Positions 1 to 64,000 of a stretch of DNA of 64,000 bases are shown piece by piece. A program made the translations under genes and the position numbers. Source of the DNA: Candidatus Micrarchaeota archaeon (GTDB lineage Archaea; Micrarchaeota; Micrarchaeia; Micrarchaeales; CABMGC01); NCBI GenBank assembly GCA_021848065.1, contig JAJZNA010000016.1:49044-113043 (forward strand). The letters run 5' to 3'. Within the stretch, counting starts at the first letter, position 1; every line of letters starts with the position of its first letter. Under the pieces are notes generated by a model. The model had not been told where the DNA came from. It was given only the letters and a program-made list of their open reading frames with translations, and ran no database searches.

Positions 1-942
1 CGCGACACTCGCGGGGTCCGCGCCGTAGCTGCCTTTTATCACATTTATGCCCAGCTTGCCTGCATGGTATATCGTCTGCTCTATGGCCGCTGCCCTGAAT
101 GTGTCGCTTGCAGAGAAGACGCATGTTATGTTATTTGAGAGCAGCATGTTGGCTATCTTTGCCATGGTCGTGGTCTTTCCCGCACCGTTGGGCCCTATGA
201 ACATTATCTTGAACGGCAGCTGTCCTGCTTCCTTCCTGCTGTTAACCATCTTGACTATGTCTATTTCAGGCGCGCTTGCAAGCACCTTCATTATCGATTC
301 CCTTATGGCATTTGTTATCTCTCCTTCGATGTTCCTTGACTCTACGGCCCTACCGACGAGCGCTTTGCGTATGTCTTCAGTCATCCTTTCCGCAACATCG
401 TAGTTCACGTCAGATTGCAGCAATCCTATCTTAAGGCTCTCTATGAAAGGGTCCGCATCAGCCTCCTTTATCTTCACCTGGCTGAATATCACGCTCTTAA
501 GCCTTGTAGTGAACGTCACCTTTGGCTTTGCCTCCTTCGGCTCAGCGATTGGGGCATGTGCCTGTTTGGCAGTCTGCACTGGCTCATGCCTTGGCTCTTC
601 CACATGCACGCTTGGTTTAACCTGCCTCTCCTTCTTCTCGGTTTCCACCCTAGGCACAAGCACGTCTTCCTTTGGGGCCACTTTGGGCTTCAGCGAAACT
701 GCCGCTCTTGCCTCTTCTGCATTTTTCTCGACTTTTGCAGCAGGCCGCGCTTCAACGTCTTCTTGGCGCGCCTCACGCTTTTCCTCTTTGGCTTGCGCCT
801 TGGGCTCCACAACCGTTTCAGTGCGCTCCTCGCGCCTCTCCCCACTTGCAGGTATTTCTGCTTCCGCGTGTGCCTCTTCCTTCTCCTTCTTGGCCAGCCC
901 CTGCACGAAGCTTGAGAACTTCTTTTTCAGCCCGTCGAACAT
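1..942 (-). CDS. ftsY: Signal recognition particle receptor FtsY (C-terminal part runs off the left window edge)
   Basis: Not in the ORF track because it is open at the window edge. My reverse translation from ATG (comp. 942-940) gives MFDGLKKKFSSF..., then a ~150-aa K/E/A-rich region. It continues FKIMFIGPNGAGKTTTMAKIANML...SASDTFRAAAIEQ, the SRP-GTPase P-loop and DTFRAAA motif. It is adjacent to pfdA, as in many archaea. Confidence 0.85.
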   Translation of the reverse strand, partial: MFDGLKKKFSSFVQGLAKKEKEEAHAEAEIPASGERREERTETVVEPKAQAKEEKREARQEDVEARPAAKVEKNAEEARAAVSLKPKVAPKEDVLVPRVETEKKERQVKPSVHVEEPRHEPVQTAKQAHAPIAEPKEAKPKVTFTTRLKSVIFSQVKIKEADADPFIESLKIGLLQSDVNYDVAERMTEDIRKALVGRAVESRNIEGEITNAIRESIMKVLASAPEIDIVKMVNSRKEAGQLPFKIMFIGPNGAGKTTTMAKIANMLLSNNITCVFSASDTFRAAAIEQTIYHAGKLGINVIKGSYGADPASVA

Positions 943-953
943 GCCCTATGACC

Positions 954-1400
954 TTATTGCACGCCTTGCTGTGCGCGCAGAGCATTCAGCTTGAATGAAA
1001 TGTCTAGCAGTTCGGACTCAAGCCTCTTCTTGTCCGACATGAGCCTGTTGAGCACTTGCTCGCTCTTCTTCTGGTTCGATCTTATGAATTCGACTGCGCT
1101 TACGGAGTCCATGTCCACCAGGTATCCCGCGCCGACATACGTCATCACGGTATCACTGCCTGACAGCTTGGCGTGCATGTACGCCCCGCCTTCCCCGCTT
1201 ATCATTATGTCCGACCCTCCTAGCGCCTTCGCACTCTGGAGAAGGTCGATGTTCTTCTGCAGCGCCGTGTTGGCTATGGTGTATGATGCTATGTCATTCT
1301 GCACGGCCTCGTACTGCTGGCTGTACATGCTCTGCAGATAGCTTAGCTGTGCGAGCAGTTCCTGTTGTTCCCTTTTCACGTCTTCTACCATAAAAATCAC
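954..1400 (-). CDS. pfdA: Prefoldin alpha subunit
   Basis: 148-aa ORF. Coiled-coil ends flank GGSDIMISGEGGAYMHAKL...VMTYVGAGYLVDMDSVSAVEFI, the prefoldin-alpha beta-hairpin region. MVEDVK is an alternative start. Confidence 0.8.
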   Translation of the reverse strand: MIFMVEDVKREQQELLAQLSYLQSMYSQQYEAVQNDIASYTIANTALQKNIDLLQSAKALGGSDIMISGEGGAYMHAKLSGSDTVMTYVGAGYLVDMDSVSAVEFIRSNQKKSEQVLNRLMSDKKRLESELLDISFKLNALRAQQGVQ

Positions 1401-1529
1401 GACACTACGCTATAATATTTCAAGGTATAAAAACATGCGCATTTGCTGTATTACCTTATGCAACTGCCATGTGCATGCCCCTGCTAACCCAATGCCAAAT
1501 GCCGCATCTGCAGGTTTCCATTGCCATAC

Positions 1530-2087
1530 TCATCCAAGCGCAGCGGCGGCACTTCCCTCAAGATGCGAAAGCACCATCCTCACGCGCTCCTCCACCGAAA
1601 CCGCAGGCACACGTATTACTTCATATCCTAGATCCGAATAGCTGCTGAACAATAGCCTGCTGAGCACGTCCCTTATCTCATTTGTCTCAGTCCTTGCATA
1701 ATCCCTATGGTATTCCAAAGGGTCCAGATAGAAAACTTTCCTGTATCTGAAGATGTCCGCCTTTACTGTGCCGGCATCAAGCCCAGTTATCTTAAAATAC
1801 GCTATGCTGTCCGGCACCCCTCTTTCAAAAATGTACAGCTTATCTCTCCTGGCCCTTCTTTCACGCCCCAGTTTCAGCATGAGCACCTCCTTCTGGAATG
1901 CTGCCTCATCCTTCCTCAGCTCAGCTACCGTGCGGCCCCTCTTGATGCCCCTGTCCAAGTACGCCCTGGCAATTTCCGGGAAAACCCTGTCTGCATAAGG
2001 CTTCAGCGCGCAGGCCAGCGTGGTGATCCCTGAAGACGGGGCCCCAGTTATCACGTACCATCTTGTTGTTTTTGCAGCCGGTTCCAT
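1530..2087 (-). CDS. Small P-loop NTPase-like protein (COG3911/AAA_28-like) with degenerate Walker A
   Basis: 185-aa ORF. WYVITGAPSSGITTL is P-loop-like but has Ile where the Walker A Lys is expected. PEIARAYL and ERGVPDSIAYF resemble small predicted ATPases. Confidence 0.5.
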   Translation of the reverse strand: MEPAAKTTRWYVITGAPSSGITTLACALKPYADRVFPEIARAYLDRGIKRGRTVAELRKDEAAFQKEVLMLKLGRERRARRDKLYIFERGVPDSIAYFKITGLDAGTVKADIFRYRKVFYLDPLEYHRDYARTETNEIRDVLSRLLFSSYSDLGYEVIRVPAVSVEERVRMVLSHLEGSAAAALG

Positions 2088-2098
2088 TAGTGCACCAA

Positions 2099-3235
2099 TT
2101 AATCTATGGCCCCCACGTTAACGCCCCGAACGGTTTTTCTAAATTCAGCGCTTCTGGCCGTAATGTCATCCCTGTTCGACCCTGTAATCCATTGCGCTAT
2201 AGGGAATCTTCCAGAGCCATCAAGCCTTTTCAGTTCCAGTAAAAGCTCCCTGTCCAGAAATCCCTCTCCAGTTTCCTTGCCAAGGGTGCGCAGATTCCAG
2301 TTGCTGGCAACCTTCTCTACCCCCTCCATCCCTTTCCTGCCAAATATCTGTACCAGAACTGGGATGATTATGCAGCTTTGCGACATCACAGCGACCAGTG
2401 AATTCTGCACTGCGTGCACGTTTCCATTGAAAGATATGGAAAGGCCGCCTTCTACGGATGCAGCCCTGAGCATACTGCCATCAGTGACGCTATCACCTAC
2501 GACCACGGCATTATCGATGCCCATGCCATCGGCCTCCAGCACTTCGCGCAGCGCGTCTAGCTTTCTCTCCCCTCCCATAGGCCTCACCGTTTGCATGACT
2601 GTGCTGAAGCTATTGTGCGCGAGTTCGTCGAAGAACCTGTCCAGGAACGCCGCCATGCTGCCTGCATTCACCTGCCTATTGCCGGAAAAGTCCGGGCCCG
2701 CCCTGCGCAGTTCAAGTATACTCTTTGCAGCATGTCTAACGGACTCCATGTCAGCTTCCCTTACCGCACCTCTGAGCTCGCCTATGGGAAATCTGGTGCT
2801 TATTGTGTGCATTCCAGGTATCCCTATCAGACCTGCAGTGTAATTTACATACTGCGAATAGCTTGTGCTTATTATTCTTAATGCAATCTCATGCCTTTTC
2901 AGATATTTTACTGCTTTTCCAGCCCCGTCAAGAAAATTCGCCCCACTGATGGCTATCTGGTGCAGATCACTCTCTCCAGCCCCATTAGCGATAAGAAATG
3001 GTGCAATCAGGGCCAGTGTGTCTCCCGGCTGGAAGTTTCCCCTGCCAGCCTCCAAATTGCCGAGCACATAATTGCTAAGTGTTGAATACAGCCCAGCACC
3101 TTGCCTGATAGAGTGCTGCGCAAGCTCGAAAGCATGGTCTGCAATAACCCAAGGCCCTTCCCAGTCCGAGAATAGCATTGGCCTTCGAACGCTCCCTGGC
3201 GCTCTTTGGGGGTCTACAAATTTTATTGCTACCAT
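2099..3235 (-). CDS. HAD-superfamily-like protein (EhaR-like)
   Basis: 378-aa ORF. FSDWEGPWV near the N-terminus and VVVGDSVTDGSML later look like HAD motifs I and IV. The EhaR-like label is from memory, not from a search. Confidence 0.4.
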   Translation of the reverse strand: MVAIKFVDPQRAPGSVRRPMLFSDWEGPWVIADHAFELAQHSIRQGAGLYSTLSNYVLGNLEAGRGNFQPGDTLALIAPFLIANGAGESDLHQIAISGANFLDGAGKAVKYLKRHEIALRIISTSYSQYVNYTAGLIGIPGMHTISTRFPIGELRGAVREADMESVRHAAKSILELRRAGPDFSGNRQVNAGSMAAFLDRFFDELAHNSFSTVMQTVRPMGGERKLDALREVLEADGMGIDNAVVVGDSVTDGSMLRAASVEGGLSISFNGNVHAVQNSLVAVMSQSCIIIPVLVQIFGRKGMEGVEKVASNWNLRTLGKETGEGFLDRELLLELKRLDGSGRFPIAQWITGSNRDDITARSAEFRKTVRGVNVGAID

Positions 3236-3255
3236 AATAGAAGTTGCATTGATGG

Positions 3256-3265
3256 TTATATATAA
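3256..3265 (-). promoter_or_regulatory. TATA box upstream of the 2099..3235 gene
   Basis: Minus strand reads GGCTTATATATAACC, centred ~26 nt upstream of the ATG at 3235. This implies a leaderless or near-leaderless mRNA. Confidence 0.45.
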
Positions 3266-3407
3266 GCCTGGGTCCTTTCCATCATACGCTCTGCCTAAGG
3301 GCTTGCGTATGCGCTCTAAGTGCTACGAAACGCCTTATCACCGATTCCAGTAAAGCCCCCTAACAATTAGACATCTGCGTGCGGATGTAAGCTTTTTGAC
3401 AGCGGAC

Positions 3408-4073
3408 TCAAAGATCCAGGCCTTCGCTGAGCCTGACTAGCTCGAAACCGGTGGTCTCATAGCCCACTACCATCCCGTTCGAATTGGCTATTGTGCACAG
3501 CCCTATGCTTGATGCGCCCATATTGGCAGTTGACTGAGAGACGCTGCTGGAGAACTGCTTTATGACCTTCTCCTCATCCTCCTTAAGCTCTCCACTGACA
3601 ACCATGCCCTTGTTCGTCAGGACATTGCTGGCACCTACCGTGCTGTAGCCGCATATATCCATCCTCACCGCCTCAACACCAAGCGTGTCCTCGATCTCCT
3701 TAGCCTCTTTTCTGCTGTATTCCGGATTGATGAACGCGACCTTGTCATTTGCAAGTATATTGTTTCTTAGCGCATTCAGGTCGGTCCGAATCACGCTTAT
3801 GTTGACCTCTTCAAGCTGGGCCTTGAGATTGCTTATCTCAGACCTGTCTGCTATCTCAGGTAGAAGTATTCCGTTGGAATTTGCCACGGTATATATGCCT
3901 ACCAGGCTAGAGCCGTCAACAGTGGATCTCACCACCTTCGTCTCTAGAGTGTCCCGTATCAGCTTCTCCTCAGAAATAGTGGCCCTGCTGCTGAGTATCG
4001 TGAACAGGTCAGTGGCTATAGCGTAAGCGCCGATGAAGCTGCTATTGCCAATGCCTGCCTTCTCAACACTCAT
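3408..4073 (-). CDS. eif6: Translation initiation factor 6 (aIF6/eIF6)
   Basis: 221-aa ORF with the five-fold pseudo-repeat signature: GNSSFIGAYAIATD, SSLVGIYTVANSNG, NNILANDKVAFINP, STVGASNVLTNKG, SSIGLCTIANSNG. Confidence 0.9.
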   Translation of the reverse strand: MSVEKAGIGNSSFIGAYAIATDLFTILSSRATISEEKLIRDTLETKVVRSTVDGSSLVGIYTVANSNGILLPEIADRSEISNLKAQLEEVNISVIRTDLNALRNNILANDKVAFINPEYSRKEAKEIEDTLGVEAVRMDICGYSTVGASNVLTNKGMVVSGELKEDEEKVIKQFSSSVSQSTANMGASSIGLCTIANSNGMVVGYETTGFELVRLSEGLDL

Positions 4074-4507
4074 TTCTGATCCTTGCCCTGGGCCTCGTTG
4101 TTCCCGCCTGTTGCCTTAGGCTTTGAGTTGGCTGCAGACTCGGCAGGCTTCTTTGCAGCAGCCTTGGTCGCCTCTCCCTGCGTCTTTGCTGCCTCCTTAG
4201 TGGTAGGTGCGGCTGCAGGCTTCTCTACTTTTGCTGCCGTTGCGGCCTGCTTATCCTCTGCAAGCTTGACTTCAACTCCGGCCTGCGTCTTTGTTACAGC
4301 CACCTTGATCTGGCTGCCGTTCTTCACTGTCTTGTTCATAAGATAGGCATTAACCTTCTTGTCGATCTTGACCACTTCCGGGCTGGCTGCGTTGAACCTT
4401 GCAACGTGTTCCCTTAAGTATCCTGCAGCCTTCCTATACTTTTTTGTCGAATGCACTCCTGCAAGCATGCGTCTGAAATTTACTGTCATGATAGGCATAA
4501 TAATCAC
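4070..4507 (-). CDS. rpl31e: Ribosomal protein eL31 (L31e) with a long A/K-rich C-terminal tail
   Basis: TVNFRRMLAGVHSTKKYRKAAGYLREHVARF...VKIDKKVNAYLMNK matches the eL31 pattern. It lies in the conserved eL39-eL31-eIF6 order. The start may be M4 or M7 of the ORF. Confidence 0.85.
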   Translation of the reverse strand: MIIMPIMTVNFRRMLAGVHSTKKYRKAAGYLREHVARFNAASPEVVKIDKKVNAYLMNKTVKNGSQIKVAVTKTQAGVEVKLAEDKQAATAAKVEKPAAAPTTKEAAKTQGEATKAAAKKPAESAANSKPKATGGNNEAQGKDQK

Positions 4508-4665
4508 TCGTTCTTTATCCTAAGCTTCCTCCTTCTCCAATCGCGCTGGAACTTGTTCATCTGCACTCTCCTGTGTGTCTTGACTACAGCGACAACTGGC
4601 ATCCTCCTATTCTGCTTCAGCTTCTTTCCGAGCCTCATCTTCATTCTAAGCGTCTTCTTGCTCAC
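4504..4665 (-). CDS. rpl39e: Ribosomal protein eL39 (L39e), GTG start
   Basis: Absent from the ORF track (53 aa). My translation from GTG (comp. 4665-4663) is VSKKTLRMKMRLGKKLKQNRRMPVVAVVKTHRRVQMNKFQRDWRRRKLRIKNE*. This carries the eL39 signature KQNRxxP...RRxWRRxKL. Its stop overlaps the eL31 ORF start. Confidence 0.85.
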   Translation of the reverse strand: MSKKTLRMKMRLGKKLKQNRRMPVVAVVKTHRRVQMNKFQRDWRRRKLRIKNE

Positions 4666-4674
4666 GAAACCACT

Positions 4675-4974
4675 CTATTTGCGTTTAAACTCAATCTTGC
4701 TTTCGGGCCTGTATGTTATCCTGCCCAATATGTCCTTGAGCTGCTCCTCAGTCAACAGCGAGCGCAGCTTATTGGACTGCGCCAGCGATATTATGAGGTC
4801 AATCAGCTGCCCGTACAACTCATAATTTGACACCCTGACATTCATAAGCCTTTCATACGCGCCAACGGTCATTACCTTCCTTGCCATTGCCCTCTTCTGC
4901 TGCTCTATCTGCAATGCACGGTACTTCTTTTCGAGGGCTTTCCTCTGTTCGTCGGCTCCTGCGGCTTCAGTCAC
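4675..4974 (-). CDS. PDCD5-like dsDNA-binding protein (MTH1615 family)
   Basis: 99-aa ORF. VMTVGAYERLMNVRVSNYELYGQLIDLIISLAQSNKL...LTEEQLKDIL fits the archaeal PDCD5/TFAR19 pattern. It lies between eS19 and eL39, as is usual. Confidence 0.8.
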   Translation of the reverse strand: MTEAAGADEQRKALEKKYRALQIEQQKRAMARKVMTVGAYERLMNVRVSNYELYGQLIDLIISLAQSNKLRSLLTEEQLKDILGRITYRPESKIEFKRK

Positions 4975-4975
4975 T

Positions 4976-5392
4976 TCAAGCGCCTTTATTTATCTCGTTG
5001 GAAAGCTTGTCCAGAAGGGACTTCCCACCTGGGGTTATGACCCTTCCTTCCTTGGTCGACTTTATGTATCCCTTCTTCTCCAAGGCATCGAATGCGTCCT
5101 TTATGACGCTTCCTCCGGCCCTGTAGTGGTGATGCCTCTTCACCCAGTGTGCTCTCTTGCTGCCGTACTTTGTCCTGAGCTTGGATACTCCTATTGGACC
5201 ATTCAGATAAACCTGTCTGAGTATGGATGCGCACCTTGTGTAGAAGAAGTCGCCGCTCTCTGGGACGCGTTCCTTGCCAGGGCCCGTCTTCACATAATCA
5301 ACGTACTTTGGCTTTGCTATGCCTGACTCCTTGAGCTTCCCTGCAGCAAGGTCTATAATCTTCTGTGCTTCAACTTCTAATACATTCGCCAT
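4976..5392 (-). CDS. rps19e: Ribosomal protein eS19 (S19e)
   Basis: 138-aa ORF. FYTRCASILRQVYLNGPIGVSKLRTKYGS...GGSVIKDAFDALEKKGYI is typical of eS19. Confidence 0.9.
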   Translation of the reverse strand: MANVLEVEAQKIIDLAAGKLKESGIAKPKYVDYVKTGPGKERVPESGDFFYTRCASILRQVYLNGPIGVSKLRTKYGSKRAHWVKRHHHYRAGGSVIKDAFDALEKKGYIKSTKEGRVITPGGKSLLDKLSNEINKGA

Positions 5393-5516
5393 AGTAAAAT
5401 TACCTCTAAAACCTCTAAAATTGCGATACTATATTATGCATTAGGTATATAATTATTGCTGTCTATAACCAATATCATATTCCGCATTTTATTCTCATCT
5501 TTATGCAATAACTGCA

Positions 5517-5795
5517 ATGGTGCATCATATGAAACTCAATATAGCAGAGGACGGGGCTAACAGCATAGTAATAGAGTTCGTTGACATGGACAGGTCGCTG
5601 CCTGAGATGATCAAGTCAAAGCTGATCGGGTCGAAGGAGGTCACATTCGTAGGCGTGGTAAAGGAGAGGCCTGACGTGAATACTCCAAAGCTCATAGTAA
5701 AGTCCAGCAAGAATGCAAGGTCCCTCGTGCTTAAGGCAGTCGAAGAGCTCCAGGACGACATAAAGGAACTGTCCTCAAAGATTCCCAAGAAATGA
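5517..5795 (+). CDS. rpoL: DNA-directed RNA polymerase subunit L (Rpo11)
   Basis: 92-aa ORF. Size and pattern (MKLNIAEDGANSIVIEFVDMD.SLPEMIKSKLIG.KEVTFVGV...P.L.VKS) resemble RpoL, although the usual EDHT motif is divergent. Confidence 0.6.
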   Translation: MVHHMKLNIAEDGANSIVIEFVDMDRSLPEMIKSKLIGSKEVTFVGVVKERPDVNTPKLIVKSSKNARSLVLKAVEELQDDIKELSSKIPKK

Positions 5796-6352
5796 TTATG
5801 AAGCAGGGATTGCGGATACTCGCAATAAACGATTCGCCCTTCAGGAAGGGCGCGAAATCGTCGCTGCTAATAGGCGTAGTGGGCCGCAAGGATGCCGTTG
5901 AGGGCGTCATGTCCTTCAAGGTTTCCATAGACGGCACTGATTCTACCGAAAGCATATTGCGGTCCATAACCTCGTCGCGCTTCAGGGACCAGATACGCAT
6001 CGTCTCGCTGAACGGGAACACTGTAGCAGGCACCAACGTTGTGGACATATGCGAGATAAGCTCAAGGCTAAGTGTCCCTGTGCTTGCAATAACCCGCAAG
6101 AAGCCGCACCCTGCAGACTTCAAGAAAGCCATACGGAAGGCTACTCCTGCCCAATACCGTTCCAAGGCGGCATTGCTGGATCGCGTATCAAAGTCCGCCA
6201 AGATCTCGAGGATGTCCGGATTCTATGTGCAGCACGTGGGCATTGGGAAGAAGGATGCGGCCTCGTTCCTCGAAACCTCAATAAAGCTCCTTAGGCTCGC
6301 ACACCTGATAGCCAGCGGGGTGTCAAGAGGGGAGTCCCATGGGCGCATATGA
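5792..6352 (+). CDS. DUF99/UPF0215 family protein
   Basis: 186-aa ORF. GLRILAINDSPF...LLIGVV...VEGVMSFKVSIDGTDST matches my recollection of archaeal UPF0215. It has a 4-nt overlap with rpoL. Confidence 0.65.
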   Translation: MIMKQGLRILAINDSPFRKGAKSSLLIGVVGRKDAVEGVMSFKVSIDGTDSTESILRSITSSRFRDQIRIVSLNGNTVAGTNVVDICEISSRLSVPVLAITRKKPHPADFKKAIRKATPAQYRSKAALLDRVSKSAKISRMSGFYVQHVGIGKKDAASFLETSIKLLRLAHLIASGVSRGESHGRI

Positions 6353-6416
6353 CTGCCCAATTTCCGTGCGCACATCACACTTATAAGCTATCACTGCCAA
6401 TCACATATGTGTTTTC

Positions 6417-7625
6417 ATGAAGGTGGGTTTTGAGGTCGTAGATAAGCTCATAGATTCGTACCGTGACCAGATGGTAGGCACGCTTTCAAGCATGATCCCG
6501 CTAAGGGCAGTATCGCCCATGAGCGGAGGCGAGGGGGAGTCCAAACGCGCCGTATTCCTGCAGGGCATGCTAGAATCCTGGGGCTTCAAGACCGAGCGCT
6601 ACGATTACGTTGATGACACGGGCGCACACAGGCCCAACATAATAACCCGCTTCGGCACGGCTCCAAGGACCATATGGTTTGTCGGCCACATGGACACGGT
6701 TTCAGAAGGCAATACCGACCTTTGGAGCAGCGACCCCTTTACCGCAAAGATAGATGGCGATCGCATATATGGCCGCGGCGCAGAGGATGATGGCCAGGGT
6801 GTCGTATCTTCAATGTACGCGCTTAAGGCCCTGAAAGAATCGAAGGCACCGATGAAATATTCGTTCGGTCTTGCCCTTGTGGCTGATGAGGAGCTGGGCA
6901 GCAGGTTCGGCATGAAGAAGCTCATGGACGAAGGCATATTCAAGGAAGGGGACATGTTCATGGTCCCGGACTTCGGCTTTCCCGACGGCTCTGTGATAGA
7001 GGTTGGGGAGAAGGGGATGCTGTGGCTCAAGATAACTGTCACTGGGGTGCAAGTGCACGCAAGCATACCTGACCAGGGCAAGAACGCATTCCGATATGCG
7101 GCAAGGCTTGTCACCGACATAGACGAGATGCTGCACTCCAAGTATTCTGGCAGGAATCCGATATTCAGGCCTGACGTCTCAACATTCGAGATGACGCGGC
7201 ATGACAAGAATGTCGACAGCGTTAACATAGTGCCTGGCACGGACGTTTTCTACATAGACTGCAGGATACTTCCGCAATACAATCCCGACGAAGTGATATC
7301 GGATATAGAAGCAATCGCAAGGTCCCAGAAGTATTCTGATGTCAAGGTTGCCGTAGAGACCTTCAACAGGGAAGACCCCGCCCCTGCGACAAGTGCTGAT
7401 TCTGAAATCGTCAAGCTGCTGGAGTCCTCACTAAAGGACCTCCGCGGCATAAATGCAGTAAAGTCGGGCATAGGCGGGGGCACATGCGCAACCTTTCCCA
7501 GGAAGGCGGGCATGCAGGCGGCAGTCTGGGTAACAAACCTCGACCTTGCGCATCAGCCCAACGAATTCTGCGAGATAGCGAACCTTGTTAACGATACGAA
7601 AGTATTCGCGCACATGATGCTATAA
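6417..7625 (+). CDS. M20 family metallohydrolase (ArgE/DapE/acetylornithine deacetylase-like)
   Basis: 402-aa ORF with WFVGHMDTV, GRGAEDDGQG and ADEELGS, the metal-binding motifs of peptidase family M20. Confidence 0.8.
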   Translation: MKVGFEVVDKLIDSYRDQMVGTLSSMIPLRAVSPMSGGEGESKRAVFLQGMLESWGFKTERYDYVDDTGAHRPNIITRFGTAPRTIWFVGHMDTVSEGNTDLWSSDPFTAKIDGDRIYGRGAEDDGQGVVSSMYALKALKESKAPMKYSFGLALVADEELGSRFGMKKLMDEGIFKEGDMFMVPDFGFPDGSVIEVGEKGMLWLKITVTGVQVHASIPDQGKNAFRYAARLVTDIDEMLHSKYSGRNPIFRPDVSTFEMTRHDKNVDSVNIVPGTDVFYIDCRILPQYNPDEVISDIEAIARSQKYSDVKVAVETFNREDPAPATSADSEIVKLLESSLKDLRGINAVKSGIGGGTCATFPRKAGMQAAVWVTNLDLAHQPNEFCEIANLVNDTKVFAHMML

Positions 7626-7691
7626 TGCGCCGATGCCGCTCTTCCAAGCCTTGATGCATTTCCTAGGTACTGGGGGCATTACGCGACACTA

Positions 7692-8039
7692 TCACACAGA
7701 ACGTTTCCACTTATGTACTCGTAACGAGTCTGCAAATCCGCGCACGTATGTGGTGGCTGTGGCGAATGCCGATCCATCATCCCTGCGCTTAAGCGCAATC
7801 ATCTCCCTTGTCATGTCTGCAAGTCTTAGGAGGTCCCTTGCATCACTACGCTGGCTGGAGCCCGGATAGCTGTAGTCTCTCAAAAAGCGTGCAGTGCCCT
7901 TCAAGACGTGTACTGCATCCTTCATGGAAGCCACGCTGCCTGATCTTACTGCTAGTTTAAGCCTTTCTATAGCCCTCTCCTTCAAAATGTCTGGAGGTGT
8001 CACTATTACGTACGCCATCAGAATCAGAACAGGGTACAA
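7692..8039 (-). CDS. Hypothetical protein
   Basis: 115-aa ORF in an otherwise empty gap. No motif recognised. Confidence 0.35.
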   Translation of the reverse strand: MYPVLILMAYVIVTPPDILKERAIERLKLAVRSGSVASMKDAVHVLKGTARFLRDYSYPGSSQRSDARDLLRLADMTREMIALKRRDDGSAFATATTYVRGFADSLRVHKWKRSV

Positions 8040-8088
8040 TCTTCTTATATTTAAAGAATAGCCATAGCTTCAATCGGGGTCGGGCCAG

Positions 8089-8778
8089 TCAGATTATGTT
8101 CCTGAGTATTGTGCTAAGTATGACATAGCCGTCCCTGAACGTACGCAGCTTGGGATCTCCAGCCTGCCTCTTCTTCTCCACGCTGGGCACCTCTATTGTC
8201 TTAAGCCCGCTCTTCACCGCCTTGATGTTTATCTCAGTCTCTATCCCAAAGCCCTTCTCCATAAGCTTCATCTTGCGCATTGCGTTCCTGCTAAAGCTCC
8301 TGTAGCCGTAGCACATGTCGCTGTACCTGGAGCCGAAAATGGCATTGACCATGCAGACAAAGAACTTATTGCCAAGGACTCTTAGGGGCGGCATGTCTTC
8401 AGAACTTCCACCAGACATGAACCTAGAACCCATGCATACGTCATAGCCTATCTCTATGCCCTCTACCAAAAGCCCCAGTTCCCTGGGCTCATTGGACAGG
8501 TCAGCATCCATTGATACCAGCACCCTCCCCCTGGCGGCCTTAAGTCCTTTCACAAGGGCAGACCCCTTTCCGGCATCATCGTACATGATCCTCGCTCCAA
8601 GCCTTTTCGATACCCTTACTGTATCATCGCTGGAGTGGCCATCTACTACTATTACCTCATACCTCCTTCCTGCCAGCATCCTCTTAACTCCGCTTATTAC
8701 TTTCCCAATGTTCCTGCCCTCATTAAGTGCAGGTATCACAACAGAGATATCTATTTTGTTATCCATCGGCCTCCACAC
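8089..8778 (-). CDS. Family 2 glycosyltransferase (dolichyl-phosphate sugar synthase-like)
   Basis: ISVVIPALNEGRNIGKVI, VIVVDGHSSDDT and VSMDADLSNEP are GT2/GT-A motifs including DxD. Confidence 0.85.
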   Translation of the reverse strand: MWRPMDNKIDISVVIPALNEGRNIGKVISGVKRMLAGRRYEVIVVDGHSSDDTVRVSKRLGARIMYDDAGKGSALVKGLKAARGRVLVSMDADLSNEPRELGLLVEGIEIGYDVCMGSRFMSGGSSEDMPPLRVLGNKFFVCMVNAIFGSRYSDMCYGYRSFSRNAMRKMKLMEKGFGIETEINIKAVKSGLKTIEVPSVEKKRQAGDPKLRTFRDGYVILSTILRNII

Positions 8779-8864
8779 GTCGGTTTTAACAGAATCTGGT
8801 CTACCTTTTTTAATCGTAGCATACCTTAATTAATATTTTCGGGCAGACATTAATTCACCCAATA

Positions 8865-9935
8865 GTGCTCAAAATGAATTACACGAAACTGGCAGGACTT
8901 GGGCTTACTGCATTGAAGAACAACTTTGCCAGGCTTGACAGGCCTTACAAGCTGACATTTTCGATAACCTACTCATGCCAGTCTAGGTGCCTAACCTGCA
9001 ACATATGGAAGATGAGGCCTACAGGCGAACTAGACCTTAGGGAGATACAGGCATTCGCCAGGAAGAACGATTACTTTAGATGGATAGAGATAACCGGTGG
9101 AGAGCCGTTCCTTAGAAGCGACATCGTAGACATAGTAAAGGCGTTCGCAGAGTCCTCAAAATCCCTATACGTCTTGACAATGCCTACCAATTCGCTGTGC
9201 AACACCGATTCAGTAGCAAGGCGCATAGAGGAGATACTGGCGATCGGCATACCAAAGGTCTCGATAACCATAAGCCTTGACGGATATCGCGAGCTCCATG
9301 ACAGGATACGTGGCATACCTGGAAACTTCGACAAGGCTATGGCCATGGCCAGGAGGCTCAAGGAGCTCCAGTCCAGGTACCCCAACCTCTTCTTCGTCTT
9401 CGGATACACTATGTCAAAGTTCAACCAGGGCATGCTGGAGAAGACTATCTCTGCTGTAAAGGATGAACTGCCCTGGGCTGGGCCTGACAATTTCCATGTG
9501 AACGTGGGCCAGATGTCTGACATTTACTATGCAAATAAGGAGCTTGACCTAAGGCCTGATAAGGATATTGCTTCAGGAGAGATTTCATGGCTGGTAAGGA
9601 ACAGGGGTGTGCACATAGGCACGATACCAATTATAGAGAAGGCATTCCTGAAGAAGCTAATAGATTATGTAAAGACCGGCAAGAGCCCAATGAAGGGCAA
9701 ATCGATGGATGCATCACTATTCATGGATAGCTATGGCAACGTCTACCCATCAATAATGTGGGGCCGCAAAGTAGGCAGCATACGCGACACCGGCTACGAC
9801 CTTGCACCCATCTGGAAGGGCCCTGACGCAGAAGGGGTCAGGAAGCTCATATCCGAAGGGAAGGAGCCTAGCGCATGGACTGCCTGCGAAGCCTACCAAT
9901 CGATAGTGGGCAACATAGGTAGCATGATTATATGA
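8865..9935 (+). CDS. Radical SAM enzyme
   Basis: 356-aa ORF. SITYSCQSRCLTCNIW is the CxxxCxxC radical-SAM cluster motif, and ITGGEPFLR is the GGE SAM-binding motif. Confidence 0.8.
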   Translation: MLKMNYTKLAGLGLTALKNNFARLDRPYKLTFSITYSCQSRCLTCNIWKMRPTGELDLREIQAFARKNDYFRWIEITGGEPFLRSDIVDIVKAFAESSKSLYVLTMPTNSLCNTDSVARRIEEILAIGIPKVSITISLDGYRELHDRIRGIPGNFDKAMAMARRLKELQSRYPNLFFVFGYTMSKFNQGMLEKTISAVKDELPWAGPDNFHVNVGQMSDIYYANKELDLRPDKDIASGEISWLVRNRGVHIGTIPIIEKAFLKKLIDYVKTGKSPMKGKSMDASLFMDSYGNVYPSIMWGRKVGSIRDTGYDLAPIWKGPDAEGVRKLISEGKEPSAWTACEAYQSIVGNIGSMII

Positions 9936-9948
9936 TTTGGTGGCTGCG

Positions 9949-11661
9949 ATGTACATACTTGGTCTGTGGGATGGTCATGATTCTGGAGCTGCCCTGATAG
10001 CGGACGGCAAGATACTATTCGCATCCAACGAAGAGCGCTACACGGGCAGGAAGCTGGAGGTGCGCTTTCCAAGGAATGCCATAAAGGCCGCGCTTGATTA
10101 CTCTGGCGTAAGCCCCTCAGAGGTCGGGATAGTGGCATTTCCGACGACCGAATTCACCAAGACAATGTCAAGGGTCTTCCCTTTCCAGAAGGAGGCATAC
10201 TACCAGTTCAGGAGGAGGAAGATGCTAAAGCCCAGGCTTGACTGGCTTATGCATTACACTAAATATTCGATGACACGCATCGGCGTGACTCCGATGTGCT
10301 GCCCCATAAGCAGGCACATAGTTTCAAGTGAACTGCGTTCCATGGGATTCGCCAACTTCCAGACATATTGCATAGACCACCATTCGGCCCACGCTGCAAC
10401 CGCCGCATTCACATCAGGGATGAAGAAGGCACTGGTCATAACGCTCGACGGGCTTGGCGACGGCCTGTCCGGGTCCGTAAGCATACTTGACAATGGCACA
10501 CTGGAGCGCGTCAGGTCTATACCCGCGCGCGATTCGCTGGGGGTATTCTACGAGCAGGTAACCAACATAATAGGCATGCGCGAGCTGGAGGACGAGGGAA
10601 AGGTCATGGCCATGGCCGACTACTCCTTCCCGTTCGGCTTCGGCAAGAACAAGTTCAGGGATTTCTTCAAAGTTGAGGGAGTAAGCATAAAGGCCAAGTA
10701 CGGACCTGTGGCGCAGTACGACCTTCTCAGCAGGATGGCATGGTCTATGCCAAGGGAGCAGTTTGCGTACATGGCGCAGCAGCTTGTCGAGGAAATTGTC
10801 ACAAAGTTCGTTTCAAATGCCGTCGATGAGTATGGGATAGGCGCCGTGGCTTTTGCAGGGGGGCTCATGTCAAACATAAAGGCCAACATGAGGATACGCG
10901 AACTCGACGGGGTTAAGAGCTGGTACATCTTCCCGCATATGGGGGACGGGGGCATAGCGCTAGGGGCTGCGCTTCATGCAAATTACATCTACAGCGGCAC
11001 CTCGTCATACGAATTCGCCAACGCATATCTCGGGAGGTCATACGGGGAAGACGACATCAAGTCTGCCCTCAAAGGGGAGAAGGGGATAACATTCGAGCAC
11101 GATACGTCAAAGCATTCCCACGCCGCGGAGCTTATAGGAGATGACAATTATGTGATGTGGTTCCAGGGCCGCATGGAGTATGGGCCGAGGGCTCTAGGAA
11201 ACAGGTCCATACTGGCCAACGCCGCATCGGATAGCGTAAAGGAGAAGCTCAACTTATATGTAAAGCAGAGGGAATGGTACCAGCCTTTTGCACCGTCAAT
11301 GCTCTGCGAAGAGGCCGCAAGGCTTCTCAAGGACGTCAAAGGGCACGATAGGTTCATGACGATGGGGTACAGGATAAAGGATTCCGCAAAGGAGGTAATG
11401 AAATCGGTCATACATGTAGACAACACTGCAAGGGCGCAGATGGTCGGCGACGAAAATGAGAACTACCAAAAACTGCTCTCCGAAGTGAAACGCCGCTCGG
11501 GGCACGGCGTTGTTCTTAACACAAGCTTCAATCTCCACGGTCTTCCCATAGTCATGTCCCCAAAGGACGCCATACGCACGCTCAAGGACACTGGATCGAG
11601 GTATCTGTTCCTGGGCGACTATTTCGTTGAGAACAGTGCGGCAAAAGGTGCGCACCGATGA
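9949..11661 (+). CDS. Carbamoyltransferase (NodU/CmcH family)
   Basis: MYILGLWDGHDSGAALIADGKILFASNEERYTGRK is the typical N-terminus. The C-terminal VLNTSFNLHGLPIV is also typical. The track ORF starts at TTG 9937; ATG 9949 is preferred. Confidence 0.85.
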   Translation: MYILGLWDGHDSGAALIADGKILFASNEERYTGRKLEVRFPRNAIKAALDYSGVSPSEVGIVAFPTTEFTKTMSRVFPFQKEAYYQFRRRKMLKPRLDWLMHYTKYSMTRIGVTPMCCPISRHIVSSELRSMGFANFQTYCIDHHSAHAATAAFTSGMKKALVITLDGLGDGLSGSVSILDNGTLERVRSIPARDSLGVFYEQVTNIIGMRELEDEGKVMAMADYSFPFGFGKNKFRDFFKVEGVSIKAKYGPVAQYDLLSRMAWSMPREQFAYMAQQLVEEIVTKFVSNAVDEYGIGAVAFAGGLMSNIKANMRIRELDGVKSWYIFPHMGDGGIALGAALHANYIYSGTSSYEFANAYLGRSYGEDDIKSALKGEKGITFEHDTSKHSHAAELIGDDNYVMWFQGRMEYGPRALGNRSILANAASDSVKEKLNLYVKQREWYQPFAPSMLCEEAARLLKDVKGHDRFMTMGYRIKDSAKEVMKSVIHVDNTARAQMVGDENENYQKLLSEVKRRSGHGVVLNTSFNLHGLPIVMSPKDAIRTLKDTGSRYLFLGDYFVENSAAKGAHR

Positions 11662-12800
11662 GGATCGCGTTCGTGTACGATGTGCCGTATCCTTGGCATG
11701 TCGGCGGAATAGAATCGATGAACTTCAACGAGGCCCAGGAGCTTGCCAAGTGGCATGATGTACACTATTTTACAACCCGATGGCCTGGGATGAAGGGCAA
11801 TGAATTCGTCAAGGACAAGATACGATACCATGCGTATGTGGATGTCGACCAGCCAAAGATATATCCTAACGGACGCAGATCGGTGTGGCAGGCATTCCTC
11901 TTCAAGCTCTCGCTCTTCAGGATGTTCAGGTACCGTTTCGACGTGGTCATTACCAACCAGTTCCCCATACTGCATATGCCGGTAGTCAGACTGTTTTGCG
12001 CCATCACCGGGGCGAAGCTTGTTATAGAGGTGGCAGAAGCATGGGACGAGGCATACTGGAAGAAATACCTGGGGGCGTTTCCAGGAAAGCTCGCATACCT
12101 GTACCAGTGTGCAATGATCAGGGGCGCAGGCGCATACATAACCATATCAAGCAAGACAACTTCAGAACTGATGCGCATTGGCATTGGCCGCAGCGAGATA
12201 AGGGAATTTGCGCCGGCAATAGACGACAGGACGCTTGAGCGGATAAGGGCAAAAGGGGGCAGGAGGGAGAGGCGCATCATATTCTCAGGAAGGCTGATAA
12301 AGGAGAAGAGGGTTGGCAGATGGATCAGCCTCTTCGCATCTGCAGCCTCCATGGACAAATCCATAAGCGGCGTGATAATAGGCAAGGGTCCGGAACGCGA
12401 TAGCTTGGAAAGGCAGATACGTAAACTCGGCCTCGAAGGTAGACTCGGGATACGTGATTTTTTTGGGAATGTGTCTGAGTTTCATGCGTATGTCAGGGAT
12501 TCGTCAGTTATGCTGAACATGTCTGAAAGGGAGGGCCTTGGGATAATAGCTATAGAGGGCATAGCGCTCGGCACGCCTGTGCTGCTGCCCACGGACACGC
12601 CACTGCCAAAGGAAGTGAAGGACATGTGTGTCGTTGCGGACGAGAATGACATACCCTCAATGCTCGTAAAGATGTGCAACGGTAAAAAAGAGGCATACCT
12701 GAAACACAAAGGCAATCTGAACCTGTTCCGCAAATCCAAAGTGCGAGCGTTCTACGAATCCCTATTCAGGGAGATAGGCGCATCACAGAAACAGACTTAA
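11658..12800 (+). CDS. GT-B glycosyltransferase (GT4-like)
   Basis: MRIAFVYDVPYPWHVGGIE at the N-terminus, and LNMSEREGLGIIAIEGIALGTPVL, the E-x7-E region of GT4 enzymes. 4-nt overlap with the carbamoyltransferase. Confidence 0.8.
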   Translation: MRIAFVYDVPYPWHVGGIESMNFNEAQELAKWHDVHYFTTRWPGMKGNEFVKDKIRYHAYVDVDQPKIYPNGRRSVWQAFLFKLSLFRMFRYRFDVVITNQFPILHMPVVRLFCAITGAKLVIEVAEAWDEAYWKKYLGAFPGKLAYLYQCAMIRGAGAYITISSKTTSELMRIGIGRSEIREFAPAIDDRTLERIRAKGGRRERRIIFSGRLIKEKRVGRWISLFASAASMDKSISGVIIGKGPERDSLERQIRKLGLEGRLGIRDFFGNVSEFHAYVRDSSVMLNMSEREGLGIIAIEGIALGTPVLLPTDTPLPKEVKDMCVVADENDIPSMLVKMCNGKKEAYLKHKGNLNLFRKSKVRAFYESLFREIGASQKQT

Positions 12801-12821
12801 AACTTATGTGCCAATAAGCTT

Positions 12822-15698
12822 GTGATACTCTTGATAAATTACGATGACATAGAGCAGAAGTGGCAAAAGGCGTGGGCCGATGCCAGGATATTCGAGGGTG
12901 ACATAAACCAGAAGAACCCGTACATGGTCACCGTGGCCTGGCCATACGTGAATGGCCCCCAGCACATAGGCCACATGCGAACCTTTGGCACTGCCGACGT
13001 ACTGGCGCGTTACAGGCGCATGTGCGGGTACAACGTCCTATTTCCAATGGGATTCCACGCAACAGGCACCCCAATACTTGCATTTGCCAAGAGGATAAAG
13101 AACAACGATAGGGACCTGATAGCTGACCTTGAGGTATTCCACATACCTAAAGAGGACATAGGCAAGATGACCGACCCCGTATACATCGCCAACTACTTTT
13201 CCAATGAGATCGAGCGCGGCATGCACCGTGCAGGATACAGCATAGACTGGAGAAGGAAGTTCACCTCTACGGATCCATTCTTCAGCAAATTCGTAGAATG
13301 GCAGTTCTCCATGCTTAACAAGAAGGGATACCTGGTGAAGGGAAAGCATCCCGTGGGATGGTGTCCCAATGAGAACCAGGCAGTGGGCATGCACGACACC
13401 AAGAAGGACGTGCAGCCTGACATAGAACGGCAGATAGCCGTCAAGTTCAAGCTCGAGGCTGAAGATTCATACATACTGTGCGCAACGTACCGCCCAGAGA
13501 CCCTCTCCGGAGTCACAAACCTCTTCATCAGCAACGGATCCAAATACTCCCTGTGCAAGATAGACGGACAGGAAGGCACCTACTACATTTCAAAATCAGC
13601 AGTCGCTCCAATGAAGTTCCAGATGGGGATAACCGAGATAAAGGAGGTAGAGGCTGCCGAGCTTATGTCCAAGAAGTGCACCAACCCTGTAACCGGAACC
13701 ATGCTTCGCATATTCCCAGGGTCATTCGTGAAGGAAGACGTGGGCACAGGCGCTGTTATGAGCGTACCTGCACATGCTCCTTTCGATTATTCAGAACTCC
13801 AGAAGCTCAAGGCGCAGGGCCTTGCCCTGGATGTAGTGCCTGTAAAGGTCCTAGATCTTCCTGCCAAGGAGGGTCAGCAGGGTGCTGCTGTAGATGCAGA
13901 GAGTTATGTTGATCTGCCTGCCCTGGCTTACATAAGGATGTTCGAAGGCACAATGGCAGAGACTGAGGCGCTCGAGGCGGCCACTAAACTGTCATACAAG
14001 GAGGAGTTCCATTCGGGCAAGATGTCAGCCAAGGGATACGAAGGCATGAGCATACCTGATGCCAGGAAGAAGATTTCGGACGAGCTGCTCTCAGGATCAA
14101 AGGCGCTTGAGGTATACTCCCTTGCCAATGCACCTGTCACATGCCGCTGCGGGCAGCGCGTGGTGGTTAACCTGGTGGAGCAGTGGTTCCTCAACTACGG
14201 AAACAAGGAATGGAAGGACCTTGCAAGAAATGCTTTTTCCGAAGTCGCTGTCCTTCCAGAAAAGACCAGGAATGCGTTCGACGCAGCCATAGAATGGATA
14301 GACCTCAGGGCAGTAGCGCGTGCGCAGGGCCTTGGAACAAGGTTCCCTCTCGATCCAAACTACATAATCGAGTCCCTTTCAGATTCGACAATCTACATGG
14401 CCTTCTACACTATCTCGCACTTCCTCAAGGGCATTGACGTGGAGAAGCTCAAGCCTGAACTCTTCGATTACATCTTCCTGGGCTCAGGAAAGCCAGAGGA
14501 TGTTGAACAGTCCACAGGTGTGGATTATCAGCTCGTGAAGAAGTGCCGCGATTCGTTTGACTACTGGTACCGCATGACCTCAAGGCACTCTGGCCCGGAT
14601 CTCATATTCAACCACCTCACCATGTATGTATTCAACCACGCAACCATATTCGCAAAGGAGTACTGGCCAAAGCAGATAGTGGTGAACGGCTCGGTGCTAA
14701 GTGAAGGGGAGAAGATGTCCAAGAGCCTTGGCAATATAGTGCCCCTTGTCGACGCCTTCTCAAAGTACGGCGCAGACGTTGTAAGGACGATGGTTCTTGG
14801 CGGGGCTGACCTTTTCAGCGATTCCGAATTCAGCGAGGATGCCGCAAAAGGTGTTGATGACAGGTTCTCCTACATATATGATCTAGCTTCCAAGCTGGCT
14901 TCGATGGATACGTGCGAGTTAAGGCATATGGACTATTGGCTGTATTCCAGGCTGAACAAGAAGATCAAGGATGCTAGCGCAAGGATGGAAAAGCTAGAAT
15001 TGCGCGGAGTCAGCACTGCGGTGATATATGATTCCGTCCTGGAGCTCAGGAAGTACCTTTCAAGGGGAACCCCCAACGGGATAGTTATGAAGGACTTCCT
15101 CACCGGGATAACGCTGATGCTGTCACCAATAGCTCCGCACGTAGGCGAGGAGATATGGCATCTTCTGGGGAACAACTCCTTGGTTTCTACTGAAAGGTGG
15201 CCTTCTGCAGACGACTCCCTGATAAGCGAGGACGTTGAACGCGAGGAGGACATGCTCGAGGGAGTGATATCAGACACAAAGCAGGTAATGGCCCTGATGA
15301 GGAAGAACGGGAAGGAGCCCAAGCATATCACGCTTATTGTCGCAAGCGACTGGAAGAGGACACTGTCCGAGAAGCTTGCCAAGACACGTAACATGGGGCA
15401 GGTGATGTCTGAGCTGAGCTCAGATTCTGCAAACCTCAAGGCACTGGAGGCCCAGGGCCTGGGAAGCGGGGGCATGGAGGCGGTTGCCAAGTACCTCAAG
15501 CAGATCTCCAAGAAGCCAGTGACTGTCGCTGGCATCGGGTCCGGACAGGCAGACGAGTTCAAACTTCTGGAAGAATCCGCCGGCTATCTCTCATCATCGC
15601 TAGGCTGCACTGTAAGCGTTGAAGAGGAAGCAAAGTCAAAGTCCCAGAGGGCCCCGAACGCAGTGCCGCAGAGGCCCAGCATAGACCTCTCGGTCTGA
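12822..15698 (+). CDS. leuS: Leucyl-tRNA synthetase (archaeal type)
   Basis: 958-aa ORF. YDDIEQKWQKAW, the HIGH motif as PQHIGHMRTF, and the KMSKS motif as GEKMSKSLGN. GTG start. Confidence 0.95.
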   Translation: MILLINYDDIEQKWQKAWADARIFEGDINQKNPYMVTVAWPYVNGPQHIGHMRTFGTADVLARYRRMCGYNVLFPMGFHATGTPILAFAKRIKNNDRDLIADLEVFHIPKEDIGKMTDPVYIANYFSNEIERGMHRAGYSIDWRRKFTSTDPFFSKFVEWQFSMLNKKGYLVKGKHPVGWCPNENQAVGMHDTKKDVQPDIERQIAVKFKLEAEDSYILCATYRPETLSGVTNLFISNGSKYSLCKIDGQEGTYYISKSAVAPMKFQMGITEIKEVEAAELMSKKCTNPVTGTMLRIFPGSFVKEDVGTGAVMSVPAHAPFDYSELQKLKAQGLALDVVPVKVLDLPAKEGQQGAAVDAESYVDLPALAYIRMFEGTMAETEALEAATKLSYKEEFHSGKMSAKGYEGMSIPDARKKISDELLSGSKALEVYSLANAPVTCRCGQRVVVNLVEQWFLNYGNKEWKDLARNAFSEVAVLPEKTRNAFDAAIEWIDLRAVARAQGLGTRFPLDPNYIIESLSDSTIYMAFYTISHFLKGIDVEKLKPELFDYIFLGSGKPEDVEQSTGVDYQLVKKCRDSFDYWYRMTSRHSGPDLIFNHLTMYVFNHATIFAKEYWPKQIVVNGSVLSEGEKMSKSLGNIVPLVDAFSKYGADVVRTMVLGGADLFSDSEFSEDAAKGVDDRFSYIYDLASKLASMDTCELRHMDYWLYSRLNKKIKDASARMEKLELRGVSTAVIYDSVLELRKYLSRGTPNGIVMKDFLTGITLMLSPIAPHVGEEIWHLLGNNSLVSTERWPSADDSLISEDVEREEDMLEGVISDTKQVMALMRKNGKEPKHITLIVASDWKRTLSEKLAKTRNMGQVMSELSSDSANLKALEAQGLGSGGMEAVAKYLKQISKKPVTVAGIGSGQADEFKLLEESAGYLSSSLGCTVSVEEEAKSKSQRAPNAVPQRPSIDLSV

Positions 15699-15715
15699 CA
15701 AGCTGCTGCTTATAA

Positions 15716-16444
15716 TCAGAACAGCCTCATTCCAGAATACATCATGGAGAAGAACAGCGCCACTACAAGTGCAAATACCATGTATACCACGAGTTCAACC
15801 CCAACTATGCTGAATAGGAAGAGGAACGTCACTATCATCATCGCAGCATAAACTCCCTTGTTCCATCTCAGCACCTTGCTGCCGTCAAGCGGATATATCG
15901 GAAGCATGTTGAAGAAGGCAAGCCATACGCTTATGAACATCACTATGCCCACCATCTTCTGGATGTATGGGGCCGTGGGATGCACGCCCAGATATACGCT
16001 TATTCCCAGGAATATCAGGAAGACTGCAAAGTTAGTCAGAGGGCCTGCAAGTGACACATACCCCTCTTCTTCCTTGGTGAATCTGCTGGTGTATATCATG
16101 GTGGCTCCAGGTATGCCTATCAGGAATCCTAGTGCCGCGCTGACAAGGGTTATTACGACCCCCATCTCGGACATCTTGAATGCCGCTATGGCGCCAAACT
16201 TCTGCGCGACTATCTTGTGCATGTACTCGTGGAGCACAAAGGAAAGAGTGACTGCCACGAAGGCTATGGGTACAAAGTAAATGAATCCCGAAGGGCTGAA
16301 CAGCCCGCCTATCCCTCCTGAGAAGATGAGTGCGAACGCTATGGTAAGTGCTGCGTCTGCTACCACTATGTCCCTGATCTCACCAGAAAGAGAAATCTTG
16401 CCATAGCTTACCTTCATGAAACCGCTAAATATATCTGCATACAT
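15716..16444 (-). CDS. M50 family (site-2 protease-like) membrane metalloprotease
   Basis: Polytopic 242-aa ORF with HEYMHKIVAQKFG (HExxH) and NMLPIYPLDGSKV (the NxxPxxxLDG second motif). Confidence 0.8.
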   Translation of the reverse strand: MYADIFSGFMKVSYGKISLSGEIRDIVVADAALTIAFALIFSGGIGGLFSPSGFIYFVPIAFVAVTLSFVLHEYMHKIVAQKFGAIAAFKMSEMGVVITLVSAALGFLIGIPGATMIYTSRFTKEEEGYVSLAGPLTNFAVFLIFLGISVYLGVHPTAPYIQKMVGIVMFISVWLAFFNMLPIYPLDGSKVLRWNKGVYAAMMIVTFLFLFSIVGVELVVYMVFALVVALFFSMMYSGMRLF

Positions 16445-16477
16445 TTATTAAAATGCACATCCAAATTACTCGCGTAA

Positions 16478-16550
16478 AGCCCCATAGTCTAGTGGTCAAG
16501 GATAGCGGGCTCTGAACCCGTTGACGCCAGTTCGAATCTGGCTGGGGCTA
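16478..16550 (+). tRNA. tRNA-Gln (anticodon CUG)
   Basis: Cloverleaf read by eye. Acceptor is AGCCCCA/TGGGGCT. T-arm is GCCAG-TTCGAAT-CTGGC. Anticodon stem GCGGG/CCCGT has loop CTCTGAA, giving anticodon CTG. 73 nt, no intron, no encoded CCA. Confidence 0.9.
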
Positions 16551-16846
16551 TTGCCATCTTGTGTCTCTCTTCCTCTGTTATAATTCTAGTCATGTGGTCT
16601 AGCCATATGGCTCTAAGCCAGTACATGGGACATGCCAAGCCTTCCAGACGATCCGCCCTGCGTAGACATTATTCCTGGATGATACATGGTTTCATAGTCT
16701 ACCCTAACGCATTAAATATGAAAACAAATCGTTGATACTACACATTAGATGGTTAGATCCCTTTCAAGACTTCTGATAACAAAAAGAATACCCTGCACTT
16801 GCCTGGCCTTAAGGTAGCTGCTCGTAGGGATAGCATAGCTCAGATT

Positions 16847-17758
16847 ATGGGTGACATACTTAGAACACCGCTCTCAGTACGTAATTATACTGCGAAAATA
16901 GAAGAATGCATAACATGGGGCCCTAAACATTCTGGCATATTTGATAGGTTAATATCAAATTGGTTTCGAATAGAGTATTACGGCAGCCAAGTGAGTTTTT
17001 CACATTCTGGAGATTTGATATCCTTTTCAACTCCGAATTACTTCAGTGGTAATGAGACGTACGGCAGGGCAATAGGCAGCGCGTTAACCCAGGTCAGAGG
17101 CATTGACAACTATCTGGGAGTCATTGGTGGATTGGATCCTGCACTCATACAACTGTGCTGTCTTAGTGCCGGGAATTCCCTCAGAAGCGCCAGGCTAGTG
17201 GATATGGCTGCGGAGCAGGCATTTTATGCTATGCCAAAACTCATCTCATATGATAGGGGGATGATCCATGATCTTGAAGATGGGTTATTCGCCGACCTTG
17301 TGGCTTCTAAAACCATCGGGGTTTTCCAAGATTATCCGGTAAGACTACCACACATTACCTTATCTGTAGGAAAGATCGAAAATGAGGTGGCTTCCGTTGC
17401 AGTATCTGGGATATATTTTATCTATGTATCTAACGCATTCCAGATGAATATATTTGAAAACGGCCCGGCAGGTAACTACGTTATAAAGGGCCATGCTGGC
17501 CTTGATAAAACTGGCAGTTTGCTAAATTCAATACTTGCGAATAAAAATTTCGTGCAAGGTAGCCTGATTATGATATCTGAAGCAAATAGCCACGTTTCCA
17601 TAATACTTCAGAAAAGCGCCGACGGGTTCAGCGTGTTCTCATTTGTAAGTAAGGACGCAAATCCCAATACCGGACTAGAGCACCATTCCCACACACTTGA
17701 TCTAGCTGCACAAATTGCATTCGTAAACGACTTGGCAAGTCTTAAACGATTGGATTAA
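16847..17758 (+). CDS. Hypothetical protein (orphan)
   Basis: Long ORF in the lower-GC segment after tRNA-Gln (track version starts at TTG 16799). No motif recognised. Confidence 0.45.
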   Translation: MGDILRTPLSVRNYTAKIEECITWGPKHSGIFDRLISNWFRIEYYGSQVSFSHSGDLISFSTPNYFSGNETYGRAIGSALTQVRGIDNYLGVIGGLDPALIQLCCLSAGNSLRSARLVDMAAEQAFYAMPKLISYDRGMIHDLEDGLFADLVASKTIGVFQDYPVRLPHITLSVGKIENEVASVAVSGIYFIYVSNAFQMNIFENGPAGNYVIKGHAGLDKTGSLLNSILANKNFVQGSLIMISEANSHVSIILQKSADGFSVFSFVSKDANPNTGLEHHSHTLDLAAQIAFVNDLASLKRLD

Positions 17759-18134
17759 TGACTTGCCTTGTGCCAAAAAGCCCGAGAGTCAGATTCAAAG
17801 TTCTAGCAATATGGGGCTACTGCAATCTTGCATAACTCTTACTGCCGTCCATACTGCCTCTGATAAAAATAGGAGTTTGGATAAGATTACGTGATTAATT
17901 GGTTTATATCATCTTGTCGGGCTACAAAAAGCTGATTAAAGGATTTGCTTAATGGCCGGGGGAATGGCGTACCTCTCCGCAGGGAAGATCCGGCCATATT
18001 ACGCCTTCACAATTAATCTTATGGAATTGCTCATTTATACGCATTTCGCAATGGTTTGACAAATGTGCAGTGCCATTGGGCTCTTTTCAATGTTGTAGAA
18101 ATTGCTTTTAACCACTCCGAAGCATAGTGTACTT

Positions 18135-18599
18135 ATGGCTACAGTAATAACGTCCATTCTACCCTTGGATAAAAAAACGCACATGGAGATCATGCAGCTG
18201 GCCAGGATATGCGGCGCATCTCCAAACGAAGTGATAGCCGGCCTTGCGCGCCATGGGGTTAAAGTGCATGCAGCCAACACTGCGCAGGAAGCCCTCCAGG
18301 CACTAATGCGCCGCCCTATTGCTGCTAGCCTCCCAAAGCAACAACTCTCCGGGACCTCGCAAGGCGCCATTGACGAGGCCGATGGCATCCTGATTGAGAT
18401 AGATGCAGAAACTGGCCGTAAACTGAATTTCCTGAGCAAAGCCGGTGGTAAGACACGCTCTGCTGTGCTATCGCATCTTGCAAGGACTATGGTGGATCTT
18501 GAACGCTGGCGCGAGCAGATATTCTACGATCCTGAGCTCTCAGCTTCTCTTGGCAAAGAGATGATGGTAATTCTAGGACTACCTGCTGAACGCAATTGA
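18135..18599 (+). CDS. Putative tandem ribbon-helix-helix (CopG-like) DNA-binding protein
   Basis: Two segments fit the RHH strand-helix-helix pattern: VITSILPLDKKTHMEIMQLARICGASPNEVIAGLARHG and GILIEIDAETGRKLNFLSKAGGKTRSAVLSHLARTMV. The track ORF starts at TTG 18102. Confidence 0.45.
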   Translation: MATVITSILPLDKKTHMEIMQLARICGASPNEVIAGLARHGVKVHAANTAQEALQALMRRPIAASLPKQQLSGTSQGAIDEADGILIEIDAETGRKLNFLSKAGGKTRSAVLSHLARTMVDLERWREQIFYDPELSASLGKEMMVILGLPAERN

Positions 18600-18700
18600 T
18601 GCCAATTGCAGTATTTAGGGAAATTCAGAACTTCCACTAGCATACAAAATGTACACTGCTTTTTAAAGCTATCCAGCAGAAAAGAATATTGCGACCAAAT

Positions 18701-19000
18701 ATGTATTACAAATCATATGCAAGGATAAGGAAGACCGAGAAGCTCTTGGAGAGGGTCGCATACATATCAGTCGGCTCCGATATATTTATCGCAGTATCCA
18801 CATACCTGGTGCTAAAGAATGTCCAGTACTCAAACTCACTCCTCATGCTCAGTGACTACGTCGATTTCCTATTCGTTGTCATAGCAGTATCCCTCTTCCT
18901 CATGGTCATACTGCTCAAGTATGCATCAGTCTTTCCAAAGCGCATTGACTCATTCGTTTTCAACCTGATGCATAAGAAGTACAGGCCTAGCGCAAGGTAA
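18701..19000 (+). CDS. Hypothetical small membrane protein
   Basis: Two hydrophobic stretches (VAYISVGSDIFIAVSTYLVL and FLFVVIAVSLFLMVILL). No motif recognised. Confidence 0.35.
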   Translation: MYYKSYARIRKTEKLLERVAYISVGSDIFIAVSTYLVLKNVQYSNSLLMLSDYVDFLFVVIAVSLFLMVILLKYASVFPKRIDSFVFNLMHKKYRPSAR

Positions 19001-19053
19001 AAGTGCCTGCTCGGCCTATCTTCTCATTTTTGCCCCTCAAATAAACCAAAAGC

Positions 19054-19063
19054 TTTAAATATA
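19054..19063 (+). promoter_or_regulatory. TATA box of the EF-1alpha/uS10 operon
   Basis: AAAAGCTTTAAATATATT has a purine-rich BRE-like stretch followed by TTTAAATATA. A GGTGA Shine-Dalgarno lies 6 nt before the ATG at 19163. Confidence 0.5.
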
Positions 19064-19162
19064 TTATCTCCTATACTGTATAGCGTTCAGCATCGACAGA
19101 TTCTATAAAAGCTAGGCTTCTTCATGCTGTGCAAATATCAACAATAATACTTGGTGAATTAA

Positions 19163-20434
19163 ATGGCAGACAAAAAACCGCACATGAATTTGATATTCAT
19201 AGGCCACATAGACCACGGAAAGTCAACTACAGTAGGAAGGCTGCTCTACGAGACAAAGGCAGTATCAGAGCAGGACATGAAGAAGCTCAAGGATGAAGTA
19301 GCAAAGTACAACAGACCTACATTCGAATTCGCATTCGTAATGGACCAGCTCAAGGAGGAAAGGGAAAGGGGAATAACCATAGACATAATGCACAGGGATT
19401 TCCAGACTTCCAAGTACTACTTCACCATAATCGACGCTCCTGGACACAGGGACTTCGTAAAGAACATGATTACAGGGGCAAGCCAGGCAGACGCCGCAGT
19501 GCTTGTCGTATCAACTCCGGACGGAATACAGTCACAGACAAGGGAGCACGCATATCTCGCAAGAGTTCTTGGAATAAACCAGCTCATAGTCGGACTCAAC
19601 AAGATAGATGCCGCTGGATTTGACAAGGCCAAGTTCGATGACACAAAGGCAAAGGTCACCGAACTGCTCAAGACCGTAGGTTACGATGTCAGCAAGGTAC
19701 TTTTCATACCTTACTCTGCACTCGAAGGATCAAACGTGGCTGCAAAGTCAGACAAGCTTCCATGGTACACTGGGCCAACGCTTCTCGAGGCACTCGACCT
19801 GCTTGTGCTTCCAAAGAAGCCTGTGGACAAGCCTCTTAGGCTTCCAGTGCAGGACGCATACTCAATCTCAGGTTTCGGAACAGTGCCTGTAGGAAGGGTA
19901 GAGACCGGAACCATGAAGGTAGGGGAAAATGTCATAATAATGCCTGCAGGAGTAAAGGCTGAGGTCAAGTCAATAGAGATGCACCACCAGCAGTTGCAGC
20001 AGGCAGAGCCTGGTGACAATGTCGGTTTCAATGTAAAGGGAATCGAAAAGAAGGACGTGAAGAAGGGCGACGTGGTAGGGCCTGTCAGCAACCCTCCAAC
20101 AGTGTGCTCAGAATTCACTGCACAGATAGTTGTGATAAACCACCCGACCGCAATAGCACCTGGATACACGCCTGTCTTCCACATCCACACTGCGCAAATA
20201 GCTGCCACAGTGACCGAGATAGTGGAGAAGAAGGACCCTAAGACCGGCCAGACGCTTCAGAAGAATCCAGAGTTCATCAAGAATGGAGACGTTGCAATAG
20301 TCAAGATAAAGCCTACAAGGCCAATAGTCATAGAGAAGTTTGCGGACTTCCCACCTCTTGGCAGGTTCGCAATAAGGGACATGGGCCAGACGGTTGCAGC
20401 AGGAGTAGTCCTTGATGTAGTCAAAAAGCAGTGA
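19163..20434 (+). CDS. tuf: Translation elongation factor 1-alpha (aEF-1A)
   Basis: 423-aa ORF with [18 protein letters not shown] and NKID GTPase motifs, and an overall EF-1alpha pattern. Confidence 0.97.
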
Positions 20435-20438
20435 TTGA

Positions 20439-20744
20439 TTGCCTGTAGCAAGAATAAAGATAATAAGCAGGAACACCAAGGATGCAAGGTCCATAGCTGG
20501 CCAGATAGTGGGCATAGCGAAGGAGGCAGGGATCAAGTTCAAGGGTCCCGTTGCACTCCCCACTAGAAGGCTCAAGATCTTCACAAGGAAGACTCCTTGT
20601 GGAGACGGATCTCACACCTATGAGCACTGGGAGATGCGCATACACAAACTGCTTGTGGAGATAGATGGCAGTGACCAGGCGCTTAGGCATGTGATGAGGA
20701 TACTTGTGCCTGACACGGTTCAGATCGAAATGTCGCTCTCCTAA
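20439..20744 (+). CDS. rps10: Ribosomal protein uS10
   Basis: ARIKIISRNTKDARSIAGQIV...KGPVALPTRRLKIFTRKTPCGDGSHTYEHWEMRIHKLLVEI is the uS10 pattern. Apparent TTG start 4 nt after the tuf stop. Confidence 0.9.
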   Translation: MPVARIKIISRNTKDARSIAGQIVGIAKEAGIKFKGPVALPTRRLKIFTRKTPCGDGSHTYEHWEMRIHKLLVEIDGSDQALRHVMRILVPDTVQIEMSLS

Positions 20745-20760
20745 TTCTTGGGAGGCGCAT

Positions 20761-20805
20761 TTTAACTATTTCTTATATTTTCTTTTTATATAAACTTTTT
20801 AGCCA
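20761..20805 (+). terminator. T-rich terminator region after uS10
   Basis: ATTTTAACTATTTCTTATATTTTCTTTTTATATAAACTTTTT contains several oligo-T runs, as used for archaeal termination. Confidence 0.4.
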
Positions 20806-20825
20806 CGCTGCCGCTTTCATACCTT

Positions 20826-21125
20826 TCAATTGGTATGTTTGGGCGGAATCTTGTCCAACGCATCGCTCAATAGCGATCCCGGATCTCTGAATTCGGCCAG
20901 CAATGCCCTCTGTTTTTCCTGGTCTGCAGGATCCGCAGGCCTGACGCTATCTAGCAGTGTGAGTATCTTGCTAGTTATTCTAGTGGTCAACTTCTCCTGT
21001 CCATCGCCATGTGCTCGAAAACAATCAAGCAAATCTGCGTCAAGCCCACTACTTCTGGCGCGATCTGGATCCACTTCCTTCAAAAACTTCACTGCCCTGT
21101 GTGCAAGGTCTAAGCGTGCGGCCAT
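20826..21125 (-). CDS. Hypothetical protein
   Basis: 99-aa ORF, acidic, predicted helical. No motif recognised. Confidence 0.35.
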   Translation of the reverse strand: MAARLDLAHRAVKFLKEVDPDRARSSGLDADLLDCFRAHGDGQEKLTTRITSKILTLLDSVRPADPADQEKQRALLAEFRDPGSLLSDALDKIPPKHTN

Positions 21126-21221
21126 TATATCATAGGCTTCTGCTGTTTTCTCATATTTAAGGCTGTTCTAGGCTAAGCTATGCCTAGAGCGTTTCATGAA
21201 AAAGCCATGTGCGGAGATAAA

Positions 21222-21246
21222 GTACGGGCCGCTAAGGCCCCGTACC
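21222..21246 (-). terminator. Hairpin downstream of the SAM synthetase gene
   Basis: GTACGGGCC-GCTAA-GGCCCCGTAC lies 16-40 nt past the stop codon. On the minus strand it is followed by TTTATCT. Confidence 0.35.
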
Positions 21247-21261
21247 TGCCGAAGAATGCTC

Positions 21262-22467
21262 TCAGAAAGTCTTGTACTTTCCTAGGGAGATATCCATCGT
21301 GAACTCTCCAAGCCTGTCCAGCCAGCTCTCTGCAACGTACTGCGCCTTCGACTTGGCATTCTCAAAGTTTGATCCGCCCTCAGTCTCAAGCTCTATGTTA
21401 AGGTTAAGCGGCTCGTCTATCCTCTTTCCGATCTGGGACATTATGGCTATGTTGCACTCTACGATGCCAGGGTACTGCTTTACTATGTCCATTGCCATCT
21501 CTGTTGCCAGGAGGTTGTATATCTTGCCTATGTGGTTGACTGGGTTCTTTCCTGCAGCCGCCTCAAGGCTCATCGGCCTGAATGGGGTTATGAGTCCATT
21601 TACCCTATTTCCCCTTCCTACTGATCCGTCATCTCCAGCCTCACAGCTCAGCCCAGTCTTTGTCAGGTATACGTCTTCACCCTCATCGGGGTCTGCGGCG
21701 TTTATGTGTACTTCAACCTCCTTGTTGACTAGCTTCTCTGCGAACTTCCGGACATCCTTCTTTACCCTTTCCTTGTACCCGAGGTACTGGTCCAGGTCCT
21801 TTGTATGCTTAGATACGAATGCTATTGCAATTGTGAGTACGTACTTGTCCCCATCCCTGAGGCCCATGACCTTGACGTCTTCCCCAACTGCTGGCATGGA
21901 TTCCTTGTACGCGCCGCTGTTAAGGTATTTCTCAGTCTCTAGGACAAGCCTCTCTATGCCTGTGAATGGCGCAAAGCCTATTCCGAATGAGGTATCATTG
22001 GCAAGCGGTGCCCTCTTATCTCCCCTTGCAAAAAGGGCCGTAAGGTCCGCGCTTCCCTTAGCTATCTTTGACTCGAATGAGACCTCGCTTTCAACATCAA
22101 GGAACCTTGTATTGTTCTTCAGGTATCCAAGCGCCACGTCCTTTGCTATCTCATTCACGTCTATCTTGACGTCCTTGTACCTGTCCATGGCCCTGCCTGT
22201 TATTATAACCTCTATCTTCTTCGTGATCTTGGCATGGCCGAAGCCTGCTTCGGATGCCCCTCCAATGACCAATCCCTTGTCCACGTTGTGGTGAAGTATT
22301 GCTCCGCACTTTTCAAGATACTCTTTGCTCAGCGCGTGGCTGGTTGCGTCCACTATGCCGTCTATGAGGCTGTCTGGGTGACCCACTCCCTTCCTCTCAA
22401 CATACTCTATCCTCTGCGATGCGACTGGTATTCCGTTCAGCTTGCCTATGGATATGTTCTTTGTCAT
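21262..22467 (-). CDS. mat: Archaeal-type S-adenosylmethionine synthetase
   Basis: 401-aa ORF. VERKGVGHPDSLIDGIVDA and the overall layout match archaeal MAT rather than bacterial MetK. Confidence 0.9.
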   Translation of the reverse strand: MTKNISIGKLNGIPVASQRIEYVERKGVGHPDSLIDGIVDATSHALSKEYLEKCGAILHHNVDKGLVIGGASEAGFGHAKITKKIEVIITGRAMDRYKDVKIDVNEIAKDVALGYLKNNTRFLDVESEVSFESKIAKGSADLTALFARGDKRAPLANDTSFGIGFAPFTGIERLVLETEKYLNSGAYKESMPAVGEDVKVMGLRDGDKYVLTIAIAFVSKHTKDLDQYLGYKERVKKDVRKFAEKLVNKEVEVHINAADPDEGEDVYLTKTGLSCEAGDDGSVGRGNRVNGLITPFRPMSLEAAAGKNPVNHIGKIYNLLATEMAMDIVKQYPGIVECNIAIMSQIGKRIDEPLNLNIELETEGGSNFENAKSKAQYVAESWLDRLGEFTMDISLGKYKTF

Positions 22468-22559
22468 TATACCATCTAAGACTATTCCATTAACTTTGGC
22501 CTGGAGGTTTTATAAATACCTATATAATTATTGTTGCACATATTATTACCGATAGTAAT

Positions 22560-23156
22560 ATGCCAGAAGGCATCGACTCCCTTGACCAGGTATCCCACAG
22601 GATACGCTTGATGCGCAAGTCCGGAAGGATAAGCCAGTCTAGGCTGGCGCATGCATGCGGGCTTAGCCAGAGCACCATCGCCAGGATGGAGAGGGACATA
22701 AAGAGGCTGAATCCCAGCTACAGCACAGTCTACTTGGTTGTTGAGACCCTCATAGGGATGGGCCGCAAGGCTGGCGACGGGGAGATACTGCGCAAGAGGG
22801 CTTATGAGGTCATGCACAGGAAGATAGCCTATGTGGGCCCAAGGGACACAATAGCAAATGCCATATCCCTGTTCACAGACCACGGGTTCCAGCAGCTTCC
22901 GGTCCTGGACCCTGACAAGAAAGTCGTAGGCACAGTTTATGAGAAGGATCTGCTGAGCATAGCGACCCAGTCCCCGGAGATGATCCGCAGGCGAATAGTG
23001 GCCAGCGTGATGAAGGCTCCACTGCCGCAGATAGACAAGGAGACCGAGATCATGAAGGTTAAGCCCATGCTTGAGAGCTGGGACGCTGTCATAGTCTCAG
23101 AGAAGGGAAAGGCCATAGGCATAGTCACCATCTACGACATACTCAAGAACGTCTAG
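22560..23156 (+). CDS. HTH (XRE-type) plus CBS-pair transcriptional regulator
   Basis: The N-terminus IRLMRKSGRISQSRLAHACGLSQSTIARMERD is an XRE-like HTH. The C-terminal half has two CBS-like repeats (GFQQLPVLD...VGTVYEKDLL and AVIVSEKGKAIGIVTIYDIL). Confidence 0.7.
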   Translation: MPEGIDSLDQVSHRIRLMRKSGRISQSRLAHACGLSQSTIARMERDIKRLNPSYSTVYLVVETLIGMGRKAGDGEILRKRAYEVMHRKIAYVGPRDTIANAISLFTDHGFQQLPVLDPDKKVVGTVYEKDLLSIATQSPEMIRRRIVASVMKAPLPQIDKETEIMKVKPMLESWDAVIVSEKGKAIGIVTIYDILKNV

Positions 23157-24586
23157 GCCACGGCAAAGCTCTTGGCCAGTATGGATCGTGCAAGATCCCT
23201 GTTCTTCTGCAGTATGTCATTCTCCTCTGAAGCATCGTCCATTGAATATAACTCGTCCTGCTTCTTCCCGTAGAAGTGTATGAGCTTGTGGCCGTTGCTG
23301 AACACCGCAGTGGCAAAATTGTTGAAGTAGCGCTTCTTCCTGTAAACCATGTCAGCGTGCTCCGACCTCGACCTGATGAGCTTAAGGAGGTATGTGTCCC
23401 AGACCTCCGTTATGCCGAGGTGGTCCGAGACAACCGTATCCTCTGCAATCGCATTGACATTTATGCCCTTGCCGTACCCCATCTCAACCATCATCCCATT
23501 GAGCCTTGTCAGGCTAAATGGCTGTGCAATCCTCTTCCTGCAGTCCTGCTGCCTTTCTCCTTCAAAACGAGATATTATTAGCGGAACCTTCACGACCTCG
23601 TTGTAAGGGAAGACATTGTGGTACATCTGCCCATGCTCCATGAACGCCTGGCCATGGTCCGAGGCTATTATGACATAGGCATCATCCAGCCTCCCTTTAG
23701 CCTTCAATATACCGAGCAGGTCTGCGACCCGCCTGTCAAGGTATTCTATCCTCTTCAGGTAAGCCTCCTTCTCCACCATGGCATCATGTGTGCTGCTATA
23801 CCCTATCATGTGCAGCCATTTGTCCTGTATTGTTTCCTTCTCATCTACCATATTTGTGGGATACCCTTCATGTCCTTCCATGTAGTTCACGAATAGGAAG
23901 TCCTTCCTGCCCCTATTGACGTCGAGGTACTCCCTTATTCGTTCGTTAGTGCCTACAGCGCCGCTGTCCATATTGTAGTATCCGCACACCTTTGAGTAAT
24001 GCCTGTCTACCTCTTTCCTAAGTGCAATGTACAGCCTGTCCATCGCGCTTTTTGGAAATACCTTGGAAAGTTCGCTGGCTACACGCACTATGCCATTCCT
24101 TGTGAAGTTGTTGTTTATCATGCCAAGAAGCATTCGCAGGGGTATGTTGCTGCCTATTATCTTGTTCTCCACAAATTTATTGTCCAGGTATGAGAAGCCG
24201 CTGGAAGTGCCGCCATACGGTGAAAGGAAGGGATTGTTGGAGAACAGGGCAGTCCTGTATCCGATATAGGAGAGGTGCTTTGCCAGGGTTATCTCGTTTC
24301 CCTTGACGTATGTGGATTTCTTCAGGAACGGGTCTGTCTTTTCATTATAGTTCTTCATGTTGTCCTTCATCAGGGCCTTTATGGACCTTGGCCTCTTGCC
24401 CAGGAATATGGAGAGGTGCGATGGCAGAGTGTACGTTCCAGGGGCCACTGCGTTGTCGAACACCATGGACTTGCGTGCAAGCCCGTCTATATTTGGCAGC
24501 CTCCTGCCTCCGTATGTGCCTAGCGCATCCGCTCTGACCGTGTCGAGCATTATGAAGATTATGTCCGGCTGCGTAGGCATACCCAA
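23153..24586 (-). CDS. Alkaline-phosphatase-superfamily, sulfatase-like enzyme
   Basis: PDIIFIMLDTVRADALG is the sulfatase N-terminal metal motif. The nucleophile position reads GTYTLPSHLS, so Thr replaces Cys/Ser. SDHG comes later. Confidence 0.7.
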   Translation of the reverse strand: MGMPTQPDIIFIMLDTVRADALGTYGGRRLPNIDGLARKSMVFDNAVAPGTYTLPSHLSIFLGKRPRSIKALMKDNMKNYNEKTDPFLKKSTYVKGNEITLAKHLSYIGYRTALFSNNPFLSPYGGTSSGFSYLDNKFVENKIIGSNIPLRMLLGMINNNFTRNGIVRVASELSKVFPKSAMDRLYIALRKEVDRHYSKVCGYYNMDSGAVGTNERIREYLDVNRGRKDFLFVNYMEGHEGYPTNMVDEKETIQDKWLHMIGYSSTHDAMVEKEAYLKRIEYLDRRVADLLGILKAKGRLDDAYVIIASDHGQAFMEHGQMYHNVFPYNEVVKVPLIISRFEGERQQDCRKRIAQPFSLTRLNGMMVEMGYGKGINVNAIAEDTVVSDHLGITEVWDTYLLKLIRSRSEHADMVYRKKRYFNNFATAVFSNGHKLIHFYGKKQDELYSMDDASEENDILQKNRDLARSILAKSFAVA

Positions 24587-24591
24587 CCCTC

Positions 24592-25545
24592 CTATATCAG
24601 CTCAAGGTATGAGAACATTACCGGCAGTATTATCGTTATGTCGCCGTCTATGGTCGTGTAGTGTGCCTTCTCCTTTATCTTGCCCCAGGATACTGCCTCG
24701 GTGAGCCTGGCCCCCGAAAGGCTGCCATCATACTGGGATGCCGTGGTGATATACACCGCGTAGTCCAGGCCGCCCTTGAACTGGTTCCACCATATCACAT
24801 GGTGCTTGCTTATGCCTCCCCCAAGCATCAGGGCCCCGGTTACTTTGTGGTCGAATGAGATGTTGCTCAGTTCAATCTCGTCTTTGAGCAGGTTAAGCTT
24901 GAAGTCATGGTCCTGTGCGAATAGTGTAAGCTGTGTGCCGAACGCCCCGTCCACTATCCCTGGCACATATATCGGGACATTGTTTAGGTATGCCTGCCTT
25001 AGTATGGACTTCGGATCCTTTATCCTCTTCCCGAATTCCCTCAGAAGCTCGCTTGGGCTGTACTCCTTCTTGTAATCCGCAGAGGAGTAGATGTCATTCA
25101 TTATCTCCCCGAAGTACTTCTCCACTGCAAGGCCATACTGGTCGCTGCCTATGAATATATTTCCAAGCCGGTAGATGTCCATCTTCTTGAGTTCAACGTC
25201 ATCCGCCTCGAACTTGCCCAGGCTGTACTTTCCGCCATGCGCCTTTGCAAGGTCGTGGTCCAGGGTCCCGCAAGTGGTCATGATTGCGTCGAAATGCTTT
25301 ACTGCATCTGCTATCATGCCCCTCAGCCCGGTGGCTATTATGTCTGCAGGAAACGAGAGGAAGTTGAACGAGTCCTTGTCCTTGATCATATCTTCAAGTA
25401 TGTCTATGCCTTCTATCATATGCTGCGCCGAGAATCCGCCCACGCTCCTCTGAGAGTCTATGAGCTCCTTCACGCTCATTCCCTTCTTAAGGTTAACATC
25501 CTTCACATGCTTTTCCAAAAGAGATGACTTCACGTCCTTTGCCAT
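24592..25545 (-). CDS. dys: Deoxyhypusine synthase
   Basis: 317-aa ORF. The pattern LSFPADIIATGLRG...MTTCGTLDHD...GGGISKHH is typical of DHS. Confidence 0.88.
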   Translation of the reverse strand: MAKDVKSSLLEKHVKDVNLKKGMSVKELIDSQRSVGGFSAQHMIEGIDILEDMIKDKDSFNFLSFPADIIATGLRGMIADAVKHFDAIMTTCGTLDHDLAKAHGGKYSLGKFEADDVELKKMDIYRLGNIFIGSDQYGLAVEKYFGEIMNDIYSSADYKKEYSPSELLREFGKRIKDPKSILRQAYLNNVPIYVPGIVDGAFGTQLTLFAQDHDFKLNLLKDEIELSNISFDHKVTGALMLGGGISKHHVIWWNQFKGGLDYAVYITTASQYDGSLSGARLTEAVSWGKIKEKAHYTTIDGDITIILPVMFSYLELI

Positions 25546-25606
25546 TCCATCACTATTAATAAATTGGTTCAGTTAAGGCTATAAATGATTGCAGGAGTGT
25601 GCTTCG

Positions 25607-26638
25607 ATGATGGTAAAAGCGCCGGGAGTTGTAAAGTTGCTTGGTGAGCATGCTGTTGTTTACGGAAAGCTCTCGGTTGCTATAGGCATAAACCTATATG
25701 CCAAGGCCAGTGCACGTAGGACTAAGGGCAATGTGCTGCGCATAAATGCGTCGGACCTTGGGATAAAAGGCGAATTTGATGCAGGCATGCTCGAACAGAT
25801 CTATTCTGCGTACGGGGCGCGTAAAGACCTGGGCAGCTATGTGAGGGCCCAGACGGTGCAGCATGAACTCCTTCCGTTTGCCACCATCGCGGCCAGGCTA
25901 TTTAAGGAATTTGGGGTGAACCCGCTAGGCCTTGATGTGAGCCTGTCATCTGAGATACCGCTGAAGACAGGTCTTGCAAGCAGTGCCGCCATCTCCACTG
26001 CCTTTGCAGTGCTCCTGTTAAAGGCTTCGGGTGCAAACCTACCTGACGAATCAACAATAGACGTTATACGCGATGGAGACCGCATAGTGCATCTCAACGA
26101 AAATGCAGGTAGGATAGATGTAAGCACCTCTTTCTACGGCGGATACACTTCCTTTAGCTCTGAAAAAGGGGCTAACAAGGAGAAGGTTAAAGCGAGGGCA
26201 AAATTATTGATAATAGATACGGGCCCGAAGAAACCAACATCCGAGACAGTGGGCCATGTGGCTGAACTGTATAAGGCGGACGCTGCAGGCACTGGAGCTA
26301 TTCTGGAAAAGATAAATGAGTGTTCCATCAAAGGACTTGCGGCTGCCAGGGAGGGAGATTTGAAGCTGCTGGGCAGATACATGTACGAGGATCAGATCCT
26401 GCTAAAATCTCTTGGGGTTTCCAGCGAAGGCCTGGATGAAGCAGTGTCCTTGGCCAGAGAGGGTAAAGCATATGGCGCAAAGCTCAGTGGTGGTGGGGGC
26501 GGTGGCATAGCCATAGCGCTAGTGCGCGGTGATGCAGAAGAGCTGATAACAAGATTGAAGTCCAGGGGCTTCACCGTTTCCATTGTTAAAGTCGCATCAA
26601 AAGGCGCAAGAGATTACCTCAAGGCAGGCCAGTCCTAA
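25607..26638 (+). CDS. mvk: Mevalonate kinase
   Basis: MMVKAPGVVKLLGEHAVVYGK is the MVK N-terminal motif, and PLKTGLASSAAISTA is GHMP motif II. TATA-like GCTATAAATGA lies ~25 nt upstream of ATG 25607. The track ORF starts at TTG 25589. Confidence 0.85.
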   Translation: MMVKAPGVVKLLGEHAVVYGKLSVAIGINLYAKASARRTKGNVLRINASDLGIKGEFDAGMLEQIYSAYGARKDLGSYVRAQTVQHELLPFATIAARLFKEFGVNPLGLDVSLSSEIPLKTGLASSAAISTAFAVLLLKASGANLPDESTIDVIRDGDRIVHLNENAGRIDVSTSFYGGYTSFSSEKGANKEKVKARAKLLIIDTGPKKPTSETVGHVAELYKADAAGTGAILEKINECSIKGLAAAREGDLKLLGRYMYEDQILLKSLGVSSEGLDEAVSLAREGKAYGAKLSGGGGGGIAIALVRGDAEELITRLKSRGFTVSIVKVASKGARDYLKAGQS

Positions 26639-27765
26639 TCCATTCCCTCTTCAACGGAATTTAGTTCAAGTACCTTAAGTTCCTTCCTCCCATTCCAATA
26701 CTCCCTGAGACGTGAGCGCTCACTGTCGCTTCTGCACAGTGCGGCTACTGCATCTCTTCCTCCGGCACCTGGCAGCTTTGCAACAAAAGCGCCATTCTTC
26801 TTGCTATCCTCTATGAGTTGTGTGCAGTCATCTGGCTCTATTCCAACGCCGCTCAGAGCACCAAGTTTCTTAGTTGCGGCCCTTCCAATATCAAACGATT
26901 CCCTGAATGCATCTTCAGCTCCGTTCTCGTCGTTTTCCATTCGTTCCAGGGCGTTAATTGCATCCCTGTTGGCAGAGTCTATCTCCTTCATCAACCTCGA
27001 GTATGTCTTAGGGTCCTTTATCTTGAATTCGGACACGCTTCCCAATGCCTTGGTGGTTATCATGGAGTCTCCGAAGTTTGCAAAAACGAGTTTGAGCTCT
27101 CTGGGCAGTGTGAATTTTCTTATGCTATAATCCCAATCCCTCTTGACAAGCTCTGCAAGGTCCATCCCGGTGTAATCCTTAGGAAACGTGTTTAGGATGC
27201 TTGGTGAGTATCTGGTGTACAGTATTGTGCCATAAACTGCCGCAGCAATATCGAATCCGCTCCCCACCTTACCTGTAGCTATGCTGTGTGCGGCCTGCGA
27301 AAGCTTATGCAATGCACCATTCGGATCCCCATCAATTCCAAATAGCTTAAGTACAGACCCCACTGTGGCTACGGTCACTGCAGCGCTGCTCCCAAGCCCA
27401 CTCTTAACTATCTTCCCTCCAGAAGTGCTGTATGCAAACGGGGAGTCGGAATTTGTGGTTATGTCCAACCCTGTTGTCTTTGCGCCCATCTCCATGGAAT
27501 ATCTGAATGCAATTTCAGCTGCGGTCTTCATCAGTACAAGTTCCGCAGGAATATTGCCCCTGAACCTTTCGCCATCTATTTTTCCGCTGAAAGAGATGCC
27601 CAACTGCGGCGCGTTCAACTTTACTGAAGCGTCATGGCGATCTGCTGCAGTTGCAGTTACGTATGCGTCTACTGCATTTACAAAAGAGATATTCGGCCTT
27701 TCCAGAACCGAATACCCGCCTATCCACAGTATTTTTCCAGGGGCTTTGGCGCTTACTTCCAACAC
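26635..27765 (-). CDS. Phosphomevalonate kinase (ERG8/GHMP type)
   Basis: KAPGKILWIGGYSVLERPN is an ERG8-type N-terminus. VKSGLGSSAAVTVATVG is GHMP motif II. AKLPGAGGRDAV is motif III. Confidence 0.7.
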   Translation of the reverse strand: MLEVSAKAPGKILWIGGYSVLERPNISFVNAVDAYVTATAADRHDASVKLNAPQLGISFSGKIDGERFRGNIPAELVLMKTAAEIAFRYSMEMGAKTTGLDITTNSDSPFAYSTSGGKIVKSGLGSSAAVTVATVGSVLKLFGIDGDPNGALHKLSQAAHSIATGKVGSGFDIAAAVYGTILYTRYSPSILNTFPKDYTGMDLAELVKRDWDYSIRKFTLPRELKLVFANFGDSMITTKALGSVSEFKIKDPKTYSRLMKEIDSANRDAINALERMENDENGAEDAFRESFDIGRAATKKLGALSGVGIEPDDCTQLIEDSKKNGAFVAKLPGAGGRDAVAALCRSDSERSRLREYWNGRKELKVLELNSVEEGMD

Positions 27766-27775
27766 AACACCTCAT

Positions 27776-28858
27776 TCAATTTCCTGCCTTTGGCCCTAAA
27801 GCCGCGTCATCTATTAGCGAGAAGTCCTTCCCAAGCATCGATGGTCCCTGTCCTATTTTAGACTGCCTGACATCGAAAACGTCTCCAGATGCCTTAAGCT
27901 GCTCCAATGCTTCCATTACCTTTGCATTATGCTTTGACAGAGTTATTATGTGGGCGTTTGGACCAGCGTCGAACGTGTACGCTGCGATATTCTTTCCTTC
28001 TGAAAGATTAAGGCCCTCTATCAAGTCCATCACCTTGTAAGACGACCTATTGAGATATCTGATTGAAGGCCTCGTGCTAAGCATAAGCGCATGCATCTCG
28101 TTGCTGTCTGCCATTATGAGCTCTGCCAAAGACTCAAAGTCCTTCTTCCCATAAACCTCTGTCAGTTCAGAAAGCCGTTTCTCAGCAGCCGCAGGCCTTG
28201 ACGCATATAGTGGATTAGATTGGACCGTCTGCTTCATCCCTGCCCTTGAAGGCACCTTCTTCTTCTCTTGGGATACAATTGCAATATTATCCATGAGTTC
28301 GGGCCAATGCTTCTCATCGAATACCTGTTCTGCGTACGAATCGCTGCCGTCAGGTTCCGCTCCACGCTTCCATTCTACGAGTCCGCCAAAAAGGCTCCTG
28401 CATGCACTTCCGCTGCCCTGGCGTGCCACTATAGACAGCTTCCTGGTGCTTAGGCCGAGGCCAAATGCCTCATTAAGAACATAAACCAGGGTGGCGATGC
28501 CTGATGCGCTCGATGCCATTCCACTTGCCGTTGGGAAGTCATTGCGTGATACTATCAGGACCTTCTCACGTATCCCTGCCATCTTGCGCATGATCCCCAC
28601 AATGCCGAATCTTTCCGCAACGTCCTTGTCCTTTAAGTCCTGTATCTCCCCGTCAAGATAAAATCGATCTTCGTCCAGCTTTGAAGACACAAGCACGCTT
28701 GTAGTGGTATGCAACGTATCCCGAGAGAGCGTTAAACTTATTGAGGAGTTCTGCGGTAGTATTAGCTTCTCATCTCGCTTTCCCCAGTACTTTATAAGCG
28801 CAATATTCGGTGCACCTTCTGCAGTAAAGACTCTATTTGTGTCCAATTTACCATCCAT
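27776..28858 (-). CDS. mvaD: Diphosphomevalonate decarboxylase
   Basis: APNIALIKYWGKRD, TASGMASSASG and AAYTFDAGPNAHI, with the catalytic Asp of the FDAGPN motif retained. Confidence 0.8.
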   Translation of the reverse strand: MDGKLDTNRVFTAEGAPNIALIKYWGKRDEKLILPQNSSISLTLSRDTLHTTTSVLVSSKLDEDRFYLDGEIQDLKDKDVAERFGIVGIMRKMAGIREKVLIVSRNDFPTASGMASSASGIATLVYVLNEAFGLGLSTRKLSIVARQGSGSACRSLFGGLVEWKRGAEPDGSDSYAEQVFDEKHWPELMDNIAIVSQEKKKVPSRAGMKQTVQSNPLYASRPAAAEKRLSELTEVYGKKDFESLAELIMADSNEMHALMLSTRPSIRYLNRSSYKVMDLIEGLNLSEGKNIAAYTFDAGPNAHIITLSKHNAKVMEALEQLKASGDVFDVRQSKIGQGPSMLGKDFSLIDDAALGPKAGN

Positions 28859-28918
28859 TCAAGGCTGATATGAATATGCTGTGCAGCCTTTAAATTACTT
28901 GCACAGTAATATCCTACC

Positions 28919-30658
28919 ATGATTATAGGGTATATCTTCACTGCAGTATACATAATCCTATTGCTTGTGCTCACGTCGTCAGTATGGGTGTCCAGAAAGT
29001 CTGTGAGGAAGGCATTCTCGGGCAGGGTAGACTGGAAATATGCAGCTGTTGCAGTAGCAATAACTCTTTTTTTTGTAATTTTTTCTCTAGTCTACGTGCA
29101 TCCGGTGGAGCAACTTTATTTCGACGAGAACATATACCAGGGCATTGCGCTGAACATACTGCACAACGGCAATGCACTGTGGTGCCAGTATGGCGGGGCA
29201 TACACAGCAAATTGCCAGGTAAACCAGCTTTACCATGATCCTGTAGAATGGTCTTTCTATCTTGCAATTTCATTCTTCCTCTTCGGTGCAGGGATACAGA
29301 CTGCGTACGGCATGCAGCTGCTGGCCGGGGCCCTGTCCATATTGTTCGCGTTCCTGCTTGGATCCCTGCTGCTGGGAAAGAGGGGAGGCATAGCCACCGC
29401 GGTTGTATTGGCGCTTATACCTGAGATGTTAATATGGTCCAGGACGCAGGCCGTACCGGACCTCGCATTCATGACCTTCAGTACGCTCGCCTTCCTATTC
29501 TATGTGGTATACGATAGGGTTAAAACCGCAGGCACTCTTGCCATGTTCCTCTCGGCTTTAGGCATCGCACTCTATATGCGCATCGAGGGCGTGCTTCTTG
29601 TACCGATCTTCATTTTGATATACTTGTTCGGTGAGAACCGTTCGGAAGTGGCGAAGCGCCTTAAGGGCCTATTAAGCAGAAAGGCAGGCCATAGTGGTCT
29701 GATCCTGTTCCTGTTTTTCCTGGGCCTGGTGCCGCAGATATACTATATCGCATACCAGCTCAACAACCTTGACTATGGCGCAGGCCAGATATGCAACCTC
29801 ACCAGCAATAGCACCTTCTCGATACAGAACTTCATGTGCAATGCCCCAGCCAATTTTGCATACTTCCTTGGCAACTACAACAGCGTGAGCTACTATCCAA
29901 CCTACTTCTCGCCCATCACCACAATCATTGCAGTTGTTGGCGCAGTGGCGCTTGTCATTGCAAGGAGGCGTGGTGTGCGCAAGATATTCATAATGCTTGG
30001 CCTGTGGATATTCGTATACTACTTATTCTTTGACTTCTTCTACGCAGGGTCGGTTACATATGGCGTTGACGTACGCTTCATGCTGCAGCTGTATCCTGCC
30101 ATAGCCATATTTGCCGCGGCAGGGCTCGACCTTATAAGCGAAGCGGTTCCAGACCTCGTATCCAAGGCCGCAGGCAGGAGAATGGGGCAGAAGCAGCATA
30201 CTCTTCTCTCCGGTGCCGTGTTCATCGTCCTTATAGCCGCATTTGCAGTGTCCCCATTCATGGCAGCACTAAACATAACAACCATATCGCCGCAGAACAT
30301 GCCCCAGGAGGGACAGGCCTTCCCGGCAACAAACTTCATATATGCAAACTACAATTCAGTGCCTGCCAACTGCCTTGTATTCTCATTCACTCCGGACATA
30401 TGGTACCAGCTCAACAGGAGCGCTGCGCAGATAGGGTATCTCGGATCGTCAGATGCCAATTTCACGAAGTTCGCATCAGGCTACAGCTGCTATGTCCTTG
30501 ATTACGGGTACTGGTGCGTAGTGCCCCCGTACCAGGAAAGCACCTGCCTAAGCGATATAACCCAGTACAATGTGACCAGCATAGTATCTGAGAATTATCC
30601 AGCCATAGGGACCAGCAAGGTGGCATTGTACTGGATAAACGACTACAATTCCACATGA
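28919..30658 (+). CDS. GT-C membrane glycosyltransferase (PMT_2/ArnT-like)
   Basis: 579-aa polytopic ORF. HPVEQLYFDENIYQGIALNILHNGN in the first loop resembles the ArnT/PMT_2 DE motif. The C-terminal soluble part has N-x-S/T sequons. Confidence 0.6.
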   Translation: MIIGYIFTAVYIILLLVLTSSVWVSRKSVRKAFSGRVDWKYAAVAVAITLFFVIFSLVYVHPVEQLYFDENIYQGIALNILHNGNALWCQYGGAYTANCQVNQLYHDPVEWSFYLAISFFLFGAGIQTAYGMQLLAGALSILFAFLLGSLLLGKRGGIATAVVLALIPEMLIWSRTQAVPDLAFMTFSTLAFLFYVVYDRVKTAGTLAMFLSALGIALYMRIEGVLLVPIFILIYLFGENRSEVAKRLKGLLSRKAGHSGLILFLFFLGLVPQIYYIAYQLNNLDYGAGQICNLTSNSTFSIQNFMCNAPANFAYFLGNYNSVSYYPTYFSPITTIIAVVGAVALVIARRRGVRKIFIMLGLWIFVYYLFFDFFYAGSVTYGVDVRFMLQLYPAIAIFAAAGLDLISEAVPDLVSKAAGRRMGQKQHTLLSGAVFIVLIAAFAVSPFMAALNITTISPQNMPQEGQAFPATNFIYANYNSVPANCLVFSFTPDIWYQLNRSAAQIGYLGSSDANFTKFASGYSCYVLDYGYWCVVPPYQESTCLSDITQYNVTSIVSENYPAIGTSKVALYWINDYNST

Positions 30659-30754
30659 CATCACCTTTCTACATATCCCATAGCTTTAAATTGTTAATTT
30701 GCTTAATACTTGTGGGTCTGTGGTGTTATGTCTGGGAATAAGAATAATAAGGGC

Positions 30755-31687
30755 ATGATGAAGGCTGTACGGATACACGAGTACGGCAATTCTGACGTCT
30801 TAAGGTATGAGGATGCCGAAGTGCCGCAAGTTAATGGCAACGACGTCCTTGTACGCGTAGAATATGCCGGAGTAAATCCTATGGATTGGAAAGTCCGTGA
30901 GGGATATTTCAAAGAAGCCATACCTTTGAAGATGCCTGCAACACTTGGCATAGACTTCGCAGGCACGGTCGAGAAGGTAGGTGATAAGGTAAAACGGTTC
31001 AAGCCTGGTGACAAGGTGTTCTCCCGGGCGGACTTCACACGCGGCGGAAGCTATGCCGAATATGTGGCGGTTGATGCAAACCAACCTGCACACGTGCCGA
31101 AGTCGCTGTCGGTAAAGGAGGCAGCCACAGTGCCTGTTGCGTATGGCACAGCATACAACGGGCTCTTCACCACGGCAGGGCTTAAATCAGGCCAGAAGGT
31201 ATTGATTACCGGAGCGTCAGGCGGCGTCGGAATTGCTGCAGTGCAACTTGCGAAGAGTGCAGGCGCATATGTTGCCGGCACTACGTCCGCAGCGAACGTG
31301 CCCATGGTGAAATCGCTGGGAGCTGACCAGGTTATAGACTACACTTCAACAGACTTCAGCAAACAGGTGTCAGGGATGGATGTTGTCTTTGATACTGTTG
31401 GGGGAGATACCCTGGATAGGGCATATGCTGTGCTCAAGAAGGGAGGAGTGATAGTCTCCACCGCAGGGCAGCCCAACGCATCTTTAGAGGCCAAGTACGG
31501 GGTTGTTGCCAGGCCGCTAAAGAATGTGACGGACGGGAAGCTCCTGGAGGATCTGGCAAGGCTTTTCGATAACGGGAAGCTGAAGGTTGTGCTGGAGAAG
31601 GAGTTCACAATGTCGGATATCAAGGCTGCACACGACCTAAGCCAAAGCAGGAAGGCAAGAGGAAAGATAGTTGTCAGGGTGGAATGA
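30755..31687 (+). CDS. Zinc-type/MDR NAD(P)H:quinone oxidoreductase
   Basis: MMKAVRIHEYG...VLVRVEYAGVNPMDWKVREG and VLITGASGGVGIAAVQLAK (Rossmann motif). The track ORF begins upstream at 30710. Confidence 0.8.
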   Translation: MMKAVRIHEYGNSDVLRYEDAEVPQVNGNDVLVRVEYAGVNPMDWKVREGYFKEAIPLKMPATLGIDFAGTVEKVGDKVKRFKPGDKVFSRADFTRGGSYAEYVAVDANQPAHVPKSLSVKEAATVPVAYGTAYNGLFTTAGLKSGQKVLITGASGGVGIAAVQLAKSAGAYVAGTTSAANVPMVKSLGADQVIDYTSTDFSKQVSGMDVVFDTVGGDTLDRAYAVLKKGGVIVSTAGQPNASLEAKYGVVARPLKNVTDGKLLEDLARLFDNGKLKVVLEKEFTMSDIKAAHDLSQSRKARGKIVVRVE

Positions 31688-31867
31688 TCTACTGCCTGCA
31701 AGACAAGGGTATGCGGCACTATGAACCAGCACATCAATACCATTATAAAAGGTTCTTTTCGGTGCAGAGGGCAATTATAGAAAGATTTAAATATCTTGTC
31801 ATACACAAAAGTATTGCTTATTTTTAAAAAGGTTTGTATTTGGACGTAACGCTCAAGGTGCTGAAAA

Positions 31868-32905
31868 ATGGCAAAAATAAAAAAAGCTTCAAAAAATGAA
31901 ACGGAAGAACAGACGGGAGATGTGGGACAGGAAGCGCACACAGAACCTGAATTTGCACCAAGACCGGCTGAGGGGCCGAGAATGTTGGATCAGGGCGCTG
32001 ACATAAAGAAGTGTCCAAGCTGTGGTAGCAACGACATAATCTTCGATAATGAAAGGGGGGAGTATGTATGCAACAACTGCGGCCTTATAATAGAGGAGAA
32101 CGTCACGGACGTAGGCCCAGAGTGGAGGGCTTTCGATGCCGATCAGAGGAATGCAAGGGCAAGGACCGGAGCGCCAATAAAGTACATGAAGCCCAACAAG
32201 GGCCTTGTTACTGAAATAGACATGTATAATAAGGACATTCGTGGCACAAAGCTGCCTTCAAAGAGACAGGCACAGCTCTACAGGATGAGGAAGTGGCACA
32301 AGAGGGCAAGCATAGCAAGCTCCAGCGAGAGGAACTATCTCATAGCCCTTCCTGAGCTTAACCGAGTGGCAAGCTATCTTGGCCTTCCTGATAACATAAG
32401 GGAGCAGGCAGCCCTGCTTTACAGGCAATGTGTCAAGAACAACCTGATAAGGGGCAGGCCAATAGAGACCGTGGTAAACGCCGCGCTTTACGCTACATGC
32501 AGGGATGCAGGAATGCCTCGCACTCTCGATGAGATAGCGCAGGTTTCAGGCGTGCCCAAGAAGGAGATAGGTAGGTCGTTTAGGGTCATAGCGCACGAAC
32601 TGCGACTCAAGATACCGCTTACGGATCCATCAAGCTATGTGCCAAGGTATGTGTCTGCGCTTAAACTCAGCGGAGATGCCCAGGAGAAGGCGGTAATGCT
32701 TCTCAAGCAGGCCATGAAGAAGGGCCTCGTGAGCGGCAGGAGCCCTACTGGCGTATCTGCGGCTGCAGTGTACATAGCAGGCGCATTGGCCGGTGAGAGG
32801 AGAACGCAGAAGGAGGTTGCGGACGTGGCCGGAGTAACTGAAGTTACGATAAGGAATAGGTACAGGGAGCTCAAGAAGGAGCTCGACATAGACGTTAACC
32901 TCTGA
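31868..32905 (+). CDS. tfb: Transcription initiation factor B (TFB)
   Basis: Zn-ribbon CPSCGSNDIIFDNERGEYVCNNCG, B-finger/linker GPEWRAF, and two cyclin-like repeats. AGGTG lies 9 nt before the ATG. There is a ~38-aa N-terminal extension before the ribbon. Confidence 0.93.
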   Translation: MAKIKKASKNETEEQTGDVGQEAHTEPEFAPRPAEGPRMLDQGADIKKCPSCGSNDIIFDNERGEYVCNNCGLIIEENVTDVGPEWRAFDADQRNARARTGAPIKYMKPNKGLVTEIDMYNKDIRGTKLPSKRQAQLYRMRKWHKRASIASSSERNYLIALPELNRVASYLGLPDNIREQAALLYRQCVKNNLIRGRPIETVVNAALYATCRDAGMPRTLDEIAQVSGVPKKEIGRSFRVIAHELRLKIPLTDPSSYVPRYVSALKLSGDAQEKAVMLLKQAMKKGLVSGRSPTGVSAAAVYIAGALAGERRTQKEVADVAGVTEVTIRNRYRELKKELDIDVNL

Positions 32906-32924
32906 CATCTGCGATGGTAATCCA

Positions 32925-33332
32925 ATGCAGAGATACGTGCTCGTGGTACTTGCCCTGGCCTTGATGCCAGGGCTTATTTATTCCTACAGCAGCATAAGCC
33001 AGCAGAATTACACGCCGGCGTATGCAAATGCGCTTGTGGCCAACGTGTCCAATTATGTGGAGCTGGTGAACCAGAGCTCATATCTGGTATTCCACCCCGA
33101 TCTCTCTGGCGCTTACTTCAATCTTACTCTGGCACAGGGAAACATAACCTCCAATCCGTCAGCGTCTGTTCTTTATGCCCAGAAGGCCAACAAGTCTGCG
33201 TACAACCAGTATCTTGAACTGCAGTACAGCAAAGGCACGGCACTACCCGTGATAGTAGCTTTCACACTGGCAATGCTCATTGTGCTTTATAAGGTAATGG
33301 TGCCAGTAAAGAAGTCCCAGAGAAAGAGGTAA
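32925..33332 (+). CDS. Hypothetical secreted, C-terminally anchored protein
   Basis: N-terminal signal-like VLVVLALALMPGLIY, sequons (NYT, NVS, NQS, NLT, NIT, NKS), and a C-terminal TM LPVIVAFTLAMLIVLY. Confidence 0.45.
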   Translation: MQRYVLVVLALALMPGLIYSYSSISQQNYTPAYANALVANVSNYVELVNQSSYLVFHPDLSGAYFNLTLAQGNITSNPSASVLYAQKANKSAYNQYLELQYSKGTALPVIVAFTLAMLIVLYKVMVPVKKSQRKR

Positions 33333-33336
33333 CTGT

Positions 33337-34608
33337 ATGGTGGCCAAAGATTCTGTTTTGAGCAGATGTCGAAATAAGGATGGCAAGTTCGAGGTGATGC
33401 CGATGGTGCGCCTTGACACTGCGGAGTCGCTCTCAGTCCATTACACTCCAGGCATATCCTATCTATGCGAGGAGATAAGCAAGGACCCTGAAAAGGCGTA
33501 CGAATACACTTCAAAGTCTAACACAATAGCCATAGTATCGGATGGAACGAGGATATTGGGGCTTGGGAAGATAGGCCCAACTGCAGGTTTGCCTGTAATG
33601 GAAGGGAAGTCCGTCCTGTTCAAGAAGTTCGGCGGGGTCAATGCTGTTCCCATATGCGTCAACACAACTGACGAGGACAAGATAGTGGAGCTCGTCTCCA
33701 ACCTTGCGCCATCGTTCGGAGGCATCAACATAGAGGACATAGAATCCCCGAAGAGCTTCAGGATAGCCAGCAGGCTTGAAGATGCCCTGGACATACCCGT
33801 ATTCCACGATGACAGGCAGGGGACAGGAGTTGTAGCTCTTGCCGCGCTCCTCAACGCGCTTAAACTTGTCGGGAAGGGAAAATCTGCAAAGATAATAGTC
33901 AACGGCGCCGGATCCGCGGGATTCGGAATAGTCTCGCAGCTGGTCCATTCAGGATTCCACAACATAATAGCGCTAGACAAGGAAGGTGCAATATACAAGG
34001 GGCGCAAGGACACCTCCAACATCTTCAAGCAGCAGATAGGGGAGATGACAAACAAGGAGCGCAAGAGCGGAAGCCTTGATGATGTTGTGGAAGGCGCAGA
34101 CGTACTGATAGGCGCATCGATGAAGGGGGCATTCAAGCCAAGCCACATAAAGAAGATGGCCGACAAGCCGATAGTCTTCGCACTTGCAAACCCCGACCCT
34201 GAAATAAGTTACGATGAGGCGAAGGAGGCCGGGGCATATATCGTGGCCACAGGAAGGAGCGATTATCCAAACCAGGTAAACAACCTACTGGCATTTCCCG
34301 GCATAATGCGAGGGCTGCTGGATTCGAGGGCCAAGAAAATAGACTATGAGATGCTCTACAGTGCGGCAGTCGAGATTGCCAACGGGGTGGGAAAAGACCT
34401 CAGCTGCGACAGGATAATACCGAGCCCTCTAGAAAAGGGATTTCTTGAGCACTTGGTGCCCAGAATAGCTGCGGCCGTAGCGAGGACTGCCGTGGAATCG
34501 GGCCAGGCAAGGGTCCACATATCGCATGAACGCGCAATGGAGAAGGCATCCGCCCTGATAGGGCGTTATTCCAAAATAGAGAAGATGCTTGACGGCATTC
34601 TTTATTGA
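33337..34608 (+). CDS. NAD(P)-dependent malic enzyme (short form, no PTA domain)
   Basis: LSVHYTPGISYLC...NTIAIVSDGTRILGLGKIGPTAGLPVMEGKSVLFKKFGG and GAGSAG are malic-enzyme signatures. Confidence 0.9.
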   Translation: MVAKDSVLSRCRNKDGKFEVMPMVRLDTAESLSVHYTPGISYLCEEISKDPEKAYEYTSKSNTIAIVSDGTRILGLGKIGPTAGLPVMEGKSVLFKKFGGVNAVPICVNTTDEDKIVELVSNLAPSFGGINIEDIESPKSFRIASRLEDALDIPVFHDDRQGTGVVALAALLNALKLVGKGKSAKIIVNGAGSAGFGIVSQLVHSGFHNIIALDKEGAIYKGRKDTSNIFKQQIGEMTNKERKSGSLDDVVEGADVLIGASMKGAFKPSHIKKMADKPIVFALANPDPEISYDEAKEAGAYIVATGRSDYPNQVNNLLAFPGIMRGLLDSRAKKIDYEMLYSAAVEIANGVGKDLSCDRIIPSPLEKGFLEHLVPRIAAAVARTAVESGQARVHISHERAMEKASALIGRYSKIEKMLDGILY

Positions 34609-34940
34609 CGCAGTGCGCCATTGAAAAGCTGTTTTGCAGAGAGCCCGATAACTGCTGTTAGGGCATCGGTAGTAAAGCCTCTCCCGCTTTCATCTGGGTC
34701 ACACCCGCGTACTGCTACCACTGTGCCGTCTTTGGAATTTTTCACTATAATCTCTACGCCAGGTTTAAAGCCAGGCAGACCCTCCAGTGTACTGCGTACT
34801 TCATCACCGCTAAGCCTTCCAGGCACTTTCACGAGCCAAAAGGGCATCTGCCCCTCTTCGCCCAGCCTCAAAGCTTCTTCTCTAGCCGAAAAGCGGCATT
34901 CAGGCCCTAGCTGCCGGGCCGGTCTTCTGAATAAGGCCAT
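34602..34940 (-). CDS. Hypothetical protein
   Basis: 112-aa ORF filling the gap. No motif recognised. Confidence 0.35.
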   Translation of the reverse strand: MALFRRPARQLGPECRFSAREEALRLGEEGQMPFWLVKVPGRLSGDEVRSTLEGLPGFKPGVEIIVKNSKDGTVVAVRGCDPDESGRGFTTDALTAVIGLSAKQLFNGALRQ

Positions 34941-35051
34941 TGAAATCAGGTAGTCTACAAAGGCACGGCATTATATTTAAACCTTCCAGGGATCCGTATG
35001 GAGGGCGCACCGTTTTTAAACCTGCGCAGCTAATCATTATGAGGTATATGC

Positions 35052-35738
35052 ATGGCAGACAAGGTTACACTTAAGCAAAAGGCGGCCGTAGAGGCCCTTG
35101 GCGCATTCCTTCTGGTCTTCATAGGGGGCGGAGCGATAATAACTTCGTCATATTTCTTTCCGGCAAGCTCTTCACAGCTCCTGATAGTTGCACTTGCACA
35201 CGGAATAGCACTGGCAATAGCCGTCTCGATAGCCATGAACATATCTGGAGGGCACATCAATCCTGCAGTGACAATATCGATGCTGGTAACGAAAAGGATA
35301 AAGCCAGGCGATGCAGCTGTCTACATCATCTCGCAGGTAATAGGTGCAGTAATAGGCGCTGCGGCACTCCTGGCATTCCCTGCACAGGTTGGTGCAATGT
35401 CCAACTGGGGAGTACTTTCCGTGAATCCAATGGTCAGCACAGTTGGAGCCATAGCAATAGAGGCACTTATAACATTCATACTTGTGCTTGCAGTATTCGG
35501 AACTGCCGTTGACAAGCGCGCGCCTAAGATAGCCGGATTCGGCATAGGCCTTGCTCTAATGATCGACATACTGGTCGCAGGCCCGTACACAGGTGCGGCT
35601 GCGAACCCTGCCAGGGCATTGGGTCCTGAGATAGCAACGCTTAACTTTGCAAACTGGTATGTATATTGGATAGGCCCGATAATAGGCGCTGTAATCGCAG
35701 CACTTCTGTACGAGTACCTCGTGATAAGAAGGAAGTAA
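35052..35738 (+). CDS. Aquaporin/MIP-family channel
   Basis: Two NPA boxes (SGGHINPAVT and GAAANPARALGP) in a 6-TM 228-aa ORF. Confidence 0.9.
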   Translation: MADKVTLKQKAAVEALGAFLLVFIGGGAIITSSYFFPASSSQLLIVALAHGIALAIAVSIAMNISGGHINPAVTISMLVTKRIKPGDAAVYIISQVIGAVIGAAALLAFPAQVGAMSNWGVLSVNPMVSTVGAIAIEALITFILVLAVFGTAVDKRAPKIAGFGIGLALMIDILVAGPYTGAAANPARALGPEIATLNFANWYVYWIGPIIGAVIAALLYEYLVIRRK

Positions 35739-35793
35739 CGCCTATGTAAAAATTGTTGTGCCTCACGGCCATACGCATGCCTGAGGCGATAAC

Positions 35794-36330
35794 ATGCCAA
35801 GAATGGCTACTACAAGCTGTCTCGATGAAGTATCCCGGCATCTTTCCGATGCAAGAGCAGCGCTCCTGCTAGCGTTCTCCAGGTCTTCGGATGCAGAGCA
35901 AAACATGGCACATACGTTTTATGCCTTGGAGTACTATTCGGACGCTGCAGAGGCGCTGAGAGGCACAGGGGAGCATGCGCCTAAATCATTGTATACCTAT
36001 GTCCAGGTATGTCTTGGGGACGCCAATACCACGATGGCAAGGCTGGCGATGGTATCAGGCTATTGGGAGCTTGCCGCATCGTCATCCGTGGAGGCCGTGA
36101 GGGCATACAAAGAAGCGCTCTCGGGCCCCTTTGGCCCAGAGGAATTGGCAGGCCTTCCTGACGCATCCGTCCCTAAGGCAGGCATGATGCACATAGGGCA
36201 CCAGGCATTGCTGGAAAGGATAGCAGGCGTTGAGGAAATATTCTGGGAGAGCGTGCAGGAAGCCACGAAGTGCATATCCTATCCAAGCGGATATTGGGAG
36301 GGCATGTTTCGCAGGTTGAAAAGGTTGTGA
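35794..36330 (+). CDS. Hypothetical protein
   Basis: 178-aa ORF, helical. No motif recognised. Confidence 0.35.
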   Translation: MPRMATTSCLDEVSRHLSDARAALLLAFSRSSDAEQNMAHTFYALEYYSDAAEALRGTGEHAPKSLYTYVQVCLGDANTTMARLAMVSGYWELAASSSVEAVRAYKEALSGPFGPEELAGLPDASVPKAGMMHIGHQALLERIAGVEEIFWESVQEATKCISYPSGYWEGMFRRLKRL

Positions 36331-36383
36331 TGCCGCCCGCAAGAAATAATAAGCCTTTTTCCCAAATAGTAGGCGTGTTTAAT

Positions 36384-36857
36384 ATGGTAGAGATAGGAGA
36401 AGAAATGCCCAAGGTAAAACTTGTTGATACGGAATTCAATGAGGTCAGCATACCTGGAGATGCATCAGGAAAGCCGGTAGTGGTGGCCTTTTTCCCAGGC
36501 GCATTCACAAGCGTGTGCACCAAGGAGATGTGCACTTTCAGGGACAGTATGGCCCAGTTCAACTCGGTCAACGCAAAGCTGTATGCGGTGAGCGTGGACG
36601 GGCCGTTCGCCAATAAGGTATTCAGGGATACGAACAAGCTCAACTTCCCCATACTTAGCGACTACAACAGGGAGGCAGTGGAAAAGTTCGACGTGGCTCT
36701 CAACGACTTTGCAAAACTGAAGGGATACACTGCAGCAAAGAGGGCAGTGTTCGTTGCAGACGCTAAAGGCGTGGTAAAATACAGGTGGGTAAGCAATGAC
36801 CCTACAGTAGAGCCTGACTATGCGGAGATAAACAAGGCACTGCAGGAGATCCAGTAA
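36384..36857 (+). CDS. Peroxiredoxin (AhpC/TSA-Redoxin family)
   Basis: VVVAFFPGAFTSVCTKEMCTFRD contains the peroxidatic Cys motif. The start is moved to ATG 36384 (MVEIGEEMPKV) from track ORF 36270. Confidence 0.85.
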   Translation: MVEIGEEMPKVKLVDTEFNEVSIPGDASGKPVVVAFFPGAFTSVCTKEMCTFRDSMAQFNSVNAKLYAVSVDGPFANKVFRDTNKLNFPILSDYNREAVEKFDVALNDFAKLKGYTAAKRAVFVADAKGVVKYRWVSNDPTVEPDYAEINKALQEIQ

Positions 36858-36894
36858 ATACTACAAGGGATTGTGGCATGAGGCCACATCCCTC

Positions 36895-37848
36895 TTATTC
36901 TCCCCCAAGCAGAGCGGCCCATCCGAATCTTTCCACAAGATATGTGGCTGCGCGGTCCCACAAGTAGCCCATCACCTTGTAACCGCCTATGGCGCCGATC
37001 ATTATAAAGGCGGCTTTTGTAAAATTGAATGCAGGTGCAGGATTGGGCAGATTTGATGCCATGTAGAAATAACTTCCTGGAGCATAAGCCGGGCATCCGT
37101 TATGGTTATTGAAAGCGGATACGTCTGCGACAGAGCATCTGACAAGGCGCCCGCCGATAAGGAACCATGCAGAGCTATAATCTATGTTATATCCTTCATT
37201 GCTCACAAGCAAGCCTGTCCAGCTCCACCCTACCCCTGAACCCTTCTCGAAAGAAGGCAGGTCCGGGTTTACGACTTTTATCGAGCCGCCCGCTATCTTA
37301 ACCTCTCTGCACTCGACCTTGGCTGATGATGCTTTTATGTTGCCTACGGTCCAGCACTGGTTTAGTTCCCTTCCGCCAGTCATAGCCAGGGTGCTGCTGC
37401 CTAGGGTGATGAAATGCTTGCTCTGATCGAGAGCCTCAAGCCCGATGGAATTTCCCTTTGAGATAAGGATGCCTCGGATCGCATTCCTGAACCCTTTTAG
37501 CCTCAATGCAACAGGTATGGAATAGCTGCGAGCAGTATGCTGTATTGCAGGAGGGGTCACTGCGCATGCGAATACCGTGTCACCCTTGGCAGTCTCCTCT
37601 GCACACCCTTTCCCAGAGGACCCTGATAGAGCGCCCCTGACTGCCTGCTGTGCGGCAGATAGCATTGCGCTTGAAACATCCGGGCGCCTCATTACCTTAT
37701 ATACCGATGTTGCTGATGGGCTGGAGCCATGCGTTGAGCCTGGTCTGTGATCCGCATGCCCATTGCTCGTGCACCCTGCCACAAAAATTGTGCCAGCAGT
37801 ACCTACCGCAATCAATCCTCTTCTCAGATATTGTTTGCTAATTGCCAT
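36895..37848 (-). CDS. Putative Tat-exported lipoprotein, function unknown
   Basis: MAISKQYLRRGLIAVGTAGTIFVAGCTSNG combines a twin-Arg, a hydrophobic core and a lipobox-like AGC. There is a hydrophobic C-terminus (AAFIMIGAIGGYKVMGYLW). The track ORF starts at 37875. Confidence 0.5.
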   Translation of the reverse strand: MAISKQYLRRGLIAVGTAGTIFVAGCTSNGHADHRPGSTHGSSPSATSVYKVMRRPDVSSAMLSAAQQAVRGALSGSSGKGCAEETAKGDTVFACAVTPPAIQHTARSYSIPVALRLKGFRNAIRGILISKGNSIGLEALDQSKHFITLGSSTLAMTGGRELNQCWTVGNIKASSAKVECREVKIAGGSIKVVNPDLPSFEKGSGVGWSWTGLLVSNEGYNIDYSSAWFLIGGRLVRCSVADVSAFNNHNGCPAYAPGSYFYMASNLPNPAPAFNFTKAAFIMIGAIGGYKVMGYLWDRAATYLVERFGWAALLGGE

Positions 37849-37993
37849 GATAATACAAGGCTCAAATTCAATCAAATTTTAAAAACCTTTCCTACGAATG
37901 CATGCTACCTTCACATACGAAACGGTAAAGTGTCTTTTGTAGGCATTCTGAAGATTAAGCCCGACAGGTTCAATGGCTATAGTATGGCAGAAA

Positions 37994-38839
37994 TCATTTG
38001 CCTACAATTTTAAAAGGATTGCCTTGCTTCATCATTATCTTCTTGGACCTCAGGGTTGCATATTCAATCAGTTTTGACGTTCCGGCTGCTAAGCCAGCGA
38101 CCATGGCAGAGAGGCTGCCTAGTATGACCAGCATATCGCTTGTGGACAACCACTCCTTGAATAATGCAAATGTGACTGCTGCTGATGCGAGGCCGACAGT
38201 GGCCGGGTGCGATGCAAATCTTTTAGACATGTTCTTCTTGGAGCTTTGTTTTTGCCCCTTCGCCTTTCTCTTCGCTACAAAAGGCGCAGTTACCGTTGTA
38301 GCCATGGCGAGCAATACTACGGTTGTTCTGGAATAGTTGAGGTCCCTCATCGCATACGCGCATGAGGCCACAGCATATGCCGATGATGACAAGACGAATG
38401 CAAGTGTTCTTTTATAGGTCTTTGTTGCAAGCTCCACTATGGCCACTTTGGCATGGGCTTGGCGCGCCAGGTCGTAGGCGATTTTGTTCCGTATTTTCCT
38501 AGTTTCACGTCTAAGTTCCTTCAATCCAGTTATCCCTACTGCCTCTAAAACGCCTGCATCTGATGCCTGCACATAAGACTGAGTTAGCCTTATGCCCCTT
38601 GTCATCCCCGCCCGGTACGTGTACGCACCGCTTCTGGCTGCAATCCGAAACAGTTCTGCCGTTCTTAGACTAGCATCTATACGCGAATTAGTCGTAGCTT
38701 TGCTATAGGTCAAATTATTGGCTGGGTCTACGCATGCTCTAAGCGCGGCAATGCACTGGTCTATTTCACGCATGTGCCTTATTTTAGCTGCTGAGCCTTC
38801 AGGCGGAGCAAGCCTAGTCTTGAATGGGATTCGCGGCAT
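37994..38839 (-). CDS. Hypothetical membrane protein
   Basis: 281-aa ORF with a helical N-half and several hydrophobic segments in the C-half. No motif recognised. Confidence 0.45.
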   Translation of the reverse strand: MPRIPFKTRLAPPEGSAAKIRHMREIDQCIAALRACVDPANNLTYSKATTNSRIDASLRTAELFRIAARSGAYTYRAGMTRGIRLTQSYVQASDAGVLEAVGITGLKELRRETRKIRNKIAYDLARQAHAKVAIVELATKTYKRTLAFVLSSSAYAVASCAYAMRDLNYSRTTVVLLAMATTVTAPFVAKRKAKGQKQSSKKNMSKRFASHPATVGLASAAVTFALFKEWLSTSDMLVILGSLSAMVAGLAAGTSKLIEYATLRSKKIMMKQGNPFKIVGK

Positions 38840-38866
38840 CTCTATCCATATCTTGGGGATTTTTCT

Positions 38867-38875
38867 GATATTTAA
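38867..38875 (-). promoter_or_regulatory. TATA box (TTAAATATC) of the 37994..38839 gene
   Basis: Minus strand reads GGTTAAATATCAGAAAA, ending 27 nt before the ATG. This matches the window-wide TATA consensus TTTAAATATC. Confidence 0.45.
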
Positions 38876-38924
38876 CCTCTTGCAGTATATTTATAAACCA
38901 TAAAACCAGATATCCAACATTATC

Positions 38925-38937
38925 TTAGAAATTCTAA
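38925..38937. repeat. Palindrome copy 1: TTAGAAATTCTAA (perfect 6-1-6)
   Basis: Read directly. It is its own reverse complement apart from the central base. Confidence 0.9.
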
Positions 38938-39645
38938 TAATTATGTGGTAACAAGTATTATATGTGCAGTATTTGAATTGATAACCCTGTTTAAAACTAA
39001 GCCAAAGGCAGTTGTCCCTCAAACTCCTGAAAAGGCTTTGATGGGAGTGAATAGAGGTGCTGAGACTGCAGCCACAGTTGTTGCTGCGGCAGCGCTGGTA
39101 GGCACCTTGCTCTTGTCAGTGCCTGTTCATCTAAGGCTGCACCATCAAGAACTAATTCTTGCCCAAGATCAGGCACAGGCAGGTTTTCGTCCCAAGCCAA
39201 GAGACTTTTGCAGAACGTACAGATACCTCAAGAAGAACCGGAAACTGCAAAATAAATGCAACATAGGGCAGCATAAGCGTGGGCTACCTTAAAGGCCCTT
39301 CAAAGTTATTGCGTCAAAAGGTGGACCTAGATTAGAACATAAAGGCCAGCAGGTGAGGTGGCTGCCATGGCGCATAACGAAAGGCGGTATCAACATGTGA
39401 AAAGGCAGTTTGTATTCAAGAAGGCCGAAGGATACGTGCCTAGGGGCACTTTGACAGACACTGTTGCATTGCCGCAGTAGTATCCTTATGCCTGGGCCAT
39501 ATGGTGGCAAACAATGCAGCTAAGCGCAATAGCTCGATAAAAGGCATCCTGGAGAGACTGCTAATGAAAATGTCAGCCCAATAAGTGCCTCTCCGTGAAA
39601 ATTGCATTTGCTTAGTAAGCAGGCCAATATATATCTAAAACTTAT

Positions 39646-39658
39646 TTAGAAATTCGAA
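39646..39658. repeat. Palindrome copy 2: TTAGAAATTCGAA
   Basis: One mismatch in the right arm. Shares ~35 nt with copy 4 (TTAGAAATTCNAATATT..TT..GATTTC). Confidence 0.85.
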
Positions 39659-39853
39659 TATTATTTTGATTTCTCTAAATTTGCGTTTTTATGCATTATT
39701 TTGTCTGCCATATAAATTATCAGAATAAAAATAATGCGAAAAAATAGGCTTATTTACGCTCAAATTCTGTCGTCGGAAACAACTCCATTGCCTTTTCAGG
39801 GCGCCACAGCAGATCAATTTAGTGCTTTCCATAGTTATGGTGTTAATTTAATG

Positions 39854-39867
39854 ATTTCCATGGAAAT
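39854..39867. other. ORB-like perfect dyad ATTTCCATGGAAAT
   Basis: 14-bp perfect palindrome in ORF-free DNA. TTCCAT half-sites lie nearby at 39826, 40009 (inverted) and 40045. Confidence 0.5.
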
Positions 39868-40378
39868 GATATGAATATCCCAATCACGAATAAAACAACC
39901 CTTTTTGGCATGGTTTCTGGGTCTAGCCATATGCCTTAACCAAAACAGCCTTAATTCCAAAAATCTGAAATGCAACGCTTTAAGGAAAGTAAATTTCATA
40001 CCATAAGCATGGAATCTTCAGGATTCTGTTTCATTTTTAAATGAATTCCATATTTACGAAATTGCAATAGGCTATTCCGGGTTTTAGGAGAAATCTTATT
40101 CCACCGCTGGCCCCTTTCCCCAGTGCCCTTTTGTCAGGTTCTTCAACATCCCTCCTTAACGCAGTTATTGCCGTTGTAGTGTGTCCCCCATGGCTTATCA
40201 GTATTCCTTGAATGTGCTGCCTCCAGTCTCATTCGCTCAGTTATGACTTGCACATATATCTAGTTTCTTCTTTATACGCGGCGAAGCCATCTTATATCCA
40301 TTCAGGATAATGCGTTGCTTCCTAGCTGAATATACTAAGTGCAGTCACTAGTGGGCATCCTAATCCTACTAAGATTAT

Positions 40379-40392
40379 TTAAGAAATTCTAA
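40379..40392. repeat. Palindrome copy 3: TTAAGAAATTCTAA
   Basis: Core AGAAATTCTAA is intact, with one extra A in the left arm. It ends 4 nt from the stop codon of the kinase-like gene. Confidence 0.8.
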
Positions 40393-40396
40393 CTTT

Positions 40397-41017
40397 TTAA
40401 TTCCTTAGCAGATCCCCTAGCCTGCTGCGGTCTCTTCCCAGCCTTGACTGCCTTACTCCAAAATGGGCATATGTGAAATTCCACTGGCTTGGGTCTATCA
40501 GGACTACTTCATTAGACTCAGTAATCATTATATTGGACGCTTTGGCGTCCCCATGGCCAATACGGCGCCTGTGCAGCGTTTTAAATGCCGCTCCCACATT
40601 CGCGAGTACGGCATCAAGCTCGCTCCTGCTCACTAACCCTTCTACGAACTCCCGGCTAAGAGCCTCCAGAGTCTTGCCTTGCACGCGCTCCATGGCATAC
40701 CCTATCACCTTTCCATAATGAACTATTGCAGCAACTGGCTGCACTACAAATTTAGGTGCTGCCCGATACATCTTAGCCAGATGTATCAACTCATTGAAAA
40801 TACCTCTGCCATCATATCCTATCTTATGCGTTTGCCTATCTGGGGTTACATCGAGTTTTAACCTGCAAGCGCTTGCAGAGGCATTGTCCAATTTGAAGAA
40901 TATCCCTGAGTCAGCTTCAAGGCGCCTTAAATGCATTAGGTCTTCTTGACGCCTTATGTCTATTACAGGAACCCTGGCAATAAACCTGACATGTGTAGAT
41001 TCCCTTAACATGCGCAT
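40397..41017 (-). CDS. Atypical small protein kinase-like protein (Bud32/RIO/Kdo-kinase-like C-lobe)
   Basis: MERVQGKTL, LHRRRIGHGDAKASNIMI (HGD..xxN catalytic loop) and VVLIDPSQ (metal-binding Asp). The N-terminal ~90 aa has no recognisable Gly-rich loop. Confidence 0.55.
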   Translation of the reverse strand: MRMLRESTHVRFIARVPVIDIRRQEDLMHLRRLEADSGIFFKLDNASASACRLKLDVTPDRQTHKIGYDGRGIFNELIHLAKMYRAAPKFVVQPVAAIVHYGKVIGYAMERVQGKTLEALSREFVEGLVSRSELDAVLANVGAAFKTLHRRRIGHGDAKASNIMITESNEVVLIDPSQWNFTYAHFGVRQSRLGRDRSRLGDLLRN

Positions 41018-41045
41018 ACATTATCAGACATATTCGGAGTTTTCT

Positions 41046-41055
41046 GATATTAAAA
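41046..41055 (-). promoter_or_regulatory. TATA box (TTTTAATATC) of the kinase-like gene
   Basis: Minus strand reads CATTTTAATATCAGAAAA, ending 28 nt before the ATG at 41017. Confidence 0.45.
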
Positions 41056-41076
41056 TGCGCCTATTAAAGAAGATTT

Positions 41077-41089
41077 TTAGAAATTCCAA
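41077..41089. repeat. Palindrome copy 4: TTAGAAATTCCAA
   Basis: One mismatch in the right arm. Lies ~59 nt upstream of the kinase-like gene start. Confidence 0.85.
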
Positions 41090-41136
41090 TATTTTCTTAG
41101 ATTTCAGCATATCTTTAATGCTATTCTAATATTCTA

Positions 41137-41149
41137 TTAGAAATTCTGA
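41137..41149. repeat. Palindrome copy 5: TTAGAAATTCTGA
   Basis: One mismatch in the right arm. Lies 14 nt beyond the stop codon of the 41164..41853 gene. Confidence 0.85.
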
Positions 41150-41163
41150 TATAGTATGTAATA

Positions 41164-41853
41164 TTAGTCCGTATTCTTATGGCCTATGCCTGCATTTTCA
41201 AGAAGTTCCTCTCCAGAAGTCATCCTTGCGATGCGCTGGGATAGCTCTATGCCATAGGATGCTGGAAAACTGGTTCCGTATCCAAGATATCTGCATAGGG
41301 ACATCAATTCACCAATGCACTTATAAGTGCCTAAAAATTCGTCGGACTGTAGTAAGTTGACCTCCTCCGCAGAAGCAGCATTCCACATTTTCAAGGTGAG
41401 CGCATCTAGAAAATTAACTTCGGATCCCAATATGATGGATAGGGCCATTGTTACTATTCTCATCGAAGGATCGCTCATGCCCGGATGTACATCCCTCAAT
41501 ATGATCTCGAGATGGCTATAAACTGCTGCGTGCCATGTGCGCATTGAATTGAGCTTGTTTTCTGCTATTGCAACTGCAGACTCTTCTGTTGTCGGGATCC
41601 TTTCCTCTGGCCTAAATGTAGATTGTCCTAAGGAAAAAGTAGTTACCCCGTTTACCGCATCTTCTCCTGCCGACCTTCTTCTAATATTTTTCAAATGCTC
41701 TTCACGGAAGAATTCGCCAAATCTTTCTATAGCCTTAAGATGAGCCACCAAAAAGGTATCCATCGAGAGCTCCACATGACTAAAGCTCACCGCACTATAG
41801 TCTCTAAACACGGTCGAACAATCACCATAGTCTGATTTTTGGCCCACATTCAT
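41164..41853 (-). CDS. Hypothetical protein (all-helical, orphan)
   Basis: 229-aa ORF bracketed by palindrome copies 5 and 6. No motif recognised. Confidence 0.45.
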   Translation of the reverse strand: MNVGQKSDYGDCSTVFRDYSAVSFSHVELSMDTFLVAHLKAIERFGEFFREEHLKNIRRRSAGEDAVNGVTTFSLGQSTFRPEERIPTTEESAVAIAENKLNSMRTWHAAVYSHLEIILRDVHPGMSDPSMRIVTMALSIILGSEVNFLDALTLKMWNAASAEEVNLLQSDEFLGTYKCIGELMSLCRYLGYGTSFPASYGIELSQRIARMTSGEELLENAGIGHKNTD

Positions 41854-41859
41854 AAATGC

Positions 41860-41872
41860 ATTGAATTTCTGC
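41860..41872. repeat. Palindrome copy 6 (inverted, degenerate): minus strand GCAGAAATTCAAT
   Basis: The exact core AGAAATTC plus AAT is on the minus strand, 6 nt upstream of the ATG at 41853. Confidence 0.6.
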
Positions 41873-41934
41873 TGAATAACAAGGCAGTTTGTTAAACTTG
41901 CTACAGGATATGCAAATGCCTTAGTTTCCGTGGA

Positions 41935-42333
41935 TTAATCATGAAGTGCAACTCCATAGCCATTGGTATTCCTATGGCGCAGAGCTGCCTTTACGGCTTC
42001 ATCAGGCTCTTCCATGAGCATCTCCAGGAGATTGCGCAGTTTCGAATAGGATGAGTCTTCCCACAGCCTTGACTTTCTCGGATCGCCGTATTCTGCACCG
42101 TCCCTGAATATATCGACAAGATATCCTGCGGCAAGCGCACGCACTTCGTAACGCCTATGCAGTGAGAGTGCAGTGTACACGTCTATGGCAAGGGGATCGC
42201 GCGGATCTAGCTCCACCCAAGTCTCCCTGGCAAGAATTCGTATCTGCTTGTAGTCTAGCCTTTCTATCTCTTCTATACGGCTAGCCATTTGCAACCTGGA
42301 CATTGGGCCTTCTGAAAAGCATTGCCTGGCCAT
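41935..42333 (-). CDS. Hypothetical protein (possible HEAT-like repeats)
   Basis: 132-aa ORF. YEVRALAAGYLVDI and DEAVKAALRH are faintly HEAT-like. Weak evidence. Confidence 0.4.
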   Translation of the reverse strand: MARQCFSEGPMSRLQMASRIEEIERLDYKQIRILARETWVELDPRDPLAIDVYTALSLHRRYEVRALAAGYLVDIFRDGAEYGDPRKSRLWEDSSYSKLRNLLEMLMEEPDEAVKAALRHRNTNGYGVALHD

Positions 42334-42353
42334 AGTATCTGCTCGATTTGGGT

Positions 42354-42364
42354 GATATTTAAAT
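42354..42364 (-). promoter_or_regulatory. TATA box (ATTTAAATATC) of the 41935..42333 gene
   Basis: Minus strand reads CATTTAAATATCACC, ending 20 nt before the ATG. Consistent with a leaderless transcript. Confidence 0.45.
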
Positions 42365-42434
42365 GTTTAAGCAAGGAAGTCGTCCATTTATAAATAACCG
42401 TTTTGAAGCAGTTGGCTATCTGCTGCAGATAGGG

Positions 42435-42875
42435 TCATTCCTGCGGCGGCGTTTCGAATGCCAGTATGCGCTTTGATATGACAAGTATCAAGACCAGCAC
42501 GCCGAATGCCACAAGTGTATACGCAGTATATGTCTTTCCGAATATCTCGATTATTATCTCCCTCACTACGAAGGAGATCGCGGCATCTATTATGTAATCC
42601 ATGCTGTGGCTTGCGCCCTTGAGATAGTTTCCTACCCCCAAGTACACTTCTATTATCGCTATTGTCACCAAGGAGTTTAGGATGGCAGTCTCGGCAAACA
42701 TGCTGAGGTTCCCAATGTTGCCATACATGCTCACCATGGTGTAGAAGAGATATGCGATTATGCCTATTATCAGCAGTACCTCAATCACTATGGATATTCC
42801 CTTTATCAGGTATCCGTTTCGATCGTAGCTCAGGGAGCCTGCAAAGTGCCTACTGCTGCTGTTGGTTTTGGGCAT
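42435..42875 (-). CDS. PsiE-like small membrane protein
   Basis: 146-aa ORF with 4 TM segments. MDYIIDAAISFVVREIIIEIF resembles the conserved PsiE-family helix. From memory only. Confidence 0.4.
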   Translation of the reverse strand: MPKTNSSSRHFAGSLSYDRNGYLIKGISIVIEVLLIIGIIAYLFYTMVSMYGNIGNLSMFAETAILNSLVTIAIIEVYLGVGNYLKGASHSMDYIIDAAISFVVREIIIEIFGKTYTAYTLVAFGVLVLILVISKRILAFETPPQE

Positions 42876-42935
42876 GATTAGTAATTGTTATTGCAATTTA
42901 AAAGGATACTGGGTGCATGCGCTCCGAATGCATTC

Positions 42936-43424
42936 TCACTGCCTTACTTCTGGCAGAAGTACTGCTATCACGGCAGCACCTTTTGGACTCCTGTGATGGT
43001 TTATGAGGGCGTTCTGCACGGATATTACCTCAGACCCGTCCATTGATCGGATAATCTGCTTTATGGTTTCCTTGGCTACTGTCCTCGCCGACTTGCTGGA
43101 AACTTCTGCAGCAATAGACATCTTCTGGCTATTCAGTGCCTGCGCTTTATCGGAGGAATCGCTTCTCTTGGCGAGTTTCAGGAAGGGCATGTTGGAGATG
43201 GCAGAGGTTACCTTTACTACAAGCCTTCTGCTATCGTCCAGGCTGTAGTTGCGCACAAGTTCTACCAGCGCGTAGACCAATACGTCTCTTCTTGAGATCT
43301 TGACCAGCTCAAAACCGAAACGGCTCTCTGAAAATGGGCTTTGGGCATATCTAAGAAGCGCTTCGTCATGTGCATTGAGCTTGCCTGCTAATCTCATGTG
43401 GCCTATTTTCTCCTGACCATACAT
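42936..43424 (-). CDS. Hypothetical protein
   Basis: 162-aa ORF. No motif recognised. Confidence 0.4.
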   Translation of the reverse strand: MYGQEKIGHMRLAGKLNAHDEALLRYAQSPFSESRFGFELVKISRRDVLVYALVELVRNYSLDDSRRLVVKVTSAISNMPFLKLAKRSDSSDKAQALNSQKMSIAAEVSSKSARTVAKETIKQIIRSMDGSEVISVQNALINHHRSPKGAAVIAVLLPEVRQ

Positions 43425-43537
43425 AATAAGTTCCCCAGTTTATTTCTCTCTTTCATGATATTTAAGCATTATCTGCAATTATTGCGCGCGCGGCGCGTGC
43501 GCATGCACTTTATAAAGAATATTAATCAAAGTGTAAA

Positions 43538-43918
43538 TTGACAAGCATGGCCACATTCACAAAGAGGGACCTTCAAGGCATATTCCTTCTGCTCTCCATC
43601 GCTTATCTGCTGATATCCTTTGTTGCAGGCTTCGAGCCCACTTGGGTCTTCGTATTCATAATCCTTGCCATATTCTCATGGTTTGGGGTGTATTATAGGA
43701 TAGGGATACCTGCCAAGGATAGCGAGTTTGTTGTAAGGTTCTCTGTGGTTGTGGTGTTCTTGGGTCTTCTCATTGGAGACATGCTCATAATGGCAGTGGG
43801 CCTCGTCGCAGGCATGCTGCTTTTGGCAATGGACATAAGCACCATAACTGTTGATATAATGGCGCTAAAGGTCACTGCCACTCACGAGACTACAAAGAGG
43901 CATGGAAGCAGGGGCTGA
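43538..43918 (+). CDS. Hypothetical membrane protein
   Basis: 126-aa ORF with 4 hydrophobic segments. No motif recognised. Confidence 0.4.
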   Translation: MTSMATFTKRDLQGIFLLLSIAYLLISFVAGFEPTWVFVFIILAIFSWFGVYYRIGIPAKDSEFVVRFSVVVVFLGLLIGDMLIMAVGLVAGMLLLAMDISTITVDIMALKVTATHETTKRHGSRG

Positions 43919-43920
43919 TT

Positions 43921-44265
43921 TCAGCCCCATCCACGCATTCCTGCAAGGCCTTTCCTGAGGCTATACGAACGTACGCCCATCCTCTGCAAGGCACTGGCTA
44001 TCCTTAGGGAGGTATTGCCGTGAGGGCACACTATAACTGCACCTTCATATTTATCTGCCAAGCCCTTCAAATCTTCGTCGTCGCCAAGGCCCATTACAAG
44101 TGCCTTTGCCTCACCTATGTCAAGAGACTCTGCGCCATTCTTGCCATCTAGGGTCTCCTGCACAAACTCAAGGTCACCCACATTCTGTTCCAGGACAAAT
44201 ATCTTGCTCTTATCATTTGCCAGTGCTTTCGCTTGCTCTAAGTCTATTTCCAGTTCTTCAGTCAA
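43921..44265 (-). CDS. Rhodanese-domain protein
   Basis: VIVCPHGNTSLRIASAL fits the rhodanese active-site loop C-x-x-G-x-x-S/R. 114 aa is a single-domain size. Confidence 0.65.
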   Translation of the reverse strand: MTEELEIDLEQAKALANDKSKIFVLEQNVGDLEFVQETLDGKNGAESLDIGEAKALVMGLGDDEDLKGLADKYEGAVIVCPHGNTSLRIASALQRMGVRSYSLRKGLAGMRGWG

Positions 44266-44269
44266 TTTA

Positions 44270-44455
44270 TCACCTTAAGAATGCAATTCCAAGAAGCAGC
44301 ATTGCCAGCGCTATTGTGATGGCGATGACATACATATTCCTCCTTGATATCGTCTTTCTCATCGCGCCGAACCCAGGGGGTGGGTCTGCATACATTATCT
44401 TGTCCCTGCCGCCTGTGCTGTAATCGCCTTCTATCCTTCCGGGATTGTTAGGCAT
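44270..44455 (-). CDS. Possible small membrane protein co-transcribed with the rhodanese gene
   Basis: MPNNPGRIEGDYSTGGRDKIMYADPPPGFGAMRKTISRRNMYVIAITIALAMLLLGIAFLR. This is the non-overlapping 3' part of track ORF 44270..44746. Its stop lies 4 nt before the rhodanese ATG. Confidence 0.3.
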   Translation of the reverse strand: MPNNPGRIEGDYSTGGRDKIMYADPPPGFGAMRKTISRRNMYVIAITIALAMLLLGIAFLR

Positions 44456-44579
44456 ATCAATAATTAGGCTAGGCAGATATAAAACGGTTTTGATAGCGCC
44501 ATAGGCGGCCGTTAGCCCTGCCGCCCAGTCTGTCAGGGTATTCCAGACCTTTTTATAGGTTGCTTTTCTTAAAACCCAT

Positions 44580-45437
44580 ATGGGAAGACTGTCGGCTGTG
44601 ATGAGGCTTACACGCATAGAGCACAGTGTCATGTTAGTTATCGCAGTGGTTGCCGCTGAGATAATCTGTGGTGGCCTGCCCAATGCAGGGACTCTTGCCT
44701 TAAGCTTGATAACACCTATATTCATAAGCATGGGCGCTTTTGCCATAAACGATTATTTCGACAGGGAAGTAGACCGGGTCAATAAGAAGATGCGCCCTCT
44801 TGTCACAGGGGAGATCTCACCCCGCGCCGCACTTTACATAACTTTTGTCAGTATGGCAGTGGGGATTGCCGCAAGCGTGGCGATAAACATATACTGCACG
44901 GCAATAGCAGTCGCATTTGCAGTACTGGCCCTGCTTTACAGCTACAGGCTAAAGGAGTATCCGCTTGTAGGCAACATTTACATAGGCCTATCCATGGCCA
45001 TACCCTTTGCTTTCGGCAACTACGTGGTTTCAGTGCATGCAAACGCCGCGGTGATGGCCGTGGCAGTTATGATACTTATAGCAGGCACTGCAAGGGAAAT
45101 AGACGCGGCAGTCAGGGATTATAAGGGGGATCTCAAGATCAGGAATGCGAGAACGCTACCCATAGCCATAGGCACTAAAGCGGCATCAGCAATTGCATTT
45201 GCCATGTACCTCGCCGCGATAAGCATCAGCATTTATCTTTTTATGGAGCTGGACCCGTTCAGGCACAATCTGGTATACCTGCCACTGATAGCAGTGGTAG
45301 ATGCCATGCTTGTCTATTCAGGAATCATATTCTTGATGGGCAAGGAAGAGCTTTATGATAGGGTAAGGAATATGTCGCTAGGTGGCATGGCCCTGGCACT
45401 TGTGACGATACTCATAGCGTCTCTCGTGCATATTTGA
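44580..45437 (+). CDS. UbiA-family prenyltransferase, digeranylgeranylglyceryl phosphate synthase-like
   Basis: 285-aa polytopic ORF. AFAINDYFDREVDRVNKKMRPLVTGEIS is the first Asp-rich motif in the DGGGPS-like form. AREIDAAVRDYKGD is the second motif. Confidence 0.75.
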   Translation: MGRLSAVMRLTRIEHSVMLVIAVVAAEIICGGLPNAGTLALSLITPIFISMGAFAINDYFDREVDRVNKKMRPLVTGEISPRAALYITFVSMAVGIAASVAINIYCTAIAVAFAVLALLYSYRLKEYPLVGNIYIGLSMAIPFAFGNYVVSVHANAAVMAVAVMILIAGTAREIDAAVRDYKGDLKIRNARTLPIAIGTKAASAIAFAMYLAAISISIYLFMELDPFRHNLVYLPLIAVVDAMLVYSGIIFLMGKEELYDRVRNMSLGGMALALVTILIASLVHI

Positions 45438-45864
45438 ATTCCTTCCTCAAGCGCCCGACCTCCCGGTCAACATCCTCGAGCGAGAATGAGCTTGCGTTAA
45501 GCTTTATGTCTTCGTATATGTTCTTATCCTCCCGCTGGTAGACGTCATCTTTCCTGCGCGGTATTATGTGCGCGTGGAGATGCGGCACGGACCTTCCTGA
45601 ATATGGGCCTACCTGCAGTGTTAGGTCATAGGAATTCTCGGACGCCTTGTACATCTCTAATACTTTCGGCACTACGATATCGAACACTTTGCGCATGTCG
45701 TCCTTTTCAGAATTGTCAAGCTCCAGCAGGTCTAGGACATGCCTCTTTGGCACTATGAGCACGTGGCCAAGGACCACCGGCTTTATGTCATGGAGGGCCA
45801 TGAACTTTTCGGATTCGTAGAATATGGTCCTGCCAAATCCCTCCTTGCTGCAGAATGGATCCAT
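45412..45864 (-). CDS. HIT-family nucleotide hydrolase/transferase
   Basis: GHVLIVPKRHV and VPHLHAHIIPR, the histidine triad HxHxHxx. Confidence 0.85.
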   Translation of the reverse strand: MDPFCSKEGFGRTIFYESEKFMALHDIKPVVLGHVLIVPKRHVLDLLELDNSEKDDMRKVFDIVVPKVLEMYKASENSYDLTLQVGPYSGRSVPHLHAHIIPRRKDDVYQREDKNIYEDIKLNASSFSLEDVDREVGRLRKEFKYARETL

Positions 45865-45865
45865 T

Positions 45866-47680
45866 CTATCCCGATTTCCTTCGTCTGGGCTTCTGCTGGG
45901 ATACGTTAACTGCCTGGGGCTGCTGTGCCTTCTGCTTCGATAACATCATCAAAAGCACGCACAGGACCAGTGCAAGAAGTATGACAACAACAATCAGGGC
46001 ACCGAGTGTCAGGCTCATTTCATATTGCAGCTGTGAAAGCTGTGCAGTAAGATTCTGTATATTATATGGGACTGTTGACGGGGAAAGGTTATTGCCGATG
46101 TATGTGTTTACGTCGCCAAGGCCCACGGATAACAGTGCAGTTGTATATGCGTTGTCAAGGTACTGCGGTGCAACTGTGCTGTTTGATACAGATGCCTCAT
46201 AGAGGTAGAACTTTGACTGCAGGGCGAATTGCTGTGGCCATATCCCGTTAGGCGCCTCTAGAGCCTTTGCTACCGTGGCATTTACTGCGCCAACGCTCGG
46301 ATACGCGTTGTTTGACCCATTATAGAAGATCTGGGCATATTTGGCCGAATACAGCGCTGCGCCATATTCGCCTGACGCATATTCCGTCCTTGACGCGTTG
46401 ATGTACAGGCCATTGCCAAGGCCTGAAAGGCTCTGCACGGCCTGCAGTGCGGCAGTTGAGACGCTTGGGTTAAGCACAGTATAATTGCCCCCCATTCCGG
46501 ATGCGGTATTGTACATCTGCCCGGCTGCAAGGCACCAAGAATAGGCAGGCGCCGCGCCCTCTAGCGTAAGAAGTACTGCGTCGCTTGTCTGCGATGCGTT
46601 TAGCTGCTGGTATGCGTTCTGAAGCGTTATCTCGGCCCATGTGACCCTTGCCTGCCCTCCGAAGACATATTCGTAGTTTGTGTTGGTGATGGGTGGAGCC
46701 TGAACAGAACTGCAGTATGCAGAGATATTGTCCAGTATTGCGATTGCATCAGGATATGTGGAATTCCTGTAATTGGAGAACATAAATGCTACTGGATATT
46801 CGTTGAATGCAAGGTCTGCAGCACTGTATAGATACCCTTTCGAGCCTATTGCCCTGTACTGATCCAATTGGCTCTGAAGCTGCGATTTTACAGGACCGAA
46901 GTCCGTGCCATTTATCGCGTTTATCTGGCTCTGTGTGAAATTGAATGTGAAGTTCATCAGGTTGCCAAATGAAGTGTAATTGCAGGAGGTGCAGTTGGGC
47001 GAAGCGGATGGGAGTCCGCTGGCGTAATAGTCTGTTGAAGGTATGCTGTAGTTGAGCAGTGTCACTGCAGGGCTGCCGAATGCAAAAGGAAGCGCCTGTG
47101 TGACGTTAGCAACCTCTATAACTGGCACCGAGTATGCCTGCTGTGAGAGGTAGTAAAGTGGATACTGGTAATTTAAAGTGCTTATTGCCGGAACTAGTAT
47201 GTAATGCGCGCGTATGCTGCTGGCAGCCTGCACCTTGTCGAATACGCCTCCGATCTGGCCCACAGTTCCGTTTGGAGATATCGTGCCAGTGACAGTGAAA
47301 TCCTGGTTTAACTGCCTATGCTCCAGGCCTCCTATCGCAAGAAGGGTCATCGCAAGGCCTGCACTAGGCCCTGAGACATTCGAACCATTGCTTTCTATCG
47401 TGTACCTGTAATTGTACCTGCTCTCGTTTATCGAGAGGCTGGAAGTTGCATACATCACTGCAGTGTCCGCAGAAGCCAACGTGTCCTGCGCTACTGTGCC
47501 GCTGCCCCCAGTGCCCACATATACTGTGCCGTTACCTGCAGTTATATTCAGCATTATTGTCGTAAGCGTGCCTTTGTCTATGCTGGAAAGGACTGCGGGC
47601 GCATGTATCGTCACGGTGTAAGCGTATGTCGCATTGATAAGGACCAGTGCAAGCAACATAGCAGCTAGAATGCTCTTCAT
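45866..47680 (-). CDS. Secreted, C-terminally anchored protein with a Lon-type (S16) protease domain
   Basis: Signal peptide MKSILAAMLLALVLINATYA. SGPSAGLAMTLLAI...TGTISPNGTVGQIGGVFDKVQAA is the Lon_C Ser-Lys dyad context. More than 20 N-x-S/T sequons by eye. C-terminal TM LGALIVVVILLALVLCVLLMML. Confidence 0.65.
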   Translation of the reverse strand: MKSILAAMLLALVLINATYAYTVTIHAPAVLSSIDKGTLTTIMLNITAGNGTVYVGTGGSGTVAQDTLASADTAVMYATSSLSINESRYNYRYTIESNGSNVSGPSAGLAMTLLAIGGLEHRQLNQDFTVTGTISPNGTVGQIGGVFDKVQAASSIRAHYILVPAISTLNYQYPLYYLSQQAYSVPVIEVANVTQALPFAFGSPAVTLLNYSIPSTDYYASGLPSASPNCTSCNYTSFGNLMNFTFNFTQSQINAINGTDFGPVKSQLQSQLDQYRAIGSKGYLYSAADLAFNEYPVAFMFSNYRNSTYPDAIAILDNISAYCSSVQAPPITNTNYEYVFGGQARVTWAEITLQNAYQQLNASQTSDAVLLTLEGAAPAYSWCLAAGQMYNTASGMGGNYTVLNPSVSTAALQAVQSLSGLGNGLYINASRTEYASGEYGAALYSAKYAQIFYNGSNNAYPSVGAVNATVAKALEAPNGIWPQQFALQSKFYLYEASVSNSTVAPQYLDNAYTTALLSVGLGDVNTYIGNNLSPSTVPYNIQNLTAQLSQLQYEMSLTLGALIVVVILLALVLCVLLMMLSKQKAQQPQAVNVSQQKPRRRKSG

Positions 47681-47731
47681 GATAAGTATCTTACAAGAAA
47701 AGCTTAAATCTGTTGTTGAATGTTTAGGCAG

Positions 47732-48982
47732 CTAAAACTCGTTTATCCTCGATTGCTTTCCGTGTGCCTTCTTGGCCTTGGCCTGGTTAAGAACATCCAC
47801 TATGCCAAATACGCCATCATATCCCGGCACCAGATTGACGCGTTCGTCACGCATGGCATCTATGGCGCTTCCCAGCTTCCTGTCCATGCTGCCCAGTGTA
47901 TCGACATCGCACTTAAGCAGCACATCGAATTCCGTGCCAAAATTTGAGAGGAGCTCCTGATAGGTCCTCTTTACGTAAGGCGAAAGGACATTCTTGCCCA
48001 TAACTTGTGCGATTATCTCCTGCAAAGGTATAGCGTGTATGTATGGCACCGCGCCCTTTGGGCGGTACCCCTCTTCCCTGTCTGCAAGTGCATTCACCCT
48101 ATGGAGAACGCCTATGGTAAGCCTCCTGGCGCATTTAGGGCACCTGTCGCCATACTTTGCAGACTCTTCGGGAGACAAGGATACATTGCAGTTCCTGTGC
48201 CCATCGAAATGATACTTGCCCTCTTCAGGATAGAACTCTACGGTCAGCTTCATTTCCTTTTCAACTATCTTGCGCACCAATTCGCCGTACGCAGGTTTTT
48301 CCATATCCATGACTACTGCCTCACGGCCTATCTTGGGCAGCGAGTGTGCATCGCTTCCGGATATTAATGAATACTTATCCAAGGATGAAACTCTCCAGTT
48401 CATTCCAGGATCACTGGAAAGCCCAGTCTCCAGTGCACGTATCTTTCCCGCCTGGTCTTCATACGCATCCGAGATGGAATCGAAACCTGAGAATGCGCCC
48501 AGAACCCCGAACCACGGCGTCCATGCGTGGGCAGGGAATATGAACGTGTCTCTGCTGACACCACTTGCAATCTCCACCAAGGCCGCCGGGCTGAGATTGA
48601 GCGCGGGCCTTCCGTCGCTGGACAGGTCCCCGAATTTTGATAGCTCATGGCCAATGTGTTCTGCGGCTTCGAGGTCTGGCGCGAATATGCAATGGTGTAT
48701 CTTTCTTGACTTGCCGCTCCTGTCCTCGAATATTGTGCATACCTCGCTGCTGAGTACAAACGCAGTGCCTCCCTGCGAATCCTTGAGGTAGTGCATCCCG
48801 TCTCGCTCTACAAGCTTTGATTTGAGTTCCTTAAGCCATAGGGGGTGGGTGAAATCCCCGGTGCCCATTATGCCTATTCCTTTTGCCTTTGCAGTGGAAT
48901 CCATGTTTTCTAGGGTTAGCTGTTCGCTGCACGCCATGGCATATTTAGAGTGTATGTGAAGGTCTGCTATGTACTCCATCAT
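47732..48982 (-). CDS. Endonuclease Q-like PHP-domain nuclease (TIGR00375-like)
   Basis: ADLHIHSKYAMACS...GIMGTGDFTHPLW is the PHP N-terminus as in EndoQ. DGHRNC...CPKCARRLTIGVLHR is the Zn-finger region. 416 aa. Confidence 0.7.
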   Translation of the reverse strand: MMEYIADLHIHSKYAMACSEQLTLENMDSTAKAKGIGIMGTGDFTHPLWLKELKSKLVERDGMHYLKDSQGGTAFVLSSEVCTIFEDRSGKSRKIHHCIFAPDLEAAEHIGHELSKFGDLSSDGRPALNLSPAALVEIASGVSRDTFIFPAHAWTPWFGVLGAFSGFDSISDAYEDQAGKIRALETGLSSDPGMNWRVSSLDKYSLISGSDAHSLPKIGREAVVMDMEKPAYGELVRKIVEKEMKLTVEFYPEEGKYHFDGHRNCNVSLSPEESAKYGDRCPKCARRLTIGVLHRVNALADREEGYRPKGAVPYIHAIPLQEIIAQVMGKNVLSPYVKRTYQELLSNFGTEFDVLLKCDVDTLGSMDRKLGSAIDAMRDERVNLVPGYDGVFGIVDVLNQAKAKKAHGKQSRINEF

Positions 48983-49374
48983 TTCACCTTAGGGGAAAAA
49001 TCAAGCTGGTATTCAGGTATTCCAACCAGCATCCCGTACCTTTTTACAACCGTGTATCCCTTTGGGTTTGACCTGTCGATCCTGAATACCTTTCCGTGAA
49101 ATATGACGTAATGGGTCTTCCCATTCTTGTAATCGGCATACCAGGCATTTCCATGCGCAACAGTTATCTCCTTGCTAAGCAGCATGGCGTCGGCTTGCGC
49201 GTCGGCATCAGGGACTTCTACAGTATCCAGCGTCCACTTCTTTAGCCATGGCGTACGGTGCCTTTCAGTAACTTCTTCTACCTTCGTTTCAAGTATCCTG
49301 AATCTCTTGAGGATGCCTTTATCTACAAGGCTTTCCTCGATTATAATGCCAGTGTACACATGACGCACCTTCAT
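48979..49374 (-). CDS. Hypothetical protein embedded between nth and endoQ
   Basis: 131-aa ORF with 4-nt overlaps to both neighbours (49371-49374 and 48979-48982). No motif recognised. Confidence 0.55.
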   Translation of the reverse strand: MKVRHVYTGIIIEESLVDKGILKRFRILETKVEEVTERHRTPWLKKWTLDTVEVPDADAQADAMLLSKEITVAHGNAWYADYKNGKTHYVIFHGKVFRIDRSNPKGYTVVKRYGMLVGIPEYQLDFSPKVK

Positions 49375-50030
49375 GCATGCTTGGATACGCCATTCTTAGG
49401 GCAGATTTCCTTTATTATGCACTTGCTGCAGATGGGAACCTGGGACTGGCACACTGCTTTTCCATGGTTCTTCAGGACATATGCGAAAGCCTTCCAATAC
49501 TTCCTGTCCACGATCTTGGAAAGATCACTTTCTATCTCTTCAGGGTCGTCTGATGGGCTGAGCCCAATCCTTTTTGACAGCTTGATTACCCAGGTGTCCA
49601 CAGGTATGCCCTCCACTATGCCATATGCATTTATCAAGACAGTGTTGGCAGTCTTTCTCCCTACCCCAGGTAGTGACGTGAGCCCCTCCATTGTGCGTGG
49701 GATACTTCCACCGAAATCGCCCTCTATCTTCTTGCACGCCTTTACTATGTTCTTAGACTTGTTGCCGGCAAAGCTGACCTTTCTTATTATCTCCTCTATG
49801 TCCTCCTCTTTTGCGCCGGCGTAATCCTTGACAGTCTTGTATCTCTTGAAAAGGGACGGTGTAACTGAATTCACGACTTCGTCCCTTGTCTGGGCAGAGA
49901 TTATAGCAGCCACAAGGAGGTCTATGTCAGTATCGAAGTTGAGGTAGTAATGCGCATTCTTGTATGCGCTAACAAGTGCAGATATGGCCTTCCTGGCATC
50001 TGCTTCCGTTAGGCTTTTGAAGGCAGGCAT
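49371..50030 (-). CDS. nth: Endonuclease III (HhH-GPD DNA glycosylase/AP lyase)
   Basis: LTSLPGVGRKTANTVL is the HhH-GPD motif. CQSQVPICSKCIIKEICP is the 4Fe-4S cluster loop. Confidence 0.9.
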   Translation of the reverse strand: MPAFKSLTEADARKAISALVSAYKNAHYYLNFDTDIDLLVAAIISAQTRDEVVNSVTPSLFKRYKTVKDYAGAKEEDIEEIIRKVSFAGNKSKNIVKACKKIEGDFGGSIPRTMEGLTSLPGVGRKTANTVLINAYGIVEGIPVDTWVIKLSKRIGLSPSDDPEEIESDLSKIVDRKYWKAFAYVLKNHGKAVCQSQVPICSKCIIKEICPKNGVSKHA

Positions 50031-50033
50031 GAG

Positions 50034-50522
50034 TCATTTCACCTTATACCCTAGGTCCCTGACAAGCTTCATGCGAGTCTCCCTGTCCTTGGCAGTCTCA
50101 GTCGCCTTGGGCTTAGCGCCATCTACTATCCCCAGCACACTTATCCCTTGATCTGTCTCGGTTGTTATGACCTGAACCGGATTGGCTGTTGAACAATATA
50201 TGGAAACCACTTCGGGAACCCCTTTAACGGCATTATTCACATTGATTGGATACGCACCTGTGAAAAATATCACGAAAGTGTGTCCGGCGCCTATCTTTGC
50301 GGCGTTCAATTCCGCTTCCTGTCTGAGCTTGTCTTCGTTGCCCTCACTTCGCACTATGCACGCGCCGCTTGCCTCCACAAAACCTATGCCGAACTTTATG
50401 CCAGGTGCAGATGACACCATGGCCTCGTATAGATCCTCGACGGTCTTTATGAAACCGGCATGGCCTATTATGACCTGAATCTCCGCGAGCTTTTCTATCT
50501 GAACTATCCTGAGGTCTGCCAT
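50034..50522 (-). CDS. PF04008-like protein (adenosine-specific kinase family, PAE2307-like)
   Basis: 162-aa ORF. IIGHAGFIKTVEDLYEAM...GIGFVEASG...AGHTFVIF match my recollection of this archaeal family. Confidence 0.55.
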   Translation of the reverse strand: MADLRIVQIEKLAEIQVIIGHAGFIKTVEDLYEAMVSSAPGIKFGIGFVEASGACIVRSEGNEDKLRQEAELNAAKIGAGHTFVIFFTGAYPINVNNAVKGVPEVVSIYCSTANPVQVITTETDQGISVLGIVDGAKPKATETAKDRETRMKLVRDLGYKVK

Positions 50523-50526
50523 GCTA

Positions 50527-51822
50527 TCACGGCTTTAGTCTGACGCGGTCTCTTGGAAAGAGCGCGCACTCGCGGATGTTGTTCATGCCTGTTAGCTTCA
50601 TGGCAAAACGCTCCAGGCCTATGCTCCATCCGGCATGCGGTGGGGCCCCCTGCTTGAAGGCGTTTATGTAGAAATCGAAGTTTGACGGATCCAGATTGCG
50701 GCTCCTTATCGAGCTCTCGAGAAGTGACGGGAGGTGGATACGCTGTGCACCGCTGGATATCTCTATGCCCTTGTATATCAGGTCGTAGCTGTTTGAAAGC
50801 AGCGGGTCTGCATCATTAGGCATGCTGTAGAATGCCCTTATGGCTGCGGGGTACTCCTTCACCACCACGACATCCCCGAAGATGCTGGAAATAGCCGCCT
50901 CATGCTCCCTGCTGAAATCCTCCCCGAATTCCATCTTCACGCCATTCTCATTGAGCTTTTCAACTGCTTTCTTGTATGTGACTTCAGTAATCTTCTGGTC
51001 CTTAAGCTCAACGCCAAGCCTCCTAAGGTCCTCAGGATTCTCCTTTATTACAGCCTTGATCATCCCCTTGACCACCTTCTTAAGCTCCATTATGGCGTCA
51101 TTGTGATTGGCAAATCCAATCTCTGCGTCCATCTGGGTTATCTCATTGAGATGGAAGATCGTGTTGTGCTTCTCTGCCCTGAAAACAGGAGTCACCATGA
51201 ATACCCTGTCCATGCCGCCTATGACTGCAAGCTGCTTGTAGAGCTGTGGCGATTGCGCCAGATAAGCCTCCTTTTCGAAGTACTTGACCTGGAAGAGGTC
51301 CGAGCCGCCTTCAGTCGCGGCTTCGACAAGCGAGGGGGTGCGTATCTCTTCGAAGCCGTCCTTGGATAATACAGACCTGAACGCGCCTAGCATGGTGGAC
51401 TCTATATTGAATATCGAAGTTGTCTCAAGCCTCCTGAGATCTATATACCTGTAGTCCAGCCTGACATCTATCTCTGCAGGCACCTTCCCAGTCACTTCGA
51501 AAGGTATGTTGGATTGCAGCGGGTTTATGTCCTTGACTTCAAAAGGGACTATCTCAAAGCCCACTTTAGCTTGGGGATTCTTCTTTACGGTTCCCTTAAC
51601 CTGTATCACGCTCTCCTTTGGCAGGTTCATGGACTTGATTATGTCATCGCTGACAACGCCTTCCTTGCCTATCACCTGCACTATGCCAGTATGGTCACGC
51701 AGCAGTATGAATACTATCTTACCTATGTTCCTTACTTCGTGCACCCAGCCGGCCAGGACTACCTCTTTCCCATCCATCTCCGGAGTTACATCTTTCACAT
51801 AATGGGTCCTGTAAGTGGTCAA
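50527..51822 (-). CDS. aspS: Aspartyl-tRNA synthetase (archaeal/eukaryal type)
   Basis: 431-aa ORF with an OB-fold N-terminus (VVLAGWVHEVRNIGKIVFILLRD). Class II motifs FRAE, QSPQLYKQ and GAPPHAGWSIGLERF. Confidence 0.93.
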   Translation of the reverse strand: MTTYRTHYVKDVTPEMDGKEVVLAGWVHEVRNIGKIVFILLRDHTGIVQVIGKEGVVSDDIIKSMNLPKESVIQVKGTVKKNPQAKVGFEIVPFEVKDINPLQSNIPFEVTGKVPAEIDVRLDYRYIDLRRLETTSIFNIESTMLGAFRSVLSKDGFEEIRTPSLVEAATEGGSDLFQVKYFEKEAYLAQSPQLYKQLAVIGGMDRVFMVTPVFRAEKHNTIFHLNEITQMDAEIGFANHNDAIMELKKVVKGMIKAVIKENPEDLRRLGVELKDQKITEVTYKKAVEKLNENGVKMEFGEDFSREHEAAISSIFGDVVVVKEYPAAIRAFYSMPNDADPLLSNSYDLIYKGIEISSGAQRIHLPSLLESSIRSRNLDPSNFDFYINAFKQGAPPHAGWSIGLERFAMKLTGMNNIRECALFPRDRVRLKP

Positions 51823-51949
51823 CAGAAAAACACCGATTATAATTGTCCTGTAAAGGTTTTAAACCTGCACGGATTGCACGTAGATCTATACGATCCGATC
51901 ATCAGTTAAGGCAATCTGGAATGTATTTAAGGGTGCAGAGCAGCATATA

Positions 51950-52315
51950 TTGGGTAAGATGGCAAAGGTAGCTGACCTGATGGACAGTCACGTGGTAGGG
52001 GTATCTGTTGGCACGGCTATAGGATCAGCCAGGAAGCTAATGGCAGCAATGCACGTGGGGCTTATGCCCGTTGTAGATAACGGGGTGCTGAAAGGAATAG
52101 TGATTAGCAGTGACCTTGAGAGCATGGATGCCATGGAGAGCGTGCGTTCGGTAATGAGAAGGCCGGTGTTCATGCAGGCGGATGACGATGCCGAAGCGGC
52201 AGTGGCAAAGATGGTTGAGAACTCACTTGAAAGGCTTCCGGTAGTGAACAGCCGAATCGGTATGAAGTGCGTTGGCACTATAAGCGCAACTGACCTTGTC
52301 AGGCATGTAAAATAA
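51950..52315 (+). CDS. CBS-pair domain protein
   Basis: 121-aa ORF with two CBS-like repeats (GLMPVVDNGVLKGIVISSDL and LERLPVVNSRIGMKCVGTISATDL). Confidence 0.8.
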   Translation: MGKMAKVADLMDSHVVGVSVGTAIGSARKLMAAMHVGLMPVVDNGVLKGIVISSDLESMDAMESVRSVMRRPVFMQADDDAEAAVAKMVENSLERLPVVNSRIGMKCVGTISATDLVRHVK

Positions 52316-52367
52316 AGAGAAAAATAAGGAAAAGAAGTAAAAAAGAGAATTAAAGAGAACCCTGGCC
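52316..52367 (-). terminator. Polypyrimidine/oligo-T terminator region after albA
   Basis: Minus strand reads TTCTCTTTAATTCTCTTTTTTACTTCTTTTCCTTATTTTTCTCTTTATTTT immediately after the Alba stop. The plus strand is a ~50-nt polypurine tract. Confidence 0.45.
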
Positions 52368-52685
52368 TTACCTGGCAAGGGTTATCTCTATTGAGCTTAC
52401 TTTCGACTTTGTGCCATCCTCGTTTGAGATCTCCTCGGACCCAATCGCGATGTTGTTAACCTTTACATCGGTAACAAACCTGTTACGTGATATCTCGGCC
52501 ACATCAACAGCTCTGGATATGGAGTTTCCCCTTGCCCTTATCTTCACGCTCTTTACGCCGTTATTAAACTGCGTAACTACAGCAAGAACGTAGTTCATTG
52601 GGGGCTTCTTTCCCACCAACACAACATTCTCAGGTATTGCGCTCTCAGACCTTTCTGCTTCCTCTCCTGCGTATTGTTCTGCCAT
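52368..52685 (-). CDS. albA: DNA/RNA-binding protein Alba
   Basis: [24 protein letters not shown]...[19 protein letters not shown] is the Alba signature. There is a ~15-aa acidic N-terminal extension. Confidence 0.9.
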
Positions 52686-52920
52686 TTTATCACTTTTTAA
52701 GCATGCTTACGTCTCATTAACACTGGCGTACGTATACCACGAATAGATTGGTCTGGGTGCTTATTTAAATGTTTTTGTCAATTTTCAGGCATCTCCAGAG
52801 GCGCTATAGTGATCTGGCGTGAAGTTTAGGCGCCTGTTTTGCAACCTTGGGCGTAGTCCGATGCGATGTAGTCGAAGCTGAGAGACCCTGGTTTTTAACT
52901 TATAACGGCAATAGGTTAGC

Positions 52921-54243
52921 ATGAGGGACAGGATCCTGCAAGGCATAGAGTTTGCAGTGCTGGCGTTGATAGTGGCATATGACATTAGGATGATAGCCAT
53001 TTATGGGACGTCGTGGGACAACATAGCCGCGTACTTCAATAGCCTCACCATGATTGGACAGTCAACCTACTACGAGATACTAAGGGAGCCGCTCATACAG
53101 CTCCTGATTGCACCAGTGGCAGTCTTTATCAAAAATATCGCAGAAGCCATAGGGATAGTTACCGTATCGCTATCATTTGCCTTCTTTTTTGCAATAAAAA
53201 AACTTGCCAGATCCCTCGGAATATCGAGGATGAGCGCATATGCGATATCCTTGTCAGGCATTGTGATAGGATACATGTCAATCCTGAATGCCACAGATAT
53301 CCTTGGTGCAATAACGGTGATCCTTGCCCTTGCATATTATTACGAAGGCAAATACACCGAGAGCAGTATCCTGTTCGGGTTGTCTTTTCTCGCAAAATTC
53401 ACCAACTTAATATTCCTGTTTTACCTCCCGTTCATCTTCAGAGGGAGGGGGTTTTTGAAAAGCCTTGGAATGATCCTTGCAATAAATGCGCCGTGGTTCG
53501 CCGCAAACTATATGCTGTATGGAAACCCGTTTTATGGATACCTGCTGGCAAACAAGGTATTCTCTTCCGCGCACACGTTTACATACTCGCAGTTCCTTAG
53601 TGCAGTGCAGTCTTTTTTTGTGCTCACATACCCCTTCATCATAGCTTTTGCCGCAATCCTTATTGCATTGTTTATGACTCGCAAATCCCCCGGCATGAAG
53701 AAATTTAAGAACGGGGTGGGTGTGCGGGATTACGCTCTGCTGGCAATAGCCCTGGTCGAGTATGTATATGTTGGCAGCGCACAGGGATTTGTGGCGTGGC
53801 TGGGCTATCCGCTTTACATTGCATTTCTTGTAATCACCCTGAAGGTTCTGGCAGGATTTGAAAATGAGCATGGCGCAGTGCTGGCTGCCAACAGTGCCGC
53901 AGTTGTTGCAGCTCTTGCAATGATATCCCTCTCCCTGATCCATTCCTCGATGTTTTATGTTGGATTTTCTAAACAGCCGACACTATGGTTTTCAAATAAC
54001 CAGAATTATCCCTTGGCCTTAAACTATAGCTATCGCCTGGGCTGTGAGGACATATACTCAAATGCATGGCCTTACCTGATGGCATATGACGCGCATGTAA
54101 ATTCGGTGTTCCTCCCAAACATACCAGCGCAATCGTGCGTAATATTATTCAACACAACCAAGGTTGGGAGCGAAGTGAACTTGACAGGGAGCTATGGCAC
54201 CATCTTTTCTTCTACCAATTTCTCCATCGTCAGGAAGGATTAA
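52921..54243 (+). CDS. Polytopic membrane protein, GT-C glycosyltransferase-like
   Basis: 440-aa ORF with ~10 TM segments and a C-terminal soluble part carrying sequons (NYS, NTT, NLT, NFS). The architecture is like GT-C enzymes, with no sharp motif. Confidence 0.4.
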   Translation: MRDRILQGIEFAVLALIVAYDIRMIAIYGTSWDNIAAYFNSLTMIGQSTYYEILREPLIQLLIAPVAVFIKNIAEAIGIVTVSLSFAFFFAIKKLARSLGISRMSAYAISLSGIVIGYMSILNATDILGAITVILALAYYYEGKYTESSILFGLSFLAKFTNLIFLFYLPFIFRGRGFLKSLGMILAINAPWFAANYMLYGNPFYGYLLANKVFSSAHTFTYSQFLSAVQSFFVLTYPFIIAFAAILIALFMTRKSPGMKKFKNGVGVRDYALLAIALVEYVYVGSAQGFVAWLGYPLYIAFLVITLKVLAGFENEHGAVLAANSAAVVAALAMISLSLIHSSMFYVGFSKQPTLWFSNNQNYPLALNYSYRLGCEDIYSNAWPYLMAYDAHVNSVFLPNIPAQSCVILFNTTKVGSEVNLTGSYGTIFSSTNFSIVRKD

Positions 54244-54448
54244 TAATGTGCCGTGGACAAGGTCCAGGTACCTGTGCATATCGTTTTAGCCCGACACGAA
54301 GGACTTTGAATGCACACAGCTACAAATCATGAAATTAACACTGTGAGCAGGAAATCCCTCACGCTTTAGGGCGTATGTGTGCCGGATTATTGCATATACA
54401 AAATACGCTTGAAGAAATGCGGAAGGAAGCCAAAAGCCCTGACAAGGC

Positions 54449-55116
54449 ATGAAATTGAGGGATATTATGTCCGCAAAAAGGAAATATCCCGGTATTGATG
54501 CCATTTCTATAGAAAAAATATTGAGAAGTAAAGGCATATCCACATCGCATAATAGAATACATCAATATTTCAAGGCAAATGCACTCGCGAATACGGAACC
54601 GAAGAAGGGCAGGAGGAGAAAGTACGTAAGATACGAAAGGCATTACAGCAACAGTTTAGGGCATACTGACGTGCACGAAACAAAACTCGAAAACCACATA
54701 ACATTCCTGGACGATTACTCCAGGTTCATCGTGTCTTACGGGATTTACAGAAATGCAACTACAAACAATTCACTGAAGGCGTATTTCGAAGCCATTGACA
54801 AGTAGGGGATTCCAAAACAGTTGATGTCAGACCATGGAACCCAATTTTGCAAGGATCCAGACTATAATTACAAATTTAGGAATGGAATAGAAAAGAAGGG
54901 GGCACAGCAATACTTGCAAGGGTAAAAACCCTCCAAAGTAACGGAAAAATGGAAAGGTTCTTTTACGCTTTCGAGAGGCTCATGAAGTACTTTGATGGCG
55001 TAGACAAAGCAGTGGAATATTACAATTTTCAAAAGGTCACACATGTCCCTTGAACGCAAGGCAAATCCATAACGCCGTATGAGGCATTCATACTCAGAAA
55101 TAAGGCATTCAGGTGA
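54449..55116 (+). pseudogene. Decayed IS transposase (rve/DDE integrase-core type)
   Basis: The frame from 54449 gives ...YERHYSNSLGHTDVHE...ITFLDDYSRFIV..., then an in-frame TAG at 54803, then GIPKQLMSDHGTQF. After a frameshift it reads ILARVKTLQSNGKMERFFYAFE...YYNFQKVTH. After another stop and shift it reads ITPYEAFILRNK. Shifted N-terminal fragments are also present at 54330-54448. Confidence 0.75.
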
Positions 55117-55236
55117 GGTTATTAAATGAAAATGCGCAAACAATATTGTCGAGAGGAAGTTAATTCAGGACAATACAGTCTTGCCCATAAAAATGGACAT
55201 ATATATAGGAGAAGCAGGCAGATATAAACCGGTACG

Positions 55237-55476
55237 ATGTCAATATCTTCAGCTCATATAGCAAAGATCAAGAGGATAAAGGGGGTTGCTAAGCTAGTGA
55301 GCGAAATCCGCGATAGGCAGGATAATGGTCATTATGATTTTATGAGCTCCGAAGGTAAGGCCAGATTATGGAGTAAGTTGAATGAATATGAGAATTATGC
55401 CAAAACTGTGCACTCCGGAAAGAAACTCAGGGCAATGGAAGTGGAATTGCAAGTTCTTCTCGGCAGCACATACTGA
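55237..55476 (+). CDS. Hypothetical protein
   Basis: 79-aa ORF next to the IS remnant. No motif recognised. Confidence 0.3.
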   Translation: MSISSAHIAKIKRIKGVAKLVSEIRDRQDNGHYDFMSSEGKARLWSKLNEYENYAKTVHSGKKLRAMEVELQVLLGSTY

Positions 55477-55604
55477 TACCCGGCCTCCTACTCGAATTTA
55501 TTGAAATTGTGGACCTCCAAGGTTTTTGGTTTGGATTGTTATGCTTTGAATGCAATGCCATAGGCTGATAGGTGGCATGGGGTTATTCTCATTTTAATAA
55601 ACAC

Positions 55605-55880
55605 TCATTCGAGCCTCTTTATGATGTGATAACCAAACTGGGTCTTCACCAGGCCAGACACTTCCCCTTTCTGAAGGGCGAAGGCAGCATCCTCGAAAGG
55701 CTTGACCATGACCCCTTTCCTGAAAAAGCCAAGGTCACCTCCCCTCCTTCTTGAACCGTCCATTGAGTACTGCTCCGCGAGCTTTGAGAACGCCTCGCCC
55801 TTCTTTATCTTCTCCAGTATCTCTTTTGCAAGCGACTCCTTTTCTACAAGTATGTGCGCACATCTGATTTCGTTTGACAT
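55605..55880 (-). CDS. Parvulin-type peptidyl-prolyl cis-trans isomerase
   Basis: IRCAHILV...[37 protein letters not shown] is the PpiC/parvulin signature. 91 aa. Confidence 0.85.
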
Positions 55881-55890
55881 AGTTTCACCA

Positions 55891-56652
55891 TTATTCCCTC
55901 CATCTTGACTTCTTTATAGCCACATACCCTATTACCACGCTTATTATTATGAGCACAAGCCAGTTTGTTGCCAATTCTGCCTGCGTGAGCGGGAGGAAGC
56001 CTATGGCATTCTGCGCTATCTCAGCTGCGTACGTTGCAGGTGAGAGATAGGCTATAATCCTGAACTGCATTGGTATGTAGGTTATGGGATAATACACTGG
56101 CGGAAGTGCCGAGAGTATTGTGGAGATTATCCCGGTGTAGGCCCAGCTCTCCATTATGTCTGTTGTGAATGTGGATATGAAGAAACCGAGGCACGTTGAG
56201 AATGAGAACATCGCCAGGAACACTGCAATGAGGGTGACATAGCCCAGTATGCTGGTATGGACGTAAAGCGCCGCAAGCGCGCCCAATACCGCTATCGCAG
56301 GTATGGCATATACCAGCTCTGATACGGCCATGCCGAAGAGGTACATGCCTGCGCTAAGTGGTGAGCTGACCACCATGTCCTGGACCCTGAAGTCATTCTT
56401 CAGGTGTGCAAGGTCTGTCTGCAGGCTCATGCCGCTGTATGTCATGACCATGATCATGCCGCCGGTTATGGCCACAGGAAGAAGCGCCCCGTTGCTCACG
56501 AAAAAGGTGACTATGAGTATGGAGAATGGGGACAGGAACATGCTGACCATCATGGCAGGGTAGTTACCCAGCGCATAGACCGAATTGGCCAGTATTGATG
56601 CCGTGAATTGGCTAAGCCCACTCCTCTTCATCGTAATTACCCTCTTCTTCAA
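55891..56652 (-). CDS. ABC-2 type transporter permease
   Basis: 253-aa 6-TM ORF directly downstream of, and overlapping, the ABC ATPase gene. Confidence 0.7.
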
Positions 56653-57574
56653 CAGGCTTCCTTACTATGTGGTAGAATATGTCATCAAGCGATATCGGAT
56701 TCATGGAGAATTTCACGCCCTTGCCCACCAGCTTCCTTGCTATTTCCTTAGCTTCCCTTTCGGTTGTGAGTATCTGCGAATGCCCATCTACCCCAATTAT
56801 CATCTCGCCATTCTTCGGTTTTTGCACCTTGTGCTGGGAGAGCACGGTTATGCTGTAAGGATACTTCACCATCTTGCGCAGGTCATCAAGAGTGCCTTGC
56901 GCCATTATCTTTCCATTTTCCAGTATTGCTATGCGGTCCGCCAGCTTCTCAGCCTCTTCAAGATAGTGGGTTGTAAGGAATATGAAATGGTCCTTCTTAA
57001 GCTCTGCGAGCTTTTCCCAGAGCTCGTTCCTGGACAGCGGATCCAGACCTGTGGTAGGCTCGTCAAGGAATATTATCTTGGCTTCGGATGAGATCACGGT
57101 GGCGACAAGCACCTTCCTCTTCGTGCCCCCTGAAAGTTTCCTGCTAGCAGTGTCCATGTACCCGCCGATACCAAGCCTCTTCAGGCTGTCCACAGCCCTT
57201 TTGGCGGCCTCCTTGAAGCTATAGCCCCGCCATAGGAGATAGGCATATACGAACTGCTTTGGGGTTGTCCAGTTTATCGCCCTGGCCTCCTGTGGCACAC
57301 ATGCTATTATCTCCCTGAGCTTCTCTGGCTCCTTGACTACATCTATCCCGTTTATATGCGCAGACCCTGAAGTTGGGGACAGCTGCGTGGCAAGTATCCT
57401 TACCAGGGTGGTCTTCCCTGCGCCATTTCGCCCAATAAGCGCGAATATCCCATTGGATGAAGGCACGGTAAGGCTTACGCGGTTTAGCGCGAACTTGCCT
57501 TTTTCGTATCTTTTTGTGAGGTTTGTCACTACGAGCCGGTCCATCTTCGCATCCTTTCCGTTATAGTGGGGCAC
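56612..57574 (-). CDS. ABC transporter ATP-binding protein
   Basis: Walker A GRNGAGKTT, signature LSGGTKRKV, Walker B IIFLDEPTTGLD. MDRLVV (57544) is an alternative start. Confidence 0.9.
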   Translation of the reverse strand: MPHYNGKDAKMDRLVVTNLTKRYEKGKFALNRVSLTVPSSNGIFALIGRNGAGKTTLVRILATQLSPTSGSAHINGIDVVKEPEKLREIIACVPQEARAINWTTPKQFVYAYLLWRGYSFKEAAKRAVDSLKRLGIGGYMDTASRKLSGGTKRKVLVATVISSEAKIIFLDEPTTGLDPLSRNELWEKLAELKKDHFIFLTTHYLEEAEKLADRIAILENGKIMAQGTLDDLRKMVKYPYSITVLSQHKVQKPKNGEMIIGVDGHSQILTTEREAKEIARKLVGKGVKFSMNPISLDDIFYHIVRKPVEEEGNYDEEEWA

Positions 57575-57606
57575 ATTAAGATTATATACATTGCAGTGGC
57601 GAATAA

Positions 57607-59967
57607 ATGCTTATGAAGGACAAATTAGACCACAAGGAGCTTGAGGAGCGTATTGCCAAGTTCTGGGAGGATAACGATGTGTACAAATTCGATGATGCTT
57701 CGGCAAAGCAGGTATACTCAATAGACACGCCTCCGCCAACCATATCTGGGTTGATACACCTTGGCCATGCCTTCTCATACTCGCAGGCAGACTTCGTCGC
57801 CCGCTATAAGCGCATGCGCGGCTTCAACGTGTTCTATCCCTTCGGATTCGATAATGACGGCATACCCACAGAGCTGTTCGTGGAAAAACTGCATAATACC
57901 ACCGCAGAGAGGGAAGGCCGTGAGAAGTTCGTGAACCTTGTCAAGGGAGAGACGGAGAATTTTGAAAAGATGTACAGGACGGTGTGGAGGGGCATTGGGA
58001 TATCTGTAGACTGGTCGCTTCTTTACAGCACCATAGGCTCGGACTCACAGAAGATAACCCAGCTCTCGTTCCTGAAGCTCTACGAGATGGGCAGGGAGTA
58101 CCGCAAGGAGCTGCCAACCATCTGGTGCCCCAAGGAGGGCACTGCGCTATCGCAGATGGAGCTTAAGGACATGATGCTAAAATCGAAGTTCGTAAACATA
58201 AAGTTTGCAGAAGACGTGATAGTGGCTACGACACGGCCGGAGATGCTTCCTGCATGTGTAGCAATATTCGTGAACCCTGAAGATGAAAGGTATGCGGGCA
58301 TAGTGGGCAAGGCTGTGAAGGTACCGATATTCGGCCAGGAGGTCAAGGTTATAGCTGACAGGCGCGTCGACCCCCAGAAGGGCACCGGAGTGGTCATGTG
58401 CTGCACGTTCGGAGACCTGACAGACATAGAGTGGTACAAGGCATACGGCCTGGAACTGCGAATAGTAATGGACAAGAACGGGCGCATGCTTCCAGAATAT
58501 TTCAAGGGTGCAAAGATAAAGGCTGCCAGGGAGCAGATCATAGCAGACCTTAGGACCCGCAGGCTGATACTTGCAGAGAAGGATATAGAGCATTCGGTCA
58601 ACGTTCACGAAAGGTGCAATACCGAGATAGAGTTCCTTGTGAAGAAACAGTGGTTCATAAGGTACCTCGACATGAAAGAGGAACTTCTTGAACTGGGAAG
58701 GAAACTGAACTGGAACCCCAGCCACATGCTGGTGAGGTACGAGAACTGGGTGAAGGGGCTGCAATGGGACTGGTCCATATCGAGGCAGAGATTCTATGGC
58801 ATACCTTTCCCAGTATGGTACTGCGCCAAGTGCGATGAGCCGATATTCGCGGATGAGAAGGACCTACCGGTGAATCCGCTTACAGACAAGCCCAAATCAG
58901 ACTGCCCTAAATGCGGCAGCAGCGAGTACGTGCCTGAAGAGGACGTGTTTGACACATGGGCGACATCTTCACTGACCCCATTGATAAATGCGAGGTGGGG
59001 GCTTGACAATAAATACATGGATAAGATATATCCGATGTCCCTCAGGCCCCAGGCACACGACATAATCTCATTCTGGCTCTTCACTACGGTGGTAAAGTCC
59101 TATCTGCACACCAAGCAATTGCCTTGGAAAGACGTGCTGATATCCGGACATGGGCTTGACTCCAAGGGCATGCCCATGCACAAGTCTGCGGGCAACATCA
59201 TAGAGCCCAAGACAGTTATAGAAAAGTACGGGGCCGACTCGCTGAGGCACTGGGCGAGCCTGTCCAGGCTGGGTGACGATGCGTCATTCCAGGAGAAGGA
59301 CGTGATGACAGGATCCAAACTGGTAAACAAGATGTGGAACGTTGCAAAGTTTGTGAAGATGAATGGGGGGAAGTACGAAGACACACCCGCCAACCCCGTA
59401 GACAGATGGATACTTGCAAAGGCCATGGGGACTGTGAAGAACGCTACGGAGATGTTTGACGCGTACAACTACGCTGGCGCAAAGAGGCTTATAGACGAAT
59501 TCTTCTGGTTCTTCTGCGACAATTACCTTGAGTTCATAAAGTACAGGATATATGGCGGAGATTCCACTGCAAAAGGAACGCTCTCCAAGGTCTTCAAGGC
59601 AATAATAAAGATGTATGCACCGTTCATGCCATACGTAACTGAGGAGATTTATCAGGAGCTATTCGCTTCTGATGAAGGCGTCAAGTCGGTGCACCTCTCG
59701 CAATGGCCTGCTTACGAGAAAGAGCTTGATGACAGGTCTGCAATGGCTGATGGGGATGTGCTCTGCAGCGTGATAGTCGCTGTTAGGCAATGGAAACACG
59801 CAAACAAGCTTGCGCTCAACTCCGAAATAAAGGAGGTTTCGCTTAGCAGGCCCATCGCCGGCCTAGATGACCTGAAAGGGGCCATGAGCATAGGCAGCGT
59901 CAAGACAGGCGGAGAAGGGGACATAGAAGTGCCTGGAACAGACGTGAAAATATCCGTAAGCGCATGA
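57607..59967 (+). CDS. valS: Valyl-tRNA synthetase
   Basis: 786-aa class I synthetase. PPPTISGLIHLGHAFSY is the HIGH region, and PMHKSAGN is a KMSKS variant. The editing-domain pattern TTRPEMLPACVA is ValRS-like. The size argues against IleRS. Confidence 0.85.
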   Translation: MLMKDKLDHKELEERIAKFWEDNDVYKFDDASAKQVYSIDTPPPTISGLIHLGHAFSYSQADFVARYKRMRGFNVFYPFGFDNDGIPTELFVEKLHNTTAEREGREKFVNLVKGETENFEKMYRTVWRGIGISVDWSLLYSTIGSDSQKITQLSFLKLYEMGREYRKELPTIWCPKEGTALSQMELKDMMLKSKFVNIKFAEDVIVATTRPEMLPACVAIFVNPEDERYAGIVGKAVKVPIFGQEVKVIADRRVDPQKGTGVVMCCTFGDLTDIEWYKAYGLELRIVMDKNGRMLPEYFKGAKIKAAREQIIADLRTRRLILAEKDIEHSVNVHERCNTEIEFLVKKQWFIRYLDMKEELLELGRKLNWNPSHMLVRYENWVKGLQWDWSISRQRFYGIPFPVWYCAKCDEPIFADEKDLPVNPLTDKPKSDCPKCGSSEYVPEEDVFDTWATSSLTPLINARWGLDNKYMDKIYPMSLRPQAHDIISFWLFTTVVKSYLHTKQLPWKDVLISGHGLDSKGMPMHKSAGNIIEPKTVIEKYGADSLRHWASLSRLGDDASFQEKDVMTGSKLVNKMWNVAKFVKMNGGKYEDTPANPVDRWILAKAMGTVKNATEMFDAYNYAGAKRLIDEFFWFFCDNYLEFIKYRIYGGDSTAKGTLSKVFKAIIKMYAPFMPYVTEEIYQELFASDEGVKSVHLSQWPAYEKELDDRSAMADGDVLCSVIVAVRQWKHANKLALNSEIKEVSLSRPIAGLDDLKGAMSIGSVKTGGEGDIEVPGTDVKISVSA

Positions 59968-59975
59968 CTTGCCAG

Positions 59976-60875
59976 TCATGCCCGCTTTAGGGAAGCAACG
60001 GCCTCGCGCATCTGGAGACCTGACAACCCATCCGCACTTTTATACGCCACGAGCTCATGGTCGCCAACATTCCTTCCGTGACTGGGGACACCTGCAATGA
60101 GGTGTATGTGTGGGTGATCTTCAGTCTGAGACGTGCCAATGTTTAGCACTATGGTCCCTGTCTTCGGTGCCTTGCTGGATGCGACTGCCATAGAAAGGGC
60201 CTTGGGAACGAAACCGTATGCCACCTTATACATGCTGCGTGCAAGATCGTCCGGCATCAGCTCCCAGCGTTGGTGTTCCACAGTTATCACCAGGAGGTGA
60301 ATGCTTGACTCTGGAAACTTGTTCACTATGGCTGCAACCCCTTCCTGTTCCATTATTACCTGATCCCCATAAGAGACAGAGCCATCGCAGAAAGAGTCCC
60401 TGCGCTTTGTGCATAGTGCATTAATGTTGCAAGGTTGCGAAAGCTGGCCGCCTTGGGCTGGAAATGATGATAGCATCTCAACTGCATTTTCGTACGCTAC
60501 AGACACTTTGGACCCATCACTGTTCAGCCGCCTGGGCAGTACCGTGGATCTGAGATGTGCTTCACGGTCGCCCACCGCGACACTTATTTTGGCACCGCCA
60601 AGGCCGGATGTGTATGCTGAGAACAGGGCCATGCGCATGGACATTTCCATAAGGTCCACAAACGTATGCACATCAGCAATACCCTCTTGCGAATGCCTCC
60701 GGGATATTACCGAAAACCCGCCGAAGCCGGATTCTGAAGGCTTACGAAGAATACCAAGCCAGAAATCCTGGGTTGGAATTAGGGGCTTGCTGGCAACCAT
60801 TGCAGCCGCAGGCATAGTGCAGTAATTGCACGAGTCCTTTGCTTTGAGGGCATGAGAAAACGCCATTGTCGCCAC
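59976..60875 (-). CDS. Tandem HIT-fold protein (GalT-branch-like)
   Basis: The N-half has CNYC...FSVISRRH...EAHLRSTVLPRR, a degenerate triad. The C-half has FCDG...IHLLVITVEH...DHPHIHLIAG, an intact HxHxHxx. Confidence 0.5.
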   Translation of the reverse strand: MATMAFSHALKAKDSCNYCTMPAAAMVASKPLIPTQDFWLGILRKPSESGFGGFSVISRRHSQEGIADVHTFVDLMEMSMRMALFSAYTSGLGGAKISVAVGDREAHLRSTVLPRRLNSDGSKVSVAYENAVEMLSSFPAQGGQLSQPCNINALCTKRRDSFCDGSVSYGDQVIMEQEGVAAIVNKFPESSIHLLVITVEHQRWELMPDDLARSMYKVAYGFVPKALSMAVASSKAPKTGTIVLNIGTSQTEDHPHIHLIAGVPSHGRNVGDHELVAYKSADGLSGLQMREAVASLKRA

Positions 60876-61112
60876 AGGTTATCAGCACATGAGAGTGGGA
60901 CGCCTGCTATATAAGCATGCTGCATGGGTCCTCATTGCCAAGAGGCCTGTGGAACTATTGAGATTAAGACTGATTCAAAGTCGCTGTAATTAATACCTAA
61001 ATGCAGGCAGGCAATACGATTGACCGCCTAAGATAAACCTTAAATTTAGCAGGAATTGAAAAGGGTTGCATGTTTCTTAAATATTCCCGGATAATTCATA
61101 ACAGGTGTTATT

Positions 61113-61595
61113 GTGAGGAAGCACGTTATAGGGGTAATGGGCCCGAGAGATGCTACGGACGCGCAGGTTGATAGTGCATACGAACTTGGCAGGCTTATAG
61201 CCAGGAAGGGCTGGGTGGTCCTGAGCGGGGGCATAGCAAAAGGAGTCATGGATGCGGTAAACAGGGGCGCTAAGGAGGAGAAGGGTACAACAGTAGGAAT
61301 ACTGCCTGACAACGACACTTCCATGTGGTCAGAATATGTGGATATCCCCATAGTTACGAAGATGGATGAAGCCAGGAATTTCATAAACGCAATGTCAAGC
61401 GAGGTGCTCATAGCCATAGGCATGAGCACAGGCACCGCTACCGAAGTGGGGTTCGCCCTGAGAGCAGAGAAGCATGCAATACTCCTGGACAATGACAAGA
61501 ACACCGTAGATTTTTTCAGTAAACTCAGCGGAAAGGTGCATGTCGCCAGAGACGCAGAAGATGCAGTCAGGCAGGTTGAGGAACTGCTGAAATGA
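61113..61595 (+). CDS. LOG/TIGR00725-family Rossmann protein
   Basis: VIGVMGPRD..., VVLSGGIAKGVMDAVNRGA and LIAIGMSTGTATEVGFAL parallel the GGGxGxM and PGGxGTxxE motifs of LOG-like proteins. GTG start. Confidence 0.65.
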   Translation: MRKHVIGVMGPRDATDAQVDSAYELGRLIARKGWVVLSGGIAKGVMDAVNRGAKEEKGTTVGILPDNDTSMWSEYVDIPIVTKMDEARNFINAMSSEVLIAIGMSTGTATEVGFALRAEKHAILLDNDKNTVDFFSKLSGKVHVARDAEDAVRQVEELLK

Positions 61596-61600
61596 CGTGC

Positions 61601-62524
61601 TCATACAAGCACAGTATGCCTTCGTCTTGCAACTGCAGTTAGGTCTATTCCGTGGCTGGAAAGAAGGCCGATTAGTTCGCTCCTGTATTGTGAGCGCAGC
61701 TCCTCAAATCTTTTTGCATGCTTGCTTGGAATTAGGAAATTCGTTGGCGCAATATCCTTGAAGGCCCTGTTGCCATTTGTGCTAATTTCACTTCCCAGCA
61801 TTATTTTGCGCAATTCTGTGCCCATGATGGCCTTGTTGATTACGGTTATATCTGCATGTCTTCCACTGGGCCGGGATGCCAATACCCTTACCGCATCTTC
61901 AGATGCCATGCCTATCACGATATTGGCCACAGGTATTCCATTCTCGTATAGAAAATCCATTATGCTGCCTAGGGTCCGGCCAGTAAAGCACCCTATCTCA
62001 ACAAGAGTTACTCCTGATATGCTAGAATCCCTTTGCGACAGCTTTAATGATAGCACCCTTACCTGCTCTTTGGGAGACATTGCTTCCCCTACACGCGGCT
62101 TGAGAGTGCCACCCCCTGTGTCTGCATTTTTGGTAATATCTAGGGAATGCACAAATATTCCAGAAGCTTTGCCAAGAACCGGGTCCAAGGATACAGCTGG
62201 AGAGTTCTCCTGACTGCGGGCGGCCTCCTCAAGCAAGGACGTTACCACCTCGCGTATGGGACGAGCTTCTAGAGCAACGCTTTTTGGCAGCAGCGCACTG
62301 AAATCAGCCAGGAACCTGCGCTCGAGCGACTCAACCTGAATTTTCAGTGCAGGCGGTATTGCCACATGGTCTGCACTATAACGCATTATTGCAGCTTCCA
62401 GATCAGTCAGAATAAGATATGAGGCATGCCCGTGATAAGAGGTAGATGGGCTAAGCTCGGAACCACTAAGTCTCGATGCCATAGGATATGAGTGCTTAAT
62501 AGGTATATAAGGCTTTGCTGCCAT
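61601..62524 (-). CDS. Hypothetical protein with a phosphoribosyltransferase-like motif
   Basis: GVTLVEIGCFTGRTLGSI resembles the PRTase PRPP loop (hydrophobic-x-V-D-D-x-x-x-T-G-x-T), but with EI in place of DD. Otherwise unrecognised. Confidence 0.4.
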   Translation of the reverse strand: MAAKPYIPIKHSYPMASRLSGSELSPSTSYHGHASYLILTDLEAAIMRYSADHVAIPPALKIQVESLERRFLADFSALLPKSVALEARPIREVVTSLLEEAARSQENSPAVSLDPVLGKASGIFVHSLDITKNADTGGGTLKPRVGEAMSPKEQVRVLSLKLSQRDSSISGVTLVEIGCFTGRTLGSIMDFLYENGIPVANIVIGMASEDAVRVLASRPSGRHADITVINKAIMGTELRKIMLGSEISTNGNRAFKDIAPTNFLIPSKHAKRFEELRSQYRSELIGLLSSHGIDLTAVARRRHTVLV

Positions 62525-62710
62525 ACGGTATTTACGACGGATATTCTGCCGTGGGCAGATATGCGTACGTAGATGCGCTCATGCCCCTACAAGCCCAATA
62601 TGGCAGCATACGTTGCAAAGCAAACAATAATACTTATAAACGTTACCACTAGATATTATGTCTGTATCTCAAGAAGTCTAGTTCCTCTTGGATCAATTTG
62701 TAGTGTTTTA

Positions 62711-63175
62711 ATGGCGAGGATGCATACAGGAAAGCATGGGAAGTCAAAGTCAAGGAAGCCCGTAGTCGAGCAAGGCTCAAAGCCAGAAGGCCTCGAACTT
62801 AACGATTCAGATATCACGAAACTGGTTGTAGAATATGCAAAGAAGGGCATGCACCAGGCGCAGATAGGCCAGACGCTTAAGGAGAAGCACAACGTACCTT
62901 ACATCAAGCAGATATACGGCAAGAGGCTCAAGACGGTTCTCAGTGAGAGCGGATTCAAGAGCGAACTGCCACAGGACCTTCTTGATCTCCTGAAGAGGTC
63001 GGTAACCCTGCGCACGCATCTGGAAAAGAATCACAATGATGTTCATAACAGGACTGCACTTAGCAGAGTCGAGGCGAAGATATGGAGGCTGAGCAATTAC
63101 TACAGAAGGACACATGCACTGCCTTCTGACTGGAGCTACGATCCGGCAAAGGTCGCACTCCTCATAAAGAGCTGA
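62711..63175 (+). CDS. rps15: Ribosomal protein uS15 (S13e type)
   Basis: MARMHTGKHGKSKSRKP... and the C-terminal HLEKNHNDVHNRTALSRVEAKIWRLSNYY are uS15 signatures. The track ORF begins upstream at 62573. Confidence 0.9.
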   Translation: MARMHTGKHGKSKSRKPVVEQGSKPEGLELNDSDITKLVVEYAKKGMHQAQIGQTLKEKHNVPYIKQIYGKRLKTVLSESGFKSELPQDLLDLLKRSVTLRTHLEKNHNDVHNRTALSRVEAKIWRLSNYYRRTHALPSDWSYDPAKVALLIKS

Positions 63176-63179
63176 ATCT

Positions 63180-63740
63180 ATGGCACAAAAGTCAGGAGAA
63201 AAGTGGAAGAGCAAGCAATGGTTCAACGTTTATCCTCCAAAGCTCCTCGGGGAATCCGCAATAGGCGAGATACCTGCGGACGATGGGAAGAGCGTTGTAG
63301 GAAGAGTCATAAAGGTGAGCATGTCCTGGATCACACACAGGCCAGAACACTCGTTCATGGTAGTAGGGCTCAGGGTATCGAAAGTAAACGGCAATTCTGC
63401 AATAACCGAGCTTAACTTCATAGAGCAGACCTACAGCTACATACACTCGCTTGTAAGGAGGCATTCCAGCGCAATATACACGATAGACAAGCTTTCCGAT
63501 AAGGATGGCAGGAAGTTCGTGCTCAAGCTTCTCGCAGTAACAACCACCAAGATAAGGACGCCTAAGCAGATGGCGATAAGGAAGGCGATAGGGGAGCTGG
63601 CAAAGGAATATGCGGCATCCCACACGGTAGACGAAGTCCTTACCGCAATACTTGACAATACGTTCAAGGGAGAGGCTGTCAAGAGGGTCACTAACATTGC
63701 CCCTCTGAGCAAGTTCGAGCTTAAGAGGATCGAATTCTGA
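63180..63740 (+). CDS. rps3ae: Ribosomal protein eS1 (S3Ae)
   Basis: KWKSKQWFNVYPPKLLGESAIGEIPADD...VGRVIKVSMSWIT is the typical S3Ae N-terminus. 186 aa. Confidence 0.9.
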   Translation: MAQKSGEKWKSKQWFNVYPPKLLGESAIGEIPADDGKSVVGRVIKVSMSWITHRPEHSFMVVGLRVSKVNGNSAITELNFIEQTYSYIHSLVRRHSSAIYTIDKLSDKDGRKFVLKLLAVTTTKIRTPKQMAIRKAIGELAKEYAASHTVDEVLTAILDNTFKGEAVKRVTNIAPLSKFELKRIEF

Positions 63741-63843
63741 TGCTGGTGCAGGCACGCTCGTGCTTGCGCTGACATGGCATCTAAACGGAAGCGCCCGATG
63801 GGCGTATATAATCCCGCATACTTAGTTTTGGATAGCAGCAGGC

Positions 63844-64000
63844 TTATTGCGAATCCTTGCCTAGAAGAGGCTTTATGAACTCTTCGAGGGCCACTGCGTT
63901 GTTGTGCTCCATATCCTGGGAGGCGTAGAGGAGAGTAACATCATGGGTCTTTATTATGTGCACCAGCTCCACAAAGTGCTTGTTGCCATCCAGTTCTTTC
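63844..64000 (-). CDS. DUF488-like protein (C-terminal fragment; N-terminus beyond the right window edge)
   Basis: My reverse translation is ...KELDGNKHFVELVHIIKTHDVTLLYASQDMEHNNAVALEEFIKPLLGKDSQ*. The TLLYA..D.EHN.A..L pattern is DUF488-like. Confidence 0.5.
   Translation of the reverse strand, partial: KELDGNKHFVELVHIIKTHDVTLLYASQDMEHNNAVALEEFIKPLLGKDSQ

Follow-up and report, generated by a model that had tools for sequence, protein, structure and literature searches.

What is the role of a short palindrome that recurs several times within one low-GC island of orphan minus-strand genes in a Candidatus Micrarchaeota metagenome contig? The first-pass annotation of the window (the entire 64-kb stretch of DNA analysed) had described six copies of this TTAGAA-N-TTCTAA element and had offered three explanations for it: an operator for a dimeric regulator, a recombination or cassette-boundary site, or a terminator-promoter module. 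The analysis presented here indicates that the palindromes look most like sites for a dimeric regulator and not like recombination or cassette sites. They would thus represent an ordinary type of element in an unusual organism.

A search of the window recovered the 8-mer core AGAAATTC at exactly the six coordinates given previously, all of them inside 38927-41870 (shuffled sequences had a mean of 2.2). The complete motif, TTAGAA-A-TTCTAA (TTAGAANTTCTAA), has five sites in the window at no more than one mismatch (38925, 39646, 40380, 41077 and 41137). All five are in the same orientation, and the one at 38925 is perfect. To extend the search, the window was stitched with L339 and L341 into 81.6 kb of the same contig. 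Here, too, there was no match besides the five, in agreement with the earlier impression that the motif is not found elsewhere in the window. The dyad is therefore over-represented at a single locus (five sites within 2.2 kb versus none in the rest of the 81.6 kb), the expectation from Markov-1 simulation being 0.18 sites per 81.6 kb, or 0.02 per 3.6 kb of island-like composition. With no copy outside the island in these 81.6 kb, the motif does not behave as a dispersed repeat of the REP or MITE type. The separation is also evident from a position-weight-matrix scan, in which the five sites scored 17.7-22.4 bits and the next best matches 14.4, 12.8 and then below 10. The sixth proposed copy (41860-41872, minus strand) has only the AGAAATTC core, ranks outside the top 30 matrix matches and is probably not a member of the motif, which would leave five copies. 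The ‘weaker relatives’ suggested at 18095 and 18615 likewise score at the background level (at most 7.5 bits). The 10-mer cluster is absent from 80 loci of other Micrarchaeota, motif scans of metagenome and viral collections returned AT-rich noise with no relative of the island among the matches listed, and a literature search with the motif string produced only irrelevant matches.

To place the sites in their genomic context, we compared the window with L088 and L350, the second and third alleles of the island. The first island gene is an orphan of 132 aa (41935-42333, minus strand; promoter TTTAAATATCACCC at about 42349-42362). Also on the minus strand are a 229-aa orphan gene (41164-41853), whose family has two members in 5.8 billion proteins, and a minimal kinase-like orphan gene of 206 aa (40397-41017; Pfam Pkinase, 1.7e-8; Bud32/RIO/Kdo-like) with the promoter TTTTAATATCAGAAAAC at 41039-41055. 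The fourth gene on this strand codes for an orphan membrane protein of 281 aa (37994-38839) and is preceded by the promoter-like TTAAATATCAGAAAAATCC (38857-38875; TATA at about 38868-38880). Between the last two genes lie two units, 38938-39645 and 39659-40379 (the latter with 37.7% GC), which make up a 1.5-kb stretch of 38-46% GC without a convincing ORF, as had been noted before. The lone candidate in the first unit is a plus-strand ORF of 115 aa (38945-39292), shortened to 77 aa by a nonsense change in L088. We found neither an Rfam match nor an RNA-structure signal in this unit, and non-coding RNA was rejected for both units (Rfam matches at E values up to 1 were limited to a chance snoRNA; folding z-scores were -0.2 to -1.1). 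Pseudogene remnants were also rejected, tblastx and blastn between the units being negative, and so were kinase remnants, since a profile of eight small kinases had no match in the six-frame translations. Stop-codon usage gave no hint of recoding in the units.

The individual copies, all read on the plus strand, occupy different positions relative to these genes. Copy 1 (38925-38937; TTAGAAATTCTAA), a perfect 6-1-6 palindrome of 22.4 bits that is identical in L088, lies between two divergent reading frames, the 281-aa gene (ATG at 38839, minus strand) and the plus-strand ORF starting at 38945, 46 nt upstream of the TATA-like box of the former. Copy 2 (39646-39658; TTAGAAATTCGAA; one mismatch, 19.4 bits), again identical in L088, separates the two ORF-less units, and the promoter-like ATAAATTATCAGAATAAAAA is found about 55 nt downstream of it on the plus strand (39712-39731). 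Copy 3 (40379-40392; TTAAGAAATTCTAA) has one extra A or, taken as a 13-mer, one mismatch; the same position carries a perfect copy in both L088 and L350. Copy 4 (41077-41089; TTAGAAATTCCAA) precedes the kinase TATA box by about 22 nt and the kinase ATG by 60 nt (previously estimated at about 59 nt), while copy 5 (41137-41149; TTAGAAATTCTGA) follows the 229-aa gene; both are perfect in L088. The interval between these two copies (41097-41129, plus strand) contains TTAGATTTC (41097-41105) and TTCTAA (41124-41129), which may represent extra half-sites; AGATTTC (41099-41105, inside TTAGATTTC) and the entire TTCTAA are kept in both alleles. Overall, the distances from site to TATA box and from site to start codon are heterogeneous. 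In the window, copies 2 and 3 have no convincing downstream gene, and copies 2, 3 and 5 have no clear promoter.

As stated in the first-pass annotation, the kinase stop codon is followed by copy 3 after 4 nt, and that of the 229-aa gene by copy 5 after 14 nt. These distances are the same in both alleles, and they might suggest a function in RNA or in ending transcripts, the motif being a terminator, a processing site or a roadblock at gene 3′ ends. To assess this, we folded 41-nt windows against controls with shuffled flanks. The hairpins amount to 5-7 AT-rich base pairs (-1 to -6 kcal/mol), with z-scores between -1.9 and +1.1; on the same values we rejected a longer imperfect palindrome around each copy (a hairpin, attC or REP element), which had been suspected by eye. 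Archaeal terminators are marked by an oligo-T tract on the gene strand; there is none here, and no T-run within the motif exceeds three. Moreover, copies 1 and 4 precede genes and follow none, and Rfam searches were negative. We therefore regard an action at the RNA level as very unlikely, and a terminator-promoter module finds no support as a structure.

Repeated dyads in a 1.5-kb ORF-less, low-GC stretch could also belong to a replication origin (ORB-like) or a centromere-like partition system, perhaps that of an integrated element, and orphan genes are typical for mobile DNA. However, no orc1/cdc6, rep, parA or segA-like gene is present within ~10 kb on either side, and GC skew shows no inflection at this position. 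Genes intervene between the sites, which extend over 2.2 kb and flank no unwinding element, and there is no PHROG match except for the generic kinase. Of all the explanations considered, this one appears the most improbable.

Comparison of alleles provides information about constraint on the sites. L088 keeps all five, and four of the five are perfect (0.39 expected). Copy 3 is conserved at 12 of 13 positions between the window and L088, although its flanks are only 37% and 67% identical (P about 0.002-0.013). Thus, at least for this copy, the site is kept significantly above its surroundings. For copies 4 and 5 taken together (24 of 26 positions versus a background of 82%) the difference is not significant (P = 0.12). 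In the intergenic region between the kinase and the 229-aa gene, conservation falls into blocks, namely the TATA box, copy 4, AGATTTC and 35 nt around copy 5, with 34 of these 35 positions conserved between alleles. Copies 3-5 of the window have one defect each, and all three defects fall on the window lineage (P = 0.125 by direction alone). Since the kinase, 229-aa and 107-aa (see below) proteins are all orphans, such comparisons are limited to two or three alleles of one population.

The intervals between copies, previously given as 721, 734, 697 and 60 bp, are correct, and a spacing of ~700-730 bp does describe the window. This spacing is not fixed, though: in L088 the intervals are 721, 791, 727 and 60 bp. 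The ~720-bp period therefore tracks gene size and is no strict repeat length. The similar unit lengths in the window (697-734 bp), together with a similarity that extends over ~30 nt in the same orientation around all five copies, might be taken to mean that an ancestral ~720-bp unit, consisting of a gene with its upstream region, was tandemly duplicated several times and that the motif is the slowest-decaying remnant, now without function. A precedent of a kind exists in Micrarchaeota, as genome L031 has six tandem small-kinase paralogues of 600-790 bp each. Nevertheless, unit interiors have no residual similarity at either the DNA or the protein level, and the profile search described above detected no kinase remnant. 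In addition, all copies match the 13-mer almost perfectly, and four of five do so fully in L088, and neutral decay would not be expected to spare the dyad core. We consider a functionless relic unlikely, but duplication may well have been the source of the copies, which is compatible with an operator function.

A different possibility is that the copies mark boundaries of cassettes or modules, with a site-specific recombinase inserting, excising or swapping ~700-bp gene modules in an integron- or shufflon-like manner. The uniformly oriented copies at the edges of genes and units agree with this, as does the hypervariability of the locus among co-occurring strains (mosaic alleles, kinases of L088 and the window with 48% protein identity, an IS insertion). 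In L088 and L350, positions 40024-40379 of the window are replaced by unrelated DNA that encodes a 107-aa HTH-like protein, and in L088 this non-homologous segment starts right beside copy 3. Some short contigs end near copies as well (at 39636 beside copy 2, and at 41090-41118 between copies 4 and 5), and integrons, too, contain cassettes without an ORF, comparable to the ORF-less units. However, the edge at copy 3 is the sole breakpoint at the motif. Three of the four lie elsewhere, including the other end of the replaced segment (~39970-40024), 41553/41554 and ~42204, and none of these three falls at a motif copy. Identity decays gradually at the mosaic breakpoints, resembling homologous recombination. 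The first-pass annotation had proposed to check for variation between strains in the number or content of units. Site number and order are constant between L088 and the window, and one segment is replaced; no gain, loss or reordering of whole cassettes is seen among the two or three alleles compared.

The machinery expected of such a system is not apparent either. Neither an integrase nor another recombinase, and no adjacent IntI with attI, was found among the island and nearby ORFs scanned, and recombinase domains are absent from the genes at 30-51 kb and from the other scanned ORFs. Instead of attC sites of ~55-140 nt with an extended hairpin, only a 13-nt centre is conserved, with folding energies like those of shuffled-flank controls; within the palindrome it is the centre that is conserved, and the outer ends are not. 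Only one clear mobile element has inserted at the locus, an IS5-like sequence that lies apart from the motif and has a 9-bp target duplication of its own. What had looked like a right-hand island border at 42380 in L088 is really an IS insertion. Synteny in other Micrarchaeota (80 loci gathered via UbiA) stops at window position 42397, where the contig of the closest relative (L004) also ends. Considering that no integrase was found in the scanned ORFs, that hairpins do not exceed chance, that unit interiors are dissimilar and that the breakpoints are mostly off the motif, a role in site-specific recombination is not supported and seems to us unlikely. Slightly less probable still is a variant in which the motif is a module-boundary element of a hypervariable, integrase-less gene-shuffling locus, with orphan modules such as the HTH gene beside copy 3 being swapped at the motif through some other recombination mechanism and the ORF-less units representing empty or decayed ones.

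Of the three explanations offered initially, the operator for a dimeric regulator has the best support: within the 81.6 kb the motif is restricted to the island, and in L088 it is kept in more perfect form and has a copy directly before an HTH-like gene. The 13-bp dyad follows the abcde-WWW-edcba pattern, its half-sites being separated by about one helical turn, as is usual for targets of dimeric HTH regulators. We put the chances that the five sites are an array of operators through which a dimeric HTH regulator controls an island regulon at slightly better than even. In L088, a perfect copy (2049-2061) is followed after 14 nt by the ATG (2076) of the 107-aa gene, placing the copy at -27 to -15 from the start codon. 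Autoregulation of this gene is suggested by the position of the motif between the TATA-like AATAAAATA and the gene's own ATG. Archaeal repressors usually block polymerase recruitment from between the TATA box and the start codon. The 107-aa protein matches Sigma70_r4_2 (E = 1e-4), Sigma70_r4 (2.2e-4) and sigma70-ECF (8.9e-5), all over a C-terminal helix-turn-helix and all below Pfam and NCBIfam thresholds. Its structural model is all-helical but of low confidence (mean pLDDT of 52). The protein has no detectable relatives, a PDB sequence search was empty, and there is no similarity to the TFB of the window. As for the tandem-RHH and HTH-CBS proteins that had been put forward as regulators, we found nothing in their support; the weak sites next to the RHH gene do not score above background.

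From these observations we infer that a sequence-specific, probably dimeric HTH regulator binds the five copies and controls transcription of the 132-aa, 229-aa, kinase-like and 281-aa genes, the best candidate being the 107-aa sigma-70-region-4-like protein of L088 and L350. The other copies, which precede the TATA boxes of the kinase and 281-aa genes by 22-46 nt or stand beside small plus-strand ORFs, would allow bound dimers either to activate or to cooperatively repress. The window allele has no 107-aa HTH-like gene in the 81.6 kb examined. The lack of the candidate regulator gene in this island and the single defect in each of copies 3-5 fit relaxed constraint in this allele. It is possible that the regulator of the window allele is encoded elsewhere in the genome, or that there is none at all.

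Gene regulation in Micrarchaeota and other DPANN is almost unknown, because these organisms have not been grown in culture and carry many orphan genes. The locus offers a testable pair, a 13-bp dyad and a candidate 107-aa protein, and the window allele, without the regulator gene, is a natural ‘knock-out’. The mosaic alleles, divergent kinases and IS insertion at this locus suggest that it plays a part in interactions with a host or with viruses. If the sites are indeed operators, they would define a small regulon of ordinary design, valuable for annotation and choice of targets and not as a new mechanism.

Several known systems share features with the locus. REP/BIME palindromes are also short and follow genes, but here the palindromes are not dispersed, form no hairpin beyond chance and are not accompanied by a RAYT-type transposase. 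Integron attC/cassette arrays, including those reported from archaea, resemble the locus in having repeated imperfect palindromes that mark gene boundaries and share one orientation, as well as units of ~0.7 kb (some ORF-less) and strain variability. They differ in possessing an IntI-type integrase and sites of 55-140 nt with an R''/L''-L'/R' architecture and a stable folded strand, whereas here the sites are 13 nt long, their centre is conserved and the alleles do not differ by whole units. Another parallel is provided by hipBA-type modules, where the HTH partner binds several palindromic operators. In L088 the kinase-like gene adjoins a small HTH gene, with repeated palindromes around the pair. 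However, the kinase gene here comes before the HTH gene, the palindromes extend over 2.2 kb, the minimal ~206-aa kinase resembles Bud32/RIO/Kdo proteins and not HipA, the HTH is of the sigma-r4 type instead of the Xre type, and there is no evidence of toxicity for the island locus. Compared with operators of dimeric HTH proteins in general, the locus is atypical in that the candidate regulator is an orphan with sub-threshold HTH matches, missing from the window allele, and in that some copies lie just past stop codons or beside gene-free DNA. At the same time, the short perfect dyad TTAGA-AAT-TCTAA resembles operators of the Lrp/AsnC type (13-bp abcde-WWW-edcba) and of the LuxR/GerE type, whose HTH is sigma-70 region 4-like. 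As in such systems, several copies occur at one locus in promoter-proximal or intergenic positions and are conserved while their flanks diverge, and one copy stands immediately before a small HTH-like gene, the arrangement expected under autoregulation.

The palindromic element is real and statistically solid. The window contains six instances of its 8-mer core, AGAAATTC, all within 38927-41870, and each was recovered exactly where the first-pass annotation had placed them. The full 13-mer TTAGAANTTCTAA, allowing at most one mismatch, is found five times in the window and in one orientation: a perfect copy at 38925 (copy 1), followed by those at 39646, 40380, 41077 and 41137 (copies 2-5). When both flanks were added, giving 81.6 kb of the 141-kb ENA metagenome contig to which the window belongs (ERZ27237452 k141_667956), these five sites remained the sole matches at this level (0.18 expected from first-order Markov simulation). 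They score 17.7-22.4 bits with a symmetrised weight matrix, against 14.4, 12.8 and below 10 for the runners-up in the 81.6 kb. The first-pass annotation had counted a sixth copy on the minus strand (41860-41872); five copies are real and this one is doubtful, because its weight-matrix score does not exceed background. The 'weaker relatives' suggested near 18.1 and 18.6 kb are likewise no higher than that background; the distances given from the copies to stop codons and start codons proved right. A scan of 80 loci from other Micrarchaeota revealed no cluster of the motif 10-mer. The format of the motif is a 13-bp abcde-WWW-edcba dyad whose outer half-site bases are separated by about one helical turn, as is typical for HTH dimers.

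The copies lie in a low-GC island (41-46% GC around the motif, compared with 47-54% in most of the window, which has a few other low-GC stretches). All relatives of the window's UbiA gene come from MAGs of Candidatus Micrarchaeota, which places the organism among the DPANN archaea, and synteny with other Micrarchaeota stops near 42397. The island genes, all on the minus strand, encode a 132-aa protein, a 229-aa protein, a 206-aa minimal kinase-like protein (Pkinase 1.7e-8; Bud32/RIO/Kdo-like) and, beyond about 1.5 kb without a convincing ORF, a 281-aa membrane protein (37994-38839). A search of 5.8 billion proteins returned no relatives of the kinase and the 229-aa protein beyond allelic variants. 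The 281-aa protein has transmembrane segments at its C-terminus and a very weak SLATT-like match (E 0.055), and in PADLOC the kinase scores best against PD-T4-6-type kinases (E 4e-9, over the catalytic core alone). Both observations hint, though weakly, that the island might be a module for conflict or defence. Elsewhere in the window, another low-GC stretch (44-46%, within 16478-20000) comes after a tRNA-Gln gene (16478-16550) and may be an integrated element; its orphan ORFs include a 319-aa ORF and a 165-aa ORF without a Pfam match. Other strains harbour a mobile element, at least 2.1 kb long (L345 867-2861, L349 802-942, L344 5160-5188 and L098 1-137), inserted in the interval that separates the PsiE-like gene from the 132-aa gene's promoter. 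Its target site, GCAAGGAAG (window 42371-42379), is duplicated over 9 bp (CTTCCTTGC when read on the gene strand), and the ends of the element read TGGGTGTGGGACA... and ...ACAATCCCA. Encoded on it are an IS5-like transposase (sub-threshold NCBIfam match, 9.6e-6), a transposase-associated DUF2080 protein (Pfam 3.3e-16) and a protein of 150 aa.

A non-coding stretch of 1.5 kb is unusual in a compact DPANN genome. We looked in its two units (38938-39645 and 39659-40379) for pseudogene remnants, recoding, RNA-structure signal and Rfam families, and found none. The lone sizeable ORF of the first unit (38945-39292, plus strand; 115 aa, one predicted hydrophobic helix) begins 8 nt past copy 1; in the strain variants L088 and L097, a C-to-T nonsense mutation shortens it to 77 aa. 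A further small plus-strand ORF (39734-39874) lies downstream of copy 2. That the copies themselves are terminators or RNA elements is unlikely: their stems are weak, they have no oligo-T tract and they match no Rfam family.

Comparison with a second allele of the island proved informative. The strain variant L088 (Logan SRR22746133, 5 kb), retrieved through exact-protein look-ups, aligns with the window as a mosaic. It is 98-100% identical left of ~39970, unalignable over 40024-40379 (no residual homology; the local score equals the shuffle mean), 59% identical in nucleotides and 48% in amino acids over the kinase gene, ~80% identical over 41018-41553, 100% over 41554-42203 and 70-90% over 42204-42380. 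A third allele, L350, diverges from the window further to the left. The island is thus a mosaic at the population level (39970-42380 against L088 and L350), and its alternating identity blocks, with kinase alleles only 48% identical, indicate recombination and possibly diversifying selection. Independent assemblies from several samples break at 38996-39043 (L002, L003, L087, L091) and at 41090-41118 (L003, L094, L096), a hint of additional variants that were not sampled or of a hypervariable patch.

Despite this divergence, L088 has five motif sites in the window order, four of them perfect (TTAGAAATTCTAA) and one the TTCGAA variant common to both alleles (0.39 expected). Copy 3, which in both alleles is located 4 nt past the stop codon of the kinase gene, is identical at 12 of 13 positions, whereas its flanks are 37% and 67% identical. 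Between the kinase and 229-aa genes, conservation is concentrated in the TATA box, copy 4, AGATTTC and a block of 35 nt surrounding copy 5; for copies 4 and 5 taken alone it is not significant (P = 0.12).

The mosaic also bears on whether the copies are cassette or recombination sites, which we consider improbable. Copy 3 does adjoin one edge of the replaced segment, and some contigs end close to copies 2, 4 and 5. However, apart from that edge, the mosaic transitions (41553/41554, ~42204 and ~39970-40024) lie away from the copies, identity declines gradually across 39950-40050, and the two alleles share both sites and site order. Moreover, the sites fold no better than shuffled-flank controls, and no integrase or recombinase gene is present among the scanned island and nearby ORFs. 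Initiator and partition genes are likewise absent from these ORFs, which, together with the lack of a skew signal, speaks against an origin or centromere. A neutral relic of tandem duplication is plausible as the origin of the copies, given the ~30-nt similarity that flanks them and the six tandem small kinase-like paralogues (202-264 aa), distant kin of the window's kinase, in another Micrarchaeota MAG (L031 385-5358); arrays of ~700-bp kinase units therefore occur in the phylum. Yet it cannot account for a near-perfect dyad in units with interiors that have no residual similarity.

In place of window 40024-40379, L088 has a segment encoding a 107-aa protein (L088 2076-2399), whose ATG is 14 nt downstream of a perfect copy 3 (L088 2049-2061). 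On the gene strand, a TATA-like AATAAAATA precedes this copy and the start codon follows it. Models for sigma-70 region 4 and ECF sigma factors match the C-terminal part of the protein (...MTFAEIASVLGISTSAANQYYLEGIKRL...), each with a score short of its curated cut-off: Sigma70_r4_2 (E 1e-4, 22.3 bits; cut-off 25.7), Sigma70_r4 (E 2.2e-4) and TIGR02937 (E 8.9e-5). A single-sequence structure model is all-helical, of low confidence. The protein is an orphan, no relatives having been found. L350 has the gene as well (98% nucleotide identity, five amino-acid changes), with a perfect motif upstream, and the window allele has it neither in the island nor elsewhere in the 81.6 kb searched.

A promoter-like element of unusual specificity, TTWAATATCAGAAAAMTCC (TATA plus ATCA...), is common to the island genes (38857-38875, 41036-41054 and 42344-42362), with further instances at 39712-39731 (plus strand) and upstream of 42936-43424. 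In the kinase promoter, an inverted repeat, TATCAGA-N14-TCTGATA, reaches from the TATA box to the ATG and is retained in both alleles with differing spacers.

On balance, we lean towards the motif copies being operator sites of a putative HTH regulator, for which the 107-aa protein is the candidate. A protein bound to copy 3 of L088 would block polymerase recruitment at the 107-aa gene. The kinase TATA box has copy 4 at 22 nt and copy 5 at 82 nt upstream, and the TATA box of the 281-aa gene has copy 1 at 46 nt upstream, positions that would suit activation or cooperative repression. Copies 3-5, the ones located within diverged sequence, are each perfect in L088 and have one defect each in the window, which would fit relaxed constraint once the regulator gene was lost; with all three defects on the window side, the direction test is weak (P = 0.125). 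Most likely, then, the motif is an ordinary kind of cis-regulatory element, with a candidate regulator, in a lineage about which little is known. Autoregulated operator arrays classically show this signature: a short, perfect dyad restricted to a single locus, retained while the sequence around it diverges, and situated directly upstream of a gene for a small HTH protein.
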